Shown here piece after piece: positions 1 to 32,000 of a DNA stretch of 32,000 bases (positions are counted from its first letter, which is position 1; every line of letters begins with the position of its first letter). Made by a program: the position numbers and the translations under genes. Source of the DNA: Candidatus Jordarchaeales archaeon (GTDB lineage Archaea > Asgardarchaeota > Jordiarchaeia > Jordiarchaeales > Freyrarchaeaceae); NCBI GenBank assembly GCA_038889235.1, contig JAWAHN010000002.1, forward strand, positions 134,356 through 166,355, read 5' to 3'. Under the pieces are notes generated by a model. The model ran no database searches and had not been told where the DNA came from. It saw only the letters and a program-made list of their open reading frames with translations.

Positions 1-1
1 G

Positions 2-82
2 GTATTAGAGGAGTCTCAAGAGGAAAAGGGTGTGGAACGCCGTGTAAAAGTCGGACAACAGAGTCTCGACAGTTACTTCTAA
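2..82 (+). CDS. 3' end of a gene entering the window; C-terminal PCNA-interacting (PIP) box protein (e.g. RFC large subunit or FEN1-type)
   Basis: Frame from nt 2 reads VLEESQEEKGVERRVKVGQQSLDSYF-stop(80-82); QQSLDSYF matches the PIP consensus Qxx[LIM]xx[FY][FY] at the extreme C-terminus. Confidence 0.6.
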   Translation, partial: VLEESQEEKGVERRVKVGQQSLDSYF

Positions 83-100
83 ACCCGGCACAGCCCCACA

Positions 101-1126
101 TCAGCACACACGGGGGATCGGCTCACCGTAAGGCTCCTCTATCACCCTTTTTCCTCCAACAACTGTTTCCATGATAACATAGCCAGGTCTTTCCTTCCGC
201 ACCTCTCCTATTATGTTGGCGTTTTTCCCGTACTTCGTTGCCCTAACAGCTTTCAGCACTTCTTCAGCTTTTTCAGGTCTCACTGCTATGAGTGCCTTTC
301 CCTCACAAGTCACCTCAAGGGGGTCTATCCCGAGCATCTCCGACGCGGCAACAACCTCCTCCCTAATAGGAATGTCTTCCTCTCTAATCCATATACTGAC
401 CCCGTTCTTCTTAGCCCAACCGTTTAAGGCTGCAGCAACACCCCCCCTAGTCGGGTCTTTCATCGCTGTGATGCCGCCCACCTTTAAAGCGGCCTTAATA
501 GTCTCATTTAGAGGAGCTACATCGGATTCTAATTTCGTTCCAAAACTTATCCCCTCACGGGCTGCAAGCAGCGCTATCCCGTGGTCTCCAACAGTTCCTG
601 TCAGTATTATCTTGTCACCGACTTGTATCCCGTGGTCGCAGATCACATCGCCTTTAACAAATCCTATCCCGGCTGTTGCCAAGACTATTTTGTCAATTTT
701 CCCTCTAGGCATGACCTTGGTGTCCCCAGCTATTAGAGCAACTTCAGCTTCGTCGCACGTGTCGCTCATGGACTTAACTATCCTCCTAAGGTCAGATATG
801 GGAAACCCTTCTTCCACTATCATGGAACACACTACGGCCACGGGGTTTGCCCCCATCATGAGAAGATCATTGACCGTTCCCGAAATGGCGAGGCGCCCTA
901 TGTCGCCACCCGGGAAGAATATAGGGTCAACGGTGTGCCCATCTGTTGTTACGACAATGTTAACGCCCTCTAACGGTATAGTTGCTCCATCGTCAAGCTC
1001 ATCCAGCCCTATCCCGCCTGGAACCTTCCGCTTTCTGATCAACGGAAGAATAACTTCTTTGATCAGTTTCTCCATGGCTACTCCGCCAGCTCCATGGGCC
1101 AGCTCAATAACCTCTTGAAGTCCCGT
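101..1126 (-). CDS. hypE: Hydrogenase maturation carbamoyl dehydratase HypE
   Basis: TTDGHTVDP.FFPGGDIG.LA..GTVNDL, GDTKV, MKDPTRGG and C-terminal PRVC motifs. The conserved N-terminal LAHGAGG lies upstream of the ORF-track ATG (1075), so the real start is probably near 1126. Confidence 0.95.
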   Translation of the reverse strand, partial: TGLQEVIELAHGAGGVAMEKLIKEVILPLIRKRKVPGGIGLDELDDGATIPLEGVNIVVTTDGHTVDPIFFPGGDIGRLAISGTVNDLLMMGANPVAVVCSMIVEEGFPISDLRRIVKSMSDTCDEAEVALIAGDTKVMPRGKIDKIVLATAGIGFVKGDVICDHGIQVGDKIILTGTVGDHGIALLAAREGISFGTKLESDVAPLNETIKAALKVGGITAMKDPTRGGVAAALNGWAKKNGVSIWIREEDIPIREEVVAASEMLGIDPLEVTCEGKALIAVRPEKAEEVLKAVRATKYGKNANIIGEVRKERPGYVIMETVVGGKRVIEEPYGEPIPRVC

Positions 1127-1132
1127 TTAAAC

Positions 1133-1139
1133 CACCTCC
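1133..1139 (-). promoter_or_regulatory. Shine-Dalgarno-like GGAGGTG upstream of hypE
   Basis: Minus strand reads tGGAGGTGgtttaaACGgga; 6-nt spacer to the in-frame ACG at 1126. Confidence 0.6.
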
Positions 1140-1279
1140 AAAAACATGCTTAAACCTGCAAAATGATTATTCTCGGAACTGCCAACATCTCTGGAACGTC
1201 ACGGACACTTTTGCCCGATGAATTTATATTCCCTTTCACATTTTTGAAATCTCTGAACGACTTGTGGAGGCCTCCCAAA

Positions 1280-1669
1280 ATGGGCGTTTGGCAAGGCAGG
1301 TCTAAGAGGAAACCCACTGGTGGCAAACTTAGGCCAGCTCGGGGAAAGAGAAAGTATGAGATGGGACGTGAACCCACCGAAACACAGGTAGGAGATACAG
1401 AAAAACGAAAGAAGATCCGGGTGCGTGGCGGTAACTTTAAAATTAGGTTGAAAGTGGCATCCTACGCAAACGTCACAGACAAGACTACGGGGAGAACTGT
1501 TAAGGTCAAGATCCTAGATCTGGTGAAGAACCCAGCCAGTGTAGATTACACCCGCCGCAAGATAGTAACAAAGGGTTCAATCATAAAGACGGAGCTAGGG
1601 TTAGCGCAAGTCACGAGCAGACCGGGCCAAGATGGCGTAGTGAACGCTGTCCTAATAGAGGCTAAATAA
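1280..1669 (+). CDS. rps8e: 30S ribosomal protein S8e
   Basis: [15 protein letters not shown]...[27 protein letters not shown]; start moved to the ATG at 1280. Confidence 0.97.
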
Positions 1670-1682
1670 GACGCATAGAAAG

Positions 1683-2075
1683 TTACTCCTTCTGTATTAT
1701 TTGAATGTTTTTAATGGTACACTCCCTTCCGCCAACTATCTTCGTTGAGTTACTTCCACAGTTTGGACACTTCAAAGACAATGATAATAGTTGGGGGATG
1801 TGTGGGGTCTCGTCTAACTCTTCCCTCTTAACTTCCCCCTCGTAGCCACACTCTAAACATTTAATGACACCAGGCTTGATAACTATTTTAATGGTCGCCC
1901 CTTCCGCTATGGTTCCCTCAGCGGCGGTTTCTAGTCCAAATTTCAAGTACTCTGGGTTTAATAGCGTGAGCTCTCCTAACTCCAAGTTTATCTCCGTCAC
2001 TCTCTTCGCATTATTTTCTAGGGCCGCTTTAATCACGGTGTCAATTATCATCAAAGCGGTGGAGAACTCATGCAA
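1683..2075 (-). CDS. hypA: Hydrogenase maturation nickel metallochaperone HypA
   Basis: TTG-CAT-GAG gives the MHE Ni-binding N-terminus at 2075; CLEC and CPNC Zn-finger pairs; GRECTIKNI tail. Confidence 0.95.
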   Translation of the reverse strand: MHEFSTALMIIDTVIKAALENNAKRVTEINLELGELTLLNPEYLKFGLETAAEGTIAEGATIKIVIKPGVIKCLECGYEGEVKREELDETPHIPQLLSLSLKCPNCGSNSTKIVGGRECTIKNIQIIQKE

Positions 2076-2144
2076 TCTAAAAACACCCGGCAAACTTGTG
2101 CTCCTAAAATGTTTAAAAGCGTTTTTAAGGGAGAGTAATGTCAG

Positions 2145-2477
2145 GTGGTGTCATTGAGGAGAAGAGGTATATTCATAGTCTACCCTGAATACTTCGATTC
2201 CAAACTAAGCAGACGTGGAGGGCGAAGGGTTCCTTTGAGCCTTGCTGTTCCAAATCCGACAGTAGATGAACTTGCATCTATTGCACATAAGCTTGGATGG
2301 CGTTTTAATGTCGAAACGGATGCGTCGTATCCAAGGTGCTGGTGGAACAGGAGGGGGAGGCTCGTGGTGGAAAAAGGCGTTATGAAGAAAGGGAAAGCTA
2401 TGCTTACCTTAGCCAGGAACCTTAAAGCATTGCGGGAGAGCAAGCAAATGCCTCCAAAGGTAGGGGGATCCGTTTGA
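2145..2477 (+). CDS. srp19: Signal recognition particle protein SRP19
   Basis: IVYPEYFDSKLSRRGGRRVP...P.V.EL and YPR.WW..GR..V motifs; start could be the TTG at 2154. Confidence 0.92.
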   Translation: MVSLRRRGIFIVYPEYFDSKLSRRGGRRVPLSLAVPNPTVDELASIAHKLGWRFNVETDASYPRCWWNRRGRLVVEKGVMKKGKAMLTLARNLKALRESKQMPPKVGGSV

Positions 2478-2767
2478 AGCGTTTGGGAAAAGCTCTCCAC
2501 GTTTCCTCTGCGGGCAATATAGTGGTTCAGGCGGATAAAGCTCCAGCTATTGGAAGCGTGGTCGTCAACGAAAAAATCGAAGAGGTCGGCTTGGTATACG
2601 ACGTAATAGGCCCTGTAAGCCGACCCTACGTTGTCGTAAGGCCGAAAGAAAATGTGGACGCGAAAAGTTATGTTGGAAGACTCCTTTACATCCGCGTGGA
2701 AGACAAAAAACAGGCGAAGAAAGCGGCGAAAAGCGCCACTAAAACCTCGAAGCCGAAAGCTCCCTAA
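2474..2767 (+). CDS. gar1: H/ACA RNP subunit Gar1/Naf1
   Basis: MKRLG..LH, VG.VYDVIGPV.RPYVVV motifs; Lys/Ala-rich tail; 4-nt overlap with srp19. Confidence 0.9.
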   Translation: MKRLGKALHVSSAGNIVVQADKAPAIGSVVVNEKIEEVGLVYDVIGPVSRPYVVVRPKENVDAKSYVGRLLYIRVEDKKQAKKAAKSATKTSKPKAP

Positions 2768-3938
2768 GCGAGTCAAGTAATACCTTAACGGGTGCGTCCG
2801 TCTTAATAGCTACGGGACTAAAATGAGTTTTAAAAGCTGAAAACCCCTTCTTCTTCAAAAACTCGACTACTTCTCCTATAGATGGACATGGAACGCGAGC
2901 AGCCGAACATACGTTGTGAATATTGTAGTAGAGTGGCGGCGCGCTCGCCTCCGACAGAAGCTGCTCCAAGAGGCTTAACGCCTCACTCATTTTCTTCTCT
3001 TCAGCCACCTTAATCACTTCACCTAGGAAGCCCTCTTCCTGGAGTGAGCCGCACCAAAGTGGGCCGGCCAGTCTTACATTACCCCCACACTCAGCGCACT
3101 CCTCCGATAGCCTGTGAGTAGCGAATCCTTTGACTAGCTTCCTGGACAAGCACTTATCGCAATGCACTAGGAAACCTATTTCCCGCAGCACTTTATCTGC
3201 TTCCCTCGCCCCCAGTTTACCACTAAAGTAGACTCTTACATGGTGCCCGAAGTAGTACGATATTACCGGTTGTAGCGTGTAGTCGTACTTGGCTGCCACA
3301 CTCACCGCGTGCGCTATTAATATGCGGATGGCTACCTCGTGGCAATATTCTCCCTTAAATGGGATGCTGCCATAGCGCCTTAGGCAAACAGTAGGCTGTG
3401 AACCGCAAAGGGGGGGCAGATCTGTCGCTGTAACGCAGAGAATGGCACTTTTAGGTTTTAGGGCTCTCACGGCAGATTCTAGAAAGGGAGCAGGTGAGCC
3501 GAACGGGTCTAGGTCCACGAAGTCGAACCTCTCACCCCTCGACGCAAAGAATGAAAGAAGGGTGTTCGCATCTTCGCAATATACGGGTGTCTTCTCCTTA
3601 AGACCATGCAGCTCGAAGTTCCTCTCTATCAGGGAGGCAGCGGCAGGATTTAGGTCGTTAACCACTAGGCTTTCCACGCCATCCGTTTCGAGTACGAATC
3701 TCAAAGCTCTTACACCGCACCCAGCCATCGGGTCGCACACCCTCAATTTTCTTCCAGCCCTTCTGGAGTAAGCCTGAAGAACGCAAACGGCTATATCCCT
3801 GTTTAAAGCCATTTTGGGGTTGTAGAAAACCGGAGCTCTTGAGGGGATGAAACTTCCCTTTTCAGCATAGAGGCTAACGTCTGGGGCGTAAAACATGGTG
3901 GCTCCTTCTTTGTAGCAGCGTAGTGGAAAGCTTGACAA
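2739..3938 (-). CDS. trm1: tRNA (guanine26-N2)-dimethyltransferase Trm1
   Basis: VFYNPKMALNRD, DPMAGCGVR, DLDPFGSP, TATD, HVRV, GPLW.G, THF.P..IKTDA. Confidence 0.95.
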   Translation of the reverse strand: MSSFPLRCYKEGATMFYAPDVSLYAEKGSFIPSRAPVFYNPKMALNRDIAVCVLQAYSRRAGRKLRVCDPMAGCGVRALRFVLETDGVESLVVNDLNPAAASLIERNFELHGLKEKTPVYCEDANTLLSFFASRGERFDFVDLDPFGSPAPFLESAVRALKPKSAILCVTATDLPPLCGSQPTVCLRRYGSIPFKGEYCHEVAIRILIAHAVSVAAKYDYTLQPVISYYFGHHVRVYFSGKLGAREADKVLREIGFLVHCDKCLSRKLVKGFATHRLSEECAECGGNVRLAGPLWCGSLQEEGFLGEVIKVAEEKKMSEALSLLEQLLSEASAPPLYYNIHNVCSAARVPCPSIGEVVEFLKKKGFSAFKTHFSPVAIKTDAPVKVLLDSLRELSASRF

Positions 3939-4034
3939 GCCATCTCACCGAAGCCCACTGTTTGCCTGCAAAGAGTTTTCTTAAGAAGCTTATTTATCTA
4001 CCCGACACTCACTTCTTTCTCTAGGTGAAGGCTT

Positions 4035-4676
4035 TTGCTGGTTGCTGGGGTGGACGAGGCTGGAAGGGGGCCAGTAATAGGCCCCATGGTGGTGTCCGGT
4101 GTGCTCGTTGAGGAGTCGTCTATCGAGTCACTTACACGGATGGGTGTCACTGACTCTAAATGTCTCACCCCGTCTCAGAGGTCGAGGCTTTTCGGTCACA
4201 TAATTGAGGTCGCTAAGAAGGTCATTTCCTTAGAAGTTCCCCCAAGCGAAATAGACGACGCGGTCTGTTCAGTGGGGCTAAACGAGCTCGAAGCTTGCAA
4301 GATGGCAGAAATAGTGAACGAGTTGCAACCCGACGTAGCCTACCTTGACGCCGCAGATCCCTACCCTGAAAAGTTCTACGAGCGGGTCAAAAAATACCTT
4401 TCATGCAACGCTAGAATAATTGTCGAGCACAATGCTGACAAAAAATATGTCGTTGTAGGAGCCGCCTCCATCGTGGCCAAAGTTATCAGGGATTCTCGAA
4501 TGAATGAGCTCAAGGTTTATGGTGAGATTGGGTCAGGTTACCCTCAGGATCCGCGAACTATAGAATTCCTGAGGTGTTGGGTGAGAGAGAAGGGCTGCCT
4601 TCCTCCCTTCGCCAGGAAAACGTGGAAAACAGCGAGAAGAATACTAGAGGAAACCTTTCAGAAAAAGTTAATTTGA
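4035..4676 (+). CDS. rnhB: Ribonuclease HII
   Basis: AGVDEAGRGPVIGPMVV, DSK.L, AASIVAKV.RD, GSGYP.DP; AGGTGA SD before the TTG start. Confidence 0.97.
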   Translation: MLVAGVDEAGRGPVIGPMVVSGVLVEESSIESLTRMGVTDSKCLTPSQRSRLFGHIIEVAKKVISLEVPPSEIDDAVCSVGLNELEACKMAEIVNELQPDVAYLDAADPYPEKFYERVKKYLSCNARIIVEHNADKKYVVVGAASIVAKVIRDSRMNELKVYGEIGSGYPQDPRTIEFLRCWVREKGCLPPFARKTWKTARRILEETFQKKLI

Positions 4677-5645
4677 GCTTTGCACTTTTTTGAGAAGCTC
4701 CTCCGGTTCCTCCATGGACTCTATTTCTTCTTTACTAATGATGGGAACCTTTGCGCCCTTAATCTTCCTACTTTTATCCATCACGAACATAGCGAGCTTT
4801 TGCGTGACAAACGCCAGCTTGTCCAACATCATCACTCGTTTTTCAATCATTCTCTCGTTGGCCTTACCAACTCCAGTAACAACCAGGCACTTCTCGCTTT
4901 GGTCTGCTGTAAGTGCGTCGAAAGGTGCTCTCCTAGCCAGTATAACTTTAAACCCTAGACTGGAAAGGGCTTCGAAGACCTCCCTCTCCAAGTCATCCTC
5001 CCACTCCCGTTTCTCCTCCCTCTTCTCCTCGTACTCGTAGATGGAATACCACTCCTTTAAGTCAATAGGCAATATTACGTCGGCATCTAGCTCCTCCTCT
5101 ATCTTAAGGGCTGTCTCCAAGGTGGCATCCATCTCGTTCCTTTCATACTCGTATATTGTCTTACGTGAAACACCAACTCTTTCTGCTAAGTTTCCAAGCG
5201 ATAACCCTTTCAACTCCCTAGCCTTCTTCAAAGCTTCACCGTCGATCCTCGTGTAGAGCCCTCCGTGCCTAGCAAAAACCATTGGCTGAACATTTTCTAG
5301 GACAAATTGCTTAAATGTTGAAAAGTTAAGTGTCGGTATGCCACATCTTCCGTAGACAACGCCGTCAAGCATCTCGCTTCTTCTCGTCCTCTCACCAACT
5401 ATGATGGGAGTGGCAGACAGCCGCCTTGCAAGCATTCTTAACTCTCTTCCTTGCTCGTCCTTCAATCCGTCGACATTGACAAGCACTTTAAGAAGCATCA
5501 AAAAGTCGCCTTTCCTTGCAACTAAGTCAAAACAGCTCTTAGAAGGGAGATTGTTAACTACCTGGAACCCTGCAACTTCTAAGGTTTTCCTAACTTTCTC
5601 TATGGATAAGCCTGAGGACATTTCGCCCACCGGTCTATTCTCCAC
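4668..5645 (-). CDS. Archaeal XRE/Cro-type HTH transcriptional regulator with N-terminal nuclease-like domain (COG1395-like)
   Basis: CFDLVARK..LLKVL.NVD N-terminus; central HTH LKKARELKGLSLGNLAERVGVSRKTIYEYE; APFDAL. Confidence 0.8.
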   Translation of the reverse strand: MENRPVGEMSSGLSIEKVRKTLEVAGFQVVNNLPSKSCFDLVARKGDFLMLLKVLVNVDGLKDEQGRELRMLARRLSATPIIVGERTRRSEMLDGVVYGRCGIPTLNFSTFKQFVLENVQPMVFARHGGLYTRIDGEALKKARELKGLSLGNLAERVGVSRKTIYEYERNEMDATLETALKIEEELDADVILPIDLKEWYSIYEYEEKREEKREWEDDLEREVFEALSSLGFKVILARRAPFDALTADQSEKCLVVTGVGKANERMIEKRVMMLDKLAFVTQKLAMFVMDKSRKIKGAKVPIISKEEIESMEEPEELLKKVQSSN

Positions 5646-5706
5646 TAGTAAATTTGGGAACCAAAAAATTTAAATTTTAGTTTTCCTTCGAGATCAGGAG
5701 TCGCGC

Positions 5707-5937
5707 TTACCCTGTTGAAATCAGCGTCATGCTCTTTGTTACACCCCTCGTTCTCCTAATCCTCGTGACTATTTCATCCAATTTTCGTCCTAGGTCGTCT
5801 ATTTCAACTCTAACTACGACATCCCACTCACCGTAAGTTACATGGGCTTCGGTGACTTGTTCGATTTTTGATATTTCCTCTGCAACCTCGTGCTCCATGC
5901 CCGCTTCAGTCATCAAGAGAATATAGACTACATGCAC
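5707..5937 (-). CDS. Stand-alone Lrp/AsnC ligand-binding (RAM) domain protein
   Basis: 76 aa with V.EAH.TYGEWDVVV and GV..S.TLI patterns; no HTH. Confidence 0.8.
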   Translation of the reverse strand: MHVVYILLMTEAGMEHEVAEEISKIEQVTEAHVTYGEWDVVVRVEIDDLGRKLDEIVTRIRRTRGVTKSMTLISTG

Positions 5938-5976
5938 AGACTTCCCCCCTCAAAATTTTGTCTTCACTGAGGAAAA

Positions 5977-8349
5977 ATGTTTTTCTGCTGTCCTAAGACA
6001 ATTTCGTTTATGGGTCTCTCATCGGGGAAAGGCTCTAGCCCTCATCTTCTGAGCGGAGAAGTGCACTACTTCCGTCTACCTCCGTCAGAGTGGCGTAACC
6101 GCATACTGAAAGCTAAAGAAGCCGGTCTACATGCAATTTCAACTTACATACCATGGAACTGGCATGAGATCAGTGAAGGAGTGTTCGATTTTTCGGGGGA
6201 CACTCACCCTCAAAGAAATTTAGAACTTTTCCTTGAAACAGCCGAGGAAGAAGATATGCTCGTAATTGCTAAGCCGGGGCCATACATATGCGCTGAATGG
6301 ATTTACGGTGGGATACCGCCTTGGCTTCTGAAAAGCCGACCAGAAATACGTGCTCTCGACTCTTCGGGAAAACCGACGAAGTGGCTTTCAAAAAAAGCAC
6401 CAGTCGTGAGCTACCTTCACCCAACTTACCTTGAATTTGCAGAGAGATGGATGAAAAAAGTTTCTGAAGTGATAAAGAAGTACGAGGCATCTAGAGGAGG
6501 TTGCGTATTCATAGTTCAAGTGGATAATGAGTCCTGTTACGGTTTCCATTTCTCGCCGTTCGACACAGATTACAACCCAGTAGTTGTAGGGGCATGCGGA
6601 AAGGAAGGTTTGTACCACGAGTGGCTTAAAACTAAATTCCCATCGATAGAACAGCTCAACATGGCTTACGGAACGAAATACACCGATTTCTCCGAAGTTC
6701 AGCCACCTAGAAAACTAGATGGGAGGCGCAATCTCCCAGCGGTACTCGACTGGATTGAGTTCAAAGAGCAAATAATTGCCACTTTCCTTCACAAGATGGC
6801 CGAATCTGTCAGGAGTACTGGGGTAGACGTGCTCCTAATAACGAATGACTTTTTCATCTCTCTCCTTTCCCCTCCAGTACAGGTGAAAAGTCGCTTTTTG
6901 GTCGATGCAGTAAACCTATACCCTCACTACCTTGACGACGAGTCATTTCTTGCGGTTGTAAACTACCTCGAGCTTTTCAAGGGGTGCCAACCTGGAAAAC
7001 CACTTATAGTGGCAGAACTCCAAGCAGGGTGGTTCTCTTATAAGACGTCTAAAAACACGCTGCACGCTCTGGCAAGACTTGCACACGTAAAGGGTGCTAG
7101 AATAACAAATTTCTATATGTTTTCTGGGGGAGTAAATCCTAAGGGCTTTGGCACCACGGGAAAACTCTATTTCAAGGACGCGCCAGTCAGCCCTGAGGGA
7201 AGAAAGACTGACAAGTATTATACCATCAAATTGTTCGCCTCACTCGTTGAAACTTCCCCACCACCTGACCCAACATACGACCTTCACGTTGCATACTATC
7301 ACAAGTACAGTGCTGCGGAGATCGCTGATGGTTGTGACGTTCACGGGCGGAAATACAGGGCCATATCAACTTCATTCCGCCGCCTCCTGCTATCTCTCTT
7401 AAAAAACGGGCTGAGTTACTCTATTACTCCAATTGAATTCGTCAATCCGCAGATTTCCCCTCTGTTATTTAACGCGTTTGATTTCTTAAACGAAGAAGGA
7501 GCCGAAAAGCTGGTACATTACGTCGAGGAAGGTGGTACTTTAATCCTAACCCCTCAAACTCCCTCCTTCGGTGAAAGGAACCGCTCACCTAACGCCCTAG
7601 CGGAGGCACTAGGGGTTACCGAGCAGAACGTTAGGAGCGGGGTAGTTGAGCTCGCCAGCCAAAAATTGGAGGTACGCTCCGCCACTGTTTTCAAAGTTAA
7701 AGAAGCAGAGCCCCTGGCGATTCTTAACGAAAGACATCTGTGCGGCTTCCGTTCCGACATTGGGAAAGGAAAAGTTATCCAACTTGGCTTCACTCCAAGC
7801 TTCTCTCAATTAGAAAAGCTAGTACCCAACTTGAGACCGGTGTGTAGGGCGAGCAACGTTATGGCGTGCCTTTCGAGGGACGAGAAAGGCTACAGTTTAT
7901 TTGTTTGCAATTTCGAACGGAAAGATGTCGAAGGAGTTGTCCACTTATGCCTCCCCGATTACAGCACGTTGATACGCTTTTCTCTCCCGGCGAGAGGCAG
8001 CGCGGTATGGCCCCTCAGGCGAAAGTTCAACTTTGGGGAATTGGTGTACGCCACAGCAGAAATCGTCGAAGTTAGTAAAGAAGGTCTCACCTTCTGGGCG
8101 TATGAAGGGTCAAGAGTCAGTATCGAGTTAAAGACCGGCGAAAATCTTCCACTGCATGGAGACGCCAGTAGACACCTTGGGAGAACCATGTTCTTTGAAG
8201 TTTATGCCAAGAGGGGGGAAAACATGGTTGCAGAAAAACCACTAAAATTGGTTGTAATTGGGGTTAGGCGCCCCGAGCTAGAAGGAGTTAGAGAGCGTGC
8301 AATAAACACCATAAGAAAGTTTGCCGTTAAAAGAGTTCTCGGATACTAA
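5977..8349 (+). CDS. GH35 family glycoside hydrolase (beta-galactosidase-like) with trimerisation-type domain
   Basis: LSGEVHYFR, TYIPWNWHE, KPGPYICAEW..GG.P.WL, acid/base QVDNE, nucleophile region AELQAGW, YMFSGG.N; start may be the ATG at 6010. Confidence 0.88.
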   Translation: MFFCCPKTISFMGLSSGKGSSPHLLSGEVHYFRLPPSEWRNRILKAKEAGLHAISTYIPWNWHEISEGVFDFSGDTHPQRNLELFLETAEEEDMLVIAKPGPYICAEWIYGGIPPWLLKSRPEIRALDSSGKPTKWLSKKAPVVSYLHPTYLEFAERWMKKVSEVIKKYEASRGGCVFIVQVDNESCYGFHFSPFDTDYNPVVVGACGKEGLYHEWLKTKFPSIEQLNMAYGTKYTDFSEVQPPRKLDGRRNLPAVLDWIEFKEQIIATFLHKMAESVRSTGVDVLLITNDFFISLLSPPVQVKSRFLVDAVNLYPHYLDDESFLAVVNYLELFKGCQPGKPLIVAELQAGWFSYKTSKNTLHALARLAHVKGARITNFYMFSGGVNPKGFGTTGKLYFKDAPVSPEGRKTDKYYTIKLFASLVETSPPPDPTYDLHVAYYHKYSAAEIADGCDVHGRKYRAISTSFRRLLLSLLKNGLSYSITPIEFVNPQISPLLFNAFDFLNEEGAEKLVHYVEEGGTLILTPQTPSFGERNRSPNALAEALGVTEQNVRSGVVELASQKLEVRSATVFKVKEAEPLAILNERHLCGFRSDIGKGKVIQLGFTPSFSQLEKLVPNLRPVCRASNVMACLSRDEKGYSLFVCNFERKDVEGVVHLCLPDYSTLIRFSLPARGSAVWPLRRKFNFGELVYATAEIVEVSKEGLTFWAYEGSRVSIELKTGENLPLHGDASRHLGRTMFFEVYAKRGENMVAEKPLKLVVIGVRRPELEGVRERAINTIRKFAVKRVLGY

Positions 8350-8355
8350 GCTCTG

Positions 8356-8859
8356 TTACTTTTTCTTTTTCACAAGTTCCTTAGCTTCCTCTATCCAAGA
8401 AGCAAGTTTCTTCTCGCTTATTCCCGTGGCTTCAGAGAGGAGTTTTGCGTCGCTTTTCGCCAGTTGTTCTAGGTTCTCTATGCCTGCGTTCTTGAGCTTC
8501 TCAGCAGTCTTCGGTCCAAGCCCTTTAAGAATGGTTAGCGGTGTTCCTTCCTCTACTACCTCGACCTGTTCCACTTTCGCCTTCTCAACTTTTTCGGCGG
8601 GCGCTTCTTCAACGGCTTTTTCCTCCTCGCTAACTTCTTTAATAGCTTTTCCGGCTTTCAGCACATCTACTAGTTTTCTTAGTGCCTCAACGTTTTCCTT
8701 GTGGACGCTCCTCCTTCTTTTATCGACCATTACCCCGATTTTCTTCGCGTCATGTAATGTAAGGTTTGCCTCCCTCAGTTCGCCTAAGCTGAAACCGCGC
8801 CCCTCTCTAACCTTGTTTAAGCTCTTCGGAACACGCACCATGGGCTTAATCTTCTCCAT
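8356..8859 (-). CDS. rpl13e: 50S ribosomal protein L13e fused to a C-terminal helix-hairpin-helix domain
   Basis: REGRGFSLGEL..A, VDKRRRSVHKENV (L13e); acidic linker; LKGLGPKTAEKLKNAGIENLEQLA...GISEKK (HhH). GGAGGTG SD precedes the ATG at 8859. Confidence 0.9.
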   Translation of the reverse strand: MEKIKPMVRVPKSLNKVREGRGFSLGELREANLTLHDAKKIGVMVDKRRRSVHKENVEALRKLVDVLKAGKAIKEVSEEEKAVEEAPAEKVEKAKVEQVEVVEEGTPLTILKGLGPKTAEKLKNAGIENLEQLAKSDAKLLSEATGISEKKLASWIEEAKELVKKKK

Positions 8860-8997
8860 GTAAGCCACCTCCCATTTGTTTAGACAAATGCGCTATGTGC
8901 CCTCAAAATTTCCTCGGAATTTCCTTTGAGAAGTTACTTTTTTAAGTTTCTCCGGCTGATGTTGCTCTCGTTGACGCGTAACCGGAGGCAGTGCACT

Positions 8998-10149
8998 GTG
9001 AAGGTATCTTCTCCCATAGCGGAGGTCGAAGAACCACTGTATATCGACAGCTTAAGATGTTTCAGGTGCGGTCTTTGCCGGACCACTTGCCCCGTATTTG
9101 AAGTCCAGGGGACTGAAGACTGGAACACACGTGGCCGCATACTCCTACTAAGAGGGCTAATCTTAGGGGAAATCCAGCTCTCACGTTCACTAGCCGATAG
9201 GATCTTCTCATGCACACTGTGTAAGAAATGCGAGGTTATATGCCCGTCTAAGGTTAACGTAACGCGCCTCATCCAAGAAGCGAGGTTCAGGCTCGTCAAA
9301 AACGGTGTGCAGTTCCCAGAGGCGTATCAAAAACAGCGAGAAAACATACTGAAATTTGGAACTGTGATGGGAAGACAACTCTCACTCACTAGTAAAATAC
9401 CTAAAAACGTCAGAATTGCCTGCGACAGCAGCACAGTCTTCCACGTTGGATGTGTGGCCAGCGGCTCCTACCCACTTATAGCCCAGCTGGCGCTGGGGGT
9501 ACTTTCAAGGTTCACCCCTATACGGACATTTGACTCTGAGAAGTGTTGTGGTGGAGTCCTTCTAACCATGGGGTGCAGAGAAGACTTCAAGAGTTACTCT
9601 GAACGATATGTTAGAGAAGTTGAGGGCGAGAAAATCGAGAAAATAGTTACACTGTGCCCGATGTGCTACAACACTTTTGCAGAAGAATACCCGTGGAAAG
9701 TTGAAGTCCGCCACACATCACAGGTGTACGAGGAGCTCCTTGACTCTGGAAAACTCAGTTTCACAAGGAGAATTGACGCGTCAGTGGCGTACCACGACCC
9801 ATGCCACTTGGGACGCCACGCAGGAATATACGAGCCACCTCGCAAAGTCATAGAAAACATACCTGGAGTAAGGTTTGTGGAACTAGAGTTCCGCCGCGAG
9901 CTCTCGGTTTGCTGCGGTGGCCCTGTGAGATCCTCATACCCGTGGATAAGGGACTATCTCTCGGAGAAGGTGGTTAGGTTAGCGGTTGAAGCTGGAGCGT
10001 CATACTTGGCCACAGCTTGCCCCACATGTTTCCACAACTTGTACTCGGCTTCAATGCTTTCCGACTCTGAAGTAAAAGTTGTTATGGTGGACGAGCTTGT
10101 AGGCTTTGCCATCGGCACCCCAGTAGAAATCCCCCTGTATAAAACATAA
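8998..10149 (+). CDS. (Fe-S)-binding oxidoreductase subunit, GlpC/HdrD-like (two 4Fe-4S motifs, two CCG domains)
   Basis: CFRCGLCRTTCP, CTLCKKCEVICP, CCGG twice, YHDPCHLGR; GTG start at 8998 follows GGAGG (ORF track begins 8926). Confidence 0.85.
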   Translation: MKVSSPIAEVEEPLYIDSLRCFRCGLCRTTCPVFEVQGTEDWNTRGRILLLRGLILGEIQLSRSLADRIFSCTLCKKCEVICPSKVNVTRLIQEARFRLVKNGVQFPEAYQKQRENILKFGTVMGRQLSLTSKIPKNVRIACDSSTVFHVGCVASGSYPLIAQLALGVLSRFTPIRTFDSEKCCGGVLLTMGCREDFKSYSERYVREVEGEKIEKIVTLCPMCYNTFAEEYPWKVEVRHTSQVYEELLDSGKLSFTRRIDASVAYHDPCHLGRHAGIYEPPRKVIENIPGVRFVELEFRRELSVCCGGPVRSSYPWIRDYLSEKVVRLAVEAGASYLATACPTCFHNLYSASMLSDSEVKVVMVDELVGFAIGTPVEIPLYKT

Positions 10150-10220
10150 ACCCGCTATGTTTATTTCTCCATCATCATTATGTTGCACGCGTCATGAAAT
10201 GCGGAAAGGGTGCCGTTTAA

Positions 10221-11474
10221 ATGGGTAAAACGCTTGCCGAAAAAATTCTAAGTCTCGCCTCTGGAACTGACGCCTACCAAGGAGACATAGTGGTAGCTAA
10301 CGTAGACTTTGCCATGGCGCAGGATGGCACAGCCCCCTTGGCGATTGAAGCCTTCAAGAGTATGGGGGTAGAAAAAGTCTGGGATCCCAGTAGGATAGCG
10401 CTCGTCATAGACCACAACGCCCCCAGTCCCAACGAAGGTGTCTCGAAGCTACATAAGCTGATGAGAGAGTGGGCTACAAGTCAAGGGGTAATCCTTTACG
10501 ACATAGGGGAAGGTGTCTGCCACCAAGTTATGGTGGAGCGTGGACACGTAAAACCTGGAAGAGTCGTCCTAGGAGCCGACAGCCACACATGCACTTACGG
10601 TGCGCTCGGCGCCTTGGCTACTGGTATAGGGTCAACGGAGATGGCTGCTGTCTTTGCAAGCGGCCAGCTCTGGCTGAGAGTCCCAGAAACGTTCCTTGTA
10701 ATTGTCGAGGGTAAGCTTCCCAACGGGGTCTACGCTAAGGACATTGTTTTGTCAGTCATTGGGAAAGTTGGAGCTGACGGGGCAACCTACATGGCCGTTG
10801 AGTATACGGGAAGTACCATTAAGGAACTCAGCCTGGACGGACGGTTAACTCTCTGCAACATGGCTGTAGAAATGGGTGGAAAAACGGGTCTAGTGGCCCC
10901 CGACGAGAAAGTGGTCTCCTTCCTAAAGGAGAGAGGGATAACAGGCGGATACGAGTTACTTGCAAGCGACGAGGATGCAGATTTTGCCGAAAAGCTAGAG
11001 CTCGACGCCGAGGACCTAGTGCCGGTCGTTGCATGTCCCCACTCTGTGGACAATGTTAAATCAGTAGAAGAAGTTGAAGGAACACCCGTTAGCCAAGTAT
11101 TCATAGGAACCTGCACTAACGGTAGAATAGAAGATCTAAGAATCGCTGCAAGAGTTATGAAAGGAAGGAAAGTCAGGGTGAGAACAATAATTGTGCCAGC
11201 TTCCAGAGAGGTTTACCTCAAAGCCTTGAGAGAAGGACTCATTGAGGCATTCGTAGAGGCAGGCGCTACCGTCTGCAACCCTGGATGCGGCCCCTGCGTC
11301 GGGACACACCAAGGGATACCGTCACCCGGCGACGTTGTCATCTCCACGGCTAATAGAAACTTTAAGGGGAGAATGGGTTGTGACGACGCCGAAATATACC
11401 TTGCCTCACCTCACACCGCTGCGCTGGCAGCGGTAACTGGAGAAATAAGAGACCCTAGAAGGGGAGACATATGA
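10221..11474 (+). CDS. leuC: 3-isopropylmalate dehydratase / homoaconitase family large subunit
   Basis: DHNAP, GVCHQV, GADSHTCTYGA, IGTCTNGR, CGPCVG, STANRNFKGRMG; intact. Confidence 0.95.
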   Translation: MGKTLAEKILSLASGTDAYQGDIVVANVDFAMAQDGTAPLAIEAFKSMGVEKVWDPSRIALVIDHNAPSPNEGVSKLHKLMREWATSQGVILYDIGEGVCHQVMVERGHVKPGRVVLGADSHTCTYGALGALATGIGSTEMAAVFASGQLWLRVPETFLVIVEGKLPNGVYAKDIVLSVIGKVGADGATYMAVEYTGSTIKELSLDGRLTLCNMAVEMGGKTGLVAPDEKVVSFLKERGITGGYELLASDEDADFAEKLELDAEDLVPVVACPHSVDNVKSVEEVEGTPVSQVFIGTCTNGRIEDLRIAARVMKGRKVRVRTIIVPASREVYLKALREGLIEAFVEAGATVCNPGCGPCVGTHQGIPSPGDVVISTANRNFKGRMGCDDAEIYLASPHTAALAAVTGEIRDPRRGDI

Positions 11475-12009
11475 TTAGGGGAAGGGTTTGGAAGTTTCCG
11501 GACAACGTTAACACAGACTATATTATACCTGGAATGTAGCCTGAAAAGTCAGGCTACCTGGAAAGTACAAGTTTAAGACGCTCGACATGGACGAACTGGC
11601 TAAACACGCTATGGAAGGCATAGACCCAAGCTTCTCGAAGAAAGTTAGAAAAGGCGACATAATCGTAGCTGGGAAAAACTTTGGTTGCGGCTCGAGCAGA
11701 GAGCAAGCTCCACTAGTCCTCAAACACGTGGGGATCTCCTTGATCATAGCGGAAAGCTTCGCCCGAATATTCTACCGCAACTCCTTTAACATAGGACTTC
11801 CCCTCCTCATATGCAAAGGGATAACCGAAGCCACTGACGAAGGCGACGAGCTAGAAGTAGATGTTAGCAGCGGTCGCATACGCAACCTGACAAAGGGCAC
11901 CGAGTTGTATGCAAACCCAATACCTGACTTCCTGATGGAGATTGTCAACTCTGGTGGTCTTTCCGAGTACTACAAGAAGCACGGGCGGTTCCCATGGCAA
12001 AAAAGGTAG
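11471..12009 (+). CDS. leuD: 3-isopropylmalate dehydratase / homoaconitase family small subunit, split by a 29-nt intron: join(11471..11534,11564..12009), 169 aa
   Basis: ATG overlaps the leuC stop (ATGA). Exon 1 reads [21 protein letters not shown] then ATG-TAG; the downstream frame reads [13 protein letters not shown]...[15 protein letters not shown]...FARIFYRN. Removing 29 nt joins them as IIPGKYKF. Confidence 0.93.
11535..11563 (+). other. Candidate pre-mRNA intron with strict bulge-helix-bulge (hBHBh') motif
   Basis: Outer helix UAC(11526-28)/GUA(11565-67); central helix CUGG(11529-32)/CUGG(11558-61); bulges AAU(11533-35) and AAA(11562-64); inner stem GUAGCCUGA/UCAGGCUAC with AAAG loop. 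Cutting after bulge nt 2 on each strand releases exactly 29 nt and restores the frame. Confidence 0.88.
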
Positions 12010-12992
12010 GCTACATAGAGGGCGACGGCATAGGACATGAAATAGTTCCAGTAACTATTGAGATACTCGAAGAGTTAGTCCCACAAATAGAGTTGATACC
12101 GATAGAAGCCGGGCTAAACTACATGAAGAAGACAGGGAAAAACGTACTCATAAGCGACGAGGCGTTAGAGCTTGCAGCAACATGTGACGCCATACTCAAG
12201 GGACCGACGGAAACGCCTCCCGGGCCTGGAAGTCCGAAAAGCGTAGTAGTCACGCTAAGACAAGCATTAGATCTTTACGCCAACGTACGCCCCTTCCAGT
12301 ACCCGGGAAAAATAGACGTCATAATAGTCAGAGAGAACACGGAAGATCTGTACAAGGGAATAGAGCATAGGTTGTCGTCCGACGTCGCCATCGGCGTACG
12401 AGTAATAACCCGAAAAGGATCCAAAAGAATAGCTGAATACGCCTACAAGATGGCGTCCCAATTCGGAAGGCGCAAAGTTACCATAGTCCACAAAGCAACA
12501 GTCATGAAAGAGACGTGTGGCCTCTTCAGGGAGACTTGTCTCGAAGTCGCATCCCAATATCCTTCAATTGAAACGGAAGAAATGCACGTCGACACTATAG
12601 CGATGAACTTAGTTCTTAACCCGGCGCGCTTCGACGTTATACTCACAACCAACATGTTCGGAGATATACTCTCCGACCTCTGTGCTGGCATAGTTGGAAG
12701 CATAGGGTTATGCCCGTCGGCAAATGTGGGAGATAAAAACGCCATGTTCGAAGCAATACACGGAAGCGCGCCGGACATAGCTGGAAAAGGCATAGCGAAC
12801 CCCGCGGGAATAATACTCGCAGCAGCACTCATGCTCGACTACCTAGGATACACGACCCAAGCAAAAAAGCTCAGAGACGCCACACTAAGCGTGGTAACCG
12901 AAAAAGTCAAAGTGACCCCCGACCTAGGCGGCAACGCCACGACAAGACAAATGGCGGAAGAAATACTTCGAAAAGCCAAGCAAGAAAGCTAA
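11994..12992 (+). CDS. leuB: Isocitrate/isopropylmalate (beta-decarboxylating) dehydrogenase family, LeuB/AksF-like
   Basis: [62 protein letters not shown]. Confidence 0.9.
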
Positions 12993-13129
12993 CGAAAGCA
13001 TACAGCTACAAAATCAATGACCGCCAAAACATACAACCACCCCACAGAAAGACAAAGACCTACTCGTGAAGCAACAAAAAATACCCGTCAAACAACTCCC
13101 AAATTTCAAGCAACTCTATTTTTCAAGCT

Positions 13130-13473
13130 CTACAGCCTTGCAGCAGTCTTAACAAGGTTCACGGCGTTTCCAAGCCTTATAAGCACGTTTCTAATAGCTT
13201 CAAGAAGAGAAGCACCTCCTTCTTCAACAACAAGTGAAGTGCAGAAACAGTTCTAAAAACTTTACAGAGACACTGTCCTTCATTACCATTAAAGTGAAAT
13301 CTAGCTACATAGGTGCCTTTTTCAACAAGCTCTTCCATAGTGTAGAGCATAGGTAAACCTCTGAGGACCCCGCCAGGCAGCCTCATATACTCGTTAGTTA
13401 CACTTCTTTTATACCTGAAGACCTTATAGATCCCTTTGTGCAAGCTTCCTTTTATTCTCCCCGAGTAAGTCAC
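13130..13473 (-). pseudogene. Possible degraded or frameshifted hypothetical gene
   Basis: 98-aa ORF after a GGAGGTAGGTG SD-like tract; a second frame (SLVVEEGGASLLEAIRNVLIRLGNAVNLVKTAARL-stop 13130) looks more protein-like near the end. No family recognised. Confidence 0.25.
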
Positions 13474-13860
13474 CTACCTCCCTAAAACCTCAACAGCCAT
13501 CTTACTTTTGCCCCTAATCCCCGTCCAACCCTAGCCAGCAACAAAGGAACAACACAAAACCCGACACGCCACCTTCCTCAACCACCATCTAAAACTAGCA
13601 AGACCCCCTTAACAAAGCCACCCTTACACAGATGCAAACATTACCTAACAACCTCCCAGCCCCTCTCCTACAATAATCCTCTAAATACACTCCTTTCTCT
13701 AACAACTCTCTTTCTCCTTCAGCTTGCCGCCCCCCTCCCCGGCACAACAACCACTCCACACTAATATTCTTAAATCCCCAATTTCGCATGAAAATTCTCT
13801 CCCGCAGCAAACCTACAAATAAGCTCAAAAATAGTATACACGGTCACAGCTTTGAAACGA

Positions 13861-13895
13861 AAATTTACGTAAAAAATAATTTAATTAATAGATAA
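13861..13895 (-). terminator. AT-rich, T-run terminator-like tract downstream of tRNA-Gly
   Basis: Minus strand after CCA reads ttatctattaattaaattattttttacgtaaattt; oligo-T tracts are typical archaeal terminators. Confidence 0.45.
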
Positions 13896-13918
13896 TGGTG
13901 CGGTCGCCGGGATTTGAA

Positions 13919-13938
13919 TTCCCGGACTTTGTGCGTCT
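13919..13938 (-). other. tRNA intron 2, 20 nt, position 53/54, strict BHB
   Basis: GA-[CCCG]-[GG|A]-GAC-GCACAAA-GUC-[CGGG]-[AA|U]-UC; removal rebuilds CCGGG-UUCAAAU-CCCGG. Confidence 0.9.
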
Positions 13939-13961
13939 CCCGGGTCGCAGGCTTGGAGGGC

Positions 13962-13977
13962 TTCCGCCCGTTTTGGT
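13962..13977 (-). other. tRNA intron 1, 16 nt, position 29/30, relaxed BHB
   Basis: GG-[ACGU]-[AG|A]-CC-AAAAC-GG-[GCGG]-[AA|G]-CC; central helix has one A.G mismatch; removal rebuilds the 5-bp anticodon stem. Confidence 0.75.
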
Positions 13978-14047
13978 CTACGTCCTGGTCCAGGCTAGAC
14001 GACGACCGCTCATATTAGATTTTTCAGCTTATGCTTTTATTTTTTAC

Positions 14048-15286
14048 TCAGAAGAGTATGGCTTGTCTTTCTAGGACTAGTTTTGTTATGTTAGTGACTT
14101 TTGCTATTTCTTCTTTTGCTATCTCTCTAGCTTCGTTTTGGATGTTGTTCCATGAGGCTGTTGGGTCCACTAGTAGCTGTATGCTGGCTATTGCAGGGTC
14201 GTCTATTCTTCTTCCTATTTGTCCCAGTATGTATACATATGCTTCTTTTACTTCATCTATTTCTACCGCTATTCTATTTGCGATGGAGCCTGCTAGGACG
14301 TTGTATATTTTCCCTATGTGGCTGTAGGGGTTTTTTCCTGCTGTTGCTTCTATACTCATTGGTCTGTTAGGTGTTATTAGTCCGTTACACCTGTTTCCTC
14401 TTCCGACTTGTCCGTCGTCTCCGCTCTCGGCGGAGGTTCCCGTTAGTGTAAGGTAGTATATTCCTTTTTCGTAGTTGTCTCCGACGTTTACTTTTACTTC
14501 TATTTCTTTGCTCGTGTGTTTTGAGGCTAGGTTGGCTAGTTCTGTTGCTATCTGTTCTTTGACGTTTATGTAGTGGTCTTTGTCTGGTGTGAGCGGGGCT
14601 ATTATTGCTGCGGCTACTGTTAGCGTTATTTTTTCTCTGTCTCTAACTCCCATTACTTTTATGTCTTCTCCGACCTCTGGAAGTTTTTCTTTGAGCTCTT
14701 TGGAGTTAAGGTATTTTTCGGCTTCTAGTACTATTCTCTCGGTTTCCGTCAGAGGCGCGAAGCCGACTCCTATGCTTGTATCGTTTGATAGTGGTGCTTG
14801 CTTTTTCCCCTCTTCGAATATTCGGCGTAGGTCTGCTGATCCTGGACGTAGTAGCGCTTTGACAACTAGGTGTTTTTCTACGTCGAGGAATCGTAGGATC
14901 CTCTTGAACTCCTCTTTAATGCTTCCAACCGCTATTTCTTCTGCTGGGATTTTCTTTACTTTTTTCTCTGTGGCGACTTCGGTTGTGGCTCTTCCTGCGA
15001 GGATGAATGTTATTGGCTCGATTATTTCTCCTCCCCCGAACGTCACGTTTGCTCTCCCACCTACTAATATCGCCTTGTCTACGTTGTGGTGTAGTATTTC
15101 TCCAAAGTGTTTCTGGTAGTATTTCGAGAGGCTCACGCTCGCGGCTTCGGCGGCGTGATCGCAAAGGCTGTCGGGGTGCCCAATCCCTTTCCTCTCGACC
15201 ACTTCAACCTCCAGACTTTCCACTGGTTGGCTATACAACCTGCTAACTCTAATGTTCAATGCGCTTCCCCCATCCGTCTCTCGCAT
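14048..15286 (-). CDS. metK: Archaeal-type S-adenosylmethionine synthetase
   Basis: [84 protein letters not shown]; start may be the TTG at 15259. Confidence 0.95.
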
Positions 15287-15502
15287 TATTGGAGAAAACT
15301 CTCCTCTACCACCCTTCCATCTTACTTGGAACCTATATACCGCTTAAATAGCTTCTGGACGTGCTCGCCTTTCTGAAGAGTTTTATGTCCTTTTTCTTGG
15401 GCTTCTTCACAGCGTGCGCGTTTGTTTCTTTCGCAATTTTTATAAACAAATGTGCTCTTTCCCCCTTACGTTCAGCCTCGTTCCTCTGGAGGCGTCGTTA
15501 CG

Positions 15503-16156
15503 ATGCGTTACAAGTGGCTTTTCGTGGCGCTACTGGTGGCCTTTTTGACGGCGCCTTTGTTTTTAAGTTTCTTCTCTATTCCGGTTCAAGCTCAGCCTGT
15601 GAAGCATACTTTCACGTTTCTTAACCCTGATAACTGCGGTGTGAACTTTAACGTCACTGTGGATACTAGTATCCTGATTGACGGGTTGATAGGAAGTTGG
15701 TCGATTATGGTGACTGCTTCGCCCATTACGCCGAATGTAGTGAATCTCACATTGATGGGGACGGTTAATGGAAGCATTGTCTCAAGGGGGTTCCTTGTAC
15801 CGGCGCGGGACGCTTTCTCGTCGGATAGTGTTTTCAAGAGGTTTTCTCCTTCCTCCTACATCATTTACATCTCGGAGCCATTAATTGTTTGGCAAGATTC
15901 AGCGGGCTTTCCCGTAGCTTTCTCGTTTGACCTTATTATAACCATTAAGTACAGTGATGGAGGGGAGAAAAGTGTCCATCTTAAGTCGGGTGAAAGCGTG
16001 ATTGCTTTCATCATGCCTAATCCAGGAAAGTTGCCTCCTGAGGCCACTAAGCTCATGGCTGTCTCTTATCTAGGTTCTATCCTGCTTCCGCTGAGTGTTT
16101 TTTTGTTAAACAAGCTGATTAAGAGAGGTTTTAACAGGAGGGTGTTGTCGAGTTGA
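15503..16156 (+). CDS. Hypothetical membrane-anchored protein (N-terminal signal/TM, beta-rich domain, C-terminal TM)
   Basis: MRYKWLFVALLVAFLTAPLFLSFF..VQA signal-like start after GGAGG; hydrophobic C-terminal segment followed by basic residues. Confidence 0.65.
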   Translation: MRYKWLFVALLVAFLTAPLFLSFFSIPVQAQPVKHTFTFLNPDNCGVNFNVTVDTSILIDGLIGSWSIMVTASPITPNVVNLTLMGTVNGSIVSRGFLVPARDAFSSDSVFKRFSPSSYIIYISEPLIVWQDSAGFPVAFSFDLIITIKYSDGGEKSVHLKSGESVIAFIMPNPGKLPPEATKLMAVSYLGSILLPLSVFLLNKLIKRGFNRRVLSS

Positions 16157-16842
16157 GTCTGACGTGGGAGAAGATTAGGCTTTTCTTATCTCTCATATTG
16201 GTATGCGTAGTTATATCGTCTCTCTGTGTCTGGGTTTACATGTTGCCATCGCCTTCGGCTACGCTGCCAACTGTGCCTTTCGCCCTCTACTATTCAAAGG
16301 AGGAGTACACTGTCCAGGAAAATGGTACCGCTATGCTTACCGCGTTGTCGTATGCAGCTGTGTGGTTTTCTTCTTACGACGGTTCTTCTCTTACTGTTAT
16401 GGTGAGAGAAGGGGTAGGCGACATTCAAGCGGTTGAAATAAACCTTCTTACGGGTGAGACGAACGATTCCGGTAGCGGTATTTGGTGGATTCCTCCAATG
16501 AGACTTCTGTTCCCGGTGGTTTCTGTTAATGGGATTGATTTCGTTGTAGTTGGTAGTTGTGAGGAGTTCGTTAACCAGCTGGCTAGGGAGGCCATTATAC
16601 TCTTCCATAGTGATGGAGGAAACATTTCCATTGCCAAGTATAATAAAGAGAGCGGTTTCTTGATTGACTTGAAAGTTAGGCAGGGTGAATCCGTGACTGT
16701 TTACCACCTGCAATCCGTCCTTGGCGCTCAGCTGGGCATTTCCAAATACTACTATTTAAGGGTCATACTCCCTGTCACGCTCATCCCGTCTGTTGCTGCT
16801 CTCCTATTATCCATACCGAGGGCCGGGAGGAAAAGAAGGTGA
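16153..16842 (+). CDS. Hypothetical membrane protein with N- and C-terminal TM helices
   Basis: 4-nt overlaps with both neighbours; two hydrophobic segments and a basic C-terminus (RAGRKRR). Confidence 0.65.
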   Translation: MSLTWEKIRLFLSLILVCVVISSLCVWVYMLPSPSATLPTVPFALYYSKEEYTVQENGTAMLTALSYAAVWFSSYDGSSLTVMVREGVGDIQAVEINLLTGETNDSGSGIWWIPPMRLLFPVVSVNGIDFVVVGSCEEFVNQLAREAIILFHSDGGNISIAKYNKESGFLIDLKVRQGESVTVYHLQSVLGAQLGISKYYYLRVILPVTLIPSVAALLLSIPRAGRKRR

Positions 16843-17759
16843 GCGCTATATCGATACGTGGGCTGAGGAAGGTTTTCGGGAGCTTTGTAGCGCTGGACGG
16901 CGTTGACCTAGAGGTCCCCGAAGGTGTTTGCTTCGGGCTTCTAGGTCCTAACGGGGCGGGTAAAACGACGACGATAAAAATAATCCTCGGTTTGTTAGAG
17001 CCCAGCGGGGGCGAAGCTAGGGTTTTTGGTGAAAGGGCCGGAAGTTATGACGTGAGACGAAGGATAGGGTACCTCCCCGAGAGGATAGAATACCACAACC
17101 ACGTTTTATGCATAGACTTCCTGAAGTACGTGGGCATTTTGAATCACATGAGGCCGCTTGCCGCTGAGAGGGCTGCGAGGGAGATTCTTGCATGGGTTGG
17201 TCTTGAGGGGTGGGAGGAGCAGCCTATAGGAACGCTGAGTGCCGGTATGAAGCAGAGACTTGGCTTAGCTCAGGCGTTGATGGGGGATCCAGACCTTTTG
17301 ATACTTGACGAGCCGACGGTTAACTTGGACCCTATTGGAAGAAAGGAAATTCTCGACAAGGTGAGGGAGCTTGTCAAGGACGGGAAGACCGTCCTACTGT
17401 CGAGCCACATTCTTTCGGAAGTTGAAATGGTGTGTGACTATGTCGGGATAATCTACAGGGGGCGGACGCTTAGGCAGGGAAAGTTGGAGGAGGTCGTCCA
17501 AGAGATAGTTCACGGTAGGTCTGGAAAATACGAGCTCGTGGTAGATAAGACCGACGAGGTTCTCTCCCTCCTAAGGGAGAAGGGGGTTGAGGCGGCGGTG
17601 GAAGGCGGGCGAATAATAATTTCCTCTTCGAACATGGATTTCGTTGGAAGGATTATCCCGAAAGTTTTAGCTGAGGCGAATGTGTGCCTAACGAAGTTTG
17701 CCCCGATAGGCGGGGCGCTGCAAGAGGTATTCCTCCAGCTTGTTTCAGAAAACGTTTAA
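16839..17759 (+). CDS. ABC transporter ATP-binding protein (ABC-2/exporter type)
   Basis: Walker A GPNGAGKTT, signature LSAGMKQR, Walker B LLILDEP, H-loop SSHIL. Confidence 0.95.
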   Translation: MSAISIRGLRKVFGSFVALDGVDLEVPEGVCFGLLGPNGAGKTTTIKIILGLLEPSGGEARVFGERAGSYDVRRRIGYLPERIEYHNHVLCIDFLKYVGILNHMRPLAAERAAREILAWVGLEGWEEQPIGTLSAGMKQRLGLAQALMGDPDLLILDEPTVNLDPIGRKEILDKVRELVKDGKTVLLSSHILSEVEMVCDYVGIIYRGRTLRQGKLEEVVQEIVHGRSGKYELVVDKTDEVLSLLREKGVEAAVEGGRIIISSSNMDFVGRIIPKVLAEANVCLTKFAPIGGALQEVFLQLVSENV

Positions 17760-18778
17760 TGGTGTGTGAGAAGATGGCGTCTGTCTCCTTAAATAAGGTT
17801 CAAGCTGTTGTCTTACAGACGTTGTTCATGACATTAGAAGAGATGAAGGCGCTTTACAAGACGAAGGCGTTCGTGCTGTTTTCGGTCCTCATGCTTCTGC
17901 CGATGCAGCTGATCTTAATATCTTACGCTTTAACTCAATATCCCAATCTTCTAGCTGAAGTCGAAAAATCGCTTTTCCTAAACGGTTTGCTTGAGAACGG
18001 AGCCATTGATGTTTTCAGAGATATATTCTCCTCGGCCATGGGAGTCCAGACGGTCCAAATGGGCACTATACGTTTCGCTGTAGGTGCCACCGACTACTAC
18101 CTAAACTTCCCAATAGTCGCCATCGTGGCAATCCTTACATGTGGCTTCATAGCGTCTGAGAGGGAAAAGGGGACTTTCCAAGTGTACGTTTCAAAACCAG
18201 TCTATAGAACCCAGCTGGTGATATCTAAGTTCCTTTCATTCTCCTTGGTAAGCTTACTATTGACAGCTCTAACCTACTCTATAGCTTACTTTGCCTACGC
18301 CACCTTTCTACTCGCCCCGTTTTCCCTACTTTCTTTAGGCGTGCAGGAGACCGTGAGCTTATTGTTAACGCTAATATTTTTCACGTGGCTCTTCATACTC
18401 GCTGTTGGCTCTATAACTATCTTTTTTTCGTCGCTCATAGACCGATCCATCATAGCCGGGGTGGCATCCCTCATAATCTTAACGTTGTTATCCATACTTC
18501 CAGCTATGCTCATTGTGTTTGGAGGAGCCGGCCTTTCAACCTATTTAAGGTTCTTTGACATACCTAGCTTGGCTCAGCAATTGATAGACTACTACTCCCT
18601 CGGCCCCATCAATTACTATAGGGGTCTCTGGAACATCATAACAATGTTCGGATTCTTCTCAGAATTTATCCTTTCCAGACTGGTGGAGCCAGCGACGGCG
18701 CTCTCCTCTCTCCTTTTGCTCATAATAGTCCCATTGTTGGCAGCATGCATTATAACTGAAAAAAGAGAGGCAGTGTAG
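17759..18778 (+). CDS. ABC-2 type exporter permease
   Basis: About six TM segments; IASEREKGTF..Y.SKPV.R..LVISKF motif; start at ATG 17759 or a few codons later. Confidence 0.85.
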   Translation: MVCEKMASVSLNKVQAVVLQTLFMTLEEMKALYKTKAFVLFSVLMLLPMQLILISYALTQYPNLLAEVEKSLFLNGLLENGAIDVFRDIFSSAMGVQTVQMGTIRFAVGATDYYLNFPIVAIVAILTCGFIASEREKGTFQVYVSKPVYRTQLVISKFLSFSLVSLLLTALTYSIAYFAYATFLLAPFSLLSLGVQETVSLLLTLIFFTWLFILAVGSITIFFSSLIDRSIIAGVASLIILTLLSILPAMLIVFGGAGLSTYLRFFDIPSLAQQLIDYYSLGPINYYRGLWNIITMFGFFSEFILSRLVEPATALSSLLLLIIVPLLAACIITEKREAV

Positions 18779-18861
18779 CTTCCTTAACACCCCCAAGATC
18801 AAAAGATTTTTGCCGGCTCACTTTCTTCTATGTTTCCTGAGGTGGCGCTGGGGGGAATGCT

Positions 18862-20013
18862 TTGAGCTCTGAGTGGAGCCTAGAGAAGCAGCTCGAGAGC
18901 ATAGCTTCCGAAGTTAGACGCATTGAGAAAGGAAGAGAGATGTTAGTGAGCGTCTTAAAGCGTTTTAAGAACGAAGAGTTGTTTGACGAGGATTTGAGGA
19001 GGTCCTTCGGAGAGCTCGTTGAAAGTAGGCTTGCCTATCCATCCCCCCCAATAGACCTAACTGGGTTGAAGATTGCCTGTGTTGACGGCGGAATGGTCAG
19101 TAGAAGTCTCCGCTTGATAGACATTATCGCCGTAAGAGCTGTCGCAGTGATATTCAAATATGAGGTTGGAGGCTCCGTCAGCGCCTTCTATTACCCAAGG
19201 GAGCATCCTCCACCTAAAATAATCTTCAATGTTGATCCGTTCTCGCAGGCCGACTTTGATGTTTCAGCGGGACTTGAAAGACTTTCGCACGAGCTAGACG
19301 TGGCTATCAATGTTCAGAAAGAGTACAGCATAGATCTGCTTCTTATGGATGGAAGCCTACTCCCACAAGCAAGCGATAAACCCTACACCCCTGAACTCGA
19401 AGCAAAGTATCTGAAAGTTGTGAAGCTTTTTGAAAGGCTGTACAGTGTTTGCATTAAAAACGGCGTTTCACTCGCAGGCGTTATCAAGGACACTCGAAGC
19501 ACGCGCTTCGTTCAACTTTTATCAAGCATTATACCTGTCCTAGTGGAAAGAAACCCGTCACTTAGGGAAATCTTGTCTTTCGACTACCGATCCTCTATCC
19601 GGAGCTTAACGGACTCGGAGCTCTTGTTCAGGTTGTTAGACAAAGGTGAGAGAAGTATGATTTTACGTTACTCTGACAACCCATGCGCTCACCCGGTCCT
19701 AAAGGATCTAAGCAGAGAGTGGCGCGACAAGTTCTATATAATGTATCTTAAGCCAGCGGAGCTAGACCATCCGTTAAGGGTTGAATACCTCGCCATGGGA
19801 AACCCCACTAGCGAGGCTAGGAAAGTAGCGTCTGCCGTGATGGCCCTCTCTATGTACCATCCCGAGCACGCCCTACCCTCAGTCCAGCTTGAGGCTCATG
19901 TGCAAGCAAAACTCGCCGAAAGAGAGGTAGATTTTATTTGCGACCAGCTAGCCCACAAGATAGGCGTCCCACCCAGCTTTTTAAGGACAAGAGATAAACT
20001 ATTCCTTACATAA
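18862..20013 (+). CDS. nurA: NurA 5'-3' nuclease
   Basis: ACVDGG, LLMDGSL, GVIKDT, P...AH motifs; directly upstream of herA. Confidence 0.85.
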   Translation: MSSEWSLEKQLESIASEVRRIEKGREMLVSVLKRFKNEELFDEDLRRSFGELVESRLAYPSPPIDLTGLKIACVDGGMVSRSLRLIDIIAVRAVAVIFKYEVGGSVSAFYYPREHPPPKIIFNVDPFSQADFDVSAGLERLSHELDVAINVQKEYSIDLLLMDGSLLPQASDKPYTPELEAKYLKVVKLFERLYSVCIKNGVSLAGVIKDTRSTRFVQLLSSIIPVLVERNPSLREILSFDYRSSIRSLTDSELLFRLLDKGERSMILRYSDNPCAHPVLKDLSREWRDKFYIMYLKPAELDHPLRVEYLAMGNPTSEARKVASAVMALSMYHPEHALPSVQLEAHVQAKLAEREVDFICDQLAHKIGVPPSFLRTRDKLFLT

Positions 20014-20027
20014 AGGGGCGGTTAAGA

Positions 20028-21539
20028 ATGAAATCTATCGGTACAATAATCTGTGACGACCATGGTCCGACGACTTCCGAGTTTACATTCGTCGTTACGT
20101 CCTCCGAAACCGTCCCTGTGAGACGAGGCCAGATGGTTCAAGTTGAGACAGAGGAGGGGTTAATGCTAGCTGTTGTCCAAGAAGTTGTCAAGACGAACCG
20201 CTTCTACTATCATGCTGAAGCAGTCAAAGAGCTTGAGAAGAGTGGGAGAACTCTTTCGTCAATTTTCCCGTGTGATAGATGGGATATGTTGATTGCGACA
20301 GCTAAGCCCTTGGGAGTACTCAAAGGGGGGTTATTTGACAAAATAACGTTCCCCCCTTCACCGGGAGATAAGGTTTACCTTGCGGAAAGAGAGGTTCTCT
20401 CTAAGTTTTTCGGGTTTGACGAGGAAAACGGCTTGGAAATAGGGTTTATGAAGTTTCACAACGTTCCAGTTAAACTTAATATGACGCGGCTGCTACAAAA
20501 ACATCTGGCCATCCTCGCCATGAGTGGCTCAGGAAAATCCTATCTCGCCACAGTACTCATAGAAGAAATACTTTCGAGGAAAAAAGAGGAAGGAAGGATA
20601 TTTGTTCTAGTGGTTGACGTTCACGGCGAGTACGTAGCACTTTCACAAGACGAAAGCTGGGGGCTAGCGCACGCGGTAACCGTAGTAAAGGGGCCGTACG
20701 TTCAGTTTGCCACACCACTTCTCACTGAAAGACACTTGGGAATGTTCCAGCCGGAAATGAGCCCCGTACAAATGCGTGAACTTGGTCGGCTTCTTTCAGA
20801 GGTGAGGAAGGACAAGGGCTTTGCTTACTCTCTTTCAGACGTCATATCTTTCATAGAGAAAGATGAGAGGATGAATCCTAGAACTAAGGAAGCCTTGCTA
20901 GGCTGGCTTTACGAACTGGAAGACACACAGCTTTTTGGAGTGGAAGAAAACCCACACCTACCAGAAATAGCTAAGCCCGGGAGGGCGGCTGTGCTAGACT
21001 TGAGCGAAACTCTAAGCTTGAGAAAGAAGCAGATGATTGTCGCGTACGTTCTTCAACGCTTGTTCGACTTGAGAAGGCGCAACCTAATCCCTCCAACCCT
21101 AATAGTACTCGAGGAAGCTCACCAGTTCTGCCCAGAAGCAAAGCAGGAACTAGCCATTTCGAAAAGCGTTATCGAAACTATAGCGAGGGAGGGAAGGAAG
21201 TTCTACTGCTCACTGTGTCTAATCTCCCAGCGTCCGGTAAGACTCGCGACAAGTGTACTCAGCCAGGCTAACACGCACATAATTCTGCGGATAACGAACC
21301 CAAACGACCTGAGAGCCATAGAGCTCTCCTCTGAAATGATCACCCGCGAAGTACTCGGCATGATAGCAGAGCTCCCTGTAGGCGAAGCCTTGATAGTGGG
21401 CAGCGCAGTAAATGCCCCCCTTTTCTTAAAAGTTAGAAAAAAGAAGTCGTCTCTCTCAGTCTACGAGGAATCCATGGAAGAAGCGGCTAAAAGGTTTGAG
21501 CAAGGTGAAGTCAACCACCCCTATACTAGTGCCACATGA
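20028..21539 (+). CDS. herA: HerA bipolar helicase/ATPase
   Basis: N-terminal HAS barrel, HLAILAMSGSGKSY, D.HGEY, LEEAHQFCP, IAREGRKF, ISQRP, SQANTHIILRITNPNDL. Confidence 0.92.
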   Translation: MKSIGTIICDDHGPTTSEFTFVVTSSETVPVRRGQMVQVETEEGLMLAVVQEVVKTNRFYYHAEAVKELEKSGRTLSSIFPCDRWDMLIATAKPLGVLKGGLFDKITFPPSPGDKVYLAEREVLSKFFGFDEENGLEIGFMKFHNVPVKLNMTRLLQKHLAILAMSGSGKSYLATVLIEEILSRKKEEGRIFVLVVDVHGEYVALSQDESWGLAHAVTVVKGPYVQFATPLLTERHLGMFQPEMSPVQMRELGRLLSEVRKDKGFAYSLSDVISFIEKDERMNPRTKEALLGWLYELEDTQLFGVEENPHLPEIAKPGRAAVLDLSETLSLRKKQMIVAYVLQRLFDLRRRNLIPPTLIVLEEAHQFCPEAKQELAISKSVIETIAREGRKFYCSLCLISQRPVRLATSVLSQANTHIILRITNPNDLRAIELSSEMITREVLGMIAELPVGEALIVGSAVNAPLFLKVRKKKSSLSVYEESMEEAAKRFEQGEVNHPYTSAT

Positions 21540-21543
21540 ATGT

Positions 21544-21828
21544 TCATATGATTATCACTATGCGCCGCACAGCGGGTTCGCATATTTTCTTAACGCCGTG
21601 CTGTCCCGGAGCATAGTAGCTTTTTACTAACCCGGCCTTTTCTAGTATTTTTATTTGAGCAGAGATGTTAGCCTCAGTTTGGTTAAGAGTTTCGGCTATC
21701 CTACTTACATCCATTTTTTTGTCGCGGAGAAGTCTTAGTATCTCTAACCTTGTCTCGGACGAGAGTGCTTTAGCTACTATCGTAACGTTTTTATCGCTCA
21801 CTACTAGCTCCTCTTCGCTTCCTTCCAT
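21544..21828 (-). CDS. ArsR-family winged-HTH transcriptional regulator
   Basis: KALSSETRLEIL.LL, IAE.L.QTEANIS.QIKILEKAGLV; no metal-binding Cys cluster. Confidence 0.85.
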   Translation of the reverse strand: MEGSEEELVVSDKNVTIVAKALSSETRLEILRLLRDKKMDVSRIAETLNQTEANISAQIKILEKAGLVKSYYAPGQHGVKKICEPAVRRIVIII

Positions 21829-22013
21829 TTTCGGAGCTGCCTCCTTTCACCAGAATATGGTGTGAGTAACATGAAAAGCGAGTCGCTAATCTCTTATAAG
21901 CTTTTCTATTCAAATAAGCAAAAGGTTTAATCATAGTATTGAAAGCATTTCAAATTGCAATTGAGTAAGAAAAAATAAAAGTCTCTGAAATGTAGAGAGG
22001 GCTAGGTGACTAG

Positions 22014-22892
22014 ATGAAGTGGCTTGCAAGAAAACTCCACGACCTCAAAGCGGATGACTACAAGGTTCTAGGCGCCCTTGAAAGGGGAATGAAGATGTAT
22101 GAATTCGTCCCAGTAGACGTAATTACTCGGCTTTCATCCCTTCATGAGGGGAGAGTGTTGAACATTCTTAGCAAGCTACACGAGTTCAAATTGGTTGTAA
22201 GGCAGGTGGGCGACTATGTCGGGTACAGGTTGACGGTTCACGGCTTCGACGCCCTCGCTCTAAACGTGCTGGTTAACTTAGGGGTGATAGAATACATCGG
22301 CTCTAAACTTGGTGTAGGCAAAGAATCCGACATTTACGAGGCTCTCACACCCTCTGGCAGGCGTGTTGCCATAAAGGCTCACAGAATCGGGAGAACAAGT
22401 TTTACAAAGGCGAAGAGAGTTCGAAGTTACATTAAGGGCAAGATCACCCAGTCAGGGTGGTTTTCTGCTTCATGCAGATCGGCGGAAAGAGAGTACTTTG
22501 CCCTTAAAACCCTTCATCCCAATGGTGTTGCTGTACCAGAACCGATCGGCTTTAACCGGCACATCGTAGTAATGGAGCTCATAGACGGAGACGAATTGGT
22601 TAAGTACAAGTTTCTACCAGAACCCGACGATCTTCTAGAGTCAATAATCGAGAACATAAAGCTAGCCTATGAGTGTGGGATAGTTCACGGAGATCTGAGC
22701 GAGTACAACGTGATTGTAACTCCAGAGTTGGACGTCTTCCTAATTGACTGGCCTCAATTCGTACCTATCAACCATCCTTCAGCACAATACCTGCTCGAAA
22801 GAGACGTCTACAACGTCTTACGGTTCTTCGAAAGAAAGTTCAATGTTCGGTTAAACTTATCGGAAACCCTTGACTATATTACTAAGGGGTAG
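22014..22892 (+). CDS. rio2: RIO2-type serine/threonine kinase/ATPase
   Basis: N-terminal wHTH (GYRLT..GFD.LAL), GVGKESDIY, HRIGRTSF, VHGDLSEYNV, IDWPQ. Confidence 0.93.
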   Translation: MKWLARKLHDLKADDYKVLGALERGMKMYEFVPVDVITRLSSLHEGRVLNILSKLHEFKLVVRQVGDYVGYRLTVHGFDALALNVLVNLGVIEYIGSKLGVGKESDIYEALTPSGRRVAIKAHRIGRTSFTKAKRVRSYIKGKITQSGWFSASCRSAEREYFALKTLHPNGVAVPEPIGFNRHIVVMELIDGDELVKYKFLPEPDDLLESIIENIKLAYECGIVHGDLSEYNVIVTPELDVFLIDWPQFVPINHPSAQYLLERDVYNVLRFFERKFNVRLNLSETLDYITKG

Positions 22893-22917
22893 TCAGAGCA
22901 GTCGGCTGGGTCAAAAG

Positions 22918-24948
22918 ATGGAAGCCCCTAAGAGAGTGCTTGGCGTCGACATACTTCCATCAAGCTCCCCGTCGTCTAAAACCCCCCCAAAGTATGCTGC
23001 GTTCCTACTGGAAGACGAGAAAAGCTATGTTTACGAGTGTCTTAGCAAGCGTGAGCTACTATCCCTCATAAACTTCGTAAAACCAGACATAGTGGCGTTA
23101 GATAACGTGTTTGAGCTCGCCTCTAACCAGGAGGGGATAATCTCCTTTCTGGCTAGCTGCCCTCCCACTACAAAGCTCGTGCAAGTGACCGGCTCCCCTG
23201 TTAGTGGTACTACGCCTCTTTCGGTGCTCGCATCCCAAAACGGCATTAAGGTCGAAAGCTTTTCACCCGTCAAAACCGCTGAAGTGTGCGCTAGGCTGGC
23301 GGCCAGTGGTGTAGGATACGCTGTACGTGTTTTTAGAGACGAAACGCGGATAATAATTGCCAGGGGGCGCTGCCCGGGCCATGGAGGCTGGAGCTCAGAG
23401 AGATTTAGAAGACGCGTGTATAACTTGATACTTCAGACAACCAAGGAAATACAGAGGAGACTCGACGAAGCGGGAATAGAATACGAGTTGCACGTAGAGA
23501 GGGTCGATGGTGGGGCTAAACGCAGTAAGTTCATCGTTTACGCTGAAAGAAGTATTGTAAGCCGGCTGGTTAAACCATATAGGGGGGACGTGATCGTAGC
23601 TATTCAACCCGTGTTACTCGAGCATCTAGAATGGATACCCCTTACTCAGGGAAGTTTAACCGCAGTTACGCCGAAGAAGGGGCTAATTGTGGGCATAGAC
23701 CCGGGGGTTACATGTGGCGTCGCCATATTAGACCTCAACGGCAACCTTATTCTCCTGGAAAGCGAAAAAGATCTATCCAGAACAGCCCTCGTCAGGAAAC
23801 TTACCTCTTTCGGTATACCTATTTTGCTCGCCTCAGACGTAAACCCGCCTCCGAGCTTTCTCGAAAAGTTGGCTGGCATACTCAACTCAAGACTATTTTA
23901 CCCGCCAAGGAGCCTTACAGTCTCGGAGAAAAGGGAACTCGTGCAAAAGTTTGTTGAAGAAAAGCGTGTTAAAGTTCAAGACTCGCACCAGCGCGACGCC
24001 CTAGCCTCAGCCCTCAAGGCTTTCTACACGTTCAAGAACAAATTCGAGAAAGTTGAAGCTAAAGCTAGATCCCTAGGCTACCCTATCTCACCTGACCAAT
24101 TGAAAATAATGGTTTTAAAGGGTCTGTCGCTTTCGGAGGCAATAAACATGCTTTCATCTTCAAAGGCGAAGGAGGAGACTGTTGAGGAGAAAAAAGTTCA
24201 GCCGGAACCAGACCTAAGTGTTCTGATCAACAAGTTGGAATCATATAGGGTTAAACTCAGGAGGATGAGGAGAAGTCTAATTCGCATCAAAGAGCTAAAC
24301 ACTTCTCTCGTCGCTGAGAAACAAAAGCTGGAAAACGAGCTTCAACGCCTCCGAGAGCTCTTAGAGAACGTTGACGTTAAAACTAGGTCTGAAGATGTGG
24401 AGAGAGTTGTGGAACGCTACAAAGAGGAGATTAAGATACTTAAAAATGAGATTTTGAAGCTGAAAGAGGAACTTTCAGCTGCACGCCACCAAATTGCAAA
24501 CCTGAAAAGGATGAGAATTATGGAAATAAGGGGAGTAGTTTACCCCCTTAAGGTTGTAAGGAGTTTCACTCCGAACGAGATCCGTAGAACGGAGGAAACC
24601 GTTGGAATAAACAAAGGAGACATAATCCTCTTACTGGATGGAAGCGGAGGCGGGAAGGCTACCGCGAACATGCTGATAGAAAAAGGAATCAAAGCCGTCA
24701 TTTCCAAGACCGCGATGTCGCACCTAGCTCTTGAAGCCTTCCTCGAAGCAAACATACCCGTCTTTTTCTCGGACGAAGTTCCTGTTAAGGAAATTGACGA
24801 CTTCGCCGTAGTAGATAAAAAGGAATTCGACTCCCTCCTTTCAAACTACCTTAGGGAGAAGGAGAGGATCGAGTTAGAAGAACAGAAGAGGAAGCTGGAG
24901 GAACTGCTTAAATCTTACAGAGCTGAAAGAGAGCAGGAGTTAAACTAA
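22918..24948 (+). CDS. DUF460/COG2433-type protein: RNase H-like folds plus long coiled coil
   Basis: VLGVDILP, GHGGWS..RFRR, IVGIDPG.T.G.AILDL.G, ASDVNPPP, HQRDALASA; Lys/Glu-rich coiled coil. Confidence 0.82.
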   Translation: MEAPKRVLGVDILPSSSPSSKTPPKYAAFLLEDEKSYVYECLSKRELLSLINFVKPDIVALDNVFELASNQEGIISFLASCPPTTKLVQVTGSPVSGTTPLSVLASQNGIKVESFSPVKTAEVCARLAASGVGYAVRVFRDETRIIIARGRCPGHGGWSSERFRRRVYNLILQTTKEIQRRLDEAGIEYELHVERVDGGAKRSKFIVYAERSIVSRLVKPYRGDVIVAIQPVLLEHLEWIPLTQGSLTAVTPKKGLIVGIDPGVTCGVAILDLNGNLILLESEKDLSRTALVRKLTSFGIPILLASDVNPPPSFLEKLAGILNSRLFYPPRSLTVSEKRELVQKFVEEKRVKVQDSHQRDALASALKAFYTFKNKFEKVEAKARSLGYPISPDQLKIMVLKGLSLSEAINMLSSSKAKEETVEEKKVQPEPDLSVLINKLESYRVKLRRMRRSLIRIKELNTSLVAEKQKLENELQRLRELLENVDVKTRSEDVERVVERYKEEIKILKNEILKLKEELSAARHQIANLKRMRIMEIRGVVYPLKVVRSFTPNEIRRTEETVGINKGDIILLLDGSGGGKATANMLIEKGIKAVISKTAMSHLALEAFLEANIPVFFSDEVPVKEIDDFAVVDKKEFDSLLSNYLREKERIELEEQKRKLEELLKSYRAEREQELN

Positions 24949-24971
24949 ACCCCAGCTCTAAAAAGTCGCGC

Positions 24972-25238
24972 CTACTTCTTCTCCTTCTCCTCCTTCTGGG
25001 GGATTTCCTCTGTCAAATCAGGCTTTATGAAGAGTATGTTATTCCCCCTTATGAATACCTCCCCATACCTAGCTATTGGTCCATCTTCATCCAGTTCCTC
25101 GGCATTAGTTAGACATAGGTTCATGTACGAATCTATGTGTGAAAGCCTTCCTTGAATCGTTCTACCATCTTTCAACTTCACTAGAATCAAGTTGTTAATA
25201 GCTTTTTGCAGAACAGCTAGAGGCTGGCTTCCAGACAT
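24972..25238 (-). CDS. Sm-like (Lsm/SmAP) RNA-binding protein
   Basis: ILVKLKDGR.I.G.L..ID.YMNL.L, YGEVFIRGNNILFI (Sm1/Sm2 motifs). Confidence 0.95.
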   Translation of the reverse strand: MSGSQPLAVLQKAINNLILVKLKDGRTIQGRLSHIDSYMNLCLTNAEELDEDGPIARYGEVFIRGNNILFIKPDLTEEIPQKEEKEKK

Positions 25239-25422
25239 GATATTTCATCCTCACCTTGTTGTTTTCACTGAAAGAGAGAGAAACCCCTTTCCATTTAAAA
25301 AAGTTGCTCTTCTCAGCAGGGCTTAGCAAACCTTTTCCAGTGTTTTTAAGTTAAACTTTTAAGTTATGACTGCTAAGTATGCATGATTAATTGTACCTCC
25401 TGTTTTTTGGGGGACAGCAACT

Positions 25423-26727
25423 TTGGCAACTAGAATGGAAGAAGCAAGCAGACTCTCACTGACCGAGGAAATTAAAGCCGTCGCTGAAGAAGAAGGAATA
25501 CCGCCGGAGAAGGTTGCGAGGAGACTTGGAAGAGGAGAAGTAGTTATAGTTAGGAATGTTGTACGAGAAGTGAAGCCGCTAGGTATAGGAAAAGGATTAA
25601 GGACTAAAATTAATGCCAACATAGGGACCTCTTCTGAAGTTTGTGACGTCGAATTAGAGCTCAGGAAGGCGTTTATAGCAATAAGGTATGGTGCTGACAC
25701 GATAATGGACCTTAGCACCGGAGGGGACTTGGACACTATAAGGAGGCGTATCTTAAAGTCGGTTAACGTCCCCGTAGGCACAGTCCCCATATACCAGGCA
25801 GGCATCGAAGCTGCAAGGAAAAAAGGCGCAATAATCGATATGGATGAAGATGATATGTTCAACGCGATCGAAAAACACGCTAAGGATGGTGTAGATTTCG
25901 TCACCGTTCACGTCGGTGTGACAAAGGAGAACGTGAAAAAACTTGTTGAAAGCAAACGAATAATCCCCATGGTGAGCAGAGGAGGAACTTTCCACGCAGC
26001 CTGGATATTACACCACGACAAAGAGAACCCGCTTTACGAGAACTTCGACTACCTGCTTGAAATAGCCAGACAGTATGACATGACTCTAAGCCTAGGAGAC
26101 GGTCTAAGACCTGGGTGCATCCATGACGCCACAGATGTGCTTCAAATATCTGAGCTCGTGACGATAAGCCGCTTAGTTGAAAGAGCCAGAGAAAAGGGTG
26201 TGCAGGTGATCGTTGAAGGTCCCGGACACGTGCCTATAAATGAAATTGCAGCGAACATAAGGCTGCAGAAATCCATGTGCAAGAATGCCCCCTTCTATGT
26301 CCTCGGTCCACTAGTAACAGATATTGCCCCAGGATACGATCACATCGTAGGTGCCATAGGGGGTGCTATAGCCGCTCTTGAAGGAGCGGACTTCCTTTGT
26401 TACGTTACTCCCGCAGAACATTTACGCCTGCCCGGAGAAGAGGATGTGAAACTTGGCGTTATAGCAGCGAAGATAGCTGCTCACGTCGCCGACATAGCTA
26501 AGCTTGGCCAAAGAGCGGCTAAGTGGGATGACGAAATGGCGAAGGCCAGAGTTAGCCTTGACTGGGGGAAGCAGTTTAGTCTAGCAATAGACCCCGAGAA
26601 AGCGAGGGCCTACCATGAACAAGGCACTACAAGAAAGACCGCATGTACCATGTGCGGGGAATATTGTGCAATGAAACTCATATCCGAAGCTTTGGGGCGA
26701 AAAGACTTTTCCCGGCTTACCTGTTAA
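25423..26727 (+). CDS. thiC: Phosphomethylpyrimidine synthase ThiC
   Basis: TKINANIGTS, MDLSTGGD, GTVPIYQA, VSRGG, SLGDGLRPG, EGPGHVP, LCYVTPAEHL, C-terminal CTMCGEYC. Confidence 0.96.
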   Translation: MATRMEEASRLSLTEEIKAVAEEEGIPPEKVARRLGRGEVVIVRNVVREVKPLGIGKGLRTKINANIGTSSEVCDVELELRKAFIAIRYGADTIMDLSTGGDLDTIRRRILKSVNVPVGTVPIYQAGIEAARKKGAIIDMDEDDMFNAIEKHAKDGVDFVTVHVGVTKENVKKLVESKRIIPMVSRGGTFHAAWILHHDKENPLYENFDYLLEIARQYDMTLSLGDGLRPGCIHDATDVLQISELVTISRLVERAREKGVQVIVEGPGHVPINEIAANIRLQKSMCKNAPFYVLGPLVTDIAPGYDHIVGAIGGAIAALEGADFLCYVTPAEHLRLPGEEDVKLGVIAAKIAAHVADIAKLGQRAAKWDDEMAKARVSLDWGKQFSLAIDPEKARAYHEQGTTRKTACTMCGEYCAMKLISEALGRKDFSRLTC

Positions 26728-27449
26728 CCTTTCTTTTTGATCAATAAAGCTATTGGGAGACTGGCTTTCTTCCACTCAGCATATTTTCCCTCGTACTCGA
26801 TAGGTGGCATTGTTCTGCCATGCGTTCCCACTATGGTTATCAGAGTGTCTGGTTGTGCTTGCCTGTAAAGCACCTTCACCCAGCTGTCTGTTCTAGTAAT
26901 AAGTTTTTGAGCGGTTTCCTTAGGAGGTTGAAAGCTGTACTGCCTGTAAAGTTCTTCAAAGTCTAGGAAGTGAACCCAAATAAAGTCGGCTCTGTTAAGA
27001 ACTTTAACAGTTTCCACATAGCTCTTATTGTCGGAATCACTAACCTTAACCTCCCCCTTACCACCTATCGCCGTGATGTCTTCTTTTCTGTCAATTATCA
27101 CAGTTCGCTTTCCAAGTGACGACAAATAGGTGAACATGTTAAAGTCAGAGCTTCCTCCACAAACCAGTTCCTTAAGGACGTGGGGGGTGTGCGGGTTTTT
27201 TGTTTCAAGAGTTATGACGGCCTCGGACATGCCTATTATAAAGCGCGGCTTATAATACGTGCATTCTAGCAGGCCGAAGTGGTCTATAACTATCACTACG
27301 ATGCGCTTCGAAACGAACTTCTCTGGCAGGTTAACTTTCGGTGGGATGTTCTTAGGGGGCTCTATACTCATAACACTCAAGAAAGTTGAAGCCATCTGAC
27401 TTACCAAGCCCTGAAAAGTCAGTAGTTCGCACATGCGCAAATCCACCAT
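26724..27449 (-). CDS. Hypothetical protein with degenerate alkaline-phosphatase-superfamily core
   Basis: IVVIVIDHFG, ADFIWVHFLDFE and DTLITIVGTHG echo the VxIxIDGxG, DFxFVHxxDxDxxGH and DTLxxxTxDHG motifs. Confidence 0.55.
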   Translation of the reverse strand: MVDLRMCELLTFQGLVSQMASTFLSVMSIEPPKNIPPKVNLPEKFVSKRIVVIVIDHFGLLECTYYKPRFIIGMSEAVITLETKNPHTPHVLKELVCGGSSDFNMFTYLSSLGKRTVIIDRKEDITAIGGKGEVKVSDSDNKSYVETVKVLNRADFIWVHFLDFEELYRQYSFQPPKETAQKLITRTDSWVKVLYRQAQPDTLITIVGTHGRTMPPIEYEGKYAEWKKASLPIALLIKKKG

Positions 27450-27664
27450 CGAAAGCAGTCCTATTTAGATTACGATAAACTCCCTTATTTTAGCATTATT
27501 GAAAAAAGAGTGCCACAACATGTTTTCCCGCGCTTCCACTTACAACTTACACTTGAACTCGTTCCTATGTCTCCATCAAACCCGCTCCCTTTAAGCCAGA
27601 AATATTTAAAGAGCCTAACCCCCACCATTAGGGTTAAGCTAAGAATGAGATGGCGGTGTAAACT

Positions 27665-28618
27665 TTGCCCCTAACCGACCTTTTAGAAGAACGTAGAGTT
27701 TCCTTCCTGTTATTCGGAGGAAAAGGTGGCGTAGGAAAAACCACGTGCTCTGCGGCTTCAGCTCTCTGGGCAGCTGAACACGGTAAGGAAACCATTATAA
27801 TAAGCACCGATCCCGCTCACAGTTTGAGTGATAGCTTCGACCAGCAACTAGGGGGAGGAGAAGTAAAGAAAGTGGAGGGTTGCAGCGGCCTCTATGCACT
27901 AGAACTTGACCCTAGGAAAGCCTTTGAAGAATACAAAAGAAAGCTTTCGGAGGCAGAGGGATTTGAGGAGCAAGCCCAAGCTGTTCTCCAGGAACTAGGT
28001 GACCTCTCTAGTATGACTCCCCCCGGTGTGGACGAAGCCCTAGCCTTTGCAAAAGTGCTCGAGTTCATTGAAAACCCGGAATACGACTTAGTGGTTTTCG
28101 ACACCGCCCCAACAGGACACACTCTGCGCCTGTTAAGCTTACCCGATATACTAAACAGCTGGGTTGTGAACCTCATAAAGATAAGGGTTTACATGAGCAA
28201 GCTGACCGGCCTCCTAAAACGGCTTATAGGGCGTGGAGGCGAGGAAGATAAGACGCTAGAAGTTCTAGAAAAGTTGAGAGAGACCATAGGCGTTGCCAGA
28301 GAAACCCTTAAAGATCCCAATCAAACGGCATTTGTTGTAGTGATGATACCTGAAGTCATGGCAATCTACGAAACTGAGCGCCTTCTCTCGTCACTAATAG
28401 AGTACGAAATTCCATGTGACCACATAGTTGTCAACATGATCTACCCAGATGTACCCGGCTGTCCCTTCTGCCGCGCGAGGAGACAGATGCAACAGGAAAA
28501 CCTAAAAAACATAAGGGAAATATACGACGACTTCAACATAACAGAAATCCCGCTTTTCGACACAGAGATAAGAGGGTTAAACATGCTCAGAAAGGTCTCA
28601 GAGCTACTCTTCACTTGA
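27665..28618 (+). CDS. ArsA/Get3 (TRC40)-family ATPase, single domain, Get3-like
   Basis: GGKGGVGKTT, STDPAHSLSD, PPGVDEA, FDTAPTGHTLRLL, IPE.MAIYETERL, C-terminal CPFCRARR..Q. Confidence 0.9.
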   Translation: MPLTDLLEERRVSFLLFGGKGGVGKTTCSAASALWAAEHGKETIIISTDPAHSLSDSFDQQLGGGEVKKVEGCSGLYALELDPRKAFEEYKRKLSEAEGFEEQAQAVLQELGDLSSMTPPGVDEALAFAKVLEFIENPEYDLVVFDTAPTGHTLRLLSLPDILNSWVVNLIKIRVYMSKLTGLLKRLIGRGGEEDKTLEVLEKLRETIGVARETLKDPNQTAFVVVMIPEVMAIYETERLLSSLIEYEIPCDHIVVNMIYPDVPGCPFCRARRQMQQENLKNIREIYDDFNITEIPLFDTEIRGLNMLRKVSELLFT

Positions 28619-28620
28619 AA

Positions 28621-29739
28621 TTACAGCAGCCTAGCGACAAACTCGGAAATGTCGCAGACCACTATCCTGTTCTCCGACAAGCTTTCGAGCTGGCTCTTAC
28701 AGAAAGGACATGCTGTAACTAAAACCTCCGCTCCAGTAGCTACAGCTTCCTTAACCCTTTCTGTGCCTATTTTGCGAGAAAGTTCTGGAAAGTTCACGTA
28801 GAGAACTCCGCCACGACCGCAACACTTTGCGTTTTTCCTGTTCCACTCCATTTCCAAAAGGCGGACTCCCGGAATACTGCTTAAAACACTTCTAGGCTCT
28901 TCATAAACGTGCATTCTTCTCCCAAGGTGGCATGGATCGTGATACGTTACGCTAACACTCTTCCCCAGGTCTTTTAACTCAATTTTCCCCTCACTAATAG
29001 CCCCCCACAAATACTGGCTTAAGTGTAAAACTTCGACGTTAAGTGGGAACCCAAGTTTTGGATACTCGCGGGAAAGTGCCATATAACAGCCAGCACAAGA
29101 GGTGACAACGACTTCGCAACCACTTTTCTCCACCTCTCTCCTGTTATGATCAGCGTGCTCCATGGCTAGCTTCTTATGTCCCGCTGAGAGGAGCGGTACT
29201 CCACAACACCACTCGTCCCCAATCAACTTGAAACCACCCTCAACTAGCTCAAGTATCTTCGTCGTAGCTCTCGCTATCTCCGGCTGCCTATACGCGGCCG
29301 TGCAGCCTACAAAGTAAGCCACTCTCCCCTTACCACTCTTTTTTCCACTTAGCACGTTGAACCTTTTTGCATGTGCCTCTCCATAAGGGTTCTTTTCACT
29401 CTCCACCTTCCTACTAAGTTCAATAGTTGCCTCAGGGGCGGCGCCCTCCTCGAAGATCCTTGCTCTCACTTCTTTAACTATTTCTGGAACGTCAATGCTA
29501 GGCAAGCACCATTCCTTGCAAAGCCCACAAGTGGCGCACTGGTACATGATGTCCACCACTCTACCTTTAAGCTCAACTTTTCCGTTGCGCAGGTAGTATG
29601 CTGTAAAGGATTTCCCGTACGGAGCCACACTTTCAAGCTTAAGCTGGTTCGCTACGATGCAAACAAAACGACACATTTTCATGCATTCCACTCCGCACAT
29701 AACCACAGGATCTGCGCTCACCAAGACAAACCCTCCCAA
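28621..29739 (-). CDS. (Fe-S)-binding oxidoreductase subunit, GlpC/HdrD-like (CCG domains)
   Basis: C..C.KMCRFVC, CATCGLCKEWC, YFVGC, WCCG.P, SCAGC, YHDPCHLGR, CCG.GG, TACPFC. Confidence 0.88.
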   Translation of the reverse strand: MGGFVLVSADPVVMCGVECMKMCRFVCIVANQLKLESVAPYGKSFTAYYLRNGKVELKGRVVDIMYQCATCGLCKEWCLPSIDVPEIVKEVRARIFEEGAAPEATIELSRKVESEKNPYGEAHAKRFNVLSGKKSGKGRVAYFVGCTAAYRQPEIARATTKILELVEGGFKLIGDEWCCGVPLLSAGHKKLAMEHADHNRREVEKSGCEVVVTSCAGCYMALSREYPKLGFPLNVEVLHLSQYLWGAISEGKIELKDLGKSVSVTYHDPCHLGRRMHVYEEPRSVLSSIPGVRLLEMEWNRKNAKCCGRGGVLYVNFPELSRKIGTERVKEAVATGAEVLVTACPFCKSQLESLSENRIVVCDISEFVARLL

Positions 29740-29745
29740 GCTTTC

Positions 29746-31185
29746 CTAAAATCCAAGCTTTCCCGGGTTCATTATGTTGTTCGGGTCTAACGCTTTCTTT
29801 ATTGTTTTCAACACCTCAAATGCCTCCCCATGCTCCCTATGCATCCACCCAGCCCTAACAACACCAATACCGTGATGGTGGCTTATGGTTCCACCAACTC
29901 TCAGGCAGGCTTCAAGTGCATCTCTCCATACCGCGCTGTACACTTCCACTGCTTTTTCGTGGCTTTGTTGCTGCGTGAAGAAGATCATGTATATTGAGCC
30001 ACCGTCCTCGTAGAAGTGGGAGAAGTGTGCCATCATGGTTACTCCCGGATTTTTGGTCTCAACGGTCTTCTTAATCTCCCAGTAGAGTTCTTCGAGCTTA
30101 TCGTAGGTCGCCGCGACGTCAACCGTGTCCGCTATTATATTGTATGACGACCTCAAGGGGTCAGGGTAGTACATGTCATATCTATGGTTCCACCAGTACT
30201 CTGCAAGCTCCTTATCAACCTCCACACCACCCTCATTAAGACAAATTTCCGTGGCGATTCTCTCCTCTAACTCTACAATCTCCTTTAAGCCGTCAAATCC
30301 CAGTATCAAGTATGATCCACCTTCAGGTATCTTTGCCCTCCCTTTAAGCGTAAACTGCGCGTCTAGGTAGTCGTAGAGGCGCACCACGCAGGGCTTTATT
30401 CCCTTACGGAAGATTTTGATGACCGATTCTATTCCAGAGTGGAGATCCTTGAATATGAAAGCTTTAAACCTCCTCTCCTCTGGGAGAGGTTTTATCTTCA
30501 ACGTCACCTCCGTTATTATTCCAAGCGTTCCCTCAGAGCCTATAAAGAGTTGCTTCAAATCCGGCCCCGTGGACGAGCGAGGTACTGGTTTCATCCTTAA
30601 AATCTCACCCGTCGGTGTAACCACTTCGAGCCCAACAACCATGTCTTCAATTTTCCCATACTTCGACGAAAGTGACCCTGCAGAGCGACAGGCTACAAAG
30701 CCCCCTACCGTTGAGCAGTACATTGATGCGGGGTAATGGGGGAGAGTGTAACCCATTTTATTTAGCTCTCTCTCTAAAACCTCTCCAAAGATTCCCGGCT
30801 GCACGGTTACAAGTAACGACTTGTGATCTACGTTGAGTATCTTGTTCATCTTCTTTAGGTCTACTATTATGCCACCGTTTACCGGAATTGTTCCACCACA
30901 GACACCAGCTCCTCCTCCGAAGGGTATCAAGGGGATCTTGAATCTATTAGCCAGCTTAACGATTTCCGAGACTTGCTTAGTGTTTTCAGGATGCACTATA
31001 AAATCTGGCTTCGGCAGCTCACCTCCACCTTTAATCCAAGGCACAAGTAACTGCCAAGTGTCACGTGAATAACACAGCGCATCGACCTCGTTGAAGTGAA
31101 CATTCTCTTTACCCACTATGCCGACCAGCTCTTCGTATATAATCTTCTTCTGTAACAGATCTCTTTTCCACGTGTTCAAACACAA
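29746..31185 (-). CDS. FAD-binding oxidoreductase of the VAO/GlcD fold, alkyl-DHAP-synthase-like subgroup
   Basis: P..IVHP, PFGGGAGVCGG, STVGGFVA.RSAG..S.KYG.IEDMV, GSEGTLGIITE, ISHHHGIG, DP.NIMNPGK. Confidence 0.88.
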   Translation of the reverse strand: MCLNTWKRDLLQKKIIYEELVGIVGKENVHFNEVDALCYSRDTWQLLVPWIKGGGELPKPDFIVHPENTKQVSEIVKLANRFKIPLIPFGGGAGVCGGTIPVNGGIIVDLKKMNKILNVDHKSLLVTVQPGIFGEVLERELNKMGYTLPHYPASMYCSTVGGFVACRSAGSLSSKYGKIEDMVVGLEVVTPTGEILRMKPVPRSSTGPDLKQLFIGSEGTLGIITEVTLKIKPLPEERRFKAFIFKDLHSGIESVIKIFRKGIKPCVVRLYDYLDAQFTLKGRAKIPEGGSYLILGFDGLKEIVELEERIATEICLNEGGVEVDKELAEYWWNHRYDMYYPDPLRSSYNIIADTVDVAATYDKLEELYWEIKKTVETKNPGVTMMAHFSHFYEDGGSIYMIFFTQQQSHEKAVEVYSAVWRDALEACLRVGGTISHHHGIGVVRAGWMHREHGEAFEVLKTIKKALDPNNIMNPGKLGF

Positions 31186-31191
31186 ACCCCC

Positions 31192-32000
31192 TCACTCCGA
31201 GTATATCCTCTTAGCCAGGAAAACTACGAAGTCGTCAACCGTCACGTTAATTCGTTTACGTGTAACACCCTCTGAAATGTTAATAGTGCAGAGGGGACAT
31301 GGCGTCACCAGGGATCCGATGTCAGACCTGGAAACCGCGTCAAGCCTCTTACTTCTTATCAGCGCGGAAACCGTCGGGTTATAGAACCTGAGCAAGCCAC
31401 CCGCTCCACAGCATTCACCGTCATCTTGTAGGATGACGTACTCAACATTTGGCAACGCCTCCAGTATTCTTTCAGCATAATCAATGGTGTATCTTCCAAC
31501 GTGCCTACCTAGGTGGCAGGATTGATGTAGCGCAACTTTAATTTTGTCGCCATTACGCGCCTTCTTACTTATCGCGTCAACACCAACCTCCTCAAACAGA
31601 AACTCGACTAAGTGTCTCACGCGGATGTCGTAGCCAAGCCGCTTAGCTGCCAACTTGAGCTCCGAAGTACACCCAGCACAAGTGGCGACAACCTCTCTCA
31701 CACCTATTTCCTCCATCTTCCCAAAAAAGTCCTGTTGCAGCTTGTCAGCCATCGCGACGTCCCCTGCAAGTCTCACCGGGAGGCCACAGCACTTCCAACC
31801 CTCTGGAATTCCGTAATATACTTCGAATGCCTCTAAGACGAGTTTTCCAGCCTCCTTAACCTCCAACAATTTAGCTTCAGCCTGGCACCCTGGAAAATAG
31901 GCTACCTGTCCCTCTTCCCTAAGAGGGACATCGCCTCTTAACGGTAACCCCAAAGCTTTAAGCCTCCACTCGACTCTCTCCTTCCTCTCCTCAGGGCTCA
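31192..32000 (-). CDS. (Fe-S)-binding CCG-domain protein, 5' part outside the window
   Basis: Frame stays open to the window edge (SPEERKERVEWRLKALGLP...); YFPGC, CCGLP, TCAGC, HQSCHL, CCGAGG, PCPLC. Confidence 0.85.
   Translation of the reverse strand, partial: SPEERKERVEWRLKALGLPLRGDVPLREEGQVAYFPGCQAEAKLLEVKEAGKLVLEAFEVYYGIPEGWKCCGLPVRLAGDVAMADKLQQDFFGKMEEIGVREVVATCAGCTSELKLAAKRLGYDIRVRHLVEFLFEEVGVDAISKKARNGDKIKVALHQSCHLGRHVGRYTIDYAERILEALPNVEYVILQDDGECCGAGGLLRFYNPTVSALIRSKRLDAVSRSDIGSLVTPCPLCTINISEGVTRKRINVTVDDFVVFLAKRIYSE

Follow-up and report, generated by a model that had tools for sequence, protein, structure and literature searches.

A bulge-helix-bulge intron very probably interrupts the leuD coding sequence in a Jordarchaeia (Asgard) genome

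Removal of a 26-nt intron from XBP1 mRNA proceeds independently of the spliceosome and shifts the reading frame; in XBP1/HAC1 splicing, the cuts are made by IRE1, a stress sensor that severs two 7-nt hairpin loops, and the exons are joined by RtcB (in animals) or Trl1. In Crenarchaeota, the tRNA splicing endonuclease and ligase excise a bulge-helix-bulge (BHB) intron from the coding sequence (CDS) of the cbf5 pre-mRNA (Watanabe et al., 2002; Yokobori et al., 2009, PMC2738675), and in 2020 cbf5 was described as the sole CDS example (PMC7714728). A BHB intron is also present in the 5' UTR of HVO_1309 of Haloferax volcanii (Schwarz et al., 2020, PMC7714728), in which case an mRNA serves as a substrate of the splicing endonuclease EndA and expression drops under endA repression, indicating that output can track splicing capacity. 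Asgard mRNA BHB introns, or further CDS cases after 2020, were not found in the searchable literature. Non-canonical or multiple tRNA introns are described for Thermoproteales, Jordarchaeia, Freyarchaeia, and Atabeyarchaeia (Sugahara, 2008; PMC11291895; bioRxiv 10.64898/2026.10.13.758758); these papers cover tRNA genes only, and the term "mRNA" is absent from the 2026 preprint.

Here we analysed a 32,000-nt stretch of Jordarchaeia DNA (the window) and found in its leuD gene an insert of 29 bases that is very probably a genuine archaeal BHB intron within the CDS (Table 1). It is like the cbf5 intron in that it is short, lies in a CDS, breaks the unspliced frame, and is patchily present among close relatives, and we propose the same route of excision. 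It differs from cbf5, a single case, in that it resides in a metabolic operon gene of Asgard Jordarchaeia and is one of several interrupted protein genes. The HVO_1309 intron lies in an untranslated leader and is backed by circRNA-seq and in vitro cleavage, whereas the leuD intron lies in the reading frame and is supported by comparative data and an RNA contig.

Table 1. Coordinates of the leuD region and the tRNA-Gly gene in the window
Feature	Position	Strand	Description and evidence
leuC/hacA-family large subunit	10221..11474	+	Intact, 417 aa; ORF; Pfam Aconitase E 3e-104; NCBIfam hacA_fam/IPMI_arch, subfamily level only
leuD exon 1	11471..11534	+	64 nt; 21 residues + first base of Lys codon; N-terminus matches L003-L005, L109-L114
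leuD hBHBh' motif, whole	11526..11567	+	Outer helix UAC/GUA, central helix CUGG/CUGG, bulges AAU and AAA
leuD BHB intron	11535..11563	+	29 nt; last base of bulge 1, 9-bp hairpin, 3' strand of central helix, first two bases of bulge 2
leuD exon 2	11564..12009	+	446 nt including stop; ORF; Pfam Aconitase_C
Isopropylmalate/homoisocitrate dehydrogenase family gene (leuB-like)	11994..12992	+	ORF, Pfam, NCBIfam
tRNA-Gly(UCC), CCA encoded	13897..14009	-	Exons 14009-13978, 13961-13939, 13918-13897
tRNA-Gly intron 2	13919..13938	-	20 nt; position 53/54, T arm; BHB
tRNA-Gly intron 1	13962..13977	-	16 nt; position 29/30, anticodon stem; relaxed BHB

The leuD gene is tightly packed between its neighbours: the leuC stop codon TGA overlaps the leuD ATG (as ATGA), and the leuB-like gene overlaps the end of leuD by 16 nt. 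At the NCBIfam cut-offs, only subfamily models were returned for LeuC, LeuD, and LeuB, and these do not separate isopropylmalate isomerase from homoaconitase. From the ATG at 11471, the unspliced frame runs into a TAG at 11537-11539, two codons past a Gly, and encodes a peptide of at most 22 residues, while frame +2 is open for the rest of the gene, through 12009. Deletion of the 29 nt creates an in-frame exon junction and a CDS of 510 nt (169 aa), whose product corresponds to that of the intron-less orthologues (L003-L005 and L109-L114); functional LeuD needs removal of the intron. The NCBIfam model LEUD_arch, searched with exon 2 from an internal Met, was matched at positions 26-156 of 157; its N-terminal part remained unmatched because exon 1 was left out.

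The insert folds as a canonical BHB motif, which consists of a 3-bp outer helix (11526-8/11565-7), a central helix with 4/4 pairs, two of them G-U (11529-32/11558-61), two bulges of 3 nt each (11533-5 and 11562-4), and a 9-bp inner hairpin (11536-44/11549-57). Excision of the 29 nt severs each bulge after its second base, alike on both sides. By our own arithmetic, the chance of a minimal motif (4+3+3 pairs) is about 5.5e-5 per site pair and topology, and that of a motif with the 9-bp inner helix is about 350-fold lower; only about nine equivalent placements of the 29-nt cut yield the identical in-frame product. The 3-bp outer helix of the window's copy lies outside the computed minimum-energy fold; in the orthologues L002 and L099, the minimum-energy fold is the full hBHBh' motif. 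A BLAST search of the genome with the intron returned no second copy, so that, at the sensitivity of BLAST, the intron is not repetitive. A 9-nt direct repeat, TACCTGGAA, has one copy at the end of exon 1 and the other at the end of the intron. Such a pair of matching take-off and landing sites, with a hairpin in the gap, resembles translational bypassing, whereby ribosomes would hop over the 29 bases, like those that translate T4 gene 60, or slip into another frame on an RNA that stays unspliced. We regard recoding of this kind as exceedingly improbable: it is opposed by the exact BHB geometry with a cut in each bulge, by the orthologous introns of L001 and L002, which are without the extended repeat, by the identical motifs in tRNA genes, which are not translated, and by an RNA-derived contig from which the 29 bases are missing.

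This contig (X1 record 3, 390 nt) comes from a metatranscriptome, is 98% identical to the window (8 mismatches), and covers positions 11377-11795 without exactly the 29 intron bases, at a depth of 6.83 of 6.83. In this assembled RNA, leuD thus appears in the spliced form alone, as judged from a single contig of a related strain, assembled from an RNA library in which some DNA may be present. Another contig of the same run (X1 record 6) retains both introns of tRNA-Gly and could represent either precursor RNA or carried-over DNA. Three metatranscriptomes searched as raw reads were uninformative on expression, with 0 reads in X2 and X3 and nine partial reads from another organism in X4.

In one GTDB family (f1, two genera), 5/5 genomes searched carry an insert of 23-30 nt at the same codon site, and 6/6 genomes of its sister family (f2) lack it exactly. 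Among eight distinct orthologous introns (23-30 nt), the BHB geometry is kept, and the interiors vary in both sequence and length: 31/32 positions of the central helix, 23/24 of the outer helix, and 24/24 of the first three inner pairs are paired (78/80 overall), inner pairs 2 and 3 show changes in both partners, and the loops and lengths differ. Beyond the BHB, the introns share no conserved sequence, and none that could act as a sensor is conserved. The comparison indicates that the structure of the leuD introns, and not their sequence, is conserved. These data also bear on a different reading, in which the insert is an inactivating insertion or polymorphism that killed leuD and the RNA contig derives from a strain that never bore the insert in its DNA. 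The strain of the contig is indeed related rather than identical, DNA can contaminate RNA libraries, the 9-nt repeat flanking the insert looks like a target-site duplication, and the genome has an intact LeuD paralogue elsewhere that could compensate. However, the insert is also present in the closest relatives known from DNA (96% identity at the protein level), all five family members have kept it with the BHB held by compensatory changes, and exon 2 is 83-96% conserved and free of other lesions in at least 10 clusters, all bearing the break; in a pseudogene, the splice geometry would decay. An insertional loss of leuD is therefore very unlikely, and we return to the intron.

Neither ARAGORN nor Rfam detected a tRNA in the unedited sequence of the window, whereas stepwise deletion of a 20-nt and a 16-nt intron allowed ARAGORN to recover tRNA-Gly(UCC) with a score of 115.6. 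The BHB of intron 1 has 3/4 central, 2 inner, and 2 outer pairs, and that of intron 2 has 4/4 central, 3 inner, and 2 outer pairs. The orthologous tRNA-Gly of the relative L001 is interrupted at these two sites as well, and its intron sequences differ. Only 14 tRNAs were detectable genome-wide under a one-intron model, which, like the two introns of tRNA-Gly, fits the approximately two interruptions per tRNA gene reported for this family.

BHB introns were also verified in the genes for EF-2, aIF5B, an Fe-S protein, and a second LeuC/HacA paralogue, and two BHB-type inserts were recognised by eye in aIF2-gamma. Removal of the inserts restores universally conserved motifs (GHV/DF in EF-2, DHGK/T in aIF5B, and CGY/CVEECP in the Fe-S protein), and removal of the same type of insert mends the LeuC paralogue as well; one of the CDS micro-introns is in-frame and has a stop codon inside. 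These results show that BHB introns are scattered over unrelated housekeeping genes. We also carried out a blind genome-wide scan that combined BHB geometry with ORF merging; it returned about 1600 loci, not above the level of four decoy geometries, and was unfit for counting CDS introns because it was too noisy. Candidates of the scan within the window (29655-29694, 4106-4202, 17671-17753, 16100-16137, and others) were rejected, as the ORFs on either side are distinct genes or whole Pfam domains, and excision of 29655-29694 would delete a Cys-rich motif. A Mre11/Rad50-like junction (C1:222751-222794) was judged by eye to be an ordinary gene boundary.

The genome encodes one RtcB, one archease, and two EndA subunits. 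EndA alpha (L081:1192-1779) has the Tyr/His/Lys triad, and in EndA beta (L082:1477-2061) a Val replaces the catalytic His in an alignment to 1A79. Paired subunits of about 190 aa each define the (alpha-beta)2 class, and these were found here; by sequence, the enzyme is of this two-subunit type and is predicted to have broad specificity. EndA alpha aligned end to end and without gaps to the catalytic subunit of the (alpha-beta)2 enzyme of Aeropyrum pernix (3P1Z_B, E 4e-47; PDB 3P1Z/3AJV), including the Crenarchaea-specific loop; in this specificity loop (CSL), ...YGQPLDVEKPRGADFEGP..., the query Lys aligned on K44. As in A. pernix, the second subunit is without the catalytic His, yet EndA beta is nearer to the EndA chains of M. 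jannaschii and M. kandleri than to the crenarchaeal beta chain. We conclude that the tRNA-splicing enzymes very probably also splice leuD and several other mRNAs.

The initial annotation had proposed three BHB introns, one in leuD and two at non-canonical tRNA positions, and all three were recovered at the claimed sites by geometry, ARAGORN, and orthologues; the stop codon two codons after the Gly is likewise real. Its idea of a shared, relaxed machinery agrees with the (alpha-beta)2-type EndA, with its specificity loop and Lys, and with the single-copy RtcB and archease, and the predicted class of the enzyme speaks against an EndA that cannot process these substrates. Its expectation of more CDS micro-introns, in-frame ones included, was borne out in EF-2, aIF5B, aIF2-gamma, the Fe-S protein, and the LeuC paralogue.

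We consider it quite likely that the leuD insert is a real BHB intron that is excised by the housekeeping EndA and RtcB as a part of ordinary mRNA maturation. In this scheme, a leuC-leuD-leuB transcript would fold locally into the hBHBh' motif, the housekeeping (alpha-beta)2 endonuclease would cut each 3-nt bulge between its second and third bases, RtcB and archease would join the exons, with the intron probably being circularised, and the spliced mRNA would give a normal 169-aa small subunit of the LeuD/HacB type. The same enzymes would process both tRNA-Gly introns and the micro-introns in several protein genes. Splicing is most likely an obligatory and constitutive step in maturation, and it most likely arose through neutral or selfish spread of such introns.

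The initial annotation had gone further and suggested a switch, in which the spliced share of leuD follows tRNA-splicing capacity or stress and gates LeuD output and the flux through Leu or 2-oxoacid chain elongation, as in XBP1/HAC1. LeuD does depend strictly on splicing, given the stop two codons in, the intron is retained family-wide, the second LeuC/HacA paralogue is interrupted too, and the drop of HVO_1309 upon endA knock-down (PMC7714728) provides a precedent. Set against these points, nothing beyond the BHB is conserved and the intron interiors turn over, the assembled RNA contains spliced leuD only, the LeuD paralogue is intact, and the same introns occur in EF-2, aIF5B, aIF2-gamma, and the Fe-S protein; therefore, the phenomenon is not pathway-specific. 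A match to a regulated endonuclease was not found either: Ribonuc_2-5A (PF06479, the IRE1 RNase) had no hit in the genome, a weak search, as control genomes also gave none. We thus find the switch improbable, and the leuD intron probably has no dedicated regulatory role. As for XBP1, the ligase is comparable and the endonuclease is not, with IRE1 acting at twin 7-nt loops and EndA at the BHB; the leuD splice sites lie in 3-nt bulges. In addition, the unspliced XBP1 message still yields a functional protein, whereas that of leuD yields 22 residues, and regulation has been demonstrated in the case of XBP1.

A broader proposition, which we deem unlikely, is that tRNA splicing forms a genome-wide layer of mRNA maturation in Jordarchaeia, such that dozens of genes need EndA/RtcB and splicing capacity sets a global checkpoint. 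If true, synthesis of translation factors and of both LeuCD-type dehydratases would have to await splicing, growth-related and biosynthetic genes would be limited by RtcB/archease activity and by competition from about 100 tRNA introns, and the closest relatives of eukaryotes would have a prokaryotic, spliceosome-free analogue of intron-dependent expression. Endonuclease-spliced introns in archaeal CDSs were textbook-rare, and one is now proposed for an Asgard metabolic operon gene with comparative and RNA support. Spliceosome-free mRNA splicing seems to be commonplace in a lineage near the eukaryotic stem. This raises the question of whether the dependence on EndA/RtcB has consequences for regulation.

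The host is a hot-spring Asgard archaeon. In public databases, the ten nearest LeuD clusters (83-96% identity) were all called as truncated ORFs of 131-151 aa, and full-length LeuD (166-175 aa) occurs only at ≤72% identity. Gene callers truncate such genes, and metabolic reconstructions may therefore misjudge pathways.

For leuC of the window (C2:134356-166355), the best public matches come from Candidatus Jordarchaeia MAGs at 89% identity, followed by an unclassified "Thermoproteota" MAG at 84% and Freyarchaeota/Jordarchaeia at 73–74%, indicating that the host (genome of 2.14 Mb in 8 contigs, 95% complete) is an Asgard archaeon of Jordarchaeia. Downstream of leuC, the ATG-initiated frame of leuD runs for only 22 residues before a TAG at 11537-11539, and the remainder is open in frame +2 as far as 12009. 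An ORF from an internal Met matches the NCBIfam model LEUD_arch only from position 26 of 157; the N-terminal portion of the model remains unmatched unless exon 1 is included. Excision of 29 nt fuses both frames into a 169-aa protein.

Coordinates of the genes, introns, and BHB elements (window numbering, unless a contig of the genome, C1 to C3, is named)
Feature	Position	Strand	Details
leuC	10221-11474	+	TGA stop overlaps leuD ATG at 11471
leuD intron	11535-11563	+	29 nt, hBHBh' with its flanks
leuD outer helix UAC/GUA	11526-8/11565-7	+	
leuD central helix CUGG/CUGG	11529-32/11558-61	+	
leuD bulges AAU, AAA	11533-5, 11562-4	+	
leuD inner hairpin	11536-44/11549-57	+	9 bp
EF-2 intron	C1:445935-445963	-	29 nt; BHB central 4/4; removal restores IDTPGHV/DFTGHV
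aIF5B intron	C1:806573-806601		29 nt; removal restores GHIDHGK/TSLLD
aIF2-gamma, two apparent hairpin inserts	C1:849900-849990	-	Bracket 14-nt micro-exon; by eye
GlcF/HdrD-like Fe-S protein intron	C1:565583-565612	-	30 nt, in-frame, TAA stop; central 4/4, inner 7, outer 5
Second LeuC/HacA paralogue	C2:317547-318780	-	53% identical to LeuC of the window
Its intron	C2:318669-318688	-	20 nt, frame-breaking; BHB-like: central 4/4, outer 3
Intact LeuD paralogue	C1:290206-290709		
EndA, 195 aa	C3:444285-444869 (L082:1477-2061)	-	L082, locus bearing this subunit
tRNA-Gly(UCC)	14009..13897	-	CCA encoded; ARAGORN score 115.6 after deletion of both introns
tRNA-Gly intron 1	13962-13977	-	16 nt, position 29/30; relaxed: central 3/4, inner 2, outer 2
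tRNA-Gly intron 2	13919-13938	-	20 nt, position 53/54; central 4/4, inner 3, outer 2

The leuD insert and its flanks are predicted to form a textbook hBHBh' motif, in which each cut falls after the second base of its bulge. The minimum free energy (MFE) structure of the 50-nt site includes the central helix, the first bulge, and the hairpin (z = -2.85), and lacks the 3-bp outer helix. By our own arithmetic, the minimal geometry (4+3+3 pairs) would arise at ~5.5e-5 per site pair and topology, and the 29-nt cut can be placed in only ~9 equivalent ways that yield the identical in-frame product; therefore, a chance match is very unlikely.

Eight distinct orthologous sequences carry an insert at the identical leuD codon position; the inserts measure 23, 25, 27, 27, 27, 29, 29, and 30 nt. 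Across these, pairing is kept in 31/32 cells of the central helix, 23/24 of the outer helix, and 24/24 of the first three inner pairs, with two-sided changes at inner pairs 2 and 3 (U-A to G-C, A-U to G-C or U-G), while the hairpin interior, loop, and length vary freely; for two orthologues, the MFE structure comprises the complete hBHBh'. Of the species-representative genomes, 5/5 in the same GTDB family (two genera) carry the insert; in the sister family, which belongs to the same order, its length is 0 in 6/6, and the spliced product agrees with these intron-less genes. In a collection of 5.8 billion proteins, the ten sequences closest to exon 2 (83–96% identity) are all called as truncated ORFs of 131–151 aa, and full-length proteins (166–175 aa) appear only at ≤72% identity. 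Taken together, these comparisons indicate that the break is old, inherited, under selection for splice geometry, and systematically mis-annotated.

Four RNA runs were compared with 11000-14100, and the leuD site was covered by X1 alone, a metatranscriptome in the form of Logan contigs. A single 390-nt contig (record 3), from a strain ~2% different, aligns on 11377-11795 with 8 mismatches and exactly 29 bases missing at depth 6.83 of 6.83; the gap was aligned at 11526, which equals deletion of 11535-11563 because of the 9-nt repeat TACCTGGAA. RNA libraries can contain DNA; however, the insert occurs in all DNA relatives with protein identities as low as 83%, which speaks against its absence from the DNA of the X1 strain. 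Another contig, record 6 (13893-14100), covers the SAM synthetase gene at its 3' end together with the entire tRNA-Gly gene, both introns retained, and could be unspliced read-through precursor RNA or DNA carry-over. X1 holds no insert-bearing leuD contig at a depth similar to that of record 6, which, if the latter is DNA, lends splicing weak additional support.

The initial annotation also predicted further introns hidden in coding sequences, including in-frame ones. Searching the genome with Pfam GTP_EFTU showed that EF-2 lies in two frames, divided at model position 80/81. In the Fe-S protein, the insert divides the CxxCxxCxxxCP motif and its removal restores CGY/CVEECP; an ORF caller would give two genes or a truncated one. 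The second LeuC/HacA paralogue is broken after ...VDLVMVHEMLG, and its partner small subunit is the intact, unlinked LeuD paralogue, which the genome carries alongside the leuD of the window; by NCBIfam, neither LeuCD set is assignable to leucine biosynthesis versus homoaconitase chemistry. Since removal of such inserts, one of them in-frame and TAA-bearing, restores motifs in these genes and in aIF5B, and two further inserts are seen by eye in aIF2-gamma, the prediction was correct. A blind structural scan of the genome for BHBs gave no excess over decoys and cannot count such introns.

The aIF2-gamma micro-exon gttgatcatggcaa (VDHGK) apparently lies within the P-loop region (by eye), and the aIF5B intron, at DHGK|T, occupies the site homologous to the aIF2-gamma inserts. 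The end of leuD exon 1 (11526-11534) is repeated 9/9 at the intron end (11555-11563); the corresponding match is 7/8 in the Fe-S protein and 5/8 in both EF-2 and aIF5B, where chance would give ~2/8. Near-palindromic tetramers (CCGG, ACGT, GGCC) make up the central helices. These features may be the footprint of intron gain through local duplication or insertion at palindromes.

Two EndA paralogues are encoded in the genome. In the 196-aa protein, Tyr, His, and Lys are all present; it aligns gaplessly, through the Crenarchaea-specific loop, with the catalytic subunit of A. pernix (3P1Z_B; E 4e-47), with its Lys on K44. In the 195-aa protein, Val replaces the catalytic His; its nearest chains are those of M. 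kandleri (E 1e-30) and M. jannaschii alpha4 (E 8e-30), whereas crenarchaeal EndA chains were less close and crenarchaeal beta chains were not matched at all in this search, suggesting that the Asgard beta subunit may have an independent origin. The enzyme can thus be classified as a putative (alpha-beta)2 form, composed of a catalytic and a His-less subunit; (alpha-beta)2 and epsilon2 are the only types that cleave non-canonical introns (PMC5829648). RtcB (a full-length match) and archease are each present in one copy.

The leuD intron had been proposed to act as a post-transcriptional switch, by analogy with XBP1. The dependence of LeuD output on splicing holds, as functional LeuD needs intron removal, and this much favors the proposal; nothing, however, indicates regulation. 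Apart from the BHB, no part of the intron is conserved, the same introns are scattered over unrelated housekeeping genes, the sole leuD form assembled from RNA is the spliced one, and a dedicated regulated nuclease was not found (a weak test). A regulated switch is improbable. The likeness to XBP1 would be limited to a short intron, a frame change, and ligation by RtcB. Neutral or selfish spread of introns, tolerated because EndA is efficient and of broad specificity, is the most parsimonious interpretation; splicing would then be an obligatory constitutive step.

The BHB intron of cbf5 pre-mRNA represents the same type of mechanism (PMC2738675) and, as of 2020, was the only coding-sequence example, along with one 5'-UTR case in Haloferax (PMC7714728). 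Literature searches found no paper on introns of this kind in leuD or in protein genes of Asgard archaea; therefore, this is a new instance of a known mechanism, of more than routine interest for its scale (many genes, a micro-exon) and its lineage.

In the unmodified window, tRNA-Gly(UCC) was undetected by ARAGORN and Rfam. In the orthologous tRNA of locus L001, both introns recur at matching positions but differ in sequence; in that of locus L002, the introns lie elsewhere. On the genome, 95% complete, ARAGORN found 7 tRNAs when introns were not searched for, several of them with dubious anticodons, and 14 when a single intron was modelled, so standard annotation would miss most tRNAs. These counts agree with reports that in these lineages almost every tRNA gene has an interruption, frequently several (PMC11291895; bioRxiv 10.64898/2026.10.13.758758). 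The stretch GCCCTCCAAGCCTG of tRNA-Gly is invariant in the L001 and L002 orthologues. Its anticodon loop (13950-13956, minus strand) reads CCUCCAA, with C at position 33, which is near-universally U in tRNAs. Between leuB and this tRNA, ~900 bases (12993-13896), C/A-rich on the plus strand, hold no convincing gene, the sole ORF being one of 98 aa on the minus strand (13177-13473).

What the first reader, a model, noticed from the sequence alone, without database searches (positions are those of the whole stretch)
11526..11567. tRNA-type (BHB) intron in the mRNA of a metabolic gene, leuD
Seen: leuD starts at the ATG overlapping the leuC stop, reads ...TDYIIPG, hits UAG at 11537, and resumes in another frame as [12 protein letters not shown]. 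The extra 29 nt fold into a strict bulge-helix-bulge: 3-bp outer helix, 4-bp central helix (C-G, U.G, G.U, G-C), two 3-nt bulges and a perfect 9-bp inner hairpin. Cutting after the second nucleotide of each bulge, the rule for archaeal splicing endonuclease EndA, removes 11535-11563 and gives CCU GGA AAG UAC (PGKY). Established: EndA/RtcB splice BHB introns in tRNA and rRNA; the classic verified archaeal mRNA case is crenarchaeal cbf5. Inference: this is a spliced intron in an amino-acid biosynthesis mRNA, which annotation pipelines would call a truncated gene or pseudogene. I cannot check whether it has been reported.
Basis: partly seen in the sequence, partly recalled or inferred. Interest (0 to 1): 0.95.

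Follow-up and report, generated by a model that had tools for sequence, protein, structure and literature searches.

The report
tRNA-type intron splits Asgard leuD gene
A leucine-pathway-type gene (LeuD/HacB family small subunit) of a hot-spring Asgard archaeon is interrupted by a 29-base intron of the kind normally cut out of tRNAs. The same-site intron is kept in all relatives of its family found here, so the protein can very probably be made only after the tRNA-splicing enzymes repair the mRNA, although no RNA data could be obtained to show it.

Summary

- **The break.** The leuD-like gene starts at 11471, overlapping the stop codon of the upstream large-subunit gene. It stops at TAG 11537-39 and resumes in another frame.
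- **The repair.** Removing 11535-11563 (29 nt) gives an intact 169-aa protein. Exon 1 matches NCBIfam TIGR02087 positions 1-18 and exon 2 matches positions 21-156.
- **The fold.** The insert folds as a strict hBHBh' motif.
- **Relatives.** Nine sequence variants of a same-site insert (23-30 nt) occur in all five genomes of this hot-spring Jordarchaeales family and in several metagenome assemblies. Their hairpins differ. In 8 of 9 the canonical EndA cutting rule restores ...IIPGKYKF.... The sister family and about 180 other leuD loci have no insert.
- **Selection.** Both exons are under strong purifying selection (omega 0.02-0.11) while synonymous sites are saturated.
- **Machinery.** The genome encodes two EndA paralogues and RtcB.
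- **Other introns checked here.** A 29-nt intron sits in the paralogous hacA/leuC gene, and the classic cbf5 intron is present.
- **Public annotation.** The closest relatives' proteins are truncated to 131-151 aa.

This scan had already noted such introns in other genes of this genome and in another Asgard genome. Limits: the metatranscriptome reads did not cover the locus, core covariation is weak, and one variant (L211) departs from the rule by 1 nt.

The parts
10221..11474 (+). Large subunit of isopropylmalate/homoaconitate isomerase (leuC/hacA family), intact, 417 aa. Its TGA stop overlaps the small-subunit ATG.
   Evidence: ORF list. NCBIfam TIGR01343/TIGR02086 match at full length, E about 1e-180.
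11471..11534 (+). leuD-like exon 1: 21 codons plus the first base of the Lys codon ([21 protein letters not shown] + A).
   Evidence: Translation. Matches TIGR02087 profile positions 1-18. Among relatives it shows 4-12 synonymous against 0-3 non-synonymous differences.
11526..11567 (+). Complete hBHBh' motif: outer helix 11526-28/11565-67, central 4-bp helix 11529-32/11558-61, bulges 11533-35 (AAU) and 11562-64 (AAA), inner 9-bp hairpin 11536-44/11549-57 with loop 11545-48.
   Evidence: Sequence. MFE fold, z = -2.8. The same architecture is present in 9 variants, with 95% of core cells paired against 25-41% when the partners are slid.
11535..11563 (+). 29-nt intron in phase 1 (A|AG of the Lys codon). 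It carries the in-frame TAG 11537-39. The exon-2 frame has TGA at 11542-44.
   Evidence: Removal gives a 169-aa ORF. Same-site inserts of 23, 25, 27, 27, 27, 29, 29, 29 and 30 nt occur in relatives.
11564..12009 (+). leuD-like exon 2: (A)AG TAC... [12 protein letters not shown]...GRFPWQKR, then the stop at 12007-09.
   Evidence: Translation. Matches TIGR02087 profile positions 21-156, 190.8 bits. omega 0.02-0.11.
11994..12992 (+). Isopropylmalate/isohomocitrate dehydrogenase (LEU3_arch type), 332 aa. It overlaps the end of the small-subunit gene and is probably in the same operon.
   Evidence: ORF list. NCBIfam TIGR02088 at 398.5 bits, just under the cut-off of 409.8.

Best explanation
The 29 nt at 11535-11563 are an archaeal bulge-helix-bulge (hBHBh') intron inside the coding sequence of the LeuD/HacB-family small subunit gene.

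Proposed mechanism:
1. The large-subunit / small-subunit / dehydrogenase transcript is made with the insert.
2. The exon bases UAC-CUGG pair with the intron 3' end (CUGG) and with the downstream exon (GUA). Together with the intron's own 9-bp hairpin this forms the BHB.
3. The splicing endonuclease cuts after the second base of each 3-nt bulge (11534|11535 and 11563|11564). The genome has two EndA paralogues, consistent with the broad-specificity (alpha-beta)2 type.
4. RtcB joins the exons to give ...CCU GGA AAG UAC... (PGKY), and probably circularises the intron.
5. Only the spliced mRNA encodes the complete 169-aa subunit. Unspliced RNA ends after 22 codons.

Shown here: the motif, the frame restoration, conservation of the motif at this codon across a whole family while the gene stays under purifying selection, and the presence of the enzymes.

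Inferred: that cleavage and ligation actually occur on this RNA. Any regulatory use is also inference.

The intron was most simply gained once, at the base of the hot-spring family. It is absent from the sister family.
For: - **Anatomy and frame.** Removing 11535-11563 gives a 169-aa ORF. The strict BHB fold has z = -2.8. A motif this strict occurs about once per 18.6 kb.
- **Profile continuity.** Exon 1 matches TIGR02087 positions 1-18 and exon 2 matches 21-156. The intronless orthologue P0125 matches 1-157.
- **Distribution.** All 5 genomes of family f1 (two genera) carry an insert at the same codon. All 6 genomes of sister family f2 read IIPGKYKF uninterrupted. Among 190 leuD loci, only the f1 loci are interrupted.
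- **Variants.** There are nine variants, taken from independent assemblies (Logan, JGI, ENA, NCBI). In 8 of 9 the single rule 'cut after base 2 of each bulge' gives a 168/169-aa ORF with ...[13 protein letters not shown].... Intron lengths in these eight are 23, 25, 27, 27, 27, 29, 29 and 30 nt and the distal hairpin arms differ. The ninth variant (L211) has a 29-nt insert.
- **Selection.** For exon 2, omega is 0.02-0.11. Exon 1 has 4-12 synonymous against 0-3 non-synonymous changes. dS is near or beyond saturation in most pairs, yet the intron's pairing bases are almost invariant.
- **Machinery.** There are two EndA paralogues. By my reading of the sequence, one has the Tyr/His/Lys catalytic residues and the other lacks the His. 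RtcB is also present.
- **Same genome, checked here.** A 29-nt BHB insert in the paralogous large-subunit gene restores colinearity with the window's large subunit. A 29-nt BHB insert splits cbf5 at GHAGTL|DP, the classic site. Nearly all tRNA genes that ARAGORN finds in this genome carry introns.
- **Public annotation.** The closest relatives' proteins (>= 83% identity) are all truncated (131-151 aa) or have a chimeric N-terminus. From 72% identity downward they are full length.
Against: - There is no RNA-level evidence. The four metatranscriptome runs laid gave essentially no reads on the locus, so splicing is inferred.
- Classical covariation in the conserved core is weak. Most of the 12 core pairs are invariant and only one shows a double compensatory change. 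The support comes from preserved pairing and from the differing distal stems.
- Variant L211 (one NCBI MAG contig) has an extra G, giving a 4-nt 3' bulge. The strict rule there would shift the frame by 1 nt. This could be an assembly error, a relaxed cut or local decay.
- The G003-type variant has a G.A mismatch in the central helix, and G001 has a mismatch in the outer helix. These are relaxed forms.
- The direct repeat TACCTGGAA means the exact cut sites in this genome cannot be fixed from sequence alone.
Confidence: 0.85

Rival explanations
1. Translational bypass (hopping), as in phage T4 gene 60. The ribosome takes off at GGA 11531-33, skips the hairpin and the stop codon, and lands on the repeated GGA 11560-62. 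This would give the same protein without RNA splicing.
For: In this genome the 9-nt direct repeat provides matched take-off and landing codons. A stop codon follows two codons after take-off, and a stable hairpin lies in the gap.
Against: - The match is not conserved. In the G001 and G004 variants the take-off codon is GGC and no GGC landing codon is in register.
- In the G003, L194, L195 and G001 variants, landing on GGA would be followed by GAG (Glu). The Lys/Arg conserved in every intronless orthologue would be lost, whereas the BHB rule gives Lys in all of them.
- What is conserved is the BHB geometry.
- The genome has BHB inserts in other genes without such repeats.
Confidence: 0.04
2. 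An inactivated gene: an insertion that broke leuD, tolerated because a paralogous small subunit exists (C1:290290-290691, 57% identity).
For: There is an in-frame stop and a frameshift. A second intact LeuD/HacB-family small subunit is present in the genome.
Against: - Both exons are under strong purifying selection in all carriers (omega 0.02-0.11), although synonymous sites are saturated.
- There are no further stops or indels in any of 9 variants across two genera.
- The insert itself keeps a precise BHB.
- The flanking large-subunit and dehydrogenase genes are intact.
Confidence: 0.03
3. A split or shortened gene. The 140-aa ORF from ATG 11587 is translated on its own and works without the N-terminal 29 residues. 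The insert would be a spacer or regulatory hairpin.
For: An in-frame ATG lies 7 codons after the junction, and gene callers use it.
Against: - Exon 1 is conserved at the protein level, with mostly synonymous change. It encodes profile positions 1-18, including the family's conserved W-K-F-x-D-x-V-N-T-D motif.
- The start codon (ATG, GTG or TTG) always overlaps the large-subunit stop.
- This reading gives no reason for the BHB and its frame-restoring boundaries to be kept.
Confidence: 0.05
4. An assembly or sequencing artefact, or a simple +/-1 ribosomal frameshift site.
For: None beyond the bare frame break.
Against: - Identical inserts recur in independent assemblies from many samples.
- Two DNA runs hold all sampled words of the stretch.
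- The exon-1 frame closes at TAG 11537-39, before the exon-2 frame opens after TGA 11542-44. The frames do not overlap, so a single frameshift has nowhere to occur.
Confidence: 0.01

Closest known systems
BHB intron in the cbf5 pre-mRNA of Crenarchaeota (Watanabe 2002; Yokobori 2009, PMC2738675)
   Same: A short BHB intron lies inside a protein-coding sequence, and removal by the tRNA splicing endonuclease and ligase is needed to restore the reading frame. It is lineage-specific, with gain and loss. Gene callers mis-annotate the gene.
   Different: - The gene is a metabolic enzyme subunit, not an RNA-modification enzyme.
- The host is an Asgard (Jordarchaeales) family, not Desulfurococcales or Sulfolobales.
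- Splicing of cbf5 was shown by RT-PCR and in vitro cleavage. Here it is inferred.
- This genome also has a cbf5 intron at the catalytic Asp codon.
BHB intron in the 5' UTR of HVO_1309 mRNA, Haloferax volcanii (Schwarz 2020, PMC7714728)
   Same: EndA acts on an mRNA. That paper states that cbf5 was the only other mRNA case reported.
   Different: The Haloferax intron is in the untranslated leader and does not interrupt codons. The intron here must be removed for the protein to be made.
Non-canonical and multiple tRNA introns of Freyarchaeia/Atabeyarchaeia and other Asgard archaea (Valentin-Alvarado 2024, PMC11291895; bioRxiv 10.64898/2026.10.13.758758)
   Same: The lineage and the machinery are the same, including two EndA paralogues consistent with (alpha-beta)2. 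The short BHB introns are of the same kind. tRNA genes of this genome are likewise intron-rich.
   Different: Those reports concern tRNA genes only. In the text I searched, neither mentions introns in protein-coding genes.
IRE1/RtcB unconventional splicing of HAC1/XBP1 mRNA in eukaryotes
   Same: A protein endonuclease cuts an mRNA at paired stem-loop sites, RtcB-type ligation joins the exons, and a short intron whose removal changes the reading frame is excised. This comparison rests on my general knowledge.
   Different: The endonuclease and its recognition motif are different. That system is a regulated stress response. No regulation is shown here.
Translational bypassing in phage T4 gene 60
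   Same: It shares matched codons flanking a gap with a hairpin, and a stop codon close behind the take-off codon.
   Different: The matched codons are not conserved among the variants here. The BHB is.

Membership tests
Archaeal BHB (hBHBh') intron, substrate of EndA/RtcB | [quoted passage not shown] | tested here: met
   Bulges 11533-35 and 11562-64 flank helix 11529-32/11558-61. The same holds in 8 of 9 variants, one of them with a G.A mismatch in the helix. L211 has a 4-nt 3' bulge.
Archaeal BHB (hBHBh') intron, substrate of EndA/RtcB | Flanking helices h (exon-exon) and h' (intron) | tested here: met
   h is 3 bp (UAC/GUA). h' is 9 bp here and 5-9 bp in the variants. 95.4% of core cells are paired, against 25-41% with the partners slid.
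Archaeal BHB (hBHBh') intron, substrate of EndA/RtcB | Cutting after base 2 of each bulge yields a functional mature RNA | tested here: met
   It gives a 169-aa ORF colinear with intronless orthologues. Profile positions 1-18 and 21-156 are contiguous.
Archaeal BHB (hBHBh') intron, substrate of EndA/RtcB | Host encodes the splicing endonuclease and RtcB ligase | tested here: met
   PF01974 matches twice (111 and 77 bits) and PF01139 once (600 bits) in the same genome. The ORFs were read.
Archaeal BHB (hBHBh') intron, substrate of EndA/RtcB | Spliced junction and excised (circular) intron seen in RNA | tested here: inconclusive
   Four metatranscriptome runs were laid. The locus had no usable coverage and no joints.
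Archaeal BHB (hBHBh') intron, substrate of EndA/RtcB | Cleavage by the cognate endonuclease in vitro | not testable with these tools
   This is a bench experiment.
LeuD/HacB small subunit (NCBIfam TIGR02087, Pfam Aconitase_C) | Full-length match over the subfamily cut-off | tested here: met
   Exon 2 alone scores 190.8 bits against a cut-off of 108.95. Exon 1 adds profile positions 1-18.
LeuD proper (equivalog TIGR02084) versus homoaconitase HacB (NF040625/NF040604) | Score over an equivalog cut-off | tested here: not met
   Exon 2 scores 175 against 245.85 (LeuD) and 177.9 against 230 (HacB2). The intronless orthologue P0125 also falls below both cut-offs. The substrate is unresolved.
Programmed translational bypass (T4 gene 60 type) | Matched take-off and landing codons conserved among homologues | tested here: not met
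   In the G001 and G004 variants the take-off codon is GGC and no matching landing codon is in register. In four variants, landing would replace the conserved Lys by Glu.

The most novel reading that the evidence does not exclude
This hot-spring Jordarchaeales (Asgard) family may carry tRNA-type introns in many protein-coding genes. I verified three here: this small-subunit gene, the paralogous hacA/leuC gene and cbf5. Earlier notes of this scan add kae1, a Rab-like GTPase, rpl44e and alba. These introns would have been kept for a long evolutionary time, so that routine, obligatory mRNA splicing by EndA/RtcB is part of gene expression in a close prokaryotic relative of eukaryotes. It might also be used to gate expression of whole pathways.
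Probability: 0.6. Interest if true: 0.9.

Novelty: new member of a known kind. Interest (0 to 1): 0.72.

Why it matters
- **It extends a very short list.** In the literature I could search, the only BHB intron described inside an archaeal coding sequence is cbf5. A second mRNA case lies in a 5' UTR (PMC7714728, PMC2738675). An intron in a biosynthetic enzyme gene, conserved across a family while the gene stays under selection, shows the tRNA splicing machinery can serve ordinary mRNAs.
- **The lineage matters.** These are Asgard archaea, already known for intron-crowded tRNA genes. The finding therefore bears on how interrupted protein genes and enzymatic mRNA splicing can arise and persist in relatives of eukaryotes.
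- **It has a practical cost.** Such genes are systematically mis-called. Public entries for this protein are truncated to 131-151 aa. This distorts metabolic reconstructions (here, apparent loss of a Leu/Lys-type pathway step) and completeness estimates for these MAGs.

Tried and rejected
- **RNA evidence.** Two run searches and one lay of four metatranscriptome runs were made. Only 3-5% of the three raw-read runs was read. The locus got one contig piece in the large-subunit gene and one partial read. There were no joints, so this is no test either way.
- **Genome-wide census.** I wrote a BHB scanner (93,608 relaxed candidates). I then asked how many join two open frames, compared with controls in which the 3' cut was shifted by 1-2 nt. 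No excess appeared at any stringency, with or without a codon-usage score. Chance motifs near ordinary gene junctions dominate, so the method cannot count real introns. A window-restricted version gave only the leuD case as convincing.
- **Collection scans.** All loci returned were intronless.
- **RNA gene searches.** Rfam and ARAGORN found nothing in the window.
- **My first guess of host.** I first thought Bathyarchaeia, from names of distant hits and one nr entry. I dropped this after the sister-family proteins proved to be named Jordarchaeaceae / Freyarchaeum deiterrae.
- **A BHB-like candidate at window 29651-29703 (-).** It lies at the N-terminus of a GlcF-like gene. I judged it chance, because removing it would delete the cysteine motif.
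- **Single +/-1 frameshifting.** Rejected because the two frames do not overlap.

Full report
**What is in the sequence.** The window carries three genes in a row:
- a large subunit of the isopropylmalate/homoaconitate isomerase family (10221-11474, 417 aa)
- a small-subunit gene
- an isopropylmalate/isohomocitrate-type dehydrogenase (11994-12992)

The small-subunit gene starts at ATG 11471, which overlaps the large-subunit TGA. It reads [22 protein letters not shown] and stops at TAG 11537-39. A second frame, [12 protein letters not shown]...GRFPWQKR, is open from just after TGA 11542-44 to the stop at 12007-09. The first frame closes before the second opens, so a single ribosomal frameshift cannot join them. 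Deleting 11535-11563 (29 nt) gives a 510-nt ORF of 169 codons.

**The fold.**
- outer helix UAC/GUA
- central helix CUGG/CUGG (C-G, U.G, G.U, G-C)
- bulges AAU and AAA on opposite strands
- a perfect 9-bp hairpin with loop AAAG

An unconstrained fold returns the central helix, the 5' bulge and the hairpin at -15.8 kcal/mol (z = -2.8). In my own scan of the whole genome, a motif this strict occurs about once per 18.6 kb of strand. One sitting exactly on the frame break, with boundaries that restore the frame, is therefore unlikely by chance. In this genome alone the cut sites are therefore ambiguous, and a ribosome 'hop' between the two GGA codons would give the same protein.

**The two pieces make one protein.** Against NCBIfam TIGR02087 (LeuD/DmdB small subunit), exon 1 matches profile positions 1-18 and exon 2 matches positions 21-156. 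The three residues KYK fill the gap. An intronless orthologue matches positions 1-157. Only the subfamily model passes its cut-off. The LeuD and HacB equivalog models do not, so 'leuD' is a reasonable label but the substrate is not settled.

**Relatives.** I searched 41 related genomes with exon 2.
- All five genomes of the window's family (four of its genus, one of another genus) carry an insert at the same codon.
- All six genomes of the sister family read ...[13 protein letters not shown]... without interruption.
- None of about 180 further leuD loci from genome and metagenome collections is interrupted.

A protein search showed a sharp pattern. All ten clusters at 83-96% identity are 131-151 aa long, while everything from 72% identity downward is 164-185 aa. 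Fetching the DNA behind these truncated proteins brought the number of distinct insert sequences to nine. Several recur identically in independent assemblies from different samples.

**One rule fits eight of nine variants.** I parsed each variant into h, H, bulge, h', H, bulge, h, then cut after the second base of each bulge.
- This gives a 168- or 169-aa ORF with ...[13 protein letters not shown]... in eight variants.
- Their intron lengths are 23, 25, 27, 27, 27, 29, 29 and 30 nt.
- Their hairpins are GTAGCCTGA/TCAGGCTAC, GTAGCCTGA/TCGGGCTAC, GTAGC/GCTAC, GTAGCT/AGCTAC, GTAGCC/GGCTAC (in two variants), GGT(A)GCCG/CGGCGCC and GTG(A)CCGCT/GGCGGCGC.
- The G003-type variant has a G.A mismatch in the central helix, and G001 has one mismatch in the outer helix.
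- The ninth variant (L211, one MAG contig, 29-nt insert) has CCGGG instead of CCGG. This gives a 4-nt 3' bulge, and the strict rule would be off by one base there. I cannot tell whether this is an assembly error, a relaxed cut or decay.

On a nine-row alignment, 95.4% of the cells of the 12 core pairs are standard pairs, against 25-41% when partners are slid by 1-3 columns. Most core pairs never vary, and only one shows a double compensatory change. The comparative support therefore rests on preserved pairing, on the different but always complementary distal stems, and on the frame rule. It does not rest on classical covariation.

**The gene is alive.** Pairwise Nei-Gojobori estimates among the eight carriers give omega of 0.02-0.11 for exon 2. 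Exon 1 (20 codons) has 4-12 synonymous against 0-3 non-synonymous differences. dS is near or beyond saturation in most pairs. The start codon varies (ATG, GTG, TTG) but always overlaps the large-subunit stop. A pseudogene is excluded. Exon 1 is clearly selected as protein, which argues against a stand-alone 140-aa product from ATG 11587. With synonymous sites saturated, the near-invariance of the intron bases that pair with the exon (GCUAC-CYGG-AR) is itself a sign of selection on the RNA structure.

**Hopping versus splicing.** The matched GGA codons exist in this genome but not throughout. In the G001 and G004 variants the take-off codon is GGC, and no GGC landing codon is in register. In the four variants with an AGA bulge, landing on GGA would be followed by GAG (Glu). 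That position is Lys or Arg in every intronless orthologue I looked at, and the BHB rule gives Lys in all of them. The conserved feature is the BHB.

**Host and machinery.** The nearest full-length proteins, from the sister family, are named Candidatus Jordarchaeaceae, Candidatus Freyarchaeum deiterrae (on a 3.58-Mb contig) and Freyarchaeota/Jordarchaeia by their sources. This matches the complete 3.6-Mb genome placed in the same order. The window's genome comes from hot-spring metagenomes. It has:
- two EndA-family genes. By my reading of the sequence, one has the Tyr, His and Lys of the catalytic triad and the other lacks the His. This is consistent with the broad-specificity (alpha-beta)2 enzyme.
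- RtcB.
- tRNA genes that nearly all carry introns, among those ARAGORN can find.

Published work describes 92-95% intron-containing tRNA genes in Freyarchaeia and Atabeyarchaeia (PMC11291895). A 2026 preprint reports two EndA paralogues in most Asgard genomes (10.64898/2026.10.13.758758).

**Other protein-gene introns in the same genome.** Earlier notes of this scan listed BHB introns in kae1, a Rab-like GTPase, rpl44e, alba, an Fe-S gene, a hacA/leuC gene and cbf5 of this genome. A further note listed tyrS of another Asgard genome. I tested two of these myself.
- The paralogous large-subunit gene at C2:318659-318687 (-) carries a 29-nt BHB insert (UCGG/CCGA helix). Its removal gives a 431-codon open frame (the protein starts at its 13th codon) that aligns with the window's large subunit across the junction without a gap (51% identity).
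- cbf5 (C1, about 835886-835914) carries a 29-nt BHB insert. Its removal restores GHAGTL|DPKVTG, the catalytic-Asp motif and the classic cbf5 intron site.

So the scan found this phenomenon before on other DNA. This case adds a metabolic gene with family-wide comparative support.

**What I could not show.** RNA: four metatranscriptome runs were laid and the locus was essentially uncovered, so there is no verdict. My attempt at a genome-wide count by joining open frames across BHB candidates gave no excess over frame-shifted controls, and is uninformative.

**Literature.** As of 2020, a paper on Haloferax EndA states that the only further BHB intron reported in an mRNA besides its own 5'-UTR case is cbf5 of Crenarchaeota (PMC7714728). 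Yokobori et al. note that introns in other protein genes had been predicted but not confirmed (PMC2738675). My searches for Asgard, Jordarchaeia, BHB and mRNA found only tRNA and rRNA work. Absence from this library is not proof that it is unpublished.

**Verdict.** This is a real, conserved BHB intron in a LeuD/HacB-family gene of an Asgard archaeon. It is very probably spliced by EndA and RtcB (confidence 0.85). It is a new member of a known, very rare kind.

Noticed in passing
G000 C2:318659-318687 (-), about 152 kb beyond the window's end: A 29-nt BHB insert (UGC UCGG AAG ... CCGA ACU GCG) lies in the paralogous large-subunit gene (hacA/leuC family). Removing it gives a 431-codon open frame colinear with the window's large subunit across the junction (VMVHEMLG|MRIADIYEELG).
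   Followed up: yes
G000 C1: about 835886-835914 (+) (L212/L213): cbf5 of this genome is split by a 29-nt BHB insert exactly at the catalytic motif. Removing it restores GHAGTL|DPKVTGVLPVAIG. This is the classic crenarchaeal cbf5 intron site, here in an Asgard genome.
   Followed up: partly
window 11526-11534 and 11555-11563: The intron ends copy the exon flanks: TACCTGGAA-(T)GTA ... TACCTGGAA-(A)GTA. The locus therefore looks like a tandem duplication of a ~14-nt, partly palindromic target (UAC-CYGG-AAA-GUA) around a short hairpin core. This may hint at how such introns arise, or it may only reflect the two-fold symmetry a BHB needs.
   Followed up: no
L211:635-686 (NCBI assembly GCA_029856455.1, contig JAHQXA010000042.1): This variant of the intron has CCGGG instead of CCGG, giving a 4-nt 3' bulge. 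The canonical cut would shift the frame by 1 nt. Its public protein (P0123, 172 aa) has an out-of-frame N-terminus read through the intron.
   Followed up: partly
Public protein entries P0003-P0012 and P0123 (close relatives): All database proteins at 83-96% identity are N-terminally truncated (131-151 aa) or chimeric, because gene callers restart after the intron. One is named '3-isopropylmalate dehydratase small subunit [Candidatus Bathyarchaeota archaeon]' (HDO81235.1), which is probably a mislabelled lineage.
   Followed up: partly
whole genome G000: ARAGORN finds only 14 tRNA genes in a genome that is 95% complete. Eleven of them carry predicted introns, several at non-canonical positions, and one call has a 1333-nt 'intron'. 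Most tRNA genes are probably too interrupted to be detected.
   Followed up: no
window 2180-3938 (-), 5977-8863 (+), 16839-18778 (+), 22014-24948 (+): These are pairs of long same-strand ORFs that overlap by 23-76 nt. They may be ordinary overlapping genes or further frame breaks. My BHB join test gave nothing convincing there.
   Followed up: partly
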